Virus record (IMG/VR): IMGVR_UViG_3300020471_000006
Coordinates: 32,001 to 96,000 of that record
DNA length: 64,000 nucleotides
Direction: 5' to 3' (one strand)
Origin: a virus
Taxonomy: Duplodnaviria; Caudoviricetes
In this document: positions 1-64,000 of the stretch, in pieces
Layout of the letters: every line of letters begins with the position of its first letter
Position numbering within the stretch: position 1 is the stretch's first letter
Notes under the pieces: model-generated
Databases searched by the model: none
What the model was told of the DNA's origin: nothing
The model's input: only the letters and a program-made list of their open reading frames with translations
Translations under genes and position numbers: made by a program

Positions 1-1
1 T

Positions 2-643
2 AACACAGTTGACCTCTGGGTCAACTATAAAAAAGTTCTTGATGATGTTTTCCCTGAGTTTAAATTTGATTCACGGTGGTGTGAGTGGACAGGTAAAGGT
101 GGTATGCAATTAACAGCAGACATCTTTACTGCTCCTCATTTTATAAAGTCAAGACGAGTAGATATCTACAATAAAAAATGTGATATCTATAACAATGTAA
201 TCTATCCTAAGACAGGGAGTTATCTTCCCTGTTTCGGGATGGATCTCATGGGTTTCCATGAAAAGAAAGTCATCATTGTATTTGACTTTCAACATCCAGT
301 TGAAAAGTTTTTATTTTCTTTACCTAATTTACCTAAAGCAGAAAGAGACTACAGGTTCTTTGAGATGGGCAACCATTTTTCAGAGAACATTTTTGTTAGG
401 TACTGTACCTTTGATGAAGTAGATAACTATCTACCAGAATTCAGACAGTATCTTGAGGTGTATCGTAGTATGATTGATGAAGCACTACCAACTGGTGAGG
501 ACACATCATTCTATAAAGACTTTGATATTTACATGAAGAAACTTGATCCTATCTTAGGATATATGACAGGCATCTTCGGTAAAGATAAAGCTGACAAAAT
601 GATGGATGAGTTCTTCTTCTCGTATGCTGATGAAAACAAATGA
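2..643 (+). CDS. pebS: Phycoerythrobilin synthase (ferredoxin-dependent bilin reductase), 5'-truncated by the window edge
   Basis: Frame of ORF 104..643 is open back to base 2 (NTVDLWVNYKKVLDDVFPEF...). Motifs YPKTGxxLPCFGMDLM, KVIIVFDFQHP, YRFFEMGNHFSxNIFVRYC and DFDxYMxxLDP match cyanophage PebS as I recall it. Confidence 0.92.
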   Translation, partial: NTVDLWVNYKKVLDDVFPEFKFDSRWCEWTGKGGMQLTADIFTAPHFIKSRRVDIYNKKCDIYNNVIYPKTGSYLPCFGMDLMGFHEKKVIIVFDFQHPVEKFLFSLPNLPKAERDYRFFEMGNHFSENIFVRYCTFDEVDNYLPEFRQYLEVYRSMIDEALPTGEDTSFYKDFDIYMKKLDPILGYMTGIFGKDKADKMMDEFFFSYADENK

Positions 644-809
644 AGTATTGGGTAACCCACTTTGGTTTACCCCAGTCATGATGTTAGCAGTACTATTACT
701 GATAGAAGGTCTTCACACCTCTGCACATCTTCATCAAGAGATAGATGTGCATGGTATCTGTAGGCAGAACAAAGAGTATATTCAGTCACTTGACGAGGCT
801 GAGTATTAA
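630..809 (+). CDS. Small membrane-anchored hypothetical protein
   Basis: In-frame ATG at 630 overlaps the pebS end; one hydrophobic segment (LWFTPVMMLAVLLLIEGL). Confidence 0.6.
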   Translation: MKTNEVLGNPLWFTPVMMLAVLLLIEGLHTSAHLHQEIDVHGICRQNKEYIQSLDEAEY

Positions 810-849
810 TGCTATAATATAGGTCTATTGGCCAAATAGATGATAAGAT

Positions 850-1410
850 ATGGAAAAGATGAAACTGATAGGGATAGGTCTGGGAGGAATTCTAGGCGTA
901 TCCCATCTTGCTATGATAGGTACGCTTGCTACTCGTAGTAACCTACCAACATTAAATGTACCAGTCAATGAGTACACATCCTACAGAGCAAGAGTTACTA
1001 AGGATGGATATGATATAGAATACCGAGCAAATGATCCTAAGACTGTTGTGATAACAGAGGAGGTCAAAGAGAAAGGTGGCTTTCTGGGACTCGCTAACGA
1101 AAATAAAACTGTCGTTAAAGAAGTACCTGTTGATGGGTCACTCTATCCTAGAACACAGAAATATCAAAGAGACGCTTGGGAATCAACAGAGAGAGAACAA
1201 AGATCTGAAGCCTGCGTCAAAGCAATCGGTGGAGGAGAAGGAACAGGTAGAATTGTCGGTGGTAGCGTTGGTGCTGCTGTTGCTACTACTGGTCTTGCCT
1301 CTATCCCTTATGTTGGTTGGGTGCTTGCTGGTGCTGCTACGATGATCGGAATGGATCAAGGTGCAGAGATCGGTGGTAACATGGCAGAAGACTTAAATAA
1401 AAATTGCTAG
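850..1410 (+). CDS. Hypothetical protein with N-terminal hydrophobic segment and C-terminal glycine zipper
   Basis: 186-aa ORF; GxxxG-rich tail (GRIVGGSVGAAVA...GAEIGG). Confidence 0.7.
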   Translation: MEKMKLIGIGLGGILGVSHLAMIGTLATRSNLPTLNVPVNEYTSYRARVTKDGYDIEYRANDPKTVVITEEVKEKGGFLGLANENKTVVKEVPVDGSLYPRTQKYQRDAWESTEREQRSEACVKAIGGGEGTGRIVGGSVGAAVATTGLASIPYVGWVLAGAATMIGMDQGAEIGGNMAEDLNKNC

Positions 1411-1466
1411 GACAGTATACAAACTGACACAAGGTAGTTACATTTCAATTCTTTTTTGTGTATAAT
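1409..1466 (+). promoter_or_regulatory. Palindromic operator-like site plus sigma70-type promoter
   Basis: AGGACAGTA-taca-AACTGACAC (1409-1430), TTACAT (1438-1443), 17-nt spacer, TATAAT (1461-1466). Confidence 0.65.
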
Positions 1467-1491
1467 ATGATTATAGAATCTAAATAAGGAA

Positions 1492-1719
1492 ATGCTAGTA
1501 GGACTATTACAGTTGGCAGAAGCAACTATGATAGCAACAACACTGTCTATTGGACTAGTTGCTACAGGTCATTCTGTTATCAGTGGTGCAGCACCACCAG
1601 ACCTAAGTACATTCATTACATCTGTTCAACCACCATATGAATCAGATGATAAGAGAATATATCCTGACTCTACTAAGAAGCAGAGAGGGGATGAACTACC
1701 TGAACTAATCTCTAAGTAA
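1492..1719 (+). CDS. Hypothetical protein
   Basis: 75-aa ORF behind AAGGA RBS and a CTAAATA late-type motif. Confidence 0.55.
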   Translation: MLVGLLQLAEATMIATTLSIGLVATGHSVISGAAPPDLSTFITSVQPPYESDDKRIYPDSTKKQRGDELPELISK

Positions 1720-1726
1720 AAAACTA

Positions 1727-2131
1727 ATGACAAATTCAAACTTTACACCTGAGTATAACAATGAACCAGTGCCAGGCACTGAGGTGACAGAGCAACCTGG
1801 ATTGTATCCAGAGAACATTGCACCTGATACTCCTGATGGTGTTGTTAACGTACCATATCCAACAGATGATTCTGCTAATGGTAGTGTTACTTTCGATGCA
1901 TCAACTGCTGATGAAACTTTTACAGTAGACTATCCACCAGCACCTCTTGATCCTCGTGTAGATCATGTTCTTGGTTTGCTAGAAGAACTTAATGCAAAGG
2001 TTGAACATCTGCTAGAGCATGCACATAAAGAAGCTGACTGTTGTCCACCACCAGAACCACCAGTAGTGTACGAAGGTTTGGTAACGTTACAACCTGTGCC
2101 ACAGACACCACCACCAGAATACCAAAATTGA
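1727..2131 (+). CDS. Acidic, proline-rich hypothetical protein
   Basis: 134-aa ORF with PPPEPP/PPPEY tracts and a short coiled segment. Confidence 0.6.
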   Translation: MTNSNFTPEYNNEPVPGTEVTEQPGLYPENIAPDTPDGVVNVPYPTDDSANGSVTFDASTADETFTVDYPPAPLDPRVDHVLGLLEELNAKVEHLLEHAHKEADCCPPPEPPVVYEGLVTLQPVPQTPPPEYQN

Positions 2132-2148
2132 TTTTTCAATTCCATAAA

Positions 2149-2177
2149 ACCCCGAAAAATTTTCGGGGTATTTTTTT
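2149..2177. terminator. Intrinsic terminator between convergent units, probably bidirectional
   Basis: ACCCCGAAA-aat-TTTCGGGGT stem, T7 run downstream and short A run upstream. Confidence 0.7.
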
Positions 2178-2190
2178 GCCTAAAAGTTTT

Positions 2191-2469
2191 TTATCCTACC
2201 CACTTAGGTATGTAAACAAAAAACAGAACACAACCCCAGAATGTTACAAGGGCAACGATGTCTGTAAGTCTTTGGTTACCTGCTAGTATGAGTCCTAGAA
2301 TAACTCCACCAAGCCATACCCAATCCATTGTTGAATGAAACTTCTTCCATCCATCACCAAATTCTTTGATGAGTTCGTCTCTTAATTGTGCAAAGAATTT
2401 AGACTGGTGTCGCATGATAACGAACCCTTCATTAAATACCATCACAAAAAATCCAATCCAAAATATCAT
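2191..2469 (-). CDS. Small membrane protein
   Basis: 92 aa with hydrophobic segments; overlaps the gp53 stop (ATGA). Confidence 0.6.
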   Translation of the reverse strand: MIFWIGFFVMVFNEGFVIMRHQSKFFAQLRDELIKEFGDGWKKFHSTMDWVWLGGVILGLILAGNQRLTDIVALVTFWGCVLFFVYIPKWVG

Positions 2470-3122
2470 ACTGTTGAAGTTTTCTTTAGTGTTGACGTTA
2501 TGAAGTCAGATGATTCTTTATACTTGTTAGTCTTCTTGAAATCTGATAAAAATACATCGATCAATGCTGGTTTGAGTAGATATATCTCTCTGTATTTTTC
2601 GTTCTTCTGTACTTCATAATCATAATTATATATTACCTTTGCCAATGCTGTGCCTGGTATACTAATAGGACCAGTTCCATTGTTGAGGTCATGGAAACTA
2701 TTATACCATGATTGATTTACTTTTAGACCAGCAGGTATTAAAACGTTACCTTTGATGTCTTTGTATTCAATAGTTTCGTAATGATGTACACCACTATATG
2801 CTTTGTCACCATACTTATTTTCACTATGAATTCTTATAGCATTATCATCCATTGGTAAATCATAACCAGGATTCACCATGTTATTTGTTATTGCTATCAC
2901 CCAGTCATATTTCACACTACCATAAACTTTATCTGAAATAGTATCTAATCTTTCACCTGTTTGTAAGACATACTTGTCAAAGTATATTGCAAAGTCATAT
3001 ATGTTTTCATCTATCTTATACTTCTTGAAGAAATTCTTCGCAATAGTATAGTCAGCTGCCGAAAACGGATAACTGATAGGAGATTTAGTATATTCTATAC
3101 TAGGTAGTAATGAAAAGAACAT
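2466..3122 (-). CDS. gp53: T4-like baseplate wedge protein gp53
   Basis: MFFSLLPSIEY start, LysM-like GERLDTISDKVYGSxxYDWVIAITNNMVNP, and NEKYREIYLLKP. Confidence 0.85.
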   Translation of the reverse strand: MFFSLLPSIEYTKSPISYPFSAADYTIAKNFFKKYKIDENIYDFAIYFDKYVLQTGERLDTISDKVYGSVKYDWVIAITNNMVNPGYDLPMDDNAIRIHSENKYGDKAYSGVHHYETIEYKDIKGNVLIPAGLKVNQSWYNSFHDLNNGTGPISIPGTALAKVIYNYDYEVQKNEKYREIYLLKPALIDVFLSDFKKTNKYKESSDFITSTLKKTSTV

Positions 3123-4492
3123 TATAGTGTTGGACCGTTGTTTGCAATGTCATCTCTGAAGACAAGTTTTGTCTCTAAGAAGTCTAGTGATAGTTCTGTT
3201 GCTACTGGTGAACCATCTTCGTAAGTAGCATATGCTCCATCAGGAGTATAGTTTACTTGTACTCTTGTGATAGCACATGTTTTATATTGTGTTAGGTATG
3301 GGTGTGCTGTGTTACCTTTCATAAATGAAACCCTACATTGATGTGGTATTGTTATGAAATTTCCACCACCTAAAGCAGGATCATCTTCATCATTACTTCT
3401 ACCAAGTGTAACTAGTTCTTCTGCTAAAGATTGTTGTTCCCAATCTCTTTTACCACGAGAACCAAAACCTGGTAGTGAAGCACGTTTGAATGTGTTGCAG
3501 ATTGTTCTGATGACTTGAGCTTCTTTTTTATCATGTGGAGTCATCTTAAATTTTAATCCAAACTCTCTTAGATCTGGTTGATCGAATAGAACTTCGACGT
3601 TTGGGTTTAATATCACACCTCTAGTTGCTCCAGTAACATCATTAAAGGTTAAGTTTCCAGCCAAACCAGGAACGGCGTTGACACCTTGTGTAAACAATGA
3701 TGTGACTAGATTTTTCATACCTTGACCAACATTATAATCACCTAAAGTTTCCCATTTTCCATTAGCACCAGAAATTGCACCTCTACCTAGGTTACTAAAT
3801 GATTTAGCATTCCATGAAGTTTTATATTCAGTTGATACATCTTGAGGCATGTACATGATGATTGGTCTGTATTTTGCATTATCTTCAAATGGTTTGAAAG
3901 ATGCTGCTGATTCATTGTAACTAGCATATCTAGATCCACCTGTAGCAATATTTACAGCACTATCATCCATACCAGGAGGAACACCACTGGTATTCTTTAA
4001 CTGTAAGTCATAAAATGGTGGTAGATATTCACCAAATTCAAATAAAACATAGTCACTTTCTTTGGTTATATTATCATCATTAGGGTAACGTAATGAACCT
4101 GTTGATCCAGTTGCTTCTCCTCTTTTTTTAATTTCAATTGGGTTACCTTTAACCTCTTGTAGATTCATGTACGCAGAACTTTCTTCAGAATCTGGTATTT
4201 GAAATCCAACTTCAGGATACGCACCATTTTCTGCTACCCATTCTTCACGTAACTCCTGAATTTTCTTTTTTGTTTCCCAATCTTTTAGTAGTGCATCTAT
4301 TTCTTTCTGAGAAGCATAGAAGTATTGATTGACAGGATCAGCAGTAGAATCAGCCTTATGTACATAGAATGTATTAGTTGTTGCATCAAAATAGTAGGTC
4401 TGTCCAGCAGCATATCCTACATTACTCTGGCCATCGTGTTTTAATTGGGTTGCTGTTGATGGTATCGCTTCGATTTTTAGACTTTGTGTCAT
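3122..4492 (-). CDS. gp48: T4-like baseplate tail-tube cap gp48
   Basis: LRYP, IIMYMPQDVSTEY, NPNVEVLFDQPDLREFGLKFKMTP, CAITRVQVNYTPDG and ELSLDFLET motifs; about 130 extra N-terminal residues. Confidence 0.85.
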   Translation of the reverse strand: MTQSLKIEAIPSTATQLKHDGQSNVGYAAGQTYYFDATTNTFYVHKADSTADPVNQYFYASQKEIDALLKDWETKKKIQELREEWVAENGAYPEVGFQIPDSEESSAYMNLQEVKGNPIEIKKRGEATGSTGSLRYPNDDNITKESDYVLFEFGEYLPPFYDLQLKNTSGVPPGMDDSAVNIATGGSRYASYNESAASFKPFEDNAKYRPIIMYMPQDVSTEYKTSWNAKSFSNLGRGAISGANGKWETLGDYNVGQGMKNLVTSLFTQGVNAVPGLAGNLTFNDVTGATRGVILNPNVEVLFDQPDLREFGLKFKMTPHDKKEAQVIRTICNTFKRASLPGFGSRGKRDWEQQSLAEELVTLGRSNDEDDPALGGGNFITIPHQCRVSFMKGNTAHPYLTQYKTCAITRVQVNYTPDGAYATYEDGSPVATELSLDFLETKLVFRDDIANNGPTL

Positions 4493-5175
4493 TGTGCCAT
4501 TGCTACTGATTCTTGTGTTCCATAACCTCTCACAACTCTACGTGCTTTGATTTTATCGTAGAAGTTTTCATTAGTTTCATTCCACACCTCTTCCTTTCTG
4601 AAATTAAATTCAGATGCTTTCCGAGTAATAACAAAATCTTCTATTGGAAGTAGGATTGCTGTATCCCATTCTTCTGCATGAAGATCTAATAATAGACCAT
4701 CTATATTAGACTTAAGATATTTATGGAAGCAAGCCTTAGGTAAGTTGATTCTACCTCTCTGCAAGTCTCTTATAGCAAGTATCCTTTTCTTAGGTGTCAT
4801 ATAGTGTAGGTTAGCCCCAAAGAATTCTTTTGGATCTGATTTAATCACATAAACAAGCGGAAATTTGTCCCAATATGGTAGATATTTGGACTGTGCTTTG
4901 TATTCGAAGAGGAACATGTGACCTTGCACTGCATACCTTCTCAATACATTTCCATCTTGTTGATCTTCAGAGTCAAGAGAATCATATCTCTCATCTCTAA
5001 CAAATTTTTTATGATCTTCTTTGAATCTATTTACTTCTTTACGCACAGCATTTTTATACCATGTGTACGTTTTCTTTTCACCACCAGTTAATGTTGTTAT
5101 TTTTTCAAATATAGTTTCATATCCACTATCGTTTTTTACAGCAGATCGCTGTATGTCTCCAAATCCTTGTGCCAT
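4489..5175 (-). CDS. gp2: T4-like DNA end protector gp2
   Basis: MFLFEYKA, YWDKFPLVYV, GANLHY and CFHKYL motifs; synteny with gp4/gp48. Confidence 0.85.
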   Translation of the reverse strand: MAQGFGDIQRSAVKNDSGYETIFEKITTLTGGEKKTYTWYKNAVRKEVNRFKEDHKKFVRDERYDSLDSEDQQDGNVLRRYAVQGHMFLFEYKAQSKYLPYWDKFPLVYVIKSDPKEFFGANLHYMTPKKRILAIRDLQRGRINLPKACFHKYLKSNIDGLLLDLHAEEWDTAILLPIEDFVITRKASEFNFRKEEVWNETNENFYDKIKARRVVRGYGTQESVAMAQ

Positions 5176-5187
5176 TGTTCATATCTC

Positions 5188-5622
5188 CTACACTCCTAGG
5201 TTATCTTCAGTTAATATTAGAAAACCCATCTGCCTATCTCCACACCAGTCTTCGGCAGCATCCCATTTAGCACGGTTCTTTGCAAATGTTAGAGCAGCTC
5301 TCTTGTAGGCAGATGTTCTTTTATCTTTACCATAAGGGGGTTTTGTTTGTTTCTTTGGTTTTATTTCTATGATGTACTTACCATACGTTCCATCTTTCTT
5401 CTTTACTTTAATATAAAAATCAGGATAGTACCTGTGTGGTTTACCATCTAGAGGTGAACGGTATGGTATGATGACCTCTTCGCTACCCCATTCTATTATA
5501 GAGGTAGTTCTATCACAAAACTTCATAAAATGAAGTTCCCACGATGATCGGTAAACGATTGTAGTGGGATTACCTTTGTACTTTTTAGGGTTCTTAGGTT
5601 TATACAATCCAGTTTTAGCCAT
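5188..5622 (-). CDS. gp4: T4-like head completion nuclease gp4 (TnsA-like)
   Basis: True start probably ATG 5622 (MAKTGLYKPKNPKKYKGNP); YRSSWE, WGSEE, RYYPDF and IEIKP motifs. Confidence 0.88.
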   Translation of the reverse strand: MAKTGLYKPKNPKKYKGNPTTIVYRSSWELHFMKFCDRTTSIIEWGSEEVIIPYRSPLDGKPHRYYPDFYIKVKKKDGTYGKYIIEIKPKKQTKPPYGKDKRTSAYKRAALTFAKNRAKWDAAEDWCGDRQMGFLILTEDNLGV

Positions 5623-5671
5623 ATATAATATAGATCTCACGTTTTTATTTAGTGTGAATATTTCAAAAGTA

Positions 5672-6295
5672 ATGGCGAAAGTAGGTGCTAAGGGAGGAAT
5701 GTCCCTTACTACTTCGTATCGAATTAAATTTGCTAGAGCAGGTGGCACTAATGATGCGATCACAATGATGTGTGATGAAGCACAGTTACCTAACGTACAA
5801 GCTGCTACTGCACAGATGGCAGGTAGGTATCTTGGTGAAGGTCCGTTTCAGTATCCACACACTAGATTGTTTACTGATGTGTCTCTAGGATTCCTATGTG
5901 ATGCAGAGTTAACGCAGTTAAAGTATTTTCAAGTTTGGTATGATGAAATATTTGGTGCTAATAATCAACATTTTATAAAGGATGAGGCAACAGTTGAACA
6001 GATGCATGGTCAAGGAACACCTAATAGATTCAGAACAAATAGATTAAATTATCCAGCAAATTATACTGCTACCACATATATCACAAAGGTTGAACAAAGA
6101 GCAACAGATGTACCATCGATTACATATATGCTCGAAGGTTCTTATCCTTATGCTATTGATGCTGTTCCCTTGTCATATGGGTCATCTCAAATCACTAGAG
6201 TGAATGTTAATTTCCATTATGTTAGACACTCAATGATTTATAGCAATGGAATGGGTGGACTCACAGGAGCAGAGACACAGGTCTTTAACGACTGA
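5672..6295 (+). CDS. Tail-tube-fold baseplate protein (gp54/gp19-like)
   Basis: ATG 5672 divergent from gp4; CDEAQLP, YPYAIDAVPLSYG and VNVNFHY tube-fold motifs. Confidence 0.75.
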   Translation: MAKVGAKGGMSLTTSYRIKFARAGGTNDAITMMCDEAQLPNVQAATAQMAGRYLGEGPFQYPHTRLFTDVSLGFLCDAELTQLKYFQVWYDEIFGANNQHFIKDEATVEQMHGQGTPNRFRTNRLNYPANYTATTYITKVEQRATDVPSITYMLEGSYPYAIDAVPLSYGSSQITRVNVNFHYVRHSMIYSNGMGGLTGAETQVFND

Positions 6296-6367
6296 TATAT
6301 ACCAGCAAATTCGGATTTTCAATTCCATGAAATCGGGAAAAAAATCTCCGCACATTTTTCTCTGAAA

Positions 6368-6393
6368 AAGTCGTATATATAAATATACGACTT
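6368..6393 (+). promoter_or_regulatory. T4-type late promoter TATAAATA (6378-6385) inside a perfect inverted repeat
   Basis: AAGTCGTATAT-ataa-ATATACGACTT; 20 nt upstream of the gp26 ATG. Confidence 0.75.
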
Positions 6394-6405
6394 GAATTAG
6401 TTTTT

Positions 6406-7119
6406 ATGGCATTACCGAAAGTTGGGTATCCCACCTACGAATTAGAATTACCTTCAAATGGCAAAACAGTCAAATATCGACCATTTTTGGTAAAAGAAGA
6501 AAAAGTACTTTTGCTGGCTTTAGAGTCAGAAGACGAAAAACAGGTTACATCTGCTGTTAAGGATTTAATCAAAAATTGCGTTCTTTCAAGAATTAAGGTA
6601 GAAACACTACCATTGTTTGATTTGGAATATCTGTTTTTGAGGATTCGTGGTGCTTCTATTGGAGAAACCATTACTTTGACTGTAACTTGTCTTGATGATA
6701 ATAAGACAAAAGCAGAAGCACATATCAATATTGATGATATTAAGGTTTTTAAGCCAGAAGGTCATTCTAACAAAATTGCGTTAACTGACGAAATGGGTAT
6801 TGTTATGAAATATCCAAGTATGCAGAGATTCATCGAATTAGACTTTTTACAGAAAGAATTGAATACTGAGGAAGTTTTTGAATTAATCGCAGAAAGTATA
6901 GATCAGATATATGATGGTGAAGACGTATTTGACTCAACTACCACTACAAAGAAGGAATTCCGCACATTTGTAGATACTTTGACTACTAAACAATTTGAGT
7001 CAATTCAACAATTTTATCAAACTTCGCCTAAATTGAGTCATACCTTCACAGTGGTAAACCCTAATACTGGAGTGGATTCGGAATATACAATTGAGGGTCT
7101 ACAGAGTTTTTTCGCATAG
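6406..7119 (+). CDS. gp26: T4-like baseplate hub assembly protein gp26
   Basis: MALPK..PTYELELPS, YRPFLVKEEKVLLLA, FDLEYLFLRIRGASIGE and C-terminal EGLQSFF. Confidence 0.88.
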   Translation: MALPKVGYPTYELELPSNGKTVKYRPFLVKEEKVLLLALESEDEKQVTSAVKDLIKNCVLSRIKVETLPLFDLEYLFLRIRGASIGETITLTVTCLDDNKTKAEAHINIDDIKVFKPEGHSNKIALTDEMGIVMKYPSMQRFIELDFLQKELNTEEVFELIAESIDQIYDGEDVFDSTTTTKKEFRTFVDTLTTKQFESIQQFYQTSPKLSHTFTVVNPNTGVDSEYTIEGLQSFFA

Positions 7120-7145
7120 CACTCTTCCACAATAGTTTGGAAGGG
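7107..7145 (+). other. Candidate -1 programmed ribosomal frameshift signal
   Basis: T TTT TTC heptamer (7107-7113) in the gp26 frame, 8-nt spacer, stem CTCTTCCA (7122-7129)/TGGAAGGG (7138-7145). Confidence 0.65.
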
Positions 7146-7154
7146 TACTATAGA

Positions 7155-7301
7155 ATGAATTTTGCTCTGATGCAGTACCATAAATACAGTTTGACGGAAG
7201 TAGAAAATTGGATGCCTTGGGAACGTGAAGTTTATGTAGCGTTTTTGATGCAATATTTAGAAGAAGTCAAACAAAAGCAACAACAAGCACAGAATGGCTA
7301 G
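7155..7301 (+). CDS. gp51: gp51-like C-terminal module, missed by the ORF track; the -1 frame is open from 7107
   Basis: MNFALMQYHKYSLTEVENWMPWEREVYVAFLMQYLEE resembles the C-terminus of T4 gp51; stop overlaps the next ATG (7294). Confidence 0.75.
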   Translation: MNFALMQYHKYSLTEVENWMPWEREVYVAFLMQYLEEVKQKQQQAQNG

Positions 7302-10300
7302 GTACTCTTCAACATATAGTGGTGATATGACCTCCTTTATCGGGGGTAAGATTGCTAGTGCTGCTGGTATGGCAAGAGATGAGGCAGACGCACAAGAGAA
7401 AGATAAACAAGCTGGTCTGAATGTTGCAAATAGTGGTAATTTATTCATTAAAGCATTAGGAAGTGAATTTGGTGGAGATTTATTTGCTAGGACAATAGGT
7501 GTTTTTAATCCAAAGCAATCTGCTGCACAAACTGATAGAGCTTCTAGTAAAGCAAAAAGATTTGCTGCAAATTTTCCCAGAACAGAAAAGAAGGAAGACC
7601 AAGACATAAAAAAGTCTAGTAGAGAAGTTGATCGTGCTAAGGATGAACTTTTAAGAGATGATGATCACATACCAGTAAAAGACGAAAAACTAAGGGATTA
7701 TGTCACTCGTGTCTTTGGTGTTGGTATAGATTCAAAATTAACACAAGTAGATGCTAGAGTATCTAAGGGTTTAGGTGTATTATCTGATATAAGACAATCA
7801 CATGAGACTAATATCAATCTCATGGTTGATCATAATGAGTTAATTGCAAGTAAACTTGATAAAATATTGGAATTGTATAGTGAACAATATCAATATCAGA
7901 AAGGGTTAAAAGATAAAGCAGAAGCAAGTAGGACGGAGAATGAGTTAGAAAGGAGAAAGGATTTATCGATAACTAGACGTTATGGTGCTCTTGATCCAAT
8001 GGGAGGAATGGGTGGAATGCTTTTTGGTGGGTTAACTGATAACCTTGTCAAAAGGTTAGTAAAACGTTTACTCGATAAGGCTAGAAAATCTAAACTTTTA
8101 ACTAAATCCCAAGCTAGTCTACTAGAGACAATTTTAACAAAATCATCTACTAGAGCAGCTACTGGTGCAACTGCAACTGCTGTTTTAAGAAAAGCAAGGA
8201 AAGATCTAGCATTAGAGTTTGCAACAGAACTAGCAGCAGAACGAGCTAGGACAAAGGCAATTGGTGAAAGTTTCTCAGCAGTAACTAGAAGTTCTGGAGC
8301 ACTAGACTCATTAGCATTAAAACCTAAAAAAGCAGTAAAAACTACTGCTCAAAATGCACTTAGGAAACTTAGTATAAAAGAATTAACACCGTTCCTTACG
8401 AAAGACTTTTTGGAAATGTTTCCAGGATCAACTCCATTAGATATGTTACAATCTATGGAAGGATTTTTGAAAATGGGTGGAGATTTTGGAGGTGGATCTG
8501 CTGGTGCTGATACAGTTATTAGACCTTTTAAGGAATCTGCTGTTGCAATGACTCAGAGTAGTAATCCAAAAATTGCAGATGCAGGTAGGGCTCTAATTAA
8601 TGAAATCCAACAGTTTGCTCCAGGTGCGATTTCTCTTGATGATTTAGTTATGGGTGCTGATGCTCTTAGAGTAAGTAAACCAGCTACTGAAGTATTAGGA
8701 GCTGGAACTCCTAAAATGGCGAAGGCATTATCAGGTTCTGTTGCTCAAACAGCAGGTAAGAAAATAGCAACTAAAACAGGTGCAAAAGCATTAGCAAAGA
8801 CTGGTAAGTTTGTACCTGGAGTTGGTACAATGATAGCTCTTGGAGAGGCAGGTTATAGATTGGGTGCAGGTGATACTACTGGTGCAATTTTAAGTTTATT
8901 GAGTGCTATACCTATTTTAGGATGGGGTGTTACTGCTCTTGATATTGGTAGAGATTTTGGATTCAATCCACTTGGGTTGCCACCTCCACCAGATCAAACC
9001 ATAAGTGCAGATCAGAGTAATCTTGGTGGTTATTATGAAGCTGGTACTTCTATGTTGACCGAACCAGGAGTTAAAGTACTACATGGTGATGAGAAAGTTC
9101 TTGGTGTGGATCCTGGAACTGGTATGACAACAGATCATATTCAAAATATTGGTGACAGCATAGTATCTGCTAGTGCTAAAATGGCACAGGATCTTGCTGT
9201 CAGTAGGGATGTCGCTAATTCAATTTCAAGTCTACCTTTTACTGTAAAGAGAGTAAATTATAGTAGTGGTATAAAGACTGGTCCAGTAAAATCTAGAAGT
9301 GATACACAAAGTATATTTGATGTACAAAGTGATATCAGTCAGTTTAAGAAAGAAGCTGAAACTGCTGTTGAAGATCCTAGAGAAGAGAAGGCTAATGAGG
9401 CGTTAGATCGAGAAGAAAAGCAAAATAGTCGTTGGTTCACTGACCCTAGAAGGCATCTTAATTTTGGTAATGGTGGTAATAGTTCTATATTATCAAATAG
9501 TCCTCTTTTAGCACAACAAGGAGATACAACTATACAATTTCATGGCAAACAAGGTAGAGATTTGTCTGGAGAACCAGGTGTTGATTTTAGTTATGGTGAT
9601 TATAGAAATAATTACAGTTTATTCGATGGTACAGTTATAGAAACAGGATTATTATATGGTAAAAATTATGGTAACGTAGTAGTAGTTAGAAGTACTGATC
9701 CTAGTTGCGGTAAGCAATTTGATGCTTTGTATGCACACTTCCCTGATGGTGGAATTTATGTTAAACCAGGAGATCGTGTGACAGGTGGTGCTATTCTTGG
9801 TAAGGTTGGGTTTGTGAGTGTAAGTAAGCCTGGAGTTCCAGAACTACAACCAAATAATGCTGGTAACATGTCAGGATGGCATACCAGTGTTGATTTCTTT
9901 GAACCTGATAGTGCTACACGTTATGCTAATGCAGATAAAATAATTAATTTAATTTTATCTTCTAATGGATTAAAACCTAATAATCTTCTACAAAAATTAG
10001 CAATTACACAAGTTGAGGCAATAGTTCCTAATTCAACAGATAGTATTGTTGAATATTATACTGGTGATCAGTCTCATCCAAATTGGGAACCATATTTACA
10101 TGATGGAGGAAACGAGCATGAACATTATGGATTTTCTTCTAAAGAAGAAAGGGATCGTGCAATGGCAATCCTAAGACAACATGGACTTATAGTTGATCCT
10201 GGTGGTGAACCTGGTGATCATACAGAAGGATCATTACATTATGAAGACAGAGCACTTGATGTTCAGTTTGGTCCTCATATGATAAGAGATGAACATCCAT

Positions 10301-10746
10301 GGAAATTATGGATTAAACAATTGATTGGTCAATCAGGAGATATTCAGTGGGAAGATTCTCCAGCAGGTGAAGAAGCGTTTGCTGAATATGTAAGACAAAT
10401 ATTGATTGACAATAACTTCACTGGTATAACTCAAGATGAAGTTGGTCCAGAATATTTTCAAGAACACGGTACTATTGACTCTGAGAGATTTAATGATTTA
10501 AGTGATCCTTTCTTAAATAAGAATCAAAAACTCTGGGAAATTCCTGATTATTTACATAAGAGAAATTTAGAATTACAGAATAATAGCATGCTTTTGGATG
10601 AAATGGAGACTGAAGCTGCGAATAAATTTCAAATTGTTCTGTTAAATAATACTGTAGTGAACCATAACGATACCGTTAAGAGGGAATTTCTCATTGGTCG
10701 TGGATTTAATATGGATTCGTTTAGGATGGCAAAACTAGCAGGATAA
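7294..10746 (+). CDS. Tape-measure/gp29-like protein 1 with M23-like and Hedgehog/M15-like peptidase domains
   Basis: Follows gp26/gp51; helical Ala/Gly-rich N-half; GVDF..YGNVVVV..ALYAH..VKPGDRVTGG.ILGKVG (M23 fold); SLHYEDRALD. Confidence 0.7.
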   Translation: MARYSSTYSGDMTSFIGGKIASAAGMARDEADAQEKDKQAGLNVANSGNLFIKALGSEFGGDLFARTIGVFNPKQSAAQTDRASSKAKRFAANFPRTEKKEDQDIKKSSREVDRAKDELLRDDDHIPVKDEKLRDYVTRVFGVGIDSKLTQVDARVSKGLGVLSDIRQSHETNINLMVDHNELIASKLDKILELYSEQYQYQKGLKDKAEASRTENELERRKDLSITRRYGALDPMGGMGGMLFGGLTDNLVKRLVKRLLDKARKSKLLTKSQASLLETILTKSSTRAATGATATAVLRKARKDLALEFATELAAERARTKAIGESFSAVTRSSGALDSLALKPKKAVKTTAQNALRKLSIKELTPFLTKDFLEMFPGSTPLDMLQSMEGFLKMGGDFGGGSAGADTVIRPFKESAVAMTQSSNPKIADAGRALINEIQQFAPGAISLDDLVMGADALRVSKPATEVLGAGTPKMAKALSGSVAQTAGKKIATKTGAKALAKTGKFVPGVGTMIALGEAGYRLGAGDTTGAILSLLSAIPILGWGVTALDIGRDFGFNPLGLPPPPDQTISADQSNLGGYYEAGTSMLTEPGVKVLHGDEKVLGVDPGTGMTTDHIQNIGDSIVSASAKMAQDLAVSRDVANSISSLPFTVKRVNYSSGIKTGPVKSRSDTQSIFDVQSDISQFKKEAETAVEDPREEKANEALDREEKQNSRWFTDPRRHLNFGNGGNSSILSNSPLLAQQGDTTIQFHGKQGRDLSGEPGVDFSYGDYRNNYSLFDGTVIETGLLYGKNYGNVVVVRSTDPSCGKQFDALYAHFPDGGIYVKPGDRVTGGAILGKVGFVSVSKPGVPELQPNNAGNMSGWHTSVDFFEPDSATRYANADKIINLILSSNGLKPNNLLQKLAITQVEAIVPNSTDSIVEYYTGDQSHPNWEPYLHDGGNEHEHYGFSSKEERDRAMAILRQHGLIVDPGGEPGDHTEGSLHYEDRALDVQFGPHMIRDEHPWKLWIKQLIGQSGDIQWEDSPAGEEAFAEYVRQILIDNNFTGITQDEVGPEYFQEHGTIDSERFNDLSDPFLNKNQKLWEIPDYLHKRNLELQNNSMLLDEMETEAANKFQIVLLNNTVVNHNDTVKREFLIGRGFNMDSFRMAKLAG

Positions 10747-10747
10747 T

Positions 10748-13108
10748 ATGGCGAGGTATAGTAGCACAGTTAGTGGAGATTTAACTTCATTTGTACTAGG
10801 GAATCTAATAGATGCTGCTAGTATGGGTAAGGTTGAGAAAGCTCGTGCTCTGAGAGGTGGAGAGATTTCTGGAATGAAACCAGAAGATCTGATGCTCCGT
10901 CCTGGTGAATTTACTGCTCAAGCATTGAAATATAAGATGACTCCTAGATGGGCAAGGAGTCGTAGTTTTGGTAATAGATATCCAGATTATTTTGCTAAAA
11001 ATTTAAAGGGACAGAGTACACCATTTGCTAGTCCTATAAATCCAGAACCAACATTTGCTTCCATAAAGGAAAAGATGGTAGGGAATCCATTTCCTTACAT
11101 TGCAGCTCCATACAGAGAGCATCAAGTACAACCACAGACACCATTACTATCATCTGGTACTAAGAGGTATGAAAGTACTGTTTCAGAGAAGGAGAAACCT
11201 GTAGAGGTCAAGGATGAAAAACTTGGTGTATTCTTTGCTGCTATTGCAGAATCTTTAAACAGGACAGTATCTTCTATTGGTCAGAAACAGAGTCAGATTG
11301 AAGGTGAGATCTCTAGTGCTCAACAATCCAATCTTGCTATTGCTTCTGCATTAGAATATAGTAATGATCATATAGGATCTAAGTTAGATGCTATTGCTGA
11401 ACTATTAAATCAGCAAATGCAACTTGCTAAACAACAAGTTGATCAGTCAGAAACTGATGCTTCTGTCAAAGAATTTAGAGAGGAGGATGATCTCTCTGGT
11501 ACTGAGAGGTATGTTGATGTTGGAGAAAAGACTGAACCAATCAGACGTGCTAATGAGTTAGAGAATAATCTTGATGTTGATAATGATGAAATAGAAGACT
11601 TTGAGAAGGGTGGTATAGCAAGTGGTCCTGATAGCGGATACTTAGCTAGATTACACGGTGATGAACTGATTGTTCCATTAGATAATAATTACACACAGGG
11701 TCAACCAAGTGCTGTTGATGGAAAAGTTCGTAGTGTACCACAATACGAGACAGGTACTGGTGGTTTAACTCCGAAGACTCTTCCAATACCACAAACTCCA
11801 CCAACATCATCTCCATCATTCAATTTCTTTGCAAAGAATCAGTCAGAGCATGCAGGGACACCTAATGTATTGAATCTTCCTAAGACTGACACTAACGTTG
11901 CTGGTGAAGATTTAATGAAGGCTATGAAGTTACCGTTTGAGGTTGCTTCTTTGGGTATAATGCAAGCTACTGGTAATGCTGTCAGATCAATGCCAGGATT
12001 TAGTGAAATGAAAGGAACTGTTAGTTCTGTTATCAGTCCTGTTGCTCAAGCATTTAGTATTAAAGATACCATTAGTGGTAAAGTTAATAATTTATTAGAA
12101 AGTAAGTCACAACAGACTGAACGTAGGAATACTGAGATATACAAGAGAGAACAGAGTGAGAACAGACGTGCATGGTGGGATATATTTGGACTGTTTAGAG
12201 GTGGCGGTGGTGGTGATCGTTATGGTATTGGAGGTCCAGGTCTAAGTGGTGCTTCTAATCTACAGAACTTATATCATGGAACCAGTAATGCTAGAGCAGC
12301 TAAGATATTCTCTGGTGGATTTAAACCTAGCAATGCTCTGAGTTGGGCTGGTAGAGGTAAGTCATTCCTAACACCAGATTTCTGGAATGCTGCTCAGTAT
12401 GCTAGACCTGGTGCTACTGGTTTGAATCCTTTCAGTGTTAAGGGTCTTCCTAACACTGGTTTTGGTAATATGATGGGTAATAGAGGTCAGGTATTAAATG
12501 TACTACAACCTAGAGGTGCTGGTCTTAGATTGCCTGGTTGGTTGAAGGGTTTAGGTTTATCACCAGAGGTTGCTGTTAAACCTAACCAAGCAACTAAAGG
12601 AATGAATCTAGCTCAGAGATTATTGAGTGGTAAATATCCTAATAGTCCAACTGCTAATATGGTTAGAGGAATGATGACATCACCAGCAGGAGGTAGGGGT
12701 CTTGGTATGATGAGTAAGTTGTCACCATTCCTTCAGGGTGGTATGAGACTTGGATCAAAAGCACTTGGTATTGCAAGTTTCCTTACTGATTTTATATTCC
12801 CAGATCCAACTGCTCAATATGATCAGATGCATGGTCCAAATGCATACTATAATGATCCTAGATTTACTGGTGAGAGACCAGAGTGGGCTCCTCCATTATC
12901 CAGTAACAAAGCAGATATTGTTGACTTAGGATCTAAAGAACATGCTATGAGTAAATTTGGTAAGAAAGATATTGATCCAGCAATGATTACCCTTAATAGT
13001 ATGAATAATGCCAATTATAATCAGCCAAATGAATCAATATCTCATATTGATAATATGGGTGACTCTCAGGTCGATCAATACCAATTCGTTTATTCAGCAT
13101 TTAAGTAA
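10748..13108 (+). CDS. Tape-measure/gp29-like protein 2 (paralogue) with ADP-ribosyltransferase-like domain
   Basis: N-terminus MARYSSTVSGDLTSF nearly equals MARYSSTYSGDMTSF of protein 1; LYHGTS...GFKPS...AAQYA...EVAV. Confidence 0.65.
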   Translation: MARYSSTVSGDLTSFVLGNLIDAASMGKVEKARALRGGEISGMKPEDLMLRPGEFTAQALKYKMTPRWARSRSFGNRYPDYFAKNLKGQSTPFASPINPEPTFASIKEKMVGNPFPYIAAPYREHQVQPQTPLLSSGTKRYESTVSEKEKPVEVKDEKLGVFFAAIAESLNRTVSSIGQKQSQIEGEISSAQQSNLAIASALEYSNDHIGSKLDAIAELLNQQMQLAKQQVDQSETDASVKEFREEDDLSGTERYVDVGEKTEPIRRANELENNLDVDNDEIEDFEKGGIASGPDSGYLARLHGDELIVPLDNNYTQGQPSAVDGKVRSVPQYETGTGGLTPKTLPIPQTPPTSSPSFNFFAKNQSEHAGTPNVLNLPKTDTNVAGEDLMKAMKLPFEVASLGIMQATGNAVRSMPGFSEMKGTVSSVISPVAQAFSIKDTISGKVNNLLESKSQQTERRNTEIYKREQSENRRAWWDIFGLFRGGGGGDRYGIGGPGLSGASNLQNLYHGTSNARAAKIFSGGFKPSNALSWAGRGKSFLTPDFWNAAQYARPGATGLNPFSVKGLPNTGFGNMMGNRGQVLNVLQPRGAGLRLPGWLKGLGLSPEVAVKPNQATKGMNLAQRLLSGKYPNSPTANMVRGMMTSPAGGRGLGMMSKLSPFLQGGMRLGSKALGIASFLTDFIFPDPTAQYDQMHGPNAYYNDPRFTGERPEWAPPLSSNKADIVDLGSKEHAMSKFGKKDIDPAMITLNSMNNANYNQPNESISHIDNMGDSQVDQYQFVYSAFK

Positions 13109-14538
13109 TGAAAGCAGAAGATTTTACAATAAAAACTATTGAAATTAGAAGAGTTGGTGAAGACCATGCAATAGAACCTTATGCTATCTTAACTGATGTT
13201 GTTCTTGGATTTCAATATTACGAGGATATAACTACACCATCAATATCTGCTACGTTATTCATATCTGATAAGGCAGCAAATCTCCCTGCTTCTATGCCTA
13301 TACAAGGATTTGAGTTGGTTACTATGGAACTCACTGATAGGAATGGTAAAGATCATCAGTATGAGTTTCGTGTATGGAAAGTTGGTAATAGAGTTTCTAC
13401 AGAAAAAGGTCAAGGATATATTTTAGGTTTGATAAGTACAGCAGGATTAATTAATGAGGGCGTTAAAGTAAATGCACTATTGAAAGGTACAGCAAATACA
13501 ATAGTCAAAAAAGTATTACAAGATTATCTTAATATACCTGAAGCTAAGGTTAGGAGTGATGAAGCAACTAACATAATGAAGATATTCCCTGCTGGTAAGT
13601 CTCCATTTGCGGTTATTAGAGATTTGCAAGCTAAAGCGATTTCTAAAGATTCATTTGCTGCTAGTGGTAATAGTGCTACATCATCTATAGACATTGATGC
13701 TAGTGATTCAGTTACTGCAAGTTCTGATACAGCAGAAGATACTAAACAACTTAAGGGTAGTGCTGGATATTTCTTTTGGGAAACCGTAGATGGATTTAAT
13801 TTTAAAAGTATAGATTCAATGGCATCAAAAGATCCAAAGAAATTTGGTGGTAGTGAGCCTGTTGCAACATATGAATTTGCTCCAGCAATGATAGAACAAA
13901 CAGAAGCAATGGATCCATACAAGATACAAGAAGTCACCTTTGTATCTGAATTGGATATATTGAAAAAATTAAGAGAGGGTGCATACTCTGCCGAATGTAC
14001 GTTTTTCGACATAAATACTGGTGTTCTTACGGAGTATACCTATAAATTAAGTGAAAACTGGGACAAAATGGGTCATCTAGGTACTGCAACAAAGTTACCT
14101 TGGGGTCAAGAACAATTATCCCAGTATCCAACTAGACGATTATCCTCTGTCATTAACCACGAATTGTGGCATAATGGCACTGAAATTGCGTCAAATGAGT
14201 CTGAGGCAGATAGTGATGAACCAAGTGAAGTTACCGATAACCAGAAGCAATTTCTGGTACAATCTATAGCACGTGCTGGTTCATTGTTCAACCAGCGATT
14301 GATGATTTCGATTCCAGGTAACTTAGATCTCAGAGCAGGTCAAAAGATCACAGTTATGATACCAAACCAAATACCTGAAAAGGACAGGGAAGATCAAGGG
14401 GATTTCGACCCCGAACATAGCGGTGTGTATTTGATCAAAAAACTCAATCATCAATTTGACAGAATGAAGATGAGCGTTTATACTGTATTGGAACTTATTC
14501 GTGACTGTTATGGTTACGAAGACACAGCCACTAAGTAA
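13108..14538 (+). CDS. Baseplate hub protein (gp27-like)
   Basis: FQYYEDITTPSISATLFISD, GYFFWET.DGFNFKSID, IPGNLDLRAGQ.I and SGVYLI motifs; lies between tape measure and gp5. Confidence 0.75.
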   Translation: MKAEDFTIKTIEIRRVGEDHAIEPYAILTDVVLGFQYYEDITTPSISATLFISDKAANLPASMPIQGFELVTMELTDRNGKDHQYEFRVWKVGNRVSTEKGQGYILGLISTAGLINEGVKVNALLKGTANTIVKKVLQDYLNIPEAKVRSDEATNIMKIFPAGKSPFAVIRDLQAKAISKDSFAASGNSATSSIDIDASDSVTASSDTAEDTKQLKGSAGYFFWETVDGFNFKSIDSMASKDPKKFGGSEPVATYEFAPAMIEQTEAMDPYKIQEVTFVSELDILKKLREGAYSAECTFFDINTGVLTEYTYKLSENWDKMGHLGTATKLPWGQEQLSQYPTRRLSSVINHELWHNGTEIASNESEADSDEPSEVTDNQKQFLVQSIARAGSLFNQRLMISIPGNLDLRAGQKITVMIPNQIPEKDREDQGDFDPEHSGVYLIKKLNHQFDRMKMSVYTVLELIRDCYGYEDTATK

Positions 14539-14551
14539 AAGGTAAATTCAT

Positions 14552-14779
14552 ATGAAAAGTATAGAAGACCATATTAAAAAAGATCAGGAGATCTTACAAG
14601 ATCCTCAGACAAATCCTCAAATGCGTAGGCATGTTGAAGGTGAATTGCATGATCTAGAAGATTATGTTTCTCACCATGCAGCAGAGATAGCAGCAGGAGA
14701 TCACCATGACCCTAATACCATAGAACTATGGTGTGACCAGCATCCAGACGAGCCAGAGTGCTTAATTTATGACGACTAA
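14552..14779 (+). CDS. cp12: CP12 Calvin-cycle inhibitor, cyanophage type
   Basis: MKSIEDHI start and C-terminal ELWCDQHPDEPECLIYDD (C-x8-C-xx-YDD). Confidence 0.9.
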   Translation: MKSIEDHIKKDQEILQDPQTNPQMRRHVEGELHDLEDYVSHHAAEIAAGDHHDPNTIELWCDQHPDEPECLIYDD

Positions 14780-14781
14780 AC

Positions 14782-17622
14782 ATGGAAGGACTTAATCAAT
14801 TATATCCAATTCACCAAATTGGATCCGACGGGTTCGCCTGGTGGATCGGACAGGTTGAGTCGCCTATGCATTCTCAGGACGGCGAAGAGAATAAAGATCA
14901 GAAACGTTCTGGAAGATATAAAGTCAGGATTATAGGACATCATCCTAGATCATGTAATGCAGTAAAGAGTTCGGATTTACCATGGGCAATCACTATGATG
15001 CCTGTGACTACTCCGTATTCATCTGGTGCTGTGCGTTCAGCAACGCCACAGTTGGAGCCAGGTGATTGGGTTATAGGGTTCTTTTTAGACAAAGAACAGC
15101 AGCAACCTGTTATCATGGGATCTATTGGACAGGTCGCTAATTCTGGAACACCACCAGGAGAAGATCCTAATCCTGGAGAAGGTTGTAAGAGTCTTACAAC
15201 ATTTGTTGATGAAAATAAGAGACAACTAGATCAAGAAGTAAATGAAGTTGTTGAGTTTAGTGTTACTGATGCAGGTGTACCTTTAGATGGTACTAAATCT
15301 GAGGGAATTACTGATGGTGTTAATAATCTAACCATAGCAAAGTTTGCTGATGCATCGGAATCTAATAGAGCAGGTATCAACTTTACAGTTGAAGTTGCTG
15401 ATAAGTGTCCTGAGTTGCAGGGAAAGTTTAAACGTCTCTTAAGTGAGATGCTTCGTGATACTCAACAGAGTAATGGTCAGTTAGGAACATATGTTGTTAA
15501 CCAGTGGACTGGTCAGATTACTGACTATGTTGATATTGGTAGAAAATATGTAAATAAAGCTGTACTTATTATCAAGAAATTCATTGCTAAAGTTAAGGGA
15601 TTTGTATTAGAGAAGATTAAGAGAGTAGTTGATGATATTGTTAAAGCAATTCTATCACCAAGTGAAACTGGTAATAGATTGACTCCAGTGACAAAGTGGT
15701 TCAATAATATGTTATCAGATCTTGGATGTTCTATGGCAGATCTGGGATTGCGTTTAGAGAAGTTCTTAGAGGATCTTATCTTTGGTTATTTGTTTGATAT
15801 CTACAAAGCTGCTGCATGTCAAGTAGACAAGATGGTTAGTGGTATCCTTAATAAGATTCAGTCTTTGATGGAAGATTTACTATCCAGTATTCTTGGTCCT
15901 CTACAAGCTTTACTTGGTGCTATAGCATCACCACTCAATATGATTGGTGAAGCAATCAATTATGTATTGAATCTACTTGGTATCAAGTGTACTGGACCTG
16001 ACAGCAGATGTAATAAGGTCACTTCTGTAACTACTAAGTGTGAAACAGATAAGCGAGAGAATTTCTTAGACAGATTACTAGAAAGTCTACAAGATCCGTG
16101 GGACGGTGCTGGTGAGGATTGGGCTACCTATACATGTGAAGAAGCATATGAAGGTGTTAAGTTAAAGAACACTGAGGTTACATTTGTTGGTGGTAGACAA
16201 AAGACAGATGGATTGGAAGATAGGATAACATATAATATTAGTGACATACGTGTTAAGGAAGGTGATATAGCAAAGTTTGAAGTTATTAGAACTGGCAAGA
16301 CTGATATTGCTTCTAGTGTTTTCTGGAGAACTATAGAAGGTACGGCAGAGTATGTGACTGATTTTGAAGAAGGAAGTGGGACAGTAGGATTCTCTATAGG
16401 AGAAACGAAAAAGTTTATTGAAGTGAGAACACTTTATTCTGATGAGATAGAAGGTTCGGAAGATTTCTTTGTGTCATTGAGACCAGGAACTCCTGGTGTA
16501 GTCACTAGGTCATTTATCAGTAGTCTTGCTAGATGTGTTATTAACAAATCTAATATAGGATCTAGTTCAGATCCAAATGTAGATCTAGATGACACACCAC
16601 CTACTCCATCAAGGAATGCAAATGATCCTAATAATTTTGAATTTGGAGAAGTATTTGAATCACTAGCGAATGATAATGATAGTGATACTGTAGAGTCAAC
16701 ACCAGATGGACCAACTTATGCAGTGGAACCTAATAAGAGTTCTGTTGAAGAAGGTGAGTTTGTAACATATACTATAAAAACTACCAATGTTGATAGTGGT
16801 ACTGTATTGCAGTATCAATTATTTGGAGAGGGCATCACTAATTCTGATATTGTTGGTGGTCAGTTGAAAGGTCAGTGTGTTATTGAAGATAATAAATCCT
16901 TAGTTGTGGTTGGTATTGAAGATGATGCTACTATAGAAGGTGATGAGAGACTTATATTTGCTATAAATGGTACAGATGCTAGTGCTACTGTTCTTATTCA
17001 ATCTCAGTTAACAGATTTTGGTAGAGAAGATTTATTGAAAGAGTTAGATCAGTCTGAAGATATTGATAAGACCAATGTTTATACAAAAGCTACTAAACCA
17101 ACAGCAGGAGCACCTATAACAGATCCAAGTGGAGGTATCATACAAGTTCCTATAGAGAATCCTGGTACTGCATACACAGAACCACCTGCTGTCCTTATAA
17201 CAGGTCAAGGGTATGGTGCTGTTGGAATTGCTTTACTTGATAAAAATAGTCAGGTTTCAGAGATTAGGGTGACAAATCCTGGATTTGGGTATAAACTTAA
17301 TGCACCACAGACAGAGCAGAAACGTTGTATTATTGATAGTTTTACAATGTTAACACCTGGCACAGGATATACCAGTGCTCCTAGAGTCTATATTGATGGA
17401 GACTCAGATGTAGCAGAAGCTGTAGTTGAGAGGGGTATGGTTGTTAGTGTCAGAATTAAAAATAGAGAGAAGACATTCACTGAATATCCACGAGTCCAGA
17501 TCATTGGTGGTGGTGGGTATGGTGCAAGGTGGTTACCATCATTCAATTGCTTAAGTACCGAAGCACTTGTTAAAGTTGGATCTGCTAAGATTGGTACTGG
17601 TTCCTATATTGATTGTCCGTAA
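14782..17622 (+). CDS. gp5: gp5-like baseplate hub/spike, N-terminal part (OB fold, helical region, Calx-beta-like domain); no lysozyme motif seen
   Basis: FAWWIGQVE, GRYKVRIIGHH, LPWA, WVIGFFLD..QQPVIMGSIG; YNISDIRVKEGDIAKFEV..TG..ASSV.WRT.EGTA...DF. Confidence 0.8.
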   Translation: MEGLNQLYPIHQIGSDGFAWWIGQVESPMHSQDGEENKDQKRSGRYKVRIIGHHPRSCNAVKSSDLPWAITMMPVTTPYSSGAVRSATPQLEPGDWVIGFFLDKEQQQPVIMGSIGQVANSGTPPGEDPNPGEGCKSLTTFVDENKRQLDQEVNEVVEFSVTDAGVPLDGTKSEGITDGVNNLTIAKFADASESNRAGINFTVEVADKCPELQGKFKRLLSEMLRDTQQSNGQLGTYVVNQWTGQITDYVDIGRKYVNKAVLIIKKFIAKVKGFVLEKIKRVVDDIVKAILSPSETGNRLTPVTKWFNNMLSDLGCSMADLGLRLEKFLEDLIFGYLFDIYKAAACQVDKMVSGILNKIQSLMEDLLSSILGPLQALLGAIASPLNMIGEAINYVLNLLGIKCTGPDSRCNKVTSVTTKCETDKRENFLDRLLESLQDPWDGAGEDWATYTCEEAYEGVKLKNTEVTFVGGRQKTDGLEDRITYNISDIRVKEGDIAKFEVIRTGKTDIASSVFWRTIEGTAEYVTDFEEGSGTVGFSIGETKKFIEVRTLYSDEIEGSEDFFVSLRPGTPGVVTRSFISSLARCVINKSNIGSSSDPNVDLDDTPPTPSRNANDPNNFEFGEVFESLANDNDSDTVESTPDGPTYAVEPNKSSVEEGEFVTYTIKTTNVDSGTVLQYQLFGEGITNSDIVGGQLKGQCVIEDNKSLVVVGIEDDATIEGDERLIFAINGTDASATVLIQSQLTDFGREDLLKELDQSEDIDKTNVYTKATKPTAGAPITDPSGGIIQVPIENPGTAYTEPPAVLITGQGYGAVGIALLDKNSQVSEIRVTNPGFGYKLNAPQTEQKRCIIDSFTMLTPGTGYTSAPRVYIDGDSDVAEAVVERGMVVSVRIKNREKTFTEYPRVQIIGGGGYGARWLPSFNCLSTEALVKVGSAKIGTGSYIDCP

Positions 17623-18773
17623 TGCCTTTATCAGAAGTAAACAATAGAAGCGAAGAACTTCAGCAGAAGATGATCAAGGCTGGTCAGGCTGAAGAACAAG
17701 ATGTTACTATTGCTAGAGAGGTCACTGTTATATTTCAGAACAAACATTATGTTCTGAGAACTGATGGTGGTGACTTAGATGCTAGGAATAAACTAACAGG
17801 TCACGGATTTACTATCACACAGTCTGGTGATTTTGTCTATGTCTCTGGTCCTGGAGGCAAGGATAATCCTTGTGGTGGTAGGTTTATGGTAAACACCACT
17901 GGTGGTAAGTTAGAGAAGCATGGTGGACCTATTATTGTTGAAGCGAATGCAAATAAATCTAATGCTGTTGAGACAGATAATGAAGGTAGCACTGATGGGG
18001 TAGGAAGGTCAACAGTAATAAATGGTGATGACAATGAAGACATCACAGCTAATAAGAGAATTGATGCTCTTAATGTCACTATTGAAGCATCAGATCTATT
18101 AACTCTTATTGGTCACAATGGTATCAAATTACAAGCAGGACCAGAAGGTGGTGGTCCTATTACAATGCAAGCAGGTACAATAACACAGGTTGCTTCTAAT
18201 AAAGAAGAGTATGTTATAGGTCAGAAGATGGTTGTAGCATCTGAAAATACAGAACTCAACTACGATCCTAGAGGAACTAAAGCATTAATATCACCAGGTC
18301 ATCAGAGTATTAAGTATATGGGTGATGTCAAGCATCAGATTATGGGTGCTTATAGATTAGATGTTGCTGGTATTTCAACAGGTCCATTTGTTGTTGACAA
18401 GAAGACTGGTATTGCTATCAACACTAAGGCAGGAGATTTTAAACTTGGAACTGCTGCTGGTAGTATGCATATAAGTGCTACTGCTGGTGGTAAGATGCCT
18501 AGTTTAGATGGTGTTAAACCAGGAATGCTAACAATTAATTCAGCATTGGGTACTACTATCAAGTCTAGTACACCTCTTACATCTAAAGTAGTGATAGACA
18601 CTGGTTTTGTTGATATTAAAGCTGGTGCTAACGTTGATATAGATGCAGGTGCGAAGGGTACATACACTACTAAGACAGGTTTGGATCTCAAATCAAGTGC
18701 TGGACCAGTTAATATTGAGTCAGGTCCAGCAGCAAACGTAGTAATTAAGGGTAAAGTCATCAAACTCAATTAA
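17622..18773 (+). CDS. gp5 C-terminal beta-helix spike part
   Basis: TAATG coupling to gp5; Gly-rich short beta repeats ending IKGKVIKLN. Confidence 0.65.
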   Translation: MPLSEVNNRSEELQQKMIKAGQAEEQDVTIAREVTVIFQNKHYVLRTDGGDLDARNKLTGHGFTITQSGDFVYVSGPGGKDNPCGGRFMVNTTGGKLEKHGGPIIVEANANKSNAVETDNEGSTDGVGRSTVINGDDNEDITANKRIDALNVTIEASDLLTLIGHNGIKLQAGPEGGGPITMQAGTITQVASNKEEYVIGQKMVVASENTELNYDPRGTKALISPGHQSIKYMGDVKHQIMGAYRLDVAGISTGPFVVDKKTGIAINTKAGDFKLGTAAGSMHISATAGGKMPSLDGVKPGMLTINSALGTTIKSSTPLTSKVVIDTGFVDIKAGANVDIDAGAKGTYTTKTGLDLKSSAGPVNIESGPAANVVIKGKVIKLN

Positions 18774-18819
18774 AACTGTCACAAGGGGTTGACATTTATA
18801 TAAGTTCATGTTATAAATA
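18774..18819 (+). promoter_or_regulatory. Operator half-site, sigma70 promoter and overlapping late promoter
   Basis: AACTGTCAC (18774-82), TTGACA (18789-94), 17 nt, TG-n-TATAAA; TATAAATA at 18812-19. Confidence 0.8.
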
Positions 18820-18832
18820 ACTATACAACAAA

Positions 18833-18931
18833 ATCAGGCCCGAAACTATCGTACCCTGTGCTGATGTACTAACGTTCCCCATGTCGGGGGAATTATCATC
18901 CGCAGGGTCTTTTAGTATCCTTGCGAGACAC
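18833..18931 (+). ncRNA. Structured 5' leader of the porin-like gene (recalls the cyanophage manA-type motif; identity unverified)
   Basis: Stems CAGG/CCTG, GATG/CATC enclosing TTCCCC-atgtcg-GGGGAA, and CGCAGGG/CCTTGCG. Confidence 0.55.
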
Positions 18932-18943
18932 TACAATACAAAC

Positions 18944-19339
18944 ATGTCTATTAAATCAACAATCGCTGCCGTTGCAGCATCTCCATTCCTTCTCGCTGGT
19001 GCAGCTTTTGCTGGTCCATACGTGAATGTCGAATCAAATCTTTCATATCCTGATGGAGACTACTCTTCTGCTGCTACCGATATCCATATTGGATATGAGG
19101 GAGTAACAGGTGCTACTGGTAACATTGCTTACTATGTACAAGGTGGTCCTTCACTTAACCATTCTGAAACTACTGACGATACAGAAACAGAACTTTCTGG
19201 TAAAGTTGGTGCTTCTGTTCCTGTTAGCGAAGATCTTGCTCTTTACGGAGAAGTTTCTGGTGCTTCTAATGGTGAAGATACAGATGGCGACACAATCATT
19301 GATTGGGGTGCTAAGCTTGGTGCTAAGTTCACATTCTAA
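18944..19339 (+). CDS. Outer-membrane beta-barrel (porin-like) protein
   Basis: Signal peptide MSIKSTIAAVAASPFLLAGAAFA, alternating beta strands, terminal GAKFTF (C-terminal Phe). Confidence 0.8.
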   Translation: MSIKSTIAAVAASPFLLAGAAFAGPYVNVESNLSYPDGDYSSAATDIHIGYEGVTGATGNIAYYVQGGPSLNHSETTDDTETELSGKVGASVPVSEDLALYGEVSGASNGEDTDGDTIIDWGAKLGAKFTF

Positions 19340-19392
19340 TTGACTAATCAATTAAATGTGGTATAATGGAGGGGGAAACCCCTCCTTTTTTT
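19340..19392 (+). terminator. Terminator overlapped by a sigma70 promoter
   Basis: TTGACT (19340-45), 16 nt, TATAAT (19362-67), then GGAGGGG-gaaa-CCCCTCC-T7. Confidence 0.75.
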
Positions 19393-19845
19393 ATGTTAGA
19401 AGATTTTTGCGATAAACTAGAAGGATTCTATGATAATTGGAATCAAGCATGTAGAAACCCTGCTGTGTGGTCTCATGTTAAATTGCGGTGGAAACGTATA
19501 GGTGATCATGAGTTTGAATCAAAACAATGGTATGAATATCTTGGTGAGGAGAAAGCATACAGACATAAGTGGCATAAGGTATCTGAACAACAAGGTACGA
19601 TCATAGTACAGAATTGGACAGTTGATTGGAAAGATCATAATCATTGTTGTGATATGTTATTCTTTGAAGTTGGTGACTACTATGCTGGCAAGGTTAAGAC
19701 AGATGCTTGTATTGTTAATGGTGGTAGAGTAGTATCATTAGTTAAATTTGATGGTTCATACTATAAGAGTAGAGATCAAGGATGGAAAGATGATAAAGTA
19801 GTTTGGGGTAGTGACGTGATCTATAGATTTGATAAAATCGAATAA
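19393..19845 (+). CDS. cpeT: CpeT/CpcT-type phycobiliprotein lyase
   Basis: FCDKLEGFYDNWNQACRNPAVWSHV, CDMLF and SRDQGW; phage CpeT-like. Confidence 0.82.
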   Translation: MLEDFCDKLEGFYDNWNQACRNPAVWSHVKLRWKRIGDHEFESKQWYEYLGEEKAYRHKWHKVSEQQGTIIVQNWTVDWKDHNHCCDMLFFEVGDYYAGKVKTDACIVNGGRVVSLVKFDGSYYKSRDQGWKDDKVVWGSDVIYRFDKIE

Positions 19846-19869
19846 ATAGTGACGTGACGCTATTATGTA

Positions 19870-20160
19870 ATGGCATTTAAGGGATATGATTTAGCATCAA
19901 AATATGTTTATTTGTATTTTGATGAGGCTAGATCTTCGGTTGTTAGAATGTGGTTTATAAATGGAATGCCATTTACATTCGATTCTTTGGAGAAAGAAGA
20001 CTTAGAGAATCCATGGAATCAGGGTGAAGCAGCACTTAACCCAGAATTTACACTAGAACAAGTTGAAAAGGTCTCTAGTTATTTGATGGAAGAGGAACTA
20101 CATCCTCTTTTGTTTGAAGTACCTTTAGTTGGAAAATTACCAGATGATACCCTTTCGTGA
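19870..20160 (+). CDS. Hypothetical protein
   Basis: 96-aa ORF after ATAAATA late motif (19842-48). Confidence 0.65.
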   Translation: MAFKGYDLASKYVYLYFDEARSSVVRMWFINGMPFTFDSLEKEDLENPWNQGEAALNPEFTLEQVEKVSSYLMEEELHPLLFEVPLVGKLPDDTLS

Positions 20161-20560
20161 ATGCCTTATAGGTAAATTTGATAATCATAAACAAGCATTA
20201 CAATACCCTAGTAGATTTGCTAGAATACTAATTCATCACGAGGATATGGGTGATGGATGGATCTCTGGGTTCCAAGCATATTTCCATAACCCTAAACCCT
20301 ACAGGAAATATCGAATGTGGGTTACACCAATTGGGGAAAAATTTCTCGTACAAAATTTTGACTCAGAAGGTTTGACATACAAGGAAGGGTATGATACAAT
20401 ATTTGAGTGGAAGAATGACCATTGGCATGGTAAATCCCACGATAATGCACAATATACAGTTGATGCTATACTTGACAAAGACAGGTATTATGTGCTAGAT
20501 AAAGGTGACACTTGGGGTTCTCAATGGGGTCACTTTAAATTTGATAGATCGCCATCATAG
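20144..20560 (+). CDS. cpeT: Second CpeT/CpcT-like lyase
   Basis: FRECLIGKFDNHKQALQYPSRFARILIHH, PYR, WGS.WGHFKF. Confidence 0.72.
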   Translation: MIPFRECLIGKFDNHKQALQYPSRFARILIHHEDMGDGWISGFQAYFHNPKPYRKYRMWVTPIGEKFLVQNFDSEGLTYKEGYDTIFEWKNDHWHGKSHDNAQYTVDAILDKDRYYVLDKGDTWGSQWGHFKFDRSPS

Positions 20561-20622
20561 CACAGTGGTAGTGCAGGGCTTTTGTAAAGCCAAGGTCGGG
20601 GGTTCAAATCCCTCTGATGGCA
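20551..20622 (+). tRNA. tRNA-Thr (anticodon TGT), CCA not encoded
   Basis: GCCATCA/TGATGGC acceptor stem, AGTGGTA D loop, TT-TGT-AA anticodon loop, GGTTCAAATCC T arm. Confidence 0.92.
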
Positions 20623-20904
20623 TCCTCTTCTGAGGATAGGTGACGACACCTACATTCTGGACAGGGGTTCGATTCCCCTCATCTCCATTCAGGGGGATGC
20701 CACGGCTTCGACAGGGTATAAGGATCGGGACTGAAACCTGCTTGGATAAGCAAACCATATCTGCAAAAACAGATACACCTGCTGCGAATAACATCGTAGC
20801 ATTCTCACGTCCATTCAGCAAGGTTGCCAAGCGTGACCTCGTGGCTGTTTAGACCATAAGGTGAGATGGGGGTGAGGTTAGCCTTCTAACCCAAATAACC
20901 TACT
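20623..20904 (+). ncRNA. ssrA: Circularly permuted two-piece tmRNA
   Basis: T arm GGGGTTCGATTCCCC and acceptor 3' strand CATCTCC-A (20680-87) precede the 5' strand GGGGATG (20693-99) with G3.U70 pair and TTCGAC; tag frame ANNIVAFSRPFSKVAKRDLVAV* (20784-20852). Outer ends approximate. Confidence 0.88.
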
Positions 20905-20924
20905 GGGGGTGAGATACCCCCTTT
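20905..20924 (+). terminator. Intrinsic terminator after tmRNA
   Basis: GGGGGT-gagat-ACCCCC-TTT. Confidence 0.65.
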
Positions 20925-20929
20925 ATATT

Positions 20930-21475
20930 ATGCAAATATTAGATAATCTATTACCTAAAGAAGAATTTAAGAAAATTGAACATTTTCTAGTAGGTGGAGG
21001 TGGTCTTCCTTGGACTTACTTAAACTATAAAGTTTATGGACCAAATGAAGAGGATCTCGACAACTATCAGTTTGTTCATCCATTTTATTTTCAAGAATCT
21101 TGTAATGGACAATTTCAAACTGAAATATCTCCATATTTTGATTATGTCATACCTATTTTGAATAAACTTGAGTTTATTGCATTACATAGGGTGAAAGGAA
21201 ATCTAGAACCTTTAAAATCTAAAAGGTTTTATAGTGATTTTCATACTGATTGGGGTTATATGGAAGATGGCAAAAAACATGTATCTAATAATATGACAAC
21301 TGCTATCTACTATGTTAACACATGTGATGGTTATACTGAATTTGAAGACGGCACAAAAGTAAAGTGTAAGGCTAATAGGTTAGTAAAATTTCCATCTTCT
21401 ACTGAACATAGAGGTGTTAGTCAAACTAATAAACGTGTTAAATCTGTTATAAATTTAAACTTTTTTGAATTATGA
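20930..21475 (+). CDS. 2OG-Fe(II) oxygenase superfamily protein
   Basis: FHTD (HxD), TAIYYVNTCDGYTEF, EHRG, VINLNF. Confidence 0.82.
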   Translation: MQILDNLLPKEEFKKIEHFLVGGGGLPWTYLNYKVYGPNEEDLDNYQFVHPFYFQESCNGQFQTEISPYFDYVIPILNKLEFIALHRVKGNLEPLKSKRFYSDFHTDWGYMEDGKKHVSNNMTTAIYYVNTCDGYTEFEDGTKVKCKANRLVKFPSSTEHRGVSQTNKRVKSVINLNFFEL

Positions 21476-21621
21476 AACTTAAAAAGAGCGAAACCGTAAA
21501 AAAATCTTTCACAAAAAAAGACTCAAAAGGTCGTGAGGAAACATGGGAGTGGGAAGAAACTCCTGAAGTACGTAAAGCATTGGAGGTTTTACATGCCCAT
21601 AAAGGACAAACAGAAAAATAG
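21472..21621 (+). CDS. 49-aa hypothetical protein (not in ORF track)
   Basis: MKLKKSETVKKSFTKKDSKGREETWEWEETPEVRKALEVLHAHKGQTEK; ATGA overlap with the oxygenase stop. Confidence 0.55.
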   Translation: MKLKKSETVKKSFTKKDSKGREETWEWEETPEVRKALEVLHAHKGQTEK

Positions 21622-21946
21622 AGAATATCAACGTGAGTGGGCTAGAAAAAATGGTAAGACTAAAAGAGTGAACCAAAGAGGTCCAAAGAATAGGCAAAAG
21701 TTAGTTGATGATGCTAAGTCGAACCCTTGTGTCATTTGCAACATTCAGTATCCTATTCCAGTTATGGATCTGCATCATGCAGATAATAGCGAAAAGACAG
21801 TAAGTATAACTGGTCTTATTAGGACAGGTCCATATACAGATTTACAAAAAGAAGTTGATAAGTGTGTACCACTCTGTGCTAATTGTCACAGAATGGTTCA
21901 TGCTGGTCTTAGAGAGTTACCTGATTTGGTACTACTACCTTCATAG
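21593..21946 (+). CDS. HNH endonuclease with zinc-binding CxxC pairs
   Basis: CVIC...MDLHH...EVDKCVPLCANCHRMVH. Confidence 0.8.
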   Translation: MPIKDKQKNREYQREWARKNGKTKRVNQRGPKNRQKLVDDAKSNPCVICNIQYPIPVMDLHHADNSEKTVSITGLIRTGPYTDLQKEVDKCVPLCANCHRMVHAGLRELPDLVLLPS

Positions 21947-22028
21947 GGTTCAAATCTCATAATATAGTGGGTTAAAATCACATAAATGTGAATTCCTTAG
22001 AACCTAAGCGTAATCAAGGTTTTGCTTG

Positions 22029-22036
22029 TATAAATA
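22029..22036 (+). promoter_or_regulatory. T4-type late promoter
   Basis: TATAAATA 34 nt before the giant gene ATG. Confidence 0.75.
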
Positions 22037-22070
22037 AAACGAGCACAGACTAGATTCAGCTTGAGCAATT

Positions 22071-25000
22071 ATGGCATTGACAAGACTTGACAATCTTATT
22101 AGTTCTAAAACTGGTAAGTATTTGTACGTCTCACCTGACGATTTTAACGCAACGGATGAGATTAATAATAGAGGTAACTCCCCTATTAGACCGTTTAAAT
22201 CGATTCAGAGGGCATTTTTAGAGATTTCACGATTCTCTTATCAACCTGGTCCTGATAACGACAGGTTTGATCAATTCACCGTCATGGTGATGCCTGGTAA
22301 ACATTATGTTGATAATAGACCTGGTCTTGCTACTACTGACGGAATTGATGCTTTTGCGTTTGATCAAGCACTTAATCAATGGATTGATAATTCCAATTTA
22401 GACATTGGAGATCCTAATAACTGTCTGTACAAGTTTAATAACACTGAGGGTGGAGCCATAATCCCTCGTGGTTCATCTATTATTGGTTATGATTTACGTA
22501 GAACATCAGTTCATCCACTGTTTGTTCCCGATCCTGCTGACAGGTTAGAAGCTCGCTCTGCTATATTCAATGTTACTGGTGGTTGTTATTTCTGGCAGTT
22601 CACTATTAGAGATGGTGACCTAGAGCCTGCGTCACCATTATATGACAATTCAGAAGGAATTGGTAAAGTTTATTATCAAAATGGTGATTGGACTGCAAAA
22701 GCTGTACCAAACTTCTCTCACCACAAACTGACTGTTTTTGAGTATGCAGACAAAGAAGAATTAGGTCTGTACTACCAGAAAGTTGCTAAAGCATTTTCAC
22801 AATATCAACCAACAATTGATGATCCTCGTGAATTCGGTGATAGAATCGAAGAGACTAGAATTGTTGGTCCTCTATCAGACATTCGTTCTGTTGAGAGTAT
22901 TAAACTTACAGATTCAGCACCTGCTGGAACAATAACAGTTGAAGTAACATCCAAAGTTAATCATGGATACTTCAGGAACCAATTTGTTGCTATTGAGAAC
23001 AATGGTCTAGATGATCAGCTCAATGGTGTGTTCTCTATTTCTGAGATTGATTTAGTTGATCAACGTAAGTTCTCATATAATATACCAGGAACTGTTGGTG
23101 CTCTTGGAACTAGTGCATCTTTGATAAGTGGCACAACTTATACTGCATCAAATGGTTTAGATTCTAATGCTGTAGTTAAGGCAGAGGTTGACTCTGTTGA
23201 ATCTGCATCTCCATACGTCTTTAACTGCTCCATCCGTTCAACATGGGGTATTTGTGGTATCTGGGCAAATGGTTTGAAAACCACTGGTTTCAAATCAATG
23301 GTTATCGCTCAGTATACTGGTGTATCTCTACAGAAAGACGATAGAGCATTCATCAGATATGATGAGTACAGTAACACATTTAATCAAGCATCACTATCAG
23401 ATGCATTTGCTACTGTTCCATATCATACTAAAGGTGATGCATACTGGAAGGATGACTGGAGAAACTTCCACGTTCGTGCATCAGAAGACGCATTCATTCA
23501 GTGTGTTAGTATCTTCGCTGTTGGTTTCGCTGATCACTTCCTAATGGAAAGTGGTGGTGATATGAGTATCACCAACTCTAACAGTAACTTTGGTAATACA
23601 TCACTACATGCTATTGGTCATAAAGGATTTGCCTTTACACAGGATAAAGGTGGATATATTACAGATATTGTTCCTCCACAGGTTGTAGATACAACTACTG
23701 GAAATATCAAGAAGAATGCTTACTATACTATTGATATTCCAGCTACCAAAAATCTTAACAGTGCATCAGACCAGACTAAGATCTATCTTGGAGACGATGA
23801 AGCATTTAATCCAGAGACACGTGTTGCTGCATCTATTGATGGATTCCGTATAGGTGCTAGGTCAGATGAAAAGTTATATGTAAAATTAATTCCTAGATCT
23901 GCTGGAAGTAGTAATATTTTCGAGGCAACATTATCTCCTAATGGATTTAAGAAGTTTAATGCTACTGCAACTATTCTTAATCCTACTGGTATTACAATTA
24001 ACAATAAGGATCTAGATGCTGCTGACCTTATTGAAGCAAACAAAGAGTTTATTGCTTACGAGGCATACGGATATATTACTAATAAGTATCCATACCTCTT
24101 AGATAGAGAAGGTATTGATATTGTCAAGTGTCGTCGTGACATTGGATATTTGCTTGATGCTACTATTCAGGATTTAAGACTTGGTGGTAACATTAATACT
24201 ATTCAAGCTGGTGAATCATACTATGTTGGTAATAACTTATCATACATTACATCAGAACTTACTGAAACTCTAGAAGGTTACGACTACGCTAGAGATCTTG
24301 CTATTGCATCTATACGTAATTTCACATATCTACGTACTGGATCAGAGACAACTGCTGGATCTGCTATTGTTGATGTCGGTGACACAAGTGGTATCGTTCA
24401 AGGTATGACTGTTGCTGACTATGATCCTACTCAGTTTACAGACAACAAACTTAATTCTGGTGCTTCACGTCCTGCATCTCCAGTTATTCCTGATAACACA
24501 TATGTTAAGAGTGTTATCTCATCAACAGAGATTGAACTTGGACAGAAAGCAACATTCTCTAGTAAGAAGGTAATCTCTGATCGTAATGGTGACGCTAGAA
24601 ACCTATTACTTTCAAACAAACTATTCATTGCTGCTGAAGCATTTGATAGGATGGTATTGGATTTCCCATCTTATACTTCACCAACAGGATACGGTCCACA
24701 GGATTGTAGGGATGACTTAGTTGACATCGTTGAAGCAATTGCTGAGAATACTGCTTATGGTGGTAACGATGAAGTATGGGATGCTGCATATCATTATGAT
24801 AGTGGTGCAGTTCAGTATATTTCACAGAAGAAAGAAGAGACCATTCGTGCGATTGAATATGCCAGAGATATGTCTGTGCAGATCATGCGTAATGAGAAGT
24901 CATTCATCTTTGGTAGTCATGGTCTAACTCAAACATATGATAATACTGTCACTTATGAACCACCTGAAGTGGTTAATGACAGAAATGGTGACGCACGTAA

Positions 25001-28000
25001 TCTAATACTTGCTAACAAGCATTTGATTGCTGCTGAATCTGTAGAGAGAATGTTGGTTCGTTCTTCTACTGCTGAGTATACACCAACTGATGCTGAGTAT
25101 GATCCAGCAACAGGTGATTTGACTCTTGATGTTCAGAGTCATGGATTAACTGCTGCTAGTGCTATTACAGCTTCAGATGCAAATTATAATCCTGAAACTG
25201 GTTGGTTGACTATTACATCTAATGGTCATGGTTTAGCTGCTGGTAGTAAGGTTAAGATTGAAGATGAATCATTGACATTGACATGTTCAATGGATGGTGA
25301 TGCTTCTACTCATGTATATCCTAGACCATCTGATCCTATTAGTAATAAGTGGGTTGAAGTTGCTGAGGCAGACACAAATACATTCAGTATTGATGTAGGT
25401 AAGTCTCTATTAATTGGACATAATGTAACTGCTGCTGAATATGTTCCTGCTACTGGATTGTTAACTGCAACTATTCCAGGTCACCAGTTAAGTGAAGGGC
25501 AGAATGTAAGAGTTGAAGACGGAGCATTTACATTTACATGTGCTCAAGATAACTATGGCACACAACATGTTTATCCACGTTCAACTGATCCAGCATATCA
25601 AAGTTCTGTTAAGATTGTAGCAGATGGTTCCAAGCACACAGTTACTGGTGCTGGATACAACCCTGATAAGGGTACTATGGAATTCACCCTTACAAATCAT
25701 GGATTTAGTAATGGTGATAAGATAAGAATTGATGATAATGCATTAGTCTTTACTTGTGCAATGGATGCTAATGCTACTGAGCATTCATATCCACGTAAGT
25801 CTGACCCTATTAGTGGTAAGTGGGTTACTATTACAAACAAAACTAACAATACTTTTGAAGCACATGTTGGAACTACTGGTGCGGTAACATATGATCTTAC
25901 TAACGCACTTTATGATCCTGCAAGTGGTGAGTTAACAGTTAGTGTTGATGGAAACCATGACATTGATGTTGGTGAGAATATTAGATTTGCTGATAATGCA
26001 TTAACATTTACATGTGGTATGGATGGAAATAGTTCTAACCACACATATCCTCGTACAACTGACCCTGCGTATAATACTGGGTTAGAAGTTATAGGTGTTG
26101 GTGGTAACTATGATATTTCTAATGCTAACTACAACCCATCTACAGGTGTACTTGAGTTCACTGTTGCTAATCATGGATTGACAAATGGAGAACTCATTAA
26201 GATTGCCAACAACTCTCTAACATTCACATGTGGCATGGATAATAATGCTTCCGAGCATAAGTATCCACGTGCAACTGATCCTTATTCTGGTGATTGGTTA
26301 TCTGTCTATGATGTAGCACAGAATTCATTTAAAGTTCAGATTGCAGATGCTGGATCTAACGTAGAGTTTACACCAACTGATGCTTCTTATGACCCTGCAA
26401 CTGGTGACTTAGAACTTACTGTTGGTGCTCATAATCTATCTGTTGGTGATGGAATCGTCATGGATGACGGTGCTGTATCCTTCACTTGCACAATGGACAA
26501 CAACCAAGTTGCTCAGTCATATCCACGTGCAAACTTAGATAAAGCTTCTGGAAGATCTCTTCCAATTACCTCAGTTGATACAGGTAAGTTTACAATTAAT
26601 GTAGGTGCTGCTGGTTCTAATAAGAACTTAACTCCTACTGGTGCAACATACAATCAGAACAATGGTGAGATGGTTCTTACTGTTGGTCAGCATGGATTGC
26701 GTGTTGGTACTGATATTACATTAAAAGATAACTCATTAACATTCACTTGTGATAAAGATGGTGGTGCTACTCAGCATTCATATCCTAGACCTGGTACTGA
26801 CCCTTATGCTGGTAAGTCAATTGCTATTACAGCAGTTGGTTCTTCACAACATACAGCAACTAATGTTGCATACACACCTTCTAGTGGTGTTATGGTTGTT
26901 ACTGTTCCTAGTCATGGATTCTCACCAGGAGATTACATTCAGGTAGCAGATAATTCTATTACATTAACATGTGATTTAGATGGTAACGTAAGTCAGAAGA
27001 CATATCCACGTACTAACTTTGATTCACTAAGCAACAGGTGGGTTCCTATCCTATCAGCAAGCACTGATACCTTTACTATTAATGTTGGTTCTTCTACTGA
27101 TAATTCAGTACACACATTTGTATCTGCTTCTGCTAATGGTATCTTAAAGCAAGACGGAACACTAACAATTAATGTTGGTTTCGATGCTGATCCTGCTAAC
27201 AGATATGCTCACACATTTGTATCTGCTCTTACCGATGCTGTAGAATATAAGCCTCAGTCAGCACATACATTCGTATCTGCATTAACAAATTCAGTTAAGC
27301 ATCTACCACAGTCTGCTCATACATTTAAGAGAGCAGCTAACTATGCTATCTCCAAGAGAGGTGGTGACATCACAGTTAATGTTGGTAAGTCTCCTATTGT
27401 AGAGTTCACACCAACTAATGCTACCTATGATCCTAACACAGGATTGATGGAATTAACTATAGGTAGTCACAGTTTAACTGCTGGCACAAGTGTTAAGGTT
27501 GATCCTAATTCTCTCAAGTTTACTTGTGAGATGGATGGAAACTATAGTGTCAAGTCTTATCCTCGTGCTACTGACCCTGTAAATGATACTTCTATTGAAA
27601 TTACAGCAGCGTCAGCTACAACTATTACTATTAATGTTGGTCAATCTCCAATAGTAAGTCACAATGTTGATGATGGTTCATACAACCCTGCAACAGGTGA
27701 GATGACCTTGAAGATTGGAAACCATAGTCTAACTGTTGGTGAGTCAATCAAGATTGCTGATGGTGGTGTAACATTCAGTTGTACTTATGGTAATGTTCCA
27801 CATACCTTTATAACTGGTGCTGCTGGTGGTATTACTGCTGATGGTAGCACAGCATTGACAGCAGCTTCTGGAACAACATACGATCCTATCACAGGTGAAT
27901 TGGTTCTTGAAGTTGGAGCACATGCTTTGAATGCTGCTTCTACACATACAGTAACAGACGCAACATATAATGCTGCAACTGGTGCTATGGTTGTTACCAT

Positions 28001-31000
28001 TGCTAATCATGGATTTAGTAATGGTGATAGAGTTAAATTTGCTGAGGGTTCCATATCACTTAACTGTGCTATGGATGGTAATGTTTCTACTAAGACATAC
28101 CCACGCAGATCTGATCCTACATTCGGTAAGTGGTTACAAATCTCTAATGTAACTCAAGATTCATTCTCAGTTGATGTTGGTTCATCTCCATTAATACAGC
28201 ATACACCTACAGGTGCAAATTATAATCCTACCACTGGTATAATGGAACTTACCATTGGTGCTCATAGTTTGACTGTTGGTACTGCTGTTAAGATTGCAGA
28301 TAACTCTCTAACATTCACTTGTGCTGAAGATAATCATCAAACAACACACACTTATCCTCGTGCAACTGATCCATTCTCTGATAAATCATTTGCTATTACT
28401 GATGTAACTGCTACAACAATTAGTGTTCAGGTATTAAGTACAATCCCATCTACTAATGTTACAGCACACTTATTTGTTTCTGCAACTGCTGACTGTGTTA
28501 CATCTGGTGGAAACTATGCACATACATTTGTTTCTGCAACTGCTAGTGGTCTTAAGAAAGCAAATAGTACAATCACATTTGATCAGGATGCATTAACATT
28601 CACTTGTAATGCTGATAACAACGCTACACAACACACATATCCTCGTGCTGGTGATCCATTCCGTAATGAAACACTAGGTTTAGATTCTGTCACTGGTACA
28701 ACAATGACAGTATTCGTTGGATTCTCTACTGGTAGTCAGAGTGCTAAATCTTATCCTAGATCTGCTACTGAAACACATACAGCTACTGCTGGTACAACAT
28801 ATGATCCAACTACAGGTATATTGAGTGTAACAACTGCTGCTCATAATATCAAGAATGGTGATTATGTTCAGTTTGCTACTGGTGCATTTACCTTCACATG
28901 TATGGAGGATAATAACAGCACCAACCACACATATCCTCGTGTAACTGATCCAGTAAGTAGTAAGTGGTTGAAGGTTTCTAATGTAACTTCAACTACATTT
29001 GAAGTACAAGTATTGGATGTTATTCCTTCTACTAACGTTACTGCTCATACATTCATAACTGGAAGCAACAACGGTATTACTTCTAAGGTTGACAGATCAT
29101 ATGATCAGGCAATAGAAATCACTGGTGTTACTGCTGATACTATTACAGTTAATGTTGGACCTTCAAGCAAGACTACAGACGTACATACTTTCGTATCTGC
29201 ACTAGCAGGTGCTGTTAAGTCTGGTGGTGGATATGTTCATACATTTAAGTCTGCTGATGCAGGTGCTCTTAAGACAGGTGGTAACTATCTACATCAATTT
29301 GTATCTGCTACTAGCGGTGCTTTAATTTCTGGTGGTAACTACGCACATACATTTGTAAGTGCTGTTGCTAATGGATTAACAAGATACGATGGAACAGTAA
29401 CTTTGGATGTTGGTACATCTTCTAACACTACTGCACATCAATTTGTATCTGCTATACCTAATGCAATTACTACTGGTGGAAACTATGCACATACATTCAT
29501 ATCTTCTAATCCAAATGGTATTAAGAAGGCTAATGATCGTATAAGAATTGATTATGGTGCATTGAACTTTACTTGTGACATGGATGGTCACAACAGTCAA
29601 CATGCATATCCACGTATTAGTGACCCTGCATATCAGGAAGATCTACCAGTTCTAGCAGCATCTACTAATCAGTTTACTGTTAATATTGGTACTACAGGTC
29701 AAGGTAATCTTGATGTAAGTGATGCAACTTACAATCCTTCTACTGGTGACATGACAGTCACAGTTGGATCACATGATTTGGAACCAGGTCAAGACGTTAA
29801 GATCATTGGTAACTCTATCAAGTTCTCATGTAATGCAGATAACAATGCTACAGACCATGCTTATCCTAGACCTACTGATCCTGCTGGAACATCATCTCTA
29901 CCTGTTAAGTCAGTTGGTTCTTCTTATCATAGTTCAACAGATGCTTCATACAATCCTTCCACTGGTGATCTAGTTCTTACTGTTGCTAATCATGGATTCA
30001 CTAATGGTGATAGAATTAAAATTGCTGATGGATCACTCACATTTACATGTGATATGGATAACCATGCAACTGAGCATGCATATCCAAGACTTAAGGATCC
30101 TAGCAATGGTAAGTGGTTAGTAATTTCTGATGCAACAACAAATACTTTCAAAGTTAATGTTGGTCAGGCTGGTGCTTCTCAAACATACACACCTACTGCT
30201 GCCACATACACAGCTGCAACTGGTCAGTTAGTATTAACTATTCCTAATCATAACATTCCTGTTGGTAAGAATATTACTATAGCACAGGATTCATTGAAGT
30301 TCCGTTGTGCAATGGGTGGTACTTCTGACATTAAGACTTACCCTCGTTCTAGTGATCCTATCTACTCAACAGGTACAGTAGTTACTGCTGCTGATGCTAC
30401 AACAGTTACAGTTAATGTTGGTGCTTCACCTTTAGTCAGTCACACTCCAACGGATGCATCTTTTGATCCTGCAAATGGTTTGATGACATTGACCATTGGT
30501 TCTCATAACCTAACTGTTGGTGAGTCTGTTAAGATTGCTGATGCTGGAGTTACATTCACATGTGGTCAGGATAATAATGCCACAAACCATGCATATCCTA
30601 GAACAACAATTGAAAGTCATACAGCAACCATGGCTGCCTATGATCCTGATACTGGTATCATTACAGTTACTGTTGCTGGTCACGGAATGCGTGATGGTGA
30701 TTGGGTTAAGTTAGCAGATGATTCTCTAACATTTACATGTGCTCAAGATGCTCATGCTACTAACCACACATACCCAAGAGCATCTGATCCTATCAGTAAC
30801 AAGTGGGTTAAGATTTCTAATACACAGACAAATACATTTGATATTCAAGTATTAGATTCTGCACCTTCAACCAACACTACAGATCATACATTTGTATCTG
30901 CTGTCGCTGGTGGTATTACTCAGAAGAAAGATAAGTCTTATGATTCACCTGTAGATATTACAGCTGTAACAGCAACAACAATTACTCTTGATGTTGGTAA

Positions 31001-34000
31001 GTCTTCTAACACTACTGTTCATGCATTTGTCTCTGCAACTGCTGACGCTATAACCAGTGGTGGTAACTATGGTCATACATTTGTTTCTGCTAATTATGGT
31101 GCTGTAACTGCTGACATAACTGAGAATCTATTTACACCAACAGGAGCAAATTATGATCCTGCAACTGGAGATCTTACTCTAACAATTGGTAGTCATTCTC
31201 TTGCAGTTGGTGATGGTATTACTATTGATGATAACTCACTGACATTCAAGTGTCAGATGGATGAAGAGCAGTCCAATAAACTTTATCCACGTCCAGCATC
31301 TAAAGGTCTTACTGCAACTACTGGTACAACATATAATCCTACAACAGGTATTGTTTCTATTACAACAACTGCTAATCATGGATTAAAAACTGGTGACTTT
31401 GTTAAGATCGCTGATGGTGCTCTAACATTCAGTTGTGGATTTAATGGAGCAACAGGTACTGCTGCTGAGAAATCATATCCACGTCCTAGTGATCCTGTAA
31501 GTGGTACATGGATTAAGGTAACAGAGACAGGTGTTGATTCATTTGAGTTCCAATGTCTTGAAGCTCTACCTTCTACTAACACAGACACACATGCATTTGT
31601 AAGTGGTGTTGCTGATGGAATCACACGTCAGACTGCTACTGATAGAGTATCTGGAAGATCTGTAGATATTATCGCTAGAACTGCAAATACAATTACAGTT
31701 AATGTTGGTGGAGCTGGAGATAACCAGACATGGACACCTTCTGCTGCTGATTATAACTCAACTACTGGTGATCTTATTCTTACAATTGGTCAGCATGGTC
31801 TTCGTGAAGGTGCAGGTATTGTTCTTAAGGATAATTCACTAACCTTTACATGTTCTAAGGATAATCATACTTCTAACCATAGTTACCCACGTCCTGGAAT
31901 AGATCCATATGCAGGTGATAAATCAATCACTGTTAATAGTGTTGGTGCATCTATGCATAGTGTTAGTGGTGCAGAATATACTCCTGAGACAGGTGTTCTT
32001 AAACTAACAGTTAACAATCATGGATTCTCTAATGGTGATTACATCAAGTTAGATGATGAATCTCTAACTCTGACATGTGACCTTGATGGAAACGTAAGTC
32101 AGAAAAAATATCCACGGGCAGGATTTGACCCTGTAAGTTCAAGGTGGTTGAAGATTGCTGATAAGACTACCAATACATTTGAAGTCAATGTAGGAATCTC
32201 TTCTGATAAGTCAGTACATTCATTTGTATCTGCTGTTGCCAATGGATTACACAGACAGAATGGAACCATCACAGTTAACATTGGTGCTTCACCATTAAGT
32301 AACTACACACCTACTGCTGCATCTTATAATGCAGTCACTGGTGATATGGTTCTTACTATTGGAGTACATGATCTACAAAATGGTGAGAAGATTAAGATAG
32401 CACCTGATTCATTAACATTCCAGTGTGCTAAAGATGCTAATGCAACTAACCACACATATCCTAGAGTTACTGATCCAGCATACAATAGTGATCTAGAAAT
32501 TAAGGATGCTACAACTACAACAATCACAGTTAATGTTGGTGCAGCTGCTGCTAATGATCAGTATGATCATACCTTTGTTAATGCAACTGCTAATGCTATC
32601 ATCTACAACCAGAGATATACACATACATTTGTAAATTCTGTTGCTAATGCTGTTCATTTCGAACCAGCATCACCACATACATTTGTAAGTGCTATTGCTA
32701 ATTCAATCAAACATTATCCTACTGCTAATCATACATTTGTAAGATCAGTTGCTGGTAATATTCAGAAAGAAACTGGAACATTTACAGTTAATGTAGGTGT
32801 TGCTACTCTATCTAATCAGTATCCACACCAATTTAAGAGTGCGTCTGCTGGTGCTATTCAAACTGGTGGTGCATACTTCCATAAGTTTGTTAGTGCAGTA
32901 AACAATTCCATACACAAAGTATTTACAGTTGCTGGTAATCAACAGTATCATAATCAAGATTGTATTGATGATGTTGTTGATCTACTTGAAGCAGTTGCTG
33001 ATAACATTGCTTATGGTGGTAATGATAAGACATGGGATGCAGCATACTCATACAAGACTGGTGCTCATGTAGCTGGTGAAGAAGATGAAACCAATTATGT
33101 ATTTGAGCAAGCACGTGAAATGGCTGCTCAAGCACTTAGAAACCAGAAGATTCTTGTTACTGGACATCATGGTCTTCCACAGGTATTTGATAAGAGTATT
33201 ACATTCAATGAGGCTGATCCTCCAACAGATAGATTTGGTGATGCTCGTAACTTAGTTGTTGCTAACAAACTACTCATTGCTGATGAAGCATACGAGAGAA
33301 TGTTGGTACAACATCCTGGATTTGTTCCTCCAACAGGTAACCAACAGGATTGTAAGGATGACATCGTAGACTTCGTTGAAGAAGTTTCATATAACCTAGC
33401 ATATGGTGGTAACGATAGAGTTTGGGAGATGACCGATCTCTATGTACAGGGTATGGTTCAAGAGGTTGCTGGAGAAGAAACACAAACTATCCAAGCACTT
33501 AATCATGCACGTGATTTGATGATTCAAATCGCTAGGAATGAGAACATTGTAACACTTGGTTCTCATGGACGTACACAGGTTAGGGACACTACTATTACTG
33601 GTAGCGTTGCTCCTCATGTAAGTAACAGACATGCTGATGCTAAGAATCTAATCTTGGCTAACGTTGAGTTTGCAGCAGAGGTAGCATTGGGTAGAATGAT
33701 TGCTCAGTTCCCTTCATATTCATGGCAAGCTGGTTACAGTTCTGCTGATTGTTTAGATGATCTTAAAGATGTAGTTAAAGTTGTTGCACATAACACAGGT
33801 TATGGTGGTAACCATAGAGTATGGGATGCTGCTAACCTTTATGTTGCAGGTGCTCATGCTGCTGGATCTGAGAGTGAAACTATCTTTGCATTCAATGCAG
33901 TACGTGACATCATCAAAGAGATTGCTACTAACGTAGAAGTTACTGTTGGTGGTCACACATCATTAACTCAGACAAGAGATCTTACCATTACTAATGGTGT

Positions 34001-37000
34001 TACTAATGGAGATTGTAATGTTGTATTGAGTGCTATTGATACTTTAGTTGCTATCTTAACTGGCACAATATCTGATCCAACATCACTACAAGGTATAACA
34101 CGTACAGATTCTGTTGGTCCTTGTGAGGACATGAGATCTGCTGTTGGTGTTCTTACTAAGATTGTAACTGATGCTATTTCAGATCCTAGTACACTATCTG
34201 GTAAGAAGCATACAGTAACTACATCAACTTATGATCCTGCAACTGGTTGGTTAACACTTGATATTGGTAATCATAGTTATACAAATGGAACCAGTGTACA
34301 CATCGTTGATAACTCACTAACATTTACATGTGAGAGAGATAACAACGCAACAAATCATACTTATCCACGTTCAACCGACCCAGCTTCAAACAATGATCCT
34401 ACCATTACTGGCACTACTGCTACCACAATCACGGTTAATGTTGGTGTATCATCTGATACGTCAGTTCATACCTTCGTCAGTGCATCAGAGAAAATCGTAG
34501 TTGGTGGAGTTACAAGAACTCCTTCAGTTGGATCATGTGAAGATGTAAGATCAACACTTAATTCACTATTCAAGATTGTTATTGATACAGTTGAAACACC
34601 AACATCTCTTGATGGTGTAACAAGAACCATTTCTAATGGTGCTTGTCAACAGGTTGCATCTACAATCACAACTCTCTACCAGATAATCACTGGAACTATC
34701 AACTCTGCTTCTTATCTTGACAGTGTTGAAAGGAACCCTGTTCCTCTTGGTCTAGAGTTTGGTCCTTCTATTAATGCTAACGCAACTAGCACTAACTCTT
34801 ACTTACACTTTGAGTTTGCTGATGCAGTATACACAGCTCTTACTAGAACAGTTGACAATACTATCACACAGAATACAACGTATCCTCAGTGTGTTGATCA
34901 AGCAAATGCTATTCGTCAATACTTCGCTAATATTAGCACAATTATCCAAACTGGATTGGGTAGTGTGCCACGTCAACAACCATCACAGTTAACTACATCA
35001 TTATCATCTAGAGCAACAGTCTTTACATTGACACAAGGAGCTGGTGCTAACCCACATGATCTTGAGACAGGTACACCAATTAGATTGGTTCCACGTCCAC
35101 GTTATGATACACAAACCAATTCTTATGTTGATGTTGATAAGCGTTTCGTTAGACTTCCTAATGGATTTGCTACGAACGAAACATATTATGTAATTGCTCC
35201 TGCAAGGAATACACAACCAGAAAATTATTCTGCTAATGCTGTATTCAATGGAAGTGATCAAACTAAATTAATGCTTGCAAGCAGCAAAGAGAATGCTGCT
35301 GCTGGTATCTACCTACACTCTGCTGAAGTAGAAGATATACATCCAGACATAGAGATTGATCTATATCAATTTGTTCTTGATGATAACTATGATCTACATC
35401 AATATGGTTGTGTACTTGATGGTGTAAGTAATACAAACATCCGTACAGATGTTCCACACATCTTTGATGTTCCATTCTCTAACATTACTGGACATACAGT
35501 ATTCTTTAGAGAAAGAGAAGGTGGTGCTTTACCTCTAGTTGGTGCAGCATATGCTAGTGATACTACTGTTGCAGATAGTCAAGGTAGACTACTAGGTAAC
35601 AGGTACTTCTTTGCTAGGTATCAAACAGAGAAAGTCTTTACTATCCATAAGACTAAGAGTGATGCAGAGCAAGGTGTTAACCCAATAACATATCAACCAG
35701 GTACTTACGACTTTAACGTATTTGCTAACAAGCGTCAGTCTCCAATGAGATTTGATCCAGCGTTTGTTAATCCTAATACTAACCCAGTAATATATGGTAA
35801 GTGGTACTTACAGGTTGAGAATAGCAACAATACAGATCAAATCATCAAGAGACTTAGAGAGTATGCTGATGGTATTGATAAGACAAATGATTCTTGGTTC
35901 GAGAGAATTAAGGATGAGAGACCTGCTAACGATAGACTATATCGTTTACGTTATGTTATACCTCAGTACTTACAATCTGTTCGTGATCCACTTAACGGAT
36001 TTACTATTAAGACAAGGACTGATGAAACTAGAAGAATAGTACCTCAGAAGATAAGTCTTAAGCCTGTCTCTGGTGGTACAACTAAGGCACGTTTCTCTAA
36101 CCCAGTACAATCTAATGAGTACATTGGATATACTAAGCAAGAGTTCATTTCTAATAGTCTTAATGAAGAGATTGCATACGATCCATACAAGAAGGATGTC
36201 GTAGGTAATACACAGTTTAAGAAAGTTATTACAACACAGAACTATATCTCTATGACTATTCAGTCTGGTAGATATGTTCAGACTGGTGGATTAACTGACT
36301 ACTTAGAACTAACTGTGTTTGAACATGGTGTTACTAATCCTGCATTACTTAACACTAAGTTTAATACTATTAAGATTACTGCACCTCAAGGTGGATCATT
36401 CACTGCTAACAAGACACAATCTGTAGAAGGTAACAAGGTCGAGTGGGCTGGTAATTCTAGTGGTTATGGTTATCTACATGCCATCATGAATGTACCTGGT
36501 ACTACTACATGGCACATGATCCTTAAGGATGTTGTTGGTAAGATTGACTATGATGCTATTGACAACACAAGGTTCAGTCAGGGTACAGCATTCGCTGATC
36601 TACTTGCTGATGCTGACATGGGTAAGTCATTGGTACTTAAGGATCTTATTAAGAAAGAATATCCTGAATTCTATTACAGACAGAATGGTGCTGGTGTTTA
36701 TACTATCACACCAGGTGATATTATTGAAGACGACGCAAGTATCCAATACTATGTTGAGTCAGTAGAAGATGTTGGTCAGATTGATGACACATTCTATGTC
36801 TTCAATACACAAGAGATTCAGAAACGTATCTATGGTCAGCAAGATGGTATCTATTATCTAACTGCTGTTCGTGGTAACATTTCACCACTACCTCAAGGTG
36901 CTGGTAACTTAGGTAACTTCAGGAACTTTAAGTTCTCCCAGCCTATCTCCTCACTATATCCATTAAACTATAAGAACGATCCTCTCTGGTATCAGCAGTT

Positions 37001-40000
37001 GGATGCAACATTAGTTGATCCACCTCAGACATACTCTGCTGCTGATAACTATGTTCATGGTCTTGTAAGAGTTAATGACTTCAAGGGTTCACTAACTCAA
37101 GAGAGTGTCATTGATCTAATTAAGAACAATGCATTCGGAGACAATACTTATACACAAGTATCTTCTGTAGTTGATAATAGAATCAGAGCACAGAAGGGTA
37201 ACGCTGCTTCTGGATCTGAAGATAGATTAATTCCTATCGCTGGTGATAGTACAGTCGTAGCAGATCAACGATACTATGTTGAACTTCGAAGACCATCTAT
37301 CGCAAGAGCTGGTAACCACACGTTTGAATATCTTGGTTTTGGTCCAGGTAACTACTCAACTGGTCTACCTCAACGTCAAGAGGTTGTACTCACAGAGATA
37401 CAAGACTTCTATGCTCAGTCTAAGAAGCAAGATGGTGGTTTAGTATTCTACACTGGTCTTAACTCAAATGGTGACCTATACATTGGTAACCGTAAGATTG
37501 ATGCTATTACTGGTGAGGAAGTATTCCTTGAGTCTGCAACATTACAAGATTCTGGTGATGATGACGAGACACTAGGTAATCTAGTTACAACGTTTGATAC
37601 TCCTGTTACATTTAATGAGTACATCACTGTTAATGGTGGTGAGGCTCAGGATAAGAGAAGTACATTTAACTCACCAGTTCTAATTAATGTTCTTGGAACT
37701 GTTAGAAACAATCCTGCGTTGGTAATTTCTTCCTTCGTTGATCCTGCTATTGATGATGGTTCTCTTGATAGATCAGCATTCGTCAGAAATGTCGAAACTG
37801 GTGGTGATGTTGTCATTGCTAGGAATAAAATTTCCGCAGCAATTTTCCAGTTCAATAGTCGCAGAGATGGTCAGGGATACAAGATTCTGACACATATTAC
37901 AGGTGCTACACCTTCTAACATTACTCCTGATCAAACTGGTGCATTTAATGCAAGTCAGATTGTTTCTTATGGTAATGCAGGTGCTCCTGATTCTGGTGAC
38001 ATGCTCCTTAAGGGTGGAAGTATTGGTAAGTCTGGATCACTTGGTTGGATCTATTCAAACTACTACACTACAATTGGTAATGCTGTTCCTGAATCCCTTG
38101 CATTTAATAACACTAACGTTATTACACTTACATGGGCTACATTAACAAACCAGCAACTTGGTATTACATCAGCTTCTGAACTTAGATTCAGTGGATTCTC
38201 CGATCCTGACTTTAATGGTACATGGCAAGTTATATCCAATGGATTTAATCCTGCTGCTAATACATTACAGTTTGCTATCGGTGCAACTAAAAACACTGTT
38301 AATAATCAGAACCCAAGAATGTGGTCTGATGAAGTTGCAGCTAATGCTAATATCACAATTGAATACTCCAATTCCAACTGGAAAGAGTGGGGTGTTATTG
38401 GTGCTGAAGCAATTAGAACAGAGACTGATGCTATTGGTGATTACAAACTTGGTATTAACACAGTTGGTAGATCAGATAAAGCATCTTACAGTGAAAACTT
38501 TGTTGATGCTAAGACAAACCCACGTGCAAACCTTGATGTTGTTGGTACTGCATTCATTAGTGGTAAGAAAATCACTGACTATGCATCACATGCAACTGAT
38601 GCTACTAGAACATATCAAGATCGTACTGATGCATTCATGGTTGGTGGAGATTCTTCCTCACCAACAGATGAGTCAACCTTCAGAGTTTCTACCGCTAACG
38701 GTGGACGTGTTGGTGTTAATGTAACTGATGCTGAATTAGATAGATCATTAGTTGTTGATGGTGAGTCTAGGTTCACTGGTGATGCTAGGTTCGAAGAAGA
38801 TATTGAAATCAATGGTGGTGGTGGAGCTAATACTGCACAGATTAGAACATCTATTACTACAGGTAAGGTACAATTCTTCCCTAATGCTGGTGGAACTCCG
38901 TTCACTGGTGAAGTAGAGATTGCACCACTTGGTACTAGTATTAAGATTGCAGATGCAACTCCATCTGATCAGTTTATCAAGATAGGTAACTTCTCATTCC
39001 ATAGTAATATTGACATTGGTTTCACACCTACAATGTCTACCAATATCTCTAAGGTGCAGATAGGTGGTGCTTATGAGAATAACGAATCATTATCATATAC
39101 ACTTATAGGTACTAAGTCATTCAAGACTAAGGGAGACTTCCAGTTAGGTACAGTTAGAGGACTACTTGACACTGTTAAGTTGACATCTACTGCTGGAACT
39201 GTTGAGTTCTTTGCTGGTAACTCTGCTACATCTAAACTTGACTTTGCTACCAATGCTTCTGAGATCACAATCGCTGGTAAAGGTGGTAAGACTACAGTTA
39301 GAAACAACCTAGTAGTTGATTCTACTGCTAGATTTAACTCTGACATCACACTTTGTGGTGGATTTGCATCTTACTCATTCACAGCATACAGAGCACAGCA
39401 AGGATCTACTGCATTCGCTCATGCTAGTGGAGATCTAGGTAACAATATCTTCAACAGTAATGTTGATTTGATTGAAGTTAAGAGACTCGTTAATACTGAT
39501 GAGAACTACAACGCAATTGATACAGCTGGTACTGGTGATTGGGGTGGATCTGTATTCCAGAATCCAATTACACAGATTGCTGGAACTGTTGAACCTCTAA
39601 CTCTAACAGGTTTGAGTGGTGATCAATATTACTTACCACTTAAGAATCGTCCATACGATTCTAATGGTACTCAGTATATTAATGAGCAAGATATATTACT
39701 CATTGATACTGATGATTCAGGTGGTACTAAGCATCCAGAATTTGTTAAAGTTATTTCTCTTCCAAGAATTAACGTTGCACCTTACTGGATCGTAGTTGAA
39801 AGACTACCATTTGGTACATTCACTGCTACTAGATCTGATCATCCAGATACTACTGCTATCTACAAGTGTACAGTACAGTATAATGCTACTTGGACTACTA
39901 CAACTATAGATGATGCAGGTACTGAGGACAATGTATACCTAGCACAGTTCGGTGGTAATATTGAACTTGGTGATTATATAATCATTGATCGTAAAGATAC

Positions 40001-41927
40001 AACTAACCCTGCTAATGGTATCTTTGATCAAGGTGAGGTATTCAAGGTCAAGGTTCTTCTATCTCAGGTTGCTAAGAAACTATCCATTAAGAATGGTTGT
40101 GATACAGCACAAGAAGAAACAGTCTTTGAAGTTGATTCAACAACTGGTGACATAGTTGCTGGTTCAGGTGGTACTACTATAATCAAGGGTACATTTAACC
40201 TTCAAGGTAGTTGTTCAACACCATATACTAACTCAACTACCAATAAGAAGTTAAGTATAACAAATGGTTCTGCCATTAAGACCTTCGAGGTTGACACTTG
40301 TACAGGTGACACAACAATTGGTAACCATCATGGTACAGTCTTCATGCTTGCTGAACAGTATGGTACATCACCTGCTGCATACACTAAGGGTGTTGATGAA
40401 GTACACGTTTACAGACATAATCCAATGTCTGAAATCTCTGGTGGTCCTCTATCAACACTTGCTGCTGCTGTTGTTACTGCAACATCTAACATTGAAATTC
40501 AAGGTAACCTAACATCATTCACTAAGGGTGATCTGGTTGCACTTTATACCACAGCATCTATTGAAATCATTCAAATTACTGATGATCCTTACACAGGTAC
40601 AGGTGGTGAGTTAATTCTACCAACGGCATCTAATGCTGAATATAGTAACGGTGGTAGAGGAATGGAAGGCACTAGTGCTCAAGCATTCTCTATTGGTGCT
40701 AACCTTGTTAAGTTAGACAAGTATGATAGGACTACCACACTCTTACATGATGTTCCTGCATTGCAGGCTGATAGAGCAACAGAACTCAAGGCTAGAACAC
40801 CTAACACGAGTGATATTAGACTTGAAATCTCACTTGCTGATGCTGATCTAATTGCTCCTAAACTTGATTATGTAACTCTTGTAAGAATAGGATCTGAATT
40901 CTTCTTACCTGATTCTGTTGATGGAACACTTGATGCATTCTATGCGATCAAGATGCCTAAGCAGATCAGAGAACCTAATAATGTAGGTACTACACCTGTC
41001 AAACTATTTGGTGGTGGATCCACAACGATCAATCAAGATCTTGAGGTTATCAGTGGTGCTGTTAGAATGTATGGTTCTGATGGTAAGACTCTGGTCATGT
41101 CCATCGCTAACGATGATGGTCACTCAGGTGATGGATCACTAGAAGATCCTAAGACAGATACTGCTGGTCTTACACTTAAGGGTGCTGCTGCATTCTACGG
41201 TGATCTTAAGATTTACTATGATAACTGTCAGATGCATGGAGTCTGTTCAACTGAGACTTCATTCAGAGTTACCAACAGAGAAGGTAACGTCTTGATGGGT
41301 GAAACCTTCTATCAGGCTGGTAAAGTATTATCTGTTGAATCAGCAATTGATCCTATATTCCATATAGATAACTTAGGTGCTGCTGGTGCTGGTGGAACTG
41401 AAGGTCCAAAAGACTTTAAGATCTATCAGAACAATGCTATTGATTCATTCGGTATTGAGAAATACTGGACTGCTGGTGGTGGTAGAAGACACACTTATGT
41501 TGCCTTTGATCCTGGAACTGGTATTGGTCAACAGCAAGACAATTCACTTCAGGTTAACCAAAACTATATGATTAATGCAGCTTCTGGTGCTAACATGGTT
41601 CTATACCTACCAGATAATGCACAGACAGGTGATATGATTAGATTCATTGAACTTAGTGGTAACCTAACATATAATACAAGTTTGATATTACGAGCCAAGA
41701 AAGCAAATAATGTATCGGTAGCGATTCAAGGTGATTCAACTGGTTCGAGGATTGCTGCTGGTTCTGGACAAACATTATCAACAGCATGGGATTCAGGTGA
41801 ATTAATTATACAGACACGCAACGCATCGTTCGGTCTAGTTTACGCTGGTACTGTTGACGTTGAGGGTTCTGCATCTGCACAGACCATTCCTCCAGCACTA
41901 AGAGGATGGTGGTTAATAGAACTATAA
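22071..41927 (+). CDS. Giant (6618 aa) virion structural/tail-fibre-associated protein
   Basis: Uninterrupted ORF under a late promoter; about 26 copies of a (F/L)TC..D.....YPR..DP domain; helical DARNL..GGND repeats; C-terminal LYLP..AQTGD.IRFIELSG module like T4 fibre baseplate-binding repeats. Confidence 0.85.
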   Translation: MALTRLDNLISSKTGKYLYVSPDDFNATDEINNRGNSPIRPFKSIQRAFLEISRFSYQPGPDNDRFDQFTVMVMPGKHYVDNRPGLATTDGIDAFAFDQALNQWIDNSNLDIGDPNNCLYKFNNTEGGAIIPRGSSIIGYDLRRTSVHPLFVPDPADRLEARSAIFNVTGGCYFWQFTIRDGDLEPASPLYDNSEGIGKVYYQNGDWTAKAVPNFSHHKLTVFEYADKEELGLYYQKVAKAFSQYQPTIDDPREFGDRIEETRIVGPLSDIRSVESIKLTDSAPAGTITVEVTSKVNHGYFRNQFVAIENNGLDDQLNGVFSISEIDLVDQRKFSYNIPGTVGALGTSASLISGTTYTASNGLDSNAVVKAEVDSVESASPYVFNCSIRSTWGICGIWANGLKTTGFKSMVIAQYTGVSLQKDDRAFIRYDEYSNTFNQASLSDAFATVPYHTKGDAYWKDDWRNFHVRASEDAFIQCVSIFAVGFADHFLMESGGDMSITNSNSNFGNTSLHAIGHKGFAFTQDKGGYITDIVPPQVVDTTTGNIKKNAYYTIDIPATKNLNSASDQTKIYLGDDEAFNPETRVAASIDGFRIGARSDEKLYVKLIPRSAGSSNIFEATLSPNGFKKFNATATILNPTGITINNKDLDAADLIEANKEFIAYEAYGYITNKYPYLLDREGIDIVKCRRDIGYLLDATIQDLRLGGNINTIQAGESYYVGNNLSYITSELTETLEGYDYARDLAIASIRNFTYLRTGSETTAGSAIVDVGDTSGIVQGMTVADYDPTQFTDNKLNSGASRPASPVIPDNTYVKSVISSTEIELGQKATFSSKKVISDRNGDARNLLLSNKLFIAAEAFDRMVLDFPSYTSPTGYGPQDCRDDLVDIVEAIAENTAYGGNDEVWDAAYHYDSGAVQYISQKKEETIRAIEYARDMSVQIMRNEKSFIFGSHGLTQTYDNTVTYEPPEVVNDRNGDARNLILANKHLIAAESVERMLVRSSTAEYTPTDAEYDPATGDLTLDVQSHGLTAASAITASDANYNPETGWLTITSNGHGLAAGSKVKIEDESLTLTCSMDGDASTHVYPRPSDPISNKWVEVAEADTNTFSIDVGKSLLIGHNVTAAEYVPATGLLTATIPGHQLSEGQNVRVEDGAFTFTCAQDNYGTQHVYPRSTDPAYQSSVKIVADGSKHTVTGAGYNPDKGTMEFTLTNHGFSNGDKIRIDDNALVFTCAMDANATEHSYPRKSDPISGKWVTITNKTNNTFEAHVGTTGAVTYDLTNALYDPASGELTVSVDGNHDIDVGENIRFADNALTFTCGMDGNSSNHTYPRTTDPAYNTGLEVIGVGGNYDISNANYNPSTGVLEFTVANHGLTNGELIKIANNSLTFTCGMDNNASEHKYPRATDPYSGDWLSVYDVAQNSFKVQIADAGSNVEFTPTDASYDPATGDLELTVGAHNLSVGDGIVMDDGAVSFTCTMDNNQVAQSYPRANLDKASGRSLPITSVDTGKFTINVGAAGSNKNLTPTGATYNQNNGEMVLTVGQHGLRVGTDITLKDNSLTFTCDKDGGATQHSYPRPGTDPYAGKSIAITAVGSSQHTATNVAYTPSSGVMVVTVPSHGFSPGDYIQVADNSITLTCDLDGNVSQKTYPRTNFDSLSNRWVPILSASTDTFTINVGSSTDNSVHTFVSASANGILKQDGTLTINVGFDADPANRYAHTFVSALTDAVEYKPQSAHTFVSALTNSVKHLPQSAHTFKRAANYAISKRGGDITVNVGKSPIVEFTPTNATYDPNTGLMELTIGSHSLTAGTSVKVDPNSLKFTCEMDGNYSVKSYPRATDPVNDTSIEITAASATTITINVGQSPIVSHNVDDGSYNPATGEMTLKIGNHSLTVGESIKIADGGVTFSCTYGNVPHTFITGAAGGITADGSTALTAASGTTYDPITGELVLEVGAHALNAASTHTVTDATYNAATGAMVVTIANHGFSNGDRVKFAEGSISLNCAMDGNVSTKTYPRRSDPTFGKWLQISNVTQDSFSVDVGSSPLIQHTPTGANYNPTTGIMELTIGAHSLTVGTAVKIADNSLTFTCAEDNHQTTHTYPRATDPFSDKSFAITDVTATTISVQVLSTIPSTNVTAHLFVSATADCVTSGGNYAHTFVSATASGLKKANSTITFDQDALTFTCNADNNATQHTYPRAGDPFRNETLGLDSVTGTTMTVFVGFSTGSQSAKSYPRSATETHTATAGTTYDPTTGILSVTTAAHNIKNGDYVQFATGAFTFTCMEDNNSTNHTYPRVTDPVSSKWLKVSNVTSTTFEVQVLDVIPSTNVTAHTFITGSNNGITSKVDRSYDQAIEITGVTADTITVNVGPSSKTTDVHTFVSALAGAVKSGGGYVHTFKSADAGALKTGGNYLHQFVSATSGALISGGNYAHTFVSAVANGLTRYDGTVTLDVGTSSNTTAHQFVSAIPNAITTGGNYAHTFISSNPNGIKKANDRIRIDYGALNFTCDMDGHNSQHAYPRISDPAYQEDLPVLAASTNQFTVNIGTTGQGNLDVSDATYNPSTGDMTVTVGSHDLEPGQDVKIIGNSIKFSCNADNNATDHAYPRPTDPAGTSSLPVKSVGSSYHSSTDASYNPSTGDLVLTVANHGFTNGDRIKIADGSLTFTCDMDNHATEHAYPRLKDPSNGKWLVISDATTNTFKVNVGQAGASQTYTPTAATYTAATGQLVLTIPNHNIPVGKNITIAQDSLKFRCAMGGTSDIKTYPRSSDPIYSTGTVVTAADATTVTVNVGASPLVSHTPTDASFDPANGLMTLTIGSHNLTVGESVKIADAGVTFTCGQDNNATNHAYPRTTIESHTATMAAYDPDTGIITVTVAGHGMRDGDWVKLADDSLTFTCAQDAHATNHTYPRASDPISNKWVKISNTQTNTFDIQVLDSAPSTNTTDHTFVSAVAGGITQKKDKSYDSPVDITAVTATTITLDVGKSSNTTVHAFVSATADAITSGGNYGHTFVSANYGAVTADITENLFTPTGANYDPATGDLTLTIGSHSLAVGDGITIDDNSLTFKCQMDEEQSNKLYPRPASKGLTATTGTTYNPTTGIVSITTTANHGLKTGDFVKIADGALTFSCGFNGATGTAAEKSYPRPSDPVSGTWIKVTETGVDSFEFQCLEALPSTNTDTHAFVSGVADGITRQTATDRVSGRSVDIIARTANTITVNVGGAGDNQTWTPSAADYNSTTGDLILTIGQHGLREGAGIVLKDNSLTFTCSKDNHTSNHSYPRPGIDPYAGDKSITVNSVGASMHSVSGAEYTPETGVLKLTVNNHGFSNGDYIKLDDESLTLTCDLDGNVSQKKYPRAGFDPVSSRWLKIADKTTNTFEVNVGISSDKSVHSFVSAVANGLHRQNGTITVNIGASPLSNYTPTAASYNAVTGDMVLTIGVHDLQNGEKIKIAPDSLTFQCAKDANATNHTYPRVTDPAYNSDLEIKDATTTTITVNVGAAAANDQYDHTFVNATANAIIYNQRYTHTFVNSVANAVHFEPASPHTFVSAIANSIKHYPTANHTFVRSVAGNIQKETGTFTVNVGVATLSNQYPHQFKSASAGAIQTGGAYFHKFVSAVNNSIHKVFTVAGNQQYHNQDCIDDVVDLLEAVADNIAYGGNDKTWDAAYSYKTGAHVAGEEDETNYVFEQAREMAAQALRNQKILVTGHHGLPQVFDKSITFNEADPPTDRFGDARNLVVANKLLIADEAYERMLVQHPGFVPPTGNQQDCKDDIVDFVEEVSYNLAYGGNDRVWEMTDLYVQGMVQEVAGEETQTIQALNHARDLMIQIARNENIVTLGSHGRTQVRDTTITGSVAPHVSNRHADAKNLILANVEFAAEVALGRMIAQFPSYSWQAGYSSADCLDDLKDVVKVVAHNTGYGGNHRVWDAANLYVAGAHAAGSESETIFAFNAVRDIIKEIATNVEVTVGGHTSLTQTRDLTITNGVTNGDCNVVLSAIDTLVAILTGTISDPTSLQGITRTDSVGPCEDMRSAVGVLTKIVTDAISDPSTLSGKKHTVTTSTYDPATGWLTLDIGNHSYTNGTSVHIVDNSLTFTCERDNNATNHTYPRSTDPASNNDPTITGTTATTITVNVGVSSDTSVHTFVSASEKIVVGGVTRTPSVGSCEDVRSTLNSLFKIVIDTVETPTSLDGVTRTISNGACQQVASTITTLYQIITGTINSASYLDSVERNPVPLGLEFGPSINANATSTNSYLHFEFADAVYTALTRTVDNTITQNTTYPQCVDQANAIRQYFANISTIIQTGLGSVPRQQPSQLTTSLSSRATVFTLTQGAGANPHDLETGTPIRLVPRPRYDTQTNSYVDVDKRFVRLPNGFATNETYYVIAPARNTQPENYSANAVFNGSDQTKLMLASSKENAAAGIYLHSAEVEDIHPDIEIDLYQFVLDDNYDLHQYGCVLDGVSNTNIRTDVPHIFDVPFSNITGHTVFFREREGGALPLVGAAYASDTTVADSQGRLLGNRYFFARYQTEKVFTIHKTKSDAEQGVNPITYQPGTYDFNVFANKRQSPMRFDPAFVNPNTNPVIYGKWYLQVENSNNTDQIIKRLREYADGIDKTNDSWFERIKDERPANDRLYRLRYVIPQYLQSVRDPLNGFTIKTRTDETRRIVPQKISLKPVSGGTTKARFSNPVQSNEYIGYTKQEFISNSLNEEIAYDPYKKDVVGNTQFKKVITTQNYISMTIQSGRYVQTGGLTDYLELTVFEHGVTNPALLNTKFNTIKITAPQGGSFTANKTQSVEGNKVEWAGNSSGYGYLHAIMNVPGTTTWHMILKDVVGKIDYDAIDNTRFSQGTAFADLLADADMGKSLVLKDLIKKEYPEFYYRQNGAGVYTITPGDIIEDDASIQYYVESVEDVGQIDDTFYVFNTQEIQKRIYGQQDGIYYLTAVRGNISPLPQGAGNLGNFRNFKFSQPISSLYPLNYKNDPLWYQQLDATLVDPPQTYSAADNYVHGLVRVNDFKGSLTQESVIDLIKNNAFGDNTYTQVSSVVDNRIRAQKGNAASGSEDRLIPIAGDSTVVADQRYYVELRRPSIARAGNHTFEYLGFGPGNYSTGLPQRQEVVLTEIQDFYAQSKKQDGGLVFYTGLNSNGDLYIGNRKIDAITGEEVFLESATLQDSGDDDETLGNLVTTFDTPVTFNEYITVNGGEAQDKRSTFNSPVLINVLGTVRNNPALVISSFVDPAIDDGSLDRSAFVRNVETGGDVVIARNKISAAIFQFNSRRDGQGYKILTHITGATPSNITPDQTGAFNASQIVSYGNAGAPDSGDMLLKGGSIGKSGSLGWIYSNYYTTIGNAVPESLAFNNTNVITLTWATLTNQQLGITSASELRFSGFSDPDFNGTWQVISNGFNPAANTLQFAIGATKNTVNNQNPRMWSDEVAANANITIEYSNSNWKEWGVIGAEAIRTETDAIGDYKLGINTVGRSDKASYSENFVDAKTNPRANLDVVGTAFISGKKITDYASHATDATRTYQDRTDAFMVGGDSSSPTDESTFRVSTANGGRVGVNVTDAELDRSLVVDGESRFTGDARFEEDIEINGGGGANTAQIRTSITTGKVQFFPNAGGTPFTGEVEIAPLGTSIKIADATPSDQFIKIGNFSFHSNIDIGFTPTMSTNISKVQIGGAYENNESLSYTLIGTKSFKTKGDFQLGTVRGLLDTVKLTSTAGTVEFFAGNSATSKLDFATNASEITIAGKGGKTTVRNNLVVDSTARFNSDITLCGGFASYSFTAYRAQQGSTAFAHASGDLGNNIFNSNVDLIEVKRLVNTDENYNAIDTAGTGDWGGSVFQNPITQIAGTVEPLTLTGLSGDQYYLPLKNRPYDSNGTQYINEQDILLIDTDDSGGTKHPEFVKVISLPRINVAPYWIVVERLPFGTFTATRSDHPDTTAIYKCTVQYNATWTTTTIDDAGTEDNVYLAQFGGNIELGDYIIIDRKDTTNPANGIFDQGEVFKVKVLLSQVAKKLSIKNGCDTAQEETVFEVDSTTGDIVAGSGGTTIIKGTFNLQGSCSTPYTNSTTNKKLSITNGSAIKTFEVDTCTGDTTIGNHHGTVFMLAEQYGTSPAAYTKGVDEVHVYRHNPMSEISGGPLSTLAAAVVTATSNIEIQGNLTSFTKGDLVALYTTASIEIIQITDDPYTGTGGELILPTASNAEYSNGGRGMEGTSAQAFSIGANLVKLDKYDRTTTLLHDVPALQADRATELKARTPNTSDIRLEISLADADLIAPKLDYVTLVRIGSEFFLPDSVDGTLDAFYAIKMPKQIREPNNVGTTPVKLFGGGSTTINQDLEVISGAVRMYGSDGKTLVMSIANDDGHSGDGSLEDPKTDTAGLTLKGAAAFYGDLKIYYDNCQMHGVCSTETSFRVTNREGNVLMGETFYQAGKVLSVESAIDPIFHIDNLGAAGAGGTEGPKDFKIYQNNAIDSFGIEKYWTAGGGRRHTYVAFDPGTGIGQQQDNSLQVNQNYMINAASGANMVLYLPDNAQTGDMIRFIELSGNLTYNTSLILRAKKANNVSVAIQGDSTGSRIAAGSGQTLSTAWDSGELIIQTRNASFGLVYAGTVDVEGSASAQTIPPALRGWWLIEL
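25071..32935 (+). repeat. Array of about 25 degenerate beta-rich protein repeats, roughly 90-110 aa each
   Basis: Recurring Y(D/N)PxTG.L.LT...H, LTFTC..D.N.T.H.YPR..DP, TITVNVG and HTFVSA motifs counted in the translation. Confidence 0.85.
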
Positions 41928-41931
41928 AGAC

Positions 41932-43593
41932 ATGACTGCACTCTACGATTCTATCAAAAGTATGAGAACTGCAAAGGTAGGAACTATCCTACCTTGGGGT
42001 GGTGATGGAGGAAATGGTTTCCTTGCTTCTAATATACCTAAAGGGTGGATAGTTTGTTCAGGACAAACAATAAAAGCTTCTGAATATCCATTGTTAGCAG
42101 CAAATTTAGGTGACACCTATGGTGGTAGTATGACTGATGCTCAAGGAGATGATTATCCATTTCCTTATTATGGTTATGATAATGCTACGTTTAGATTACC
42201 TCAACTTTCTAGTACTGCTTTAGTTGATTTGGAGAACACTGATCTTAATCAAACAAAGTATCAAATGAATCAGAATGATGCTCAATCTGTAGTAGGTTCT
42301 TTAGTTTCTGATTATGGTGAGACAACGCCAATTAGTTCAACTTATGAAGCAACTTCTGATATTGATTTCACACTTAATATAGCTGGTAACTTATACTTTA
42401 AGTTCACTGATATAACTTTATTTCAACCTGATTTTGTTGAGACAATATACACATTAAATCGTAAGTTGGGTATTAATCATACTCCTGCACATAGTCATTC
42501 TGATAGAATCACTTCTGTTAACGCAAACCCTACAGGTGTGTTTGTATTCAGAACAGATTCAGGTGTTGAAATGACTGGTTCAACACAGACTACTTGTATG
42601 AATGAGGGACCAAAAGAATGTGTATTGATAGATGATAATCCAACAACATGGCAAGAAGGTGCTACAAGTCTAACATTCTATGGTGATGCAACTCATGAAC
42701 ATACTCTACCACGTTGTGATGGTTTTCAAGAGTTTATACAGGACAGTTCTAATAAAGACTACTGGGGTTTTGTACCTGCTGGTGCTAATAGCTGGCGTAC
42801 AAATGCTAGTGATAGAGGATCTGGACATGCTAGTACAACATACACACAAAATATTTTCAGTAGAGGATTTACTGATGCGTTAAATGCTACTATACCAGTA
42901 GATACACATAAAACTCCATGTCATACTGGATATTATCCTAGACCAATGGAATATAGATCTAGACCAAACTTCTATGGGTATGAAACAGGATCACCAGTAA
43001 GATCTGATGGTTTGGTAGACGATCCTGAGACTGCACCAGTGTTTAGTGTTACTGGTTGTATATTAGATGGTACTAGTAAAATTATATTACCTGCTGGTAC
43101 TGATCTTAGGAGAACTTATGGTACTGCACCAGATACATGGCAACAATGGGATAAAATAGTTCCTTTAATGTATGTTACACCAGTTAATGTTGATGATAAG
43201 TATGATGTATTAAAAGAAGGTACATTTATTCAAACAATGGAACCTGCTGCTGATCTTGGTACTAATCCTACACCACAGTGGGAAGTTACTCTTAATGTAA
43301 GTACACTAGTAACTGGTACATTTGATCTTAAGTTCAGGCATGGTGCATGGCCATGTTCATTGAATCAAGGTGCTACAAATAAAAATCCTCTTGAAACTGC
43401 TTTCAGAGCACATAATCATGGTAGTTTTGAAATTGCTCAGGGTATAGGATCAATGGCTGGTCCTCCATCACATACTGCTGCCAATGCAGATGGTTCTGCA
43501 TTACAAGCACAAAGTTTAGAAAATGCTCTAAATATTTCATGTGATACTACACAACCTTCATTAACTATGACATTTATCATAAAGGCATACTAA
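41932..43593 (+). CDS. Tail collar-domain fibre protein
   Basis: VGTILPW, IPKGWIVCSGQ...YPLL, FRLPQL; terminal TFIIKAY. Confidence 0.8.
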   Translation: MTALYDSIKSMRTAKVGTILPWGGDGGNGFLASNIPKGWIVCSGQTIKASEYPLLAANLGDTYGGSMTDAQGDDYPFPYYGYDNATFRLPQLSSTALVDLENTDLNQTKYQMNQNDAQSVVGSLVSDYGETTPISSTYEATSDIDFTLNIAGNLYFKFTDITLFQPDFVETIYTLNRKLGINHTPAHSHSDRITSVNANPTGVFVFRTDSGVEMTGSTQTTCMNEGPKECVLIDDNPTTWQEGATSLTFYGDATHEHTLPRCDGFQEFIQDSSNKDYWGFVPAGANSWRTNASDRGSGHASTTYTQNIFSRGFTDALNATIPVDTHKTPCHTGYYPRPMEYRSRPNFYGYETGSPVRSDGLVDDPETAPVFSVTGCILDGTSKIILPAGTDLRRTYGTAPDTWQQWDKIVPLMYVTPVNVDDKYDVLKEGTFIQTMEPAADLGTNPTPQWEVTLNVSTLVTGTFDLKFRHGAWPCSLNQGATNKNPLETAFRAHNHGSFEIAQGIGSMAGPPSHTAANADGSALQAQSLENALNISCDTTQPSLTMTFIIKAY

Positions 43594-44984
43594 TGACAAC
43601 ATTTTACTCTAAAGAGAGAGCAAAATATGGTAATTTGACAGGCCAGGTAATTATGTGGCCAGTAGAATATAATGGAGATCCTGATGCTATTCTCAACAAA
43701 AGAAATTTACCTGCTGGTTATTTAAAATGTGATGGCACAAAATACTATGCAGATGAATATCCACAACTTGCTGCTATTTGTGGAGTAGGTAATGCATGTA
43801 AATTTATTAGAAGAAATATTGATGGGTCACCATTTGATACATTACAAGATAATCAATTTATGGTTCCTGATCTTGGTTCAAAGTATCCAGAACCAACTTC
43901 GGGTGCTAACGCAGGAGTATATAATAATATAAGATTAGATAATGCTTTAGGTAATGAGGTAAGTCGTTCTGGTATAGGTATTGATGCAGTGTCTGCTATT
44001 GGTACTAATGTTAGAATAGATTATAGTGGAACTATTTCAGTACCAAGTCAAGAGATTGATGTTAGAGGTAAACCTTCTTGGTCATATGCTGGTGCAACAC
44101 ATCGTACAGATAATGAAGGTGTAGAGGAAAATACTATTCATCCACATACACATTTCCATTCTGCTGTAAGAGCAAGAAACATGACCACTAATGAAACTAG
44201 TAGTCAAGCTCCATCTGTAATGGGTCAGACAGGTAGGAGAAATGCTAGTACTATAGCTATCCAAGATTGGTTAGATGCTACTACTAACATAAGTAATATA
44301 CCAGGATCTGGTCAGATGCCTTGTCTTGGTAAATCTCAGTGGAGAAGTGGTCTTGGAGCAACTAACCAAATTGGACTTAACGAGACTGTATACTATGGTG
44401 GTTGTCTTGTAACAGATACCAATACAATGTCATGGAGTTGTATAATGAATGTTGATTGGAATGATGCCACTAGAGGTCCAAATGGAGAGTCGTTGAACAG
44501 ACAAACTTTAGCAGGTTCTGCTGATAACTCTAATTTAGCAAAGTTTAGGAATAGTTATCAGTTTTTTGGTATTGGATGTTTTTCACCAGGATCTGGATCA
44601 GTTATCCAATCACCTAACTATATTAATACTCCTAAAACTTATTATCAAGGAGCACCTGGTGTGCCAAATGATTTTGCTGGTAATAGTTTATATGATGTAC
44701 TCCCATTACAATCAGAAGATTCTATTAATGAGAATCGTGCTATACCAGACATTGATCAAGTTACAACAGAAACAGAAGAATTTACTAGAGAGAGTGATCC
44801 AACAATACATAATCATCGAATAGATATAGAAAAAGGTGATCATAACTATCAAGTTAAGACTGCTGCTATTGCTATACCACCTGATAATTTATCAACTACT
44901 ATGACAATAGGGGAAGATTCATCAGTATCAATTGATTCTGCATGTCAACCCTTTATCATTATGGAATTTCTAATCAAGATATGA
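43593..44984 (+). CDS. Tail collar-domain fibre protein
   Basis: GQVIMWP, LPAGYLKCDG...YPQL, FMVPDL; terminal EFLIKI. Confidence 0.8.
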   Translation: MTTFYSKERAKYGNLTGQVIMWPVEYNGDPDAILNKRNLPAGYLKCDGTKYYADEYPQLAAICGVGNACKFIRRNIDGSPFDTLQDNQFMVPDLGSKYPEPTSGANAGVYNNIRLDNALGNEVSRSGIGIDAVSAIGTNVRIDYSGTISVPSQEIDVRGKPSWSYAGATHRTDNEGVEENTIHPHTHFHSAVRARNMTTNETSSQAPSVMGQTGRRNASTIAIQDWLDATTNISNIPGSGQMPCLGKSQWRSGLGATNQIGLNETVYYGGCLVTDTNTMSWSCIMNVDWNDATRGPNGESLNRQTLAGSADNSNLAKFRNSYQFFGIGCFSPGSGSVIQSPNYINTPKTYYQGAPGVPNDFAGNSLYDVLPLQSEDSINENRAIPDIDQVTTETEEFTRESDPTIHNHRIDIEKGDHNYQVKTAAIAIPPDNLSTTMTIGEDSSVSIDSACQPFIIMEFLIKI

Positions 44985-47900
44985 CATCAACTCAATCATA
45001 CAGAAATCCTAGACAAGGTTTCTATACAGATCTTACCGTAGATACTACACCAGTGGGTGCTATTGTACCCAATTTAAAGACTGGCACAAATTCATTTGAC
45101 CATAATTTTGTTAAGTATGGTGCTACAGCATTTCCAGTATTAACTGAGTCTGCTGGTAATGCATATCTATTAGGTGATGACCCTGCATATACACATGATG
45201 GTTATCTTTATTGTAATGGTGATGAGTATAATATAGGTGATTTTCCAAGTTTATATCAAATAATTGGCAATAAGTATGGTGGTAGATCTAGTAGTGGTAT
45301 TGATGTAATCACTGGTGGAGAAGGTTATACATCTGCTCCTTCAATAACAATTTCTGATCCTCCTACTGGTGGAATAACAGCAACATGTGAGGCTGTTGTT
45401 GAGTCAGGTAAAATAAAACATATCAATCTTCTTCTTCCTGGTAAGGGATACACAGAACCACCTTCACTAACATTAACTGGAGGTTTTACAGGAAACGGTA
45501 CAGGTAGTAGTATTCAAGGTTATACTAATGTTTTAGCTTACATAGGTGGTATTTTCTATACTGTTGGTAATAATTACACAACTACTCCTTACTCTGGATC
45601 TGGACTTGGATCTGGTGCAACTGTCAATATACTTACAATTGGTACGTATCAGGCTGGTGGTATTGGCACAATTGCTATTGCTAGTGGAGGAACTGGGTAT
45701 GTTGTAGGTGATAAACTTAAAATAAATCATAAGTATCCAGGAGCAATAATGTCTTCCACTTATGTGAGTGGTGAAGGTGCTAATGCAAATAGAACTGGTG
45801 GAGTAACATATGCTGTAGAAGTTTTAAATTCATGGACATCAGCTGATGGTGAGGGTGGAGAATTTAATGTTGTTGTTGCTGCTGATGGTTCTGCTACTCT
45901 TGATTGGGGATCAGATTATATTCCTGGACCTAATGGTAACAGAGGATGGAATTATGTACAGAATGAGACCATAACTATTCCTAGTTCTTCTATTGGTGGT
46001 GGCGATGATCTAGTCATAAAAGTACTGAGTGTTACTGGTGATGGTGAAAGAGGATCTATTGAAGTTACTTCTGTGGGTGCTGGTGGTGCATCATTTGAAG
46101 TAAGATTAGGTAGTGATGGTGAAATTGAAGGCATTAATACTAATAATGTAATGGAGTGGTGGGGTGACCCATACTTAGGAACATTCTGTGTACCTGATTT
46201 AAAAACTAAAAAGGTTGTAGGTAATGGTCCTGTATTTGGTCAGAACTCACCTAACGTAGGTAATTCACAACTTGGTGTTGGTACAACAGGTGGAGCATGG
46301 TATCTTGCCAAAGAACAACAAGATGAATACTTCTCGCTTGGTAGAATAGTTACTAGTGGTTATGATCAAGTTGTTGAGTCAACTGAATGTAGTATTATTG
46401 GTCAACAACAAGTTGAGATAACAATGAGAGAATCTAAACTCTCTGGTGCTCCTCAACATAATCATACAGTATATCATTCAGAACCAGGATTTAATAGTTT
46501 TCAAGCAGAAGCATCTGGTGATAGATATCTTCAAGACTATCGTGAAGGTAAAGGTAGACTTAGTAGATGGTATCCTACTGGTGGTATTGTATTCACACAC
46601 AAACATGGATTACTAAGAAGTCCCATTACAGATAATACTGTTGCTACTTATGATGTATTTGATGCAGTTGGTGGTGCTGGTGGTTGTGGATCAATTAAAG
46701 ATCCATCAGCAACTGATAAGTTTTATATGGCATCAGGTGCTTCTGACGCTGGTACATGGGAATTTCAAACTTATATACCAGAGCCAGTAATGAAAAAATT
46801 TACTGGATCATCTAATATAGGTGGTAGAACAGTTAATAGTGGTGGTACTCCTGTTTATGATTTTTCAGATGAATGGGAATTTACATCACCAGGATCATAT
46901 AGTATAAACTTAGGAAATGTATCAGGTACACCAGACAGATTAATCTATCAAGTTATTGGTGGTGGAGGATCAGGTGCTGCTGGTACTTCTCAAGGTAATG
47001 ATGGTGGTGACAGTGTTATAGTTGTTGGTAGTGAGTTGACATTAACTGCTGAAGGTGGAGCGAAAGGTGGAGCGTCGTCAGGGATGCAAGGTGGAACAGG
47101 TGGTGCAGGTGGTCAAGCAACCAGCAGTGGTAGTGTAAGTGCTGGTGGAGCCCTTAATGGATTTGATGGTGCAAATGGAGCAACTGGACAAACATCACTT
47201 GGATGGCCATTAGCAGATTATCCAAATGATCCTTCGGGTGGAGGTCAAGGTGGTGTTGGTGGTGATTATGGTAAGGGTAGTAATGGTATAAACTTATTGG
47301 TAGGTGGACAGAGTGGTACATTTACTGAAACACTTACTGGTATAACTGGCACTTTCAACTTTGTTAATGCTAGTGGTGGTATAATCACAAATCCATCATC
47401 AGTAAATTTCGTTGTTGCTGGAGGTAAGGGTGGAACTGCTGGTCGTGGTGGATACACAGGATATAATGGTGCTGTTGTATCTGTTGATTTAGTTTCAAGT
47501 GAGTTAGATGAATTCAATCAAGGTACATGGTCATTTGTACGTGGTACTGCTGCTGGTGGTAGAATGAATGGTAGTGGTGATCATGGTGGTAATGGTGGAT
47601 ATGGTGGTGAAGGACACCAAGAAGCAGATGGTGGCGGTGGTGGAGCATGTTCCATAATAAAGAGAGGAACACAAACATTGGTTGGTGCTGGAGGAGGTGG
47701 TGGTGCTGGTGCATCTGGATACGACGGAGGTGCTGGAGTTAATGGTTCAGGACCACCATCAGGGTATTCATCTCCAGACGCTACAACACAGGCATTAGGT
47801 ACAGGTGGCGGTGGTACAGGTGGCCACTACGGATGTATCGGTGGTGGAGGAGGCGGCGGTGGCTCAGGAGTCGCTAGAAACGGTATTACATTTGGTGGTA

Positions 47901-49390
47901 TAGGAAACGGTGGTGCATCAGGTGGTCCTGGAGGTGCTCCTGGTGGAGACGGAGGACACCAAGGTGGTGGTGCAGGACAATCAGGAGTTAGTTCTTATCG
48001 TTCTGACTGGTTTACTCTTAACTCATTTAGTCATTCAAATGACTATGGTGGTGTTAATAATGGTAATGGTTATGCAACCGCAACTGTTGTATATAATAAT
48101 GACTACTGGACCTCTGGAGGAGGTGGTGGTGGTGCTGGTGGACTTTGGGCAGGTGATATTGGTTGGACTGGATTAAATAATCCTGGATCCATATCAGTAA
48201 CAGTTGGAGCTGGTGGTGCAGGTATTAATCCAGGTGGACAAACTACTGGATCTACTGCAAGTGGTGATGGTGGATACGTCAAGATTGGATTGGGTAAGAT
48301 TGTTGGATACAGTGGTGGACAAACAGGTACATCAGTAGGTGATATTGTTGCAGCTGGATCACAAGACAATACAGTATGGGATGTAAATGTTGTTGGTAAT
48401 GGTCAGGGTACTGGTACTGCTGGTAACTTTAAACTGCCAACCACACAAGTACCAGACGTTTATATTGTTGGTGGTGGTGCTACTACTGCTGCTCAAGCAA
48501 CAGTAACTGTAGCAAATAATAAAGTAACAGCAATCACTTTAGATTCTGCTGGTGCTGGATATACTGAGACACCATATGTTTATGTTATGAATGGTGCTGG
48601 TGGTGGCACTAAGATTACATCAACAATTGATGTACAAGCAGAAAATATTGATCAATTACTATTAACTGCTAATAGTTCAACACAATATACCAACTACGTC
48701 AAGTTCGGTGGTCTCAGTGGTACAACTGGCACACGATTCATTGAATTAGTTCCAGTTGATACAACCAACACACATTATTTTTCGATCAAAGCTTGTCGAG
48801 GTAATGGTGTTAATGGTGGTGATGTAGCAGAAGAAGTGCTACGTGTATACTATCAACCTGCTGATACAACTGGTTGGACATTGATTGATACTATTATTAC
48901 ACCAAACTCTCCTAGAACTGATCCTATTATTGGTAATGTTCCTATTGTTAGTGAAGCATGGGATGGTGCAAGTGGTGCTACTCAATGGTATACTTATTCA
49001 GTAGGATTACCACAAAATGCTAGAGGAGTTGGTACTAAGATTAAGATTGAACAACCACGTGCAACACCTAGTGCCTCTAATGATAATGACTTAGACAGTG
49101 ACCATTATGGTATTGCTGAATTCATTTACTGGAATGAGAAGGTAACAGGTCTTGTATTTGTTCCTACTGCTGGTAAGATCAGTAAATCTGCTGTTGATAA
49201 ACTATCATATACTGTTCAAGGTGAGACAGGTCCAGGTATTACATATAGTTCTGGTTTACAATCATCTGAAGCAACGTTGACATTAAAATCAACTACTAAG
49301 ATAGAACCACAGGCTACTATTGATCCTGATATAGATGTTCCATTGATCACAACATATAGATTATGTAAGTACTTGATCAAAGCTTTCTAA
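44981..49390 (+). CDS. Large collar-domain, glycine-rich tail fibre
   Basis: PVGAIV, GYLYCNG...FPSL, FCVPDL; long GGxGG tracts; terminal KYLIKAF. Start reassigned to ATG 44981. Confidence 0.8.
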   Translation: MTSTQSYRNPRQGFYTDLTVDTTPVGAIVPNLKTGTNSFDHNFVKYGATAFPVLTESAGNAYLLGDDPAYTHDGYLYCNGDEYNIGDFPSLYQIIGNKYGGRSSSGIDVITGGEGYTSAPSITISDPPTGGITATCEAVVESGKIKHINLLLPGKGYTEPPSLTLTGGFTGNGTGSSIQGYTNVLAYIGGIFYTVGNNYTTTPYSGSGLGSGATVNILTIGTYQAGGIGTIAIASGGTGYVVGDKLKINHKYPGAIMSSTYVSGEGANANRTGGVTYAVEVLNSWTSADGEGGEFNVVVAADGSATLDWGSDYIPGPNGNRGWNYVQNETITIPSSSIGGGDDLVIKVLSVTGDGERGSIEVTSVGAGGASFEVRLGSDGEIEGINTNNVMEWWGDPYLGTFCVPDLKTKKVVGNGPVFGQNSPNVGNSQLGVGTTGGAWYLAKEQQDEYFSLGRIVTSGYDQVVESTECSIIGQQQVEITMRESKLSGAPQHNHTVYHSEPGFNSFQAEASGDRYLQDYREGKGRLSRWYPTGGIVFTHKHGLLRSPITDNTVATYDVFDAVGGAGGCGSIKDPSATDKFYMASGASDAGTWEFQTYIPEPVMKKFTGSSNIGGRTVNSGGTPVYDFSDEWEFTSPGSYSINLGNVSGTPDRLIYQVIGGGGSGAAGTSQGNDGGDSVIVVGSELTLTAEGGAKGGASSGMQGGTGGAGGQATSSGSVSAGGALNGFDGANGATGQTSLGWPLADYPNDPSGGGQGGVGGDYGKGSNGINLLVGGQSGTFTETLTGITGTFNFVNASGGIITNPSSVNFVVAGGKGGTAGRGGYTGYNGAVVSVDLVSSELDEFNQGTWSFVRGTAAGGRMNGSGDHGGNGGYGGEGHQEADGGGGGACSIIKRGTQTLVGAGGGGGAGASGYDGGAGVNGSGPPSGYSSPDATTQALGTGGGGTGGHYGCIGGGGGGGGSGVARNGITFGGIGNGGASGGPGGAPGGDGGHQGGGAGQSGVSSYRSDWFTLNSFSHSNDYGGVNNGNGYATATVVYNNDYWTSGGGGGGAGGLWAGDIGWTGLNNPGSISVTVGAGGAGINPGGQTTGSTASGDGGYVKIGLGKIVGYSGGQTGTSVGDIVAAGSQDNTVWDVNVVGNGQGTGTAGNFKLPTTQVPDVYIVGGGATTAAQATVTVANNKVTAITLDSAGAGYTETPYVYVMNGAGGGTKITSTIDVQAENIDQLLLTANSSTQYTNYVKFGGLSGTTGTRFIELVPVDTTNTHYFSIKACRGNGVNGGDVAEEVLRVYYQPADTTGWTLIDTIITPNSPRTDPIIGNVPIVSEAWDGASGATQWYTYSVGLPQNARGVGTKIKIEQPRATPSASNDNDLDSDHYGIAEFIYWNEKVTGLVFVPTAGKISKSAVDKLSYTVQGETGPGITYSSGLQSSEATLTLKSTTKIEPQATIDPDIDVPLITTYRLCKYLIKAF

Positions 49391-49415
49391 ATACTACGGA
49401 GATACTAATAATACA

Positions 49416-50291
49416 ATGGCAGATGCACCAGTACTGCAAGTACAGTTAGATGTAATCAATCAAGAGATTGAGTATGTAGGTACACCAAAAACTATTCCCG
49501 AATCATATTGGAAGGATACGCTCACTCCATTGTTATATCCTTTATGGGACAGTGACAAGGATAAACTTATCATATTCCAGTGGTTTACCAATGACACATA
49601 CATTGCAAAGCGTAGGAAGTACGTAAAAGACTTTAAGACTGGCACATACTCATGGGTTGACTATGAGATGGAACAAGTTGGTGTTGCTGAAGCAACTGCA
49701 CTTAAGGATAAATTAATTGATGGATTCTATTTAATTGATTCACTTGAGAATGATGAGTTCACTAATGAACTCGCTAGAATGTATTCTAAACAAAAAGAAG
49801 TCTCACCTTTGAGTATAAGACTAGCAAGAAATTTCCTTTTAGATGAAACAGATTGGACACAGTTACCTGATGCACCAATTGATGCTGATCTTAAAGCACA
49901 GTATACATTGTATAGAACTAAACTAAGAGAATTAACTGAGTCTACTGAGTTTAGTACAGAAACTGCTGAAACTAAGTTTCCCATTGCTCCTGAATTTTAT
50001 AATAAAATATACAAGGTAGACTTTCCAACTGAAGCATACTTGCAGACTGATGGACAGTTCATTAAGATGGGACAACACCGTCTTAAGAAGTTTAGAGATA
50101 AGATAGCATACTTCTTGACACTCAAGACAGAGACAGATGCCACTTATTTTAGTGACCTACTGGTTCAGTATGAGTCATTCAAGGTTAACATGACACAGGC
50201 TGTGCATAATGAGTTGACACTTGAAGAGAACAAAGATATCTTAGAAAAAATTATACAACAAGCTAATGATTCTCTAGGTGAGTTAGAATAA
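49416..50291 (+). CDS. Tail fibre assembly chaperone-like protein
   Basis: IRLARNFLLDETDWTQLPDAP...YRTKLREL motif; CTAAATA late motif upstream. Confidence 0.7.
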   Translation: MADAPVLQVQLDVINQEIEYVGTPKTIPESYWKDTLTPLLYPLWDSDKDKLIIFQWFTNDTYIAKRRKYVKDFKTGTYSWVDYEMEQVGVAEATALKDKLIDGFYLIDSLENDEFTNELARMYSKQKEVSPLSIRLARNFLLDETDWTQLPDAPIDADLKAQYTLYRTKLRELTESTEFSTETAETKFPIAPEFYNKIYKVDFPTEAYLQTDGQFIKMGQHRLKKFRDKIAYFLTLKTETDATYFSDLLVQYESFKVNMTQAVHNELTLEENKDILEKIIQQANDSLGELE

Positions 50292-50647
50292 TGATTATAC
50301 AAGGCAACGAATTATCTGTATTTGATTTGATGGAGTACTATGCCAATAGGAATCAATGTCATCTATTGTACATGGATCTTAGCAAGTATAATACTCTTGA
50401 CGCAAGCAAGAAAGCAACTGTCAATACATGGTATCAGGATTTCATCGATGAGTATGCACTTGACATAATCAAACAGGGCGTGTATACTACTATCAGGTTT
50501 GACTCAGAAGAGGTTGCTACACTGAATGCTGCTTCTTGGTTCCCTAGACTGGCAGACTGTCCTGACTCAGATCATTTCATAAATGCGTATGTCGTAGATA
50601 CATACGGTGATATAGTATGGCAAAACGTACCAGAAAACCCAAGTTAG
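50291..50647 (+). CDS. Hypothetical protein
   Basis: 118 aa, TAATG-coupled. Confidence 0.65.
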   Translation: MIIQGNELSVFDLMEYYANRNQCHLLYMDLSKYNTLDASKKATVNTWYQDFIDEYALDIIKQGVYTTIRFDSEEVATLNAASWFPRLADCPDSDHFINAYVVDTYGDIVWQNVPENPS

Positions 50648-50841
50648 AGAAATTAGACAATCCGTATCTATTAGACGATAAGTTTATGATGCCAGGATTT
50701 GTTACTAAAGATCCTTATGGTGAATGGGCTGCTGTTCCTTGTGCTGGTAAGCATAACAGGTACATGGTCATACACAATGGTGAAATACTCAAGGCATGCA
50801 GTTATGATGTTGCCTTCAATTTAATGATGAAACACTATTAA
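50617..50841 (+). CDS. Hypothetical protein
   Basis: 74 aa, coupled to the MTase start. Confidence 0.6.
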   Translation: MAKRTRKPKLEKLDNPYLLDDKFMMPGFVTKDPYGEWAAVPCAGKHNRYMVIHNGEILKACSYDVAFNLMMKHY

Positions 50842-51773
50842 TGAAAGATTACATATTATTTGGTGACTGTCTTGACTCACTCAAGATAATTGCAAATGAA
50901 GAACAGAAGGCACGTATGTGTGTCACATCTCCACCTTACTATGGTTTGAGAAACTATGGTGATGAAGAGAAACAGTTAGGTCAGGAACAATCACCTGAAG
51001 AGTATATTGATAATATGGTTAATGTCTTTCGTTTAGTAAGAGATTGTCTTACTGATGATGGTACACTATGGTTAAACATAGGTGATTCATATTATAATTA
51101 CAGAAAGGATGGATGTATACCTAAACAAACATTCTCTCAAAACAGACAAGACTTACCTAAAACTACACCACGTAGATCTAATAAACTTGTAGGATACAAA
51201 GATAAAGATCTTATTGGTATACCTTGGATGCTTGCATTTGCACTACGTGCTGATGGTTGGTATCTAAGGCAGGATATTATATGGCATAAACCAAATCCAA
51301 TGCCAGAGTCAGTTAGAGATCGTTGTACTAAAGCACATGAGTACATATTTCTATTAAGTAAGAGTAAATACTATCACTATGACAACGAAGCAATCAAAGA
51401 ACCTGCAAAGGACTGGGGTACAAGAGACAGAACAAATGGAAAGTACCACAATCCAGGATCAGGACTGCAACCGCATACAGGTCTTACAAAATCATATACA
51501 AAACGCAATAAACGCTCTGTCTGGTCAGTAAATAAGAAACCATACAAGGGTGCTCACTTTGCTACATATCCCGAAGAACTCATTGAACCATGCATCCTCG
51601 CAGGTTCGGAGAAGGGTGATATAGTATTAGATCCGTTCATGGGTAGTGGCACTACCGCATATGTTGCTAAGAAACATAGTAGAGCATACAGAGGGTGTGA
51701 ATTGCATAAGGAGTATGACAGTTTAATAAGTGACCGTATTCGCACCATTCCAAACAAATTACCGTTATACTAA
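50841..51773 (+). CDS. DNA methyltransferase (N4-C/N6-A, beta class)
   Basis: TSPPY catalytic motif before DPFMGSGTT SAM-binding motif; WLNIGDSY, IIWHKPNPMPESV, HFATYP. Confidence 0.92.
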   Translation: MKDYILFGDCLDSLKIIANEEQKARMCVTSPPYYGLRNYGDEEKQLGQEQSPEEYIDNMVNVFRLVRDCLTDDGTLWLNIGDSYYNYRKDGCIPKQTFSQNRQDLPKTTPRRSNKLVGYKDKDLIGIPWMLAFALRADGWYLRQDIIWHKPNPMPESVRDRCTKAHEYIFLLSKSKYYHYDNEAIKEPAKDWGTRDRTNGKYHNPGSGLQPHTGLTKSYTKRNKRSVWSVNKKPYKGAHFATYPEELIEPCILAGSEKGDIVLDPFMGSGTTAYVAKKHSRAYRGCELHKEYDSLISDRIRTIPNKLPLY

Positions 51774-51776
51774 GAA

Positions 51777-52021
51777 TGTTGAGAGGAACTGATGTGGTTC
51801 CTATGCCCCAAACCTACTGACTAGTCTGACTTAGAAGCAGACACATGACCGTTGGTAGAAACCTATTACTGCACATGACAGATGGTTGAGACTCTTAATT
51901 ATACTTCGTAAAGGAGTTAGCATAGAGTCAAGTGGTGGGGGTTCAGGTGTAAGCGATTCCCATAGGGTAAATTTGGGCAACTGGGTGAAACCTAGATCAT
52001 TGCCCCACGTTCCTCTCAACA
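51777..52021 (+). ncRNA. Unassigned ~245-nt structured RNA
   Basis: Perfect 13-bp closing helix TGTTGAGAGGAAC/GTTCCTCTCAACA, several nested internal helices, about 46% GC by hand count, TATACT 5 nt upstream. Confidence 0.7.
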
Positions 52022-52040
52022 CCCCATTATATTTTGAACG

Positions 52041-52460
52041 ATGCCTTCTACAGTATCACAACAACAAAAAGCAAGATTCTTTGCTGAAGGACACACACTC
52101 CCTACATGTGTGAATGATGGTTGTAATAATAATGTACAGGTAAGAGAGTGGAAGTATTGGTCATTCAAATCAGAATGTTCTAGTTGTGCCACTGCACGTA
52201 AGAAAGGAGTTGATAGACCTAATGTTACAAGACATAAAAAGAACTATTGCGAAAACAACGATGGTCATCTAGGATGGACATGTCCTGTATCCACATTCGT
52301 AGGATTTGAGACTAGTCTTGACTTAGACCATTTAGATGGTGATCATCATAACAATGTTCCTAGTAATGTCAAGACATACTGTAAACTATGTCATGGACGT
52401 AAATCAATATTAAATGGAGACTGTAACAGTAACAAATCATCATCGAGGAGTATTGGATGA
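52041..52460 (+). CDS. HNH endonuclease-like protein, Cys-rich
   Basis: LDLDHLDGDHHNNVPSNVKTYCKLCH plus additional Cys pairs. Confidence 0.8.
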   Translation: MPSTVSQQQKARFFAEGHTLPTCVNDGCNNNVQVREWKYWSFKSECSSCATARKKGVDRPNVTRHKKNYCENNDGHLGWTCPVSTFVGFETSLDLDHLDGDHHNNVPSNVKTYCKLCHGRKSILNGDCNSNKSSSRSIG

Positions 52461-53236
52461 TCATACATGATGATGCATTAAATCATTTAACTAAGATGGA
52501 TGGAGATAGTATACACCTTACGTGTACATCTCCTCCATATTTTAATGCAAAGGCATACGCACAGTGGCCAACATATGATAAGTATCTACAATTCCTTGAG
52601 GATATATTCCGTGAAGTTCACAGAGTCACAGTACAAGGAAGGATGTGTGCTGTTAATTTATCACCAGTAATACAAGCACGTGAGTCAAGAGCACATGAAA
52701 GTAAGAGACTTGCGATACCATTCCACTTCTTTAGTATTATGGAGAGATTGGGATGGCAATACATTGATGATATTATATGGTTGAAACCAGAAGGATCTGC
52801 TGTTAATCGTAACGGTGGATTCTATCAGCATCGTAAACCAGTAGCATACAAACCAAATCTTGTTACAGAGACTATATTAATATTCAAGAAGCCTGCACCA
52901 TTCCTTATAGATAAGACAGTGCGTTCCTATGCTCCTGATATATTAGAACAATCATTAGTACCTGATGGTTATGAAAGATCAAATGTATGGCAGTTTAATC
53001 CTGAGACTACATCAAAGCATTTAGCACCATACCCTAAAGAACTATCAGATAAGATTGTACAATACTATTCATTTGTGAATGATGTTGTTCTTGATCCGTT
53101 CATGGGGTCAGGCACTACTGCGATATCATGTCTAGATCATGACAGAAAGTATATTGGTATTGAAATTCATGAAGAGTATGTTAAGATGGCAAATGATCGT
53201 ATTAAGCGTCACACACCACTTAAGAGGTTTCTATGA
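52457..53236 (+). CDS. Second DNA methyltransferase (N4-C/N6-A, beta class)
   Basis: TSPPY, DDIIWLKP, HLAPYP, DPFMGSGTT, YIGIE. Confidence 0.92.
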   Translation: MIIHDDALNHLTKMDGDSIHLTCTSPPYFNAKAYAQWPTYDKYLQFLEDIFREVHRVTVQGRMCAVNLSPVIQARESRAHESKRLAIPFHFFSIMERLGWQYIDDIIWLKPEGSAVNRNGGFYQHRKPVAYKPNLVTETILIFKKPAPFLIDKTVRSYAPDILEQSLVPDGYERSNVWQFNPETTSKHLAPYPKELSDKIVQYYSFVNDVVLDPFMGSGTTAISCLDHDRKYIGIEIHEEYVKMANDRIKRHTPLKRFL

Positions 53237-53433
53237 AGGATCAACAGAGCATTGATGAACAGGAGACACATGATCAGAAATGGAATCGTGGACTGGATTT
53301 ATACATAGAATCAGTACACAAACCTGATAATCAGTTACGTGGTTGTGCTCATAACCAGAAGTGTTTCAATGAACTGATGGAAGTAAGAGCACATGTATTA
53401 GAATACTTAACGACCTTACGGAGACCAGTATGA
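53233..53433 (+). CDS. Hypothetical protein
   Basis: 66 aa, ATGA-coupled on both sides. Confidence 0.65.
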   Translation: MKDQQSIDEQETHDQKWNRGLDLYIESVHKPDNQLRGCAHNQKCFNELMEVRAHVLEYLTTLRRPV

Positions 53434-53783
53434 AAAGTAGAAGAACGATGTTAGCAGAAGCAATACAAATGTATCTTGATGATGCATCTGTTGATGAGTT
53501 TCATGCTGATCTAGAGTCAGAATTAGAGAGACTACAATCATATCATCAACAACATGCTGATGATGCTGCTAAAATGAGTGGCAAAGCACCCAAGACAGTC
53601 CTATTAAATGAAGAGGATTGGAATGAGTGGGGTCAAAACCCTGATTGGACACCACCACCTGAAGAAGGTTATGAGTATACTCCAACCACTATACCTGGTA
53701 AAGCAGAGCAAAAATCATATAATTATGCTGCTCACATTACTATGTCAGATATAGCAAAATTTCACAGGGGTAGCACCTTGTAG
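53430..53783 (+). CDS. Hypothetical protein
   Basis: 117-aa acidic ORF. Confidence 0.6.
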   Translation: MKSRRTMLAEAIQMYLDDASVDEFHADLESELERLQSYHQQHADDAAKMSGKAPKTVLLNEEDWNEWGQNPDWTPPPEEGYEYTPTTIPGKAEQKSYNYAAHITMSDIAKFHRGSTL

Positions 53784-53863
53784 TGTGACAGTTAACAAAC
53801 TGTTTCAAATTGGGTGACAATGGTCTGATCTGTACTATACTAGGTACATCAACAAGTTACCCA

Positions 53864-54022
53864 ATGAAAGTCACTTCAAAAACAAGAAGCACATCAAATG
53901 GGAAGATTATTATCTGCCCTTGTTGTGACCAACCATCAAGAGTATACCACTTTGCGTGGTCAGCACTCTCATGTGCTCACTGTGATGAATCTGTACCCAA
54001 ATTAGCATGGAACTTATTATGA
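53864..54022 (+). CDS. Small zinc-ribbon protein
   Basis: CPCC...CAHC pairs; directly behind a promoter cassette. Confidence 0.6.
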   Translation: MKVTSKTRSTSNGKIIICPCCDQPSRVYHFAWSALSCAHCDESVPKLAWNLL

Positions 54023-54270
54023 ACGAATTGATCCAAGACTTCACTGATAACATTTCATATTGTAAACATGTTATTGGTTGTAATGAAGAGCAGACTGATG
54101 AACTCATTGCTGCTGCTGATGACTTAGGTTGTTCAGTTGAATATTTTTGTGAAGAGTTTATCGTTGCTCCCGATGGTGAACCATGTATGAAATATCAAGA
54201 CGGAGAATTCCTTGATATTGATACATTTAACACATATCATGGCATCTATTTTGAATATGAGGTAGATTAA
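54019..54270 (+). CDS. Acidic hypothetical protein
   Basis: ATGA-coupled ORF (MNELIQDF...). Confidence 0.55.
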   Translation: MNELIQDFTDNISYCKHVIGCNEEQTDELIAAADDLGCSVEYFCEEFIVAPDGEPCMKYQDGEFLDIDTFNTYHGIYFEYEVD

Positions 54271-54488
54271 TGAGTTTGAAAGCAGATACTATTAGTAGGA
54301 TCATTGGGTCTATACTAATAGTAGTCTCTTATTTTGTTATACTGCATGTCAATGTGATTACTGGTACAGTATTACATGCATTTGCTGATGTGATCAGCAT
54401 ACCATATTTCATTCGTACTAAAGGATGGGATGTGGTTATTATGTTATCATTCATGACGTGCATTTCTGTAAGCAAGTTTGCTTTATAA
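54270..54488 (+). CDS. Small membrane protein
   Basis: 72 aa with hydrophobic segments. Confidence 0.6.
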   Translation: MSLKADTISRIIGSILIVVSYFVILHVNVITGTVLHAFADVISIPYFIRTKGWDVVIMLSFMTCISVSKFAL

Positions 54489-54490
54489 CA

Positions 54491-54685
54491 ATGCCAAAGA
54501 AGTTTCCTTTTTCGATAGGTGATCGTGTACGATTCAATGATGATGAAGGGTTCATCACATTTATAGACACAGCGTACTTTACGTTGTGTGTTAGAGAGTG
54601 GGAGGATAAGACTAAGCGTAATGGTGTAGGTCAGGTCAATGTTTTAATATACAGGTCATACTGGGATAAAGTAGAAAGACTGTGA
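54491..54685 (+). CDS. Hypothetical protein (SH3/KOW-like pattern)
   Basis: FSIGDRVRF...GFITFI; start reassigned to ATG 54491. Confidence 0.55.
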   Translation: MPKKFPFSIGDRVRFNDDEGFITFIDTAYFTLCVREWEDKTKRNGVGQVNVLIYRSYWDKVERL

Positions 54686-54763
54686 CACTCAAGAGAGTGT
54701 CCACATTCTATTGCATCCGCTTTTGTATGCACTATAATAAGTACATAACAAACAAAGGAACAC

Positions 54764-54991
54764 ATGACTAGACCAGAATTCGTTGAGTATGTTGAATCAT
54801 TCTACTTACCAACACATGAAGATGTATTATATCCTATTGAAGGATTAACTAGTCAGAAGATTGAAGATGCACTTGATGTGTACATTGAGAGAATTGAGAA
54901 AGGTGACCTAGAGTATGTACATTACTCATGGGGTGGTGGTGATAGTTTAGACAGAGAAAGAGTAAGAGATATCATACTAGAGACAGTTTAA
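54764..54991 (+). CDS. Early hypothetical protein
   Basis: AAAGGA RBS behind a promoter cassette. Confidence 0.65.
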   Translation: MTRPEFVEYVESFYLPTHEDVLYPIEGLTSQKIEDALDVYIERIEKGDLEYVHYSWGGGDSLDRERVRDIILETV

Positions 54992-55064
54992 TTACTGTCA
55001 CACACTCTGTTGCATTCATGCAACCATCCATTATAATAAGTACATCAACCAAAGGAACACTACC

Positions 55065-55463
55065 ATGACCGTAGCAGAAAGAACTCAAGACCTAGTAAAT
55101 GCTCTTGAGAATAACTACAAAGAATACACAAGACAGGGATACATCAGAAATCCATGTGATTATAGTTTAAGGAAACTTGAAGAGATTGACAACGGCACTG
55201 CTAAACTAGTTAAGTTTAGAATACAAAGTGGTCGCAAGTATTACAAACTAATTCAACAGGACTATGATACATTCCAAGATAGAAATGAGTATCGTGATGG
55301 TGGTGTACATGCATTTGTAGATAAAAAGACAGGTGATGTGTTCAAACCAGCAGGTTGGCAAGGACCAGCAAAGTATGCTAGATATAATTTGTTAGATGAA
55401 ACATCTTATCAAAAAGCATTAGCAAGAGCAGATTGGGCAGGTGGTTATCTCTATTTGAGATAA
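55065..55463 (+). CDS. Early hypothetical protein
   Basis: GRKYYKL...VHAFVDKKTGDVFKPAGW; AAAGGA RBS. Confidence 0.7.
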   Translation: MTVAERTQDLVNALENNYKEYTRQGYIRNPCDYSLRKLEEIDNGTAKLVKFRIQSGRKYYKLIQQDYDTFQDRNEYRDGGVHAFVDKKTGDVFKPAGWQGPAKYARYNLLDETSYQKALARADWAGGYLYLR

Positions 55464-55576
55464 TAATAGAGGCAAGGATCTATGGTTGTCTGTGTTCAGC
55501 ATGGAAATTACGTCCTGTAAGTCCTCTTGACTTTCTACTCATTCTCTGTTACACTACAATTAGCACTTTTATCATC

Positions 55577-55870
55577 ATGTCAAAAAAGTTCTACAATCAA
55601 CAATTAAAAGCACAACGCTTGTCACCACTGGTAGTATCTCATGTTAAAGAATTACTCTCTCCTATTGATACGAACAACCAACGCTCTGCATTTACCGTTC
55701 GTATTAATACTAACGCTGATCCTGAGTCTAGAGATTACAGAGCATTTTGGAATTACCAATCTCGTTTCACTCTTGAGTTTGTTAAAGCAGTAGAGTCCTT
55801 GATACCACAGGGTTTACGCCTTGTTGAGTATGATCATTTGAATAATAAACTATCATTGGAGCGTGTGTAA
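55577..55870 (+). CDS. Hypothetical protein
   Basis: Start reassigned to ATG 55577 (MSKKFYNQ). Confidence 0.55.
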   Translation: MSKKFYNQQLKAQRLSPLVVSHVKELLSPIDTNNQRSAFTVRINTNADPESRDYRAFWNYQSRFTLEFVKAVESLIPQGLRLVEYDHLNNKLSLERV

Positions 55871-56104
55871 ATGGACATTATTCTAGAAAGATTTCCGTAT
55901 CGATACGTACAGGATGGTACACTTGAAATCAATGGTAAACCAGACTATCGTATTCAGAAATTCAATGAGTATACTAGACGATACAATGACATGTATTATC
56001 TAGATAATGCAATGCAATTAGATGCATGCTTAGAAGACGTAGAGTACACCAAATGGTTAGATCCAGCAGGTGTTCCAGCATATAGGCATGAAGAAGATGA
56101 ATAA
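55871..56104 (+). CDS. Hypothetical protein
   Basis: 77 aa; ERFPYRYV...YRIQK...MY.LDN..QL. Confidence 0.65.
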   Translation: MDIILERFPYRYVQDGTLEINGKPDYRIQKFNEYTRRYNDMYYLDNAMQLDACLEDVEYTKWLDPAGVPAYRHEEDE

Positions 56105-56324
56105 CATTGATGCACTACGCATCTCTCAACAGAGGGATGCGATTTGTGATTGGGTTGAAGATCGATTCTTCCAATTAATTAAGGAAGAACGACATGATGA
56201 TGCCATAGATTTTGCTGATGAGTATATTGAGTGGATGAATCCCGACTTATACATAAACGAGTCCACTCATTTTTATAACGCAAATGAGCTCACTGAACTC
56301 TATGAATCAATCACAAATGGATGA
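56097..56324 (+). CDS. Hypothetical protein
   Basis: Overlap-coupled; ICDWVEDRF motif. Confidence 0.55.
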   Translation: MNNIDALRISQQRDAICDWVEDRFFQLIKEERHDDAIDFADEYIEWMNPDLYINESTHFYNANELTELYESITNG

Positions 56325-56591
56325 CTCCATGAGAGAACTGGTTCTACAATATTGTGAGGCACAAGCCAATCATGATGATGAACTAGCACAACGTATTCTA
56401 GCAGAGATTGAAATGATTAACAAACTTTGCAATAAAAAGACACATGACTGATGTTAATGGTTGGGAGAGAGAATACCTCTCGGATGCATTTAATGTGATT
56501 AGCAAGCGAGAGAGGCAGATCCTTGAAGGATCACCTCTCAAATCACATGAAGGCATGATTTATGGTAAAATGTATGCTGCATGGAAGAAAC

Positions 56592-57182
56592 AACATGATA
56601 TACCTTGAGAATGCAAATGTTAGTGAAGTATTCAGTGATTTCATAATTGATGTTGAATTTGATAATGATTTAAAACAACTTACTGATGATGTCTATAAGT
56701 TGAAGGATCAGTATACTTCTCAAGGATACAGCAACGTCGGAGGTTGGCAGTCGCCAGGATTTTCACCTCAATCACAAGTCCCAGAAAGTCTCTCTAAACT
56801 ACAGTGGGATGTGTATGAATTTGTTCATACTGTTATTGGTAGAAGATTTAACAAATCTATTAGTAAAGAACAAATAGGTTGGTGGACTAGTATTAATGAG
56901 AAGCATTGCTATAATAGTATACATCATCATGGTCGAACAGATGTGATTGCGATAGCGTACATAAAAGCACAACCTAACAGTGGTGATCTTGTAGTATCTC
57001 GCAATGACGGTTCAACTTACACACGATTAGATGATGATAACACTTATTCAATACCTGCTAATGCTGGTAGGTTAATTGTATTACCAGGTCATGTATGGCA
57101 TTACGTCAATGAGAATAATAATAATGATGATCGCATAAGTGTATCATATAACTTTTATGTACAATTAAAGTGGAATGGTTAA
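56592..57182 (+). CDS. 2OG-Fe(II) oxygenase (TIGR02466-like)
   Basis: SNVGGWQS, HHHGRTD, HVWHYV, RISVSYN. Confidence 0.8.
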   Translation, partial: NMIYLENANVSEVFSDFIIDVEFDNDLKQLTDDVYKLKDQYTSQGYSNVGGWQSPGFSPQSQVPESLSKLQWDVYEFVHTVIGRRFNKSISKEQIGWWTSINEKHCYNSIHHHGRTDVIAIAYIKAQPNSGDLVVSRNDGSTYTRLDDDNTYSIPANAGRLIVLPGHVWHYVNENNNNDDRISVSYNFYVQLKWNG

Positions 57183-57336
57183 CGATGGTAGTCATTAATG
57201 CTGAGAACATAAGATTATTCATTATCATGGTGTTGGGTGGTGTCTGGTTATATCTGCTGATCGAAACACTAGCAGAAGAATCAGTAAAGAACGATAAACG
57301 AAACAGATAGATATATTATACCACGAGAGTATTACA

Positions 57337-57498
57337 ATGTCACATTACGTTGTTGGTTATCACGACTACGAAATGCATACACACGAGGTGTGTGAATATG
57401 CAAAAGACTCATACGAAGCAAGATCCGAAGCAATTGAGGATGTACCATATATTCATGAACACCCAAACTGTATCGATTATATCTTAGAGGAGAAATAG
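57337..57498 (+). CDS. 53-aa hypothetical protein (not in ORF track)
   Basis: MSHYVVGYHD...EVCEYAKDSYEAR..AIEDVPYIHEHPNCIDYI. Confidence 0.55.
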   Translation: MSHYVVGYHDYEMHTHEVCEYAKDSYEARSEAIEDVPYIHEHPNCIDYILEEK

Positions 57499-57623
57499 GC
57501 ATAAATTCTTGTTACATACAGAGAGAATTGTCACACATCCCACATAAATAGTGGTAGAATTAGGAAAACAAGATGCACCCAAAGTCACTTTGTTATGTTT
57601 TTAATTCACTTACGAGGTAGTAT

Positions 57624-57788
57624 ATGCATAATCTCATCTCTCAGAATCAATTAGCAGATTGGAATCACATCGAATCAGATGTTACACAAGATAGACTGGT
57701 CGATCTCAATGATTACTACGACTGTATTATAGATGAAGAGATGAATCACGGCGATAAACGAATATGTAGAAGTTTACTGCCACGCTAA
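57624..57788 (+). CDS. 54-aa protein with two Cys (not in ORF track)
   Basis: MHNLISQNQLADW...DYYDCII...KRICRSLL; GAGG RBS; ATAAATA late motif at 57544. Confidence 0.65.
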   Translation: MHNLISQNQLADWNHIESDVTQDRLVDLNDYYDCIIDEEMNHGDKRICRSLLPR

Positions 57789-57807
57789 TAAAATTAAATA
57801 TCACAAC

Positions 57808-57842
57808 AAACCCTTGACTTATTCAGTCAGGGGTTTTATAAT
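57808..57842 (+). promoter_or_regulatory. sigma70 promoter coinciding with a terminator-like hairpin
   Basis: AAACCC-TTGACT-tattc-AGTCA-GGGGTTT then TATAAT; -35 at 57814, -10 at 57837, 17-nt spacer. Confidence 0.7.
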
Positions 57843-57845
57843 GGA

Positions 57846-58082
57846 ATGAAATACTATAATATTATGTTAGACAAGACAAAGATACGTGCTCAAATGAAAA
57901 GTAGATGGTACTATTTCTTTTGGAGTTCAGCAACTGTATCAGTTCTGCTAGGTCAATTATATGTTGGTAATGGTTACAGAATGTATTCAAAAGCATTGAT
58001 GACAATATTTGAATCAATTGCAATTGAATACGATAGATCACCAACAGGACCATATGAGTATATCTCAAATGATCGTCACTGA
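57846..58082 (+). CDS. Small membrane protein
   Basis: 78 aa; hydrophobic central segment. Confidence 0.55.
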   Translation: MKYYNIMLDKTKIRAQMKSRWYYFFWSSATVSVLLGQLYVGNGYRMYSKALMTIFESIAIEYDRSPTGPYEYISNDRH

Positions 58083-58599
58083 ACAACATGAAATAATAAT
58101 ATCAACAGTACCACATCATAAGACATTAAATAAAAGACTTATGCGTGATGCTGATGAATGTGAGTATGATTTATCATATCAAACAAATGTTATGGCTAAG
58201 CACACTGCTTGGCAAACATACTCACCAAATATTACTATCATTCAGAACTATGTGCATGATGCCATCTTATCAATTCCTGGTATTGATGAACAATATTGGA
58301 TAGACATGAGATGGAGTCATATTGATACGTGGTTTTCTAAGTATGATCATGATGAGTATGCTAGAAAGCACTGTCATCATCCAAATGCATGGGGTTGGGT
58401 ATATTTTGTGAATACACCCGAAGGATCATCACCACTAGTATTATCTACAAGTAACACAGAGATTGAAGCAGTAGCAGGTAAAATAGTAATATTTCCTGCA
58501 TGTATTATGCATCACGTCCCTATGAATAAATGTTTGAATAGAATAGTATTAGCAGGTAATGTTGGATTTGATCGTAAACTACACAATTTAAAATTATGA
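58009..58599 (+). CDS. 2OG-Fe(II) oxygenase (TIGR02466-like); start uncertain
   Basis: HCHHP..WGWVYFV, FPACIMHHVP, RIVLAGN. Confidence 0.78.
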   Translation: MNQLQLNTIDHQQDHMSISQMIVTEQHEIIISTVPHHKTLNKRLMRDADECEYDLSYQTNVMAKHTAWQTYSPNITIIQNYVHDAILSIPGIDEQYWIDMRWSHIDTWFSKYDHDEYARKHCHHPNAWGWVYFVNTPEGSSPLVLSTSNTEIEAVAGKIVIFPACIMHHVPMNKCLNRIVLAGNVGFDRKLHNLKL

Positions 58600-59165
58600 C
58601 AACTGGTCAGTGGTTTCCCCTCCCATTATATGAATATCAATGTGAGAGTATAAAAGAAAGGAAAGACTTGAACAATGATCTTCCATTGAGTGAGTTTACC
58701 CATCGTGAAGGTTGGAGTGCTGATACACATCAACTCACACCTCATCCATTTGAGTCAAATGTAATAGAAAACTCACACGTGTTTCAATCATTTCTTAAAA
58801 CACATGTACATAAGTATCTGTCTGAAATTGGTATCAAACACATAGATGAGTATTATATTAACAACTCATGGTACACGTCAACTACAAATGGACAGTATGC
58901 TCACCTACACAGTCATGGTGGCAGTGATATTTCTGGGGTGTATTATATAAGTACTAACCAGAGGGATGGTAATATATATTTTCATTCACCCCATTACGTG
59001 AGTGAGAATAATTATATCATTGCACATTTGGATATGGCACGACAAGTCACACCATCTAAAGGTAAATTGTTGTTATGGCCCTCATTCTTAATGCATGGTA
59101 CACGTATGAATGAAACAAATCACAATCGTGTATCATTATCATTTAATATAACATTCAGACGATGA
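58596..59165 (+). CDS. 2OG-Fe(II) oxygenase (TIGR02466-like)
   Basis: HLHSHGGSDISGVYYI, LWPSFLMHG, RVSLSFNI. Confidence 0.85.
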   Translation: MTTGQWFPLPLYEYQCESIKERKDLNNDLPLSEFTHREGWSADTHQLTPHPFESNVIENSHVFQSFLKTHVHKYLSEIGIKHIDEYYINNSWYTSTTNGQYAHLHSHGGSDISGVYYISTNQRDGNIYFHSPHYVSENNYIIAHLDMARQVTPSKGKLLLWPSFLMHGTRMNETNHNRVSLSFNITFRR

Positions 59166-59419
59166 AATCAATTCAATTAACAGACAAACAACTCAACATA
59201 CTCATTCAATTAGTTAATTGTGAACAGTATACTGTCACTGATGATAATTTGAATGAAGAGTTAAATGATTTAAGACGTGCATTACAATCACGTCCTAATC
59301 CCAGACAACAAATAAATGCTGAATATCAATCAAGACATCAATATATGCCTGAGTTTGAATCAACAGCACAAAATATAGTTGAAAGACACACACCTATGCC
59401 ACCTAACTATCCACAATGA
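59162..59419 (+). CDS. Hypothetical protein
   Basis: 85 aa, ATGA-coupled. Confidence 0.55.
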   Translation: MKSIQLTDKQLNILIQLVNCEQYTVTDDNLNEELNDLRRALQSRPNPRQQINAEYQSRHQYMPEFESTAQNIVERHTPMPPNYPQ

Positions 59420-59818
59420 GAACACAAAACAAAGAGAATTACTATTACATTTTCTGGGTAATAGCAATGTTAGCATTCATAGCACCCCAAGTATTCACTG
59501 CATACACAGTACAATCAGTATTGGATAGATTAAATGAACCAATACAAATACAATTAGTAAGAGGTAAACTACGTTGAAGATGAACAATCAAACTAAATTG
59601 TTATTTGCATTAGAACATATAGCACACTTAGAGGATTTATTTGAAGATAATGCAGATGGAGCATTACTATCAGCATCACTCAGAGATATCAAATTTATAC
59701 TGGATAGACAGTATAACACACTACATAAACGTAGGCAACCAGGACATCAATATCGTTTGGATGAATTACAGGAATAGTACAGTTGTTCTATGTACATCCG
59801 CACATTGGTATCACTGAG

Positions 59819-60057
59819 TTTTCCACAGTTTTTTGAGGTGTTGTGGAAAACATTTAAAATATATTAAAAAATATAAGTAACGTGCTCTCATGATGTTGTC
59901 TTAGGCCGCCCTCGACCGAATGTCAAGTCACCTTGTGCCAGTTCTTTTAGTGTCACACAAACCCTCGAAAAGACACGAAAGCACACTATAATAAAAGAGT
60001 AGTTCGGAGGATTAGCACTTTTATGACTTTTTGAGTTTTTCACAACCCTGTGGAAAA
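59819..60057. other. Cluster of four DnaA-box-like 9-mers with an AT-rich stretch; candidate origin
   Basis: TTTTCCACA 59819, TGTGGAAAA 59842, TTTTTCACA 60036, TGTGGAAAA 60049; A/T run 59852-59880. Confidence 0.45.
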
Positions 60058-60172
60058 CAAAAAGACGAAAAAATGGGTTTTTAAGCTTTTTAAGAAGTTT
60101 AAGAAGGCTATTTTTTCATATTTTGCGATTTTTCGAGTTTTTTCGAGTTTAACTTAACACAAACGCCCTAAA

Positions 60173-60421
60173 ATGTCAACTATTTACGATAAATTCACAT
60201 CAAGTGCGATTAAATCAGTCGAAACACTTGACAACACTGTGAAAATAGTTTATAATAGCAATATAGACAAAGAATATGTATTTAATTGCCAAAATATCAC
60301 TCAATTCACTAATAAACTATGTGAAGTATTAACAGCACATGAGTTACTATTAGAGGGAGGATCTGTGGGACGATTTGTTAACAATCAAATCAAAACAGGT
60401 GTCCTTATTGAGAATAAATAA
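60173..60421 (+). CDS. KTSC-like small protein
   Basis: SSAIKSV...VKIVYNS...EYVF...GSVGRFVNNQIK pattern. Confidence 0.5.
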   Translation: MSTIYDKFTSSAIKSVETLDNTVKIVYNSNIDKEYVFNCQNITQFTNKLCEVLTAHELLLEGGSVGRFVNNQIKTGVLIENK

Positions 60422-60441
60422 TGTTCCCCTAGTTAATAACA

Positions 60442-60621
60442 ATGGCAAGACACGGTAAGCATAACAAATCATCCAAACTTAAGGATAATTTTGTTAACGA
60501 CTTCGATGATTACGGTTTAGATGTAAAGAATGTAAGGAGGATTAAGAAAAAGAAAGTTACAAAGTTCAAGAATTATGATGATAGTTATTATCATTCAGAT
60601 AATTACAGTCATGGTTATTAG
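60442..60621 (+). CDS. 59-aa basic hypothetical protein (not in ORF track)
   Basis: MARHGKHNKSSKLK...KKKKVTKFKNYD. Confidence 0.5.
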   Translation: MARHGKHNKSSKLKDNFVNDFDDYGLDVKNVRRIKKKKVTKFKNYDDSYYHSDNYSHGY

Positions 60622-60731
60622 TTAAGGTATGACAGTTCACAAACTGTCCTCAAATTGTTTCAATTCATTACAAAGCACCTTTCGAGGTGCTTTTTTCATT
60701 TTATAATGAACGAGTCACACGCATTTAATTA

Positions 60732-60968
60732 ATGACAGTCGCAACAGCAACCAAACCAACAGCACCTCGTAAGAGACGCACACGTAAGGTCGCAGTAAAG
60801 ACAGTTAAGGTCACCTCACCACGTAGACCAAGTGCAGCAAAGTTGATTAGTCCTAATCGCTACTGGTCAGACATCAAAGCACGTTGGTCAATTCATCAGT
60901 ACGAAGTTACTATGTTAGCACGTGACCTAACCAAACTTAACAAGTGGGTGAGACAGTTCACAAACTGA
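60732..60968 (+). CDS. Basic early protein
   Basis: APRKRRTRK N-terminus; behind a promoter cassette. Confidence 0.65.
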   Translation: MTVATATKPTAPRKRRTRKVAVKTVKVTSPRRPSAAKLISPNRYWSDIKARWSIHQYEVTMLARDLTKLNKWVRQFTN

Positions 60969-61053
60969 CCACTAAATTGTTACGAATCTGTTACAAAACC
61001 CCATAAGGGGTTTTTTATTGACTATAATTAAGGAGTACACACAAAAAAGGTTT

Positions 61054-61200
61054 ATGTCAACACTTCATCACGAGTCATTACTAGAGTCATGCTATGAGGA
61101 CGTAATGGCAGAGATCACCGACACAGGTGATATTGCTATGATGAACAACGAGGACATCGAAAGAGCAGTCCAAATGAGATTCGAAAGCATGTGCCAGTAA
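61054..61200 (+). CDS. Small acidic early protein
   Basis: MSTLHHESLLESCYE; AAAGG RBS. Confidence 0.6.
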   Translation: MSTLHHESLLESCYEDVMAEITDTGDIAMMNNEDIERAVQMRFESMCQ

Positions 61201-61275
61201 ACAAACTGTCACCCGACCCCTTCACAGGGGTCTTTTTTTATGTGTATAATAGAAGAGTACAACACAAAGGACTCT

Positions 61276-61596
61276 ATGCGTAAGATTGAACAGCAAATGA
61301 ATTCAGCAATCAACAATCGTGTATCATGGCACAACAGCAATACACGTGTTGACAGAATGGGCAACCGTTCAGAGGTTTATTTGCACAACAATCAAATTGC
61401 AACAGTTTATGACAATGGCGATCTTCAACTATCCTCAGCAGGATGGGAGACTGTCACCACTAAGTCAAGACTGAATGCAATTTTAGATAATTTCTTTGGG
61501 TACGGTCTCAGAATATTTCAGAGAGACTGGACCTGGTACATCGGTGACAGTCGTCAAACTGACCTATTCTTTGACGGATACGTCATCCAAAGATGA
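61276..61596 (+). CDS. Early hypothetical protein
   Basis: MRKIEQQM...VYLHNNQIA...GWETVTTKSRLNA; AAAGGA RBS. Confidence 0.7.
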   Translation: MRKIEQQMNSAINNRVSWHNSNTRVDRMGNRSEVYLHNNQIATVYDNGDLQLSSAGWETVTTKSRLNAILDNFFGYGLRIFQRDWTWYIGDSRQTDLFFDGYVIQR

Positions 61597-62543
61597 TATC
61601 ATTATAAGGGGTGGCAACACCCCGATTTTTTTTAACCTTACCCCTCTAATACTATGGCACGTTACATTGCGTCTTATTGCAATGAAGAGTACATGACGTT
61701 GTTTTTGTTTCTTTTTGCAAAGAAAGCGTGGGATCATGTTGATTCATGTTATAATATAGAACACCCTACGGAGACTGATCATGGACTGGGAAGAGTATTT
61801 AAAAAATGAACTTGCTTACTATGATGAGCACCCCGAAGAGGATGCCCCTATTATAGAGGCACATACAAATGATTGTGCAATGATTGAGATTTCTTACATG
61901 GATTGAACCAGTTCACAAAGTGGCACAACTCATGTAGATAAGACAAACCCATTTGCTATAATTAACTTGTTGAGGCAAACGCTAGGCAAGGGTGAGCAAC
62001 AATTCAGAAGGATCTTAAATGACCGTGTATTGAACATGGTGATCGTACTGTTTTCCTTTGCTCTTTATGTTTGGAGACCTCTAGTACTCACAGTTTGAAA
62101 CTGTCAACTCAAATTTGAGTTGCTTGAGTTTTGAAGTTGTAAGTCCTCAACACTCAAACCATTTCATTTATTACATGTCTGAAACCGTTCGAACTCTCAC
62201 AATCACCGAAGCAGAAGAGACTGCATTGGTTGAGATCATTCGCTACTTCAACGATATGGGTTTACCTGATAACGTTGATAGCACAGATTACGACACACTA
62301 ACTGAGAAGGTGTGCGAACCAGCATTTTGGGAGTACAACTAATGGTACAATCTGAATTCTTTGGCAGAACTTTTTGGTTGGGTAAAGATAACCAACTTAA
62401 GAGTGCTGCCACTTTTATTGAAGGTGGAGCAGACTATGACAATTTTGATTATGTCTGCGATTGGACTGACTGGGAGGGTGTCAACTACTATGAGTTATTT
62501 GATGTCATCTCTGAACTAATCACACAAAAGGAGGCACGACTAG

Positions 62544-62714
62544 ATGCGAACCTACCACATTGAGTGCATGGAAACAAATTGTTTCATTGTTGAGGTTGAA
62601 GCAGAGAGCGAAGACCACGCAAGGGAACTAGCACACAATGACATCAACTCACATGAGGTCATCCAAGAATGGGTGACCGACTGGGAAATTAATTTAATCA
62701 CGGAGGCATCATGA
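62544..62714 (+). CDS. Small protein with VEVEAE motif (paralogue A)
   Basis: MRTYHIECMETNCFIVEVEAESEDHARELAHNDINS; AAGGAGG RBS. Confidence 0.55.
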   Translation: MRTYHIECMETNCFIVEVEAESEDHARELAHNDINSHEVIQEWVTDWEINLITEAS

Positions 62715-62886
62715 GTTTTTTTAATCACGTTCAATTGCATAAGTACGACATCACCGACAAGGGGATCTCTCAAGCATGTTATGATGAACTTGTCGCAAGT
62801 GGCAACAATTCAACAGAAGATCAGTTGAGAGTCCTTGCTGATGATATGCGTGAACAGTTCAAAGATTACATGAGACCTTTATTCTC

Positions 62887-63054
62887 ATGAATCAATTTAG
62901 AGTCGAGTGTTCAGAGGTAAACTACTTCACGGTTTTAGTTGAAGCAGAGACCAAAGAACAGGCAAGCACACTTGCTAAAGCAAATATCAATTCATTTGAT
63001 ATTGAGGATGACTACACCTCAGAAATTGCAATTGAGAACATAGAGGAATTATGA
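62887..63054 (+). CDS. Small protein with VEAE motif (paralogue B)
   Basis: MNQFRVECSEVNYFTVLVEAETKEQASTLAKANINS; ATGA-coupled. Confidence 0.55.
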   Translation: MNQFRVECSEVNYFTVLVEAETKEQASTLAKANINSFDIEDDYTSEIAIENIEEL

Positions 63055-63199
63055 AAGTTGATGTGTATTCAATGCTAGATGGTCACACGGTTGACCGCAT
63101 AGCAGAAGACATTGCCGAAGCATTGGCAAAAAATGGTTATGATGTCTCAGCGATTAGTTGGGACATTGATTGCAACGTACTCTCACCTAACGAGGATCT

Positions 63200-63445
63200 A
63201 TGAAATTAACAACCGATCAACTAGACGGCATCATTGACCAATTTTCTGAAATCATTGTTGATGGCATGGACACAAAGACCCTTTGCCAATATGTGTATGA
63301 TGACCTAGTGGATTACTACAGCAAACTTTCACAAGATGAACTCCAGGAATTCATTATACAGCATGATGAGGATCTCTGGGATGAGTTAGTGGACAATGAA
63401 ACAAGTGTCCCACCAGTGGTTGAAAAATCATTTGGTCTGCTATAA
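63200..63445 (+). CDS. Acidic hypothetical protein
   Basis: 81 aa, ATGA-coupled. Confidence 0.55.
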   Translation: MKLTTDQLDGIIDQFSEIIVDGMDTKTLCQYVYDDLVDYYSKLSQDELQEFIIQHDEDLWDELVDNETSVPPVVEKSFGLL

Positions 63446-63473
63446 TAAGAATGTACACACAAAGGGAGACCAT

Positions 63474-63779
63474 TTGAAAAGACTTGAACTAATCATGGGT
63501 CGTGACATTCCTAACAATGGCACAGTTACTGATTACATGATGGATGAGTTTATTCGCCGTGAGATCATGCCACATTTTGAGTATGGCACTTTCATAGATG
63601 GCGAAGGTCTCTGGAAAGGTGAACTAGAGCAAACCAAGATTTTTTATCTTGAGTGTGCTGATTCTGAAGTGGATGAGCATATGCTATCTTTGAACTGTAT
63701 CGCAGCAGCGTACAAAAAACAGTTCAGACAAGACAGCGTTCTTATCTCACAAGTGCAAACCAACGCAATTTTTAACTAA
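63474..63779 (+). CDS. DUF3574-like protein
   Basis: TTG start after AAGGGAG; GRDIP...F....I.P.F...T...G.G.WKG..E.TK...IA..YK..F.QDSVL pattern. Confidence 0.6.
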   Translation: MKRLELIMGRDIPNNGTVTDYMMDEFIRREIMPHFEYGTFIDGEGLWKGELEQTKIFYLECADSEVDEHMLSLNCIAAAYKKQFRQDSVLISQVQTNAIFN

Positions 63780-64000
63780 TGAGCATCCGCTACTGGACAC
63801 CCAACGACCAACGCAACGCAAGAACAATTTCATTTTCTAGCAAAGAGAAAGCGTTGGACATGTTAGCATTTTATCAAGGTGCTGGCATACGTTGTGAATT
63901 GTGTTACTAAGTGTAACAGGGTGATGGGCAACCGTCACCCCATCCTCTATAATAAGAGCATGAACAAAAACATTTTCCTCACAAACGAATCTGCTCGCCG

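Follow-up and report, generated by a model that had tools for sequence, protein, structure and literature searches.

A DNA methyltransferase gene ends with its stop codon at 51771-73, and a 139-aa HNH-type ORF opens with its ATG at 52041. The 267-nt gap between them (51774-52040) contains a real, evolutionarily conserved structured RNA on the + strand. It belongs to a widespread, unnamed family of T4-like marine cyanophage RNAs built of nested modules. As shown by close relatives, whose corresponding site is either empty or occupied by different modules, the RNA is accessory cargo. Positions refer to the window, the whole 64,000-nt stretch of viral DNA that was analysed, and the features are collected in Table 1.

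Fold and composition of the window RNA

The initial annotation had proposed that one fold almost fills the gap, and folding bore this out. The + strand had an MFE of −83.4 kcal/mol (z = −3.07), whereas its shuffles averaged −68.1 and none of 200 folded as well; the − strand of the same region reached only z = −1.39. The closing helix P1, described as a perfect 13-bp helix, is Watson-Crick throughout and is kept in the MFE structure. A family-informed structure of the window RNA comes to −76 kcal/mol, compared with −82.8 for the MFE. The GC content, put at about 46% and above the flanks, is 45.3% across 51777-52021 and 34-39% in the flanks, but the last ~350 nt of the upstream methyltransferase gene also reach 42-43%.

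The nested helices first proposed fared unevenly. Covariation backs the closing helix, GTGG/CCAC, CCTATG/CATAGG, GTCTG/CAGAC and the GGGCA..UGCCC hairpin. CCCCA/TGGGG (P4) can form in all members and does not covary because it is invariant. By contrast, CTAC/GTGG and TGACT/AGTCA are superseded in the family by the Ba and AACC..GGUU pairings, and TGACT/AGTCA draws on a 40-nt insert that is missing from relatives. The window RNA matches our covariance model R1 with 60.8 bits (E = 5e-15). This match is restricted to the 3' half, the only part that R1 aligned over a 136-nt insert, and the 5' half was assigned via its P3 complementarity. The window genome carries a single copy of the RNA.

Table 1. 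Positions of the structured RNA, its parts and its neighbours in the window.
Feature	Position	Strand	Evidence
Upstream N6_N4 DNA methyltransferase, complete, 310 aa	50841..51773	+	PF01555 3.7e-55, profile 2-217/221
−10-like box TATACT, over last codons and stop of upstream methyltransferase	51766..51771	+	spacing to P1
Whole structured RNA: core A, nested module B and 40-nt hairpin	51777..52021	+	245 nt, fold z −3.07
P1 5' strand, pairs with 52009-52021	51777..51789	+	13 perfect pairs; covaries in relatives
P2 5' strand GUG, pairs with CAC 52006-52008	51794..51796	+	covariation
P3 5' strand CCUAUG, pairs with 51961-51966	51800..51805	+	covariation
P4 5' strand CCCCA, pairs with 51936-51940; base of expansion site	51806..51810	+	pairs invariant
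Module B, nested in P4	51811..51935	+	consensus fold of 11 relatives
Helix Ba of module B, CUACUGAC/GUUGGUAG	51814-21/51851-58	+	family pairing
Helix Bb of module B, loop ACUUAGAAG	51824-28/51838-42	+	consensus fold
Helix Bc of module B, including AACC..GGUU 51860-63/51884-87	51860-67/51882-87	+	family pairing
40-nt hairpin in module B, module 'G'-like	51890..51929	+	variable presence in relatives
J4/3 joining strand, invariant	51941..51960	+	all columns invariant in alignment A1
P3 3' strand	51961..51966	+	covariation
J3/5 joining strand (GUAAAUUU), near-invariant	51967..51974	+	column conservation
P5 hairpin GGGCA/UGCCC, inner stem capped by invariant GGUGAAACC	51975..52005	+	covariation
P1 3' strand	52009..52021	+	13 perfect pairs; covaries in relatives
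HNH-type nuclease ORF, 139 aa; neighbour of the RNA, outside it	52041..52460	+	PHROG, I-HmuI, motifs
Downstream N6_N4 DNA methyltransferase, 259 aa	52457..53236	+	PF01555 1.2e-41; 4-nt overlap with HNH stop

Core architecture and the expansion site

The conserved core (module A) is about 116 nt long. P1 closes it, P2, P3 and P5 meet in a three-way junction, and two invariant joining strands of 19 nt and 8 nt complete it; 27 single-stranded positions are invariant. The helices around these strands change in a compensatory manner. One pair of P1 is AU in 9, GU in 9 and GC in 8 relatives, and P2 alternates between GUG/CAC and ACG/CGU (GC 16, AU 7, GU 3 at one pair; UA 16, CG 8, UG 3 at another). 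In P3, compensatory changes were found in five of the six pairs and 100% of cells are paired; in P5 they affect two pairs of the outer stem and one of the inner stem.

P4 is the site at which the core expands, with an interior of 14-231 nt among 117 elements. In the window it holds module B, whose consensus fold has seven pairs with compensatory changes in the 11 relatives. P-SSM7 and many contigs also have module B by itself, preceded by promoters of its own. The 40-nt hairpin inside it is missing from the close relatives L079, L022 and L177, and also from RNA-library contigs (joint 51889>51930). Relatives without the hairpin have this joint in their DNA, so that it reflects a DNA indel rather than splicing. 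Hairpins that resemble it and have covarying stems were seen in L108, L085 and P-SSM2. The L11-binding loop of 23S rRNA, which the module B loop resembles, was considered as its counterpart and rejected: covariation sets a different register, and the run common to both is not conserved.

A covarying family in marine cyanophages

Homologues and covariation, which the initial annotation had suggested looking for, were both found. At least 119 viral contigs of IMG/VR contain an exact copy of the 21-mer at 51940-60, and the family is also present in phages P-SSM2 and P-SSM5. Covariance-model matches numbered one per genome in five genomes, with none in P-SSM7. In 596 Gb of cellular genomes, a 19-mer gave five matches, about the number expected by chance, with the score confined to that stretch; a host origin of the RNA was rejected on this ground. 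Across the family helices, 98.3% of cells were paired, compared with 38-58% when the partners were slid, and 16 pairs showed compensatory changes compared with 2-5; none of 500 shuffles did as well. G.U pairs are frequent in these helices and A.C pairs are rare, and therefore the RNA is on the + strand. A coding reading was rejected, as some variants have stops in all + frames and the P4 insert lengths are not multiples of three but fall in every residue class mod 3.

These data also bear on whether the locus acts at the level of DNA, as a MITE-like mobile element with P1 as its terminal inverted repeats and an internal structure devoid of RNA function. Such an element would fit the presence or absence of the RNA at one site in close relatives, the nested insertions, and the occurrence of the same P1-like ends around different interiors (A or B). 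However, covariation extends to helices far within the element, where the G.U pairs suit one strand only, the 27 single-stranded positions are invariant, and there is one copy per genome. Moreover, we saw no target-site duplication at the RNA site among close relatives and found no transposase. We therefore regard a MITE-like element as very unlikely.

T4-like cyanophages are among the ocean's most abundant viruses, and their early regions have been treated as arrays of small unknown ORFs. Part of this early space consists instead of conserved structured RNAs that have no database name. The family described here counts more than 100 members; its junction strands do not vary and its expansion site is documented. 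Further modules are exchanged and nested in the manner of building blocks. Recognising these RNAs corrects the annotation of spurious small ORFs that overlap them. The family has a minimal form of 116 nt, for example L112:8423-8538, and natural alleles with and without the RNA. It is a well-defined candidate for RNA biologists, for whom P-SSM2, with the RNA at 56702-56818 of its record, offers a cultured pair with Prochlorococcus NATL1A or NATL2A.

Comparison with known RNAs

The lack of known RNA hallmarks noted for this gap held up in searches. Rfam 15 gave no match to the window gap at gathering thresholds or at E ≤ 10, in a set of families that included 6S, HEARO, the group I intron, small ribozymes, riboswitches and Yfr RNAs. 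For the minimal form in P-SSM2, the search at E ≤ 10 returned nothing except a 14.6-bit chance match to a snoRNA. There were no matches at gathering thresholds in 143 kb from 17 family loci, none at E ≤ 1 in L001, L002 and L017 apart from one snoRNA chance match (E = 0.96), and none for the P-SSM7 module. ARAGORN placed no tRNA or tmRNA in the gap; the only such genes in the window lie at 20551-20943. In the literature on this motif, cyanophage ncRNAs and marine small RNAs we found no description of the RNA; a prior listing in the supplements of a survey of 10,006 csRNAs (PMC10690425) is possible.

Cyanophage motifs that are in Rfam, namely PhotoRC-II, wcaG, manA and the glutamine riboswitch (PMC2864571; PMC9602691), are likewise structured, lie 5' of T4-like cyanophage genes and come mainly from marine metagenomes. 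They differ from the present RNA, which matches none of them in sequence or structure, is larger, has an expansion site and precedes no consistent class of downstream gene.

A group I intron was rejected because the upstream methyltransferase is complete (2-217/221 of the profile), the flanking genes are unchanged in RNA-less relatives and Intron_gpI gave no match. A hammerhead-like CUGAUG between P1 and P2 was also discarded, as it varies in relatives. Both the Rfam 15 result and this variation speak against a self-cleaving ribozyme or processing signal that would cut early polycistronic transcripts, with modules B, C, D and E as more processing elements. Various small ribozymes do cluster in phage DNA, and the arrangement here has features that one might expect of them: invariant junction strands beside covarying helices, a peripheral stem that takes large inserts, and different unnamed structured modules arrayed side by side. 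On balance, we consider self-cleavage unlikely.

GOLLD, ROOL and HEARO/omega RNA are complex multi-helix RNAs in phage DNA whose roles are unknown or were found recently, and HEARO adjoins an HNH-containing ORF. The present RNA differs in having no Rfam match to them and a far smaller core of 116 nt. An IscB-type protein combines RuvC with HNH in about 400 aa or more. The ORF here is HNH-only, with 139 aa and no IscB RuvC, and does not co-occur with the RNA, which is present in only 6 of 57 loci with HNH homologues. A HEARO/omega RNA with IscB was therefore rejected.

The HNH gene belongs with the downstream methyltransferase

The 139-aa ORF matches PHROG HNH endonuclease families (E = 3.7e-5 to 1e-3), carries the motifs HLDGDHHN and CxxC and resembles the HNH region of I-HmuI weakly. 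A PDB sequence search gave marginal matches only, and no Pfam domain exceeded its cut-off, the HNH profile matches being weak.

Its position directly after the RNA had suggested that the two are partners, with the RNA as guide, antitoxin or part of a mobile unit, and besides the window, five or six relatives do have the RNA next to an HNH gene. The distribution of the two contradicts such a partnership. Fifty-one of the 57 HNH loci are devoid of the RNA, and HNH homologues were counted in 3 of about 120 RNA loci, with about 115 of 120 lacking the gene. In contrast, 44 of the 57 have an orthologue of the downstream methyltransferase (65-99% identity) whose start lies 0-36 nt behind the HNH gene; the HNH loci that lack it are mostly cut or have a different downstream gene. 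Thus, the HNH gene is an unrelated mobile neighbour of the RNA and belongs with the downstream methyltransferase. The two genes are adjacent and co-inherited, as a putative restriction-modification-like or homing cassette, which is set apart from the RNA and interesting by itself.

Close relatives form an allelic series between the methyltransferase stop and the HNH ATG. The window and L177 carry module B nested in A, L184 carries A followed by E, and L186 carries a B-like module followed by E; in L180, L183 and L185 the HNH gene comes straight after the upstream methyltransferase. As these RNA-less relatives keep the same HNH gene, a leader is dispensable for it.

Two further suggestions of the initial annotation were not supported either. 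The feature likened to retron a1/a2 arms, the closing helix P1, exists and is common to many RNAs; the search for a reverse transcriptase that had been proposed for the rest of the genome found none (PF00078) in the complete 202.5 kb, with controls matched. A 6S-like decoy would be a long interrupted helix whose large central bubble mimics an open promoter, and the RNA here is a multi-branched junction that matches neither 6S nor HEARO in Rfam. Taken as a group, an RNA working with the HNH protein, a retron-like RNA and a 6S-like RNA are extremely improbable.

Promoter, expression and possible role

According to the initial annotation, a transcript directed by the TATACT box would begin where the closing helix does, and the family agrees with this placement. 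The box sits 9 nt ahead of the GAG of P1. Of 106 distinct family contexts, 41 have a −10 box at the identical 9-nt spacing, which in 39 of them carries TGn. TATACT was missing from a promoter scan because it has no good −35. Many of the family's −10 boxes are preceded by a terminator hairpin (a G/C hairpin and a T-run); the window has the −10 box only, without a stem-loop and within coding sequence.

We give about even odds (roughly 0.5) to the RNA being an accessory, cassette-borne early leader or ncRNA that acts as RNA and is transcribed from this P1-adjacent box. Host RNA polymerase would initiate from 51766-71, so that the first transcribed base would already be paired within P1, and the RNA would form the 5' end of an early transcript running into the HNH and methyltransferase genes. 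P1 would sequester the 5' end of this transcript. The invariant junction strands may form a pocket for a conserved partner, be it a protein, RNA polymerase, the ribosome or a small ligand. In this way the RNA would determine how stable the transcript that it heads is, or to what extent this transcript is read through or translated. A stable RNA fragment may also accumulate. The RNA would move among genomes with early-promoter cassettes of the PeSL type, through recombination at common promoter and P1 sequences.

PeSLs are mobile regulatory cassettes of T4-type phages (PMC2839356, PMC4122927). The likeness is threefold. In relatives, a terminator stem-loop and an early sigma-70-type promoter come directly before the RNA; close relatives differ in whether one site holds the cargo, lacks it or holds another; and the T4-like genome carries the RNA in its variable early region. 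In contrast, the cargo described for PeSLs consists of small ORFs in coliphage and vibriophage genomes (PMC2839356, PMC4122927), whereas here it is a conserved structured RNA. The RNA modules here also nest, and the promoter in the window lies in a gene end without a stem-loop.

Contexts downstream of the RNA are divided. An ORF starts ~20-45 nt after P1 in ~57 of 105 contexts (20 nt for the HNH ATG in the window). Modules A and B are interchangeable ahead of one orthologous gene for a basic protein, which is headed by A in some phages and by B in others. In about half of the contexts, the core is followed by other RNA modules and no ORF, an arrangement that would suit a free-standing RNA and a leader alike. 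Many loci have the core followed by module E, a pseudoknot, and in some of them, such as L023 and L048, a U-run comes after the second stem of this pseudoknot; thus, promoter-RNA-terminator units exist. Marine metatranscriptome contigs contain the RNA, with a summed depth of 1100-1400 over its conserved 3' half in run X18, a peak that may reflect many strains sharing the conserved stretch and is no measure of abundance. These contigs continue past P1 and also enter from the upstream gene, so that the start at P1 is putative and part of the signal may be DNA carry-over.

An alternative is a free-standing, trans-acting sRNA or RNP RNA. Made early, it would titrate a host factor, for example a ribonuclease, RNA-binding protein or defence sensor, as a decoy or sponge, with every nested module binding separately. 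It would have its own promoter at P1 and, with module E and the U-run, its own terminator in some loci, and would be a single-copy, accessory RNA with an invariant core and very high summed depth in one metatranscriptome. However, we found no terminator after the RNA in the window, the ATG lies close behind P1, and the depth figure carries the limitation given above. We consider a free-standing RNA possible, at somewhat better than one chance in five.

Structured RNAs at or near +1 that act in cis on their own transcript are exemplified by HK022 put antitermination RNA and by stabiliser hairpins at 5' ends, among them the ompA leader. The RNA here resembles them in its structured start near +1, from which a similar role may be suggested by analogy; the sequences are unrelated. 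Two further possibilities are an antitermination element that binds RNA polymerase in the manner of HK022 put, and the aptamer of a riboswitch; right behind an early promoter, either would control read-through into the cassettes that follow. The promoter-proximal start of the RNA at +1, the three-way junction with invariant joining strands, the single copy and the terminator hairpins upstream of relatives would suit either. Against both stand the ~30 unrelated clusters into which the downstream ORFs fall, the lack of a common expression platform across the family contexts, the optional nature of the RNA in close relatives and the few canonical terminators within 4 kb downstream of it in the window. 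We judge these elements improbable, and return to an early leader or ncRNA as the preferred reading.

More speculatively, and in our view with rather low probability, the core may represent a new ribozyme- or riboswitch-grade class of RNA, one of at least seven unnamed covarying modules (A-H) that would serve as interchangeable, nestable cassettes in cyanomyovirus early regions. If so, marine phages would take over their hosts with the help of a modular RNA toolkit, whose parts would be exchanged at promoters and placed inside one another's loops.

A single folded RNA fills the gap ahead of the HNH gene

The window belongs to a complete 202.5-kb virus record whose closest cultured relatives by DNA are P-SSM2, P-SSM5 and P-SSM7, T4-like phages of Prochlorococcus. 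A 267-nt gap separates the upstream methyltransferase from a 139-aa ORF. The initial annotation had this gap filled by one highly structured RNA, closed by a perfect 13-bp helix and unlike tRNA or tmRNA. All of this held: the (+) strand folds at −83.4 kcal/mol (z = −3.07; 0 of 200 shuffles equal it; z = −1.39 for the (−) strand), the closing helix P1 is unbroken, and an ARAGORN scan found no gene within the gap. GC content, put at about 46% by hand, is 45.3% for the RNA and 34–39% across most flanking sequence. The proposed comparison with Rfam (release 15) returned no match in the gap, even at E ≤ 10. Elsewhere in the window, ARAGORN also gives a tag peptide ending ...KRDLVAV for a tmRNA gene (Rfam cyano_tmRNA, 128 bits).

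Features of the window and of related loci (window coordinates unless a contig or record is named)
Feature	Position	Description
tRNA-Thr(UGU) and tmRNA genes	20551-20943	side by side; tmRNA permuted (two-piece), cyanobacterial type
Upstream methyltransferase	50841-51773	N6_N4 DNA methyltransferase, complete
−10 box	51766-71	TATACT
Structured RNA	51777-52021	(+) strand
P1	51777-89/52009-21	closing helix, 13 bp, no mismatch
Core order		P1, short linker, P2 (GUG/CAC), P3 (6 bp), P4 (CCCC/GGGG)
Core joining strand		P4 to P3, 19 nt, invariant
Core strand		GUAAAUUU, near-invariant, 5' of hairpin P5
P5		hairpin capped by invariant GGUGAAACC
Module B, helix 1		CUACUGAC/GUUGGUAG
Module B, helix 2		GUCUG/CAGAC, loop ACUUAGAAG
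Module B, helix 3		AACC..GGUU enclosing CUG/CAG
Hairpin inside module B	51890-51929	40 nt
21-mer	51940-51960	3' half of the RNA
ORF	52041-52460	139 aa
HNH-methyltransferase cassette	52041-53236	genes overlap by 4 nt
Site in L180, L183, L185		no RNA, ~20-nt spacer
Site in window, L177		core with nested module B
Site in L184		minimal core and module E
Site in L186		B-like module and module E
Module C		GGAUCUAUGGUUG-hairpin-...UGUAAGUCC
Modules D, F, G		further conserved modules
Module E		H-type pseudoknot
Doubtful TTG ORF	55433-55870	start overlapped by the solo module C
Solo module C	55471-55527	GGCAAGGAUCUAUGGUUG-hairpin-AAAUUACGUCCUGUAAGUCC
Candidate small RNA	~61947-62146	TGCTATAAT promoter, TTGAGG, then GGCAAACGC.AGGCA.GGGUGAGCAAC ... 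UUUGGAGACCUC; ends near a UGUAAGUCC motif
Module E locus	L023:4110-4185	
Module F locus	L001:1795-1860	
P-SSM2 module stretches	L001:1580-1880, 2332-2900	record 55815-56116, 56567-57133

The RNA core covaries across a phage family

At least 119 IMG/VR contigs contain an exact match to the 21-mer, as do P-SSM2 and P-SSM5. Alignment of 27 distinct minimal members (A1) gave a core consensus of ~116 nt. Standard pairs form in 98.3% of alignment cells, compared with 38–58% when the 3' partners were slid by 1–3 columns, and compensatory changes occur at 16 of 33 pairs (2–5 in slid controls). P3 alone has four different helix sequences among members, and none of 500 shuffles reached any observed covariation measure; the covariation that the initial annotation proposed to look for in homologues is therefore present. 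The many G.U and few A.C pairs identify the (+) strand as the one that folds. Every (+) frame is broken by a stop codon in some variant and P4-region lengths cover all classes modulo 3, so the stretch cannot be coding, and we rejected a protein-coding reading. Sequence comparison shows strong selection on the RNA structure of the transcribed strand; a purely DNA-level element is very improbable.

The covariance model of the family (R1) hits the window's genome once. P-SSM2 and three long contigs each carry one strong copy, and P-SSM7 has none. A search of 596 Gb of cellular genomes for the invariant 19-nt strand gave five exact matches, about the chance expectation, and these score on that stretch alone. 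The RNA is accessory and single-copy, its P4 tolerates insertions, and by the 19-nt test against cellular genomes the family is confined to phages.

Conserved modules are nested and exchanged

Among 117 elements, the distance between the P3 strands ranges from 14 to 231 nt in 65 distinct versions. About 40 hold a short loop; the remainder hold recognizable conserved modules that are found alone elsewhere. The window's insert is module B (136 nt), whose consensus from eleven relatives has three covarying helices. GUCUG/CAGAC, first proposed as a side hairpin, stands; two of the inner helices first proposed give way to consensus helices of module B. Stand-alone module B has its own promoter and its own purine/pyrimidine closing helix; it lies 3' of a methyltransferase in P-SSM7 and heads assorted genes in many contigs. 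Modules C, D, E, F and G show compensatory changes between copies, lie in loops of B, within P4 or side by side 3' of the core, and had no Rfam match in searches of the family loci.

The solo module C in the window is of a kind that relatives nest in P4 or B loops. The module at ~61947-62146 recurs 3' of module E in four contigs (L045, L062, L097 and L119), and this candidate small RNA is also a family member. Module E, which has no Rfam entry, occurs in L023, L005, L013, L184 and ~27 other contexts. Its stem 1 covaries (e.g. CAUGUC/GACAUG, CAACCC/GGGUUG, CUAGUC/GACUAG), stem 2 is GGUGGUUUC/GGAAACCACC, the conserved loops are CCUUUGG and GAGGCGAUA, and some loci have a U-run 3'. In P-SSM2 (contig L001), gene 070 is surrounded by ~1 kb of sequence that lacks annotation and consists almost entirely of modules (B-like, C, F, core A, D); annotated ORF 071 (43 aa) and the extended N termini of some called ORFs run across these modules and could be spurious. 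Module F, present at many loci, has a conserved GAGGAGAUGGAUGUGCCUC...GAACUAACAUCC with a Shine-Dalgarno-like site and AUG, and a covarying hairpin (CGGUU/AACCG vs. GUGGG/CCCAC); it may code for a leader peptide or be RNA only.

Presence in marine RNA libraries

Portions of the stretch are present in six marine RNA libraries, and we mapped contigs from four of them onto the region. They cover the RNA, extend in from the upstream gene and out beyond P1, and do not reveal RNA ends. In one run, summed depth was 1100–1400 on the conserved 3' half vs. ≤63 alongside, a peak that may reflect only the sharing of this stretch by many strains. The contigs show presence in RNA libraries, no more. The 40-nt hairpin inside module B is missing from close relatives, from which contigs with a 51889>51930 joint therefore derive; splicing of the hairpin was rejected on this ground.

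The HNH gene travels with a methyltransferase

HNH motifs are present in the 139-aa ORF, which also gives weak matches to HNH families of PHROG. Far from always following the RNA, as a partnership proposed at the outset would have it, HNH homologues occur at 3 of about 120 RNA loci, and the RNA lies upstream in just 6 of 57 HNH homologue loci (motif plus covariance model). We give any such partnership almost no credence. In 44 of the 57, the gene that begins 0–36 nt after HNH is orthologous to the 259-aa methyltransferase downstream in the window (MT2). In contig L118 the two genes sit 4 kb away from the RNA and have none ahead of them.

We compared the site from the methyltransferase stop (with its TATACT) to the HNH ATG in relatives (site rows of the table). 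In L035 the upstream methyltransferase is 98.7% identical and the RNA present, with a different 3' flank; this flank has its match in L101, which carries module D after the RNA and lacks an HNH there. Given the co-occurrence counts and this allelic variation, HNH and MT2 make up a mobile two-gene unit of their own, and the RNA is optional cargo at a promoter prone to recombination. The loci (the window and L177-L233) were sampled in many different sets; the conserved cassette has the look of a restriction-modification-like unit, or of a self-protecting homing unit, carried by lytic phages. A retron-like reading also failed, since no reverse transcriptase was found in the complete genome.

A promoter-proximal RNA domain

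Across 106 distinct contexts, a frequent upstream layout is a terminator hairpin, a T-run, TGnTAT(A/T)AT, seven bases and GTTGAG.... The −10 hexamer ends exactly 9 nt 5' of the P1 GAG in 41 of these (TGn in 39 of the 41), a spacing from which transcription is expected to begin at the first paired base of P1. Identical spacing is seen for the window's TATACT, which lies within the final codons of the methyltransferase and lacks a good −35; this is in keeping with its original reading as a −10 box that starts transcription at the base of the closing helix. An ORF starts ~20–45 nt 3' of P1 in ~57 of 105 contexts, and other RNA modules follow P1 in the remainder. In contig L112 the core heads a basic-protein gene whose orthologues in L023 and P-SSM7 have module B in that place. 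A promoter-proximal location in many genomes is thus shown.

We propose, with a probability of about 0.5, that early transcripts begin with the RNA as their 5' terminal domain; the transcript concerned in the window would be the HNH-methyltransferase mRNA. The transcript's 5' end would be locked within P1 and the invariant junction would bind some conserved partner, with an effect on transcript stability, read-through or translation. Alternatively, the RNA may accumulate in stable form and act in trans. That it is a free trans-acting species is rather unlikely; we consider a ribozyme improbable, and likewise a riboswitch or antiterminator.

The family has no Rfam entry and no annotation in P-SSM2, and we did not find it in the searchable literature, although it may be listed among the 10,006 viral csRNAs of an automatic prediction (PMC10690425). 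Structured phage RNA within an early cassette is a known kind; what is undescribed, as far as we could find, is this family and, most of all, the way in which several conserved RNA modules are nested and swapped. The arrangement agrees with the promoter-early stem-loop (PeSL) cassettes of other T4-type phages (PMC2839356, PMC4122927), from which the cyanophage element differs in its RNA cargo.
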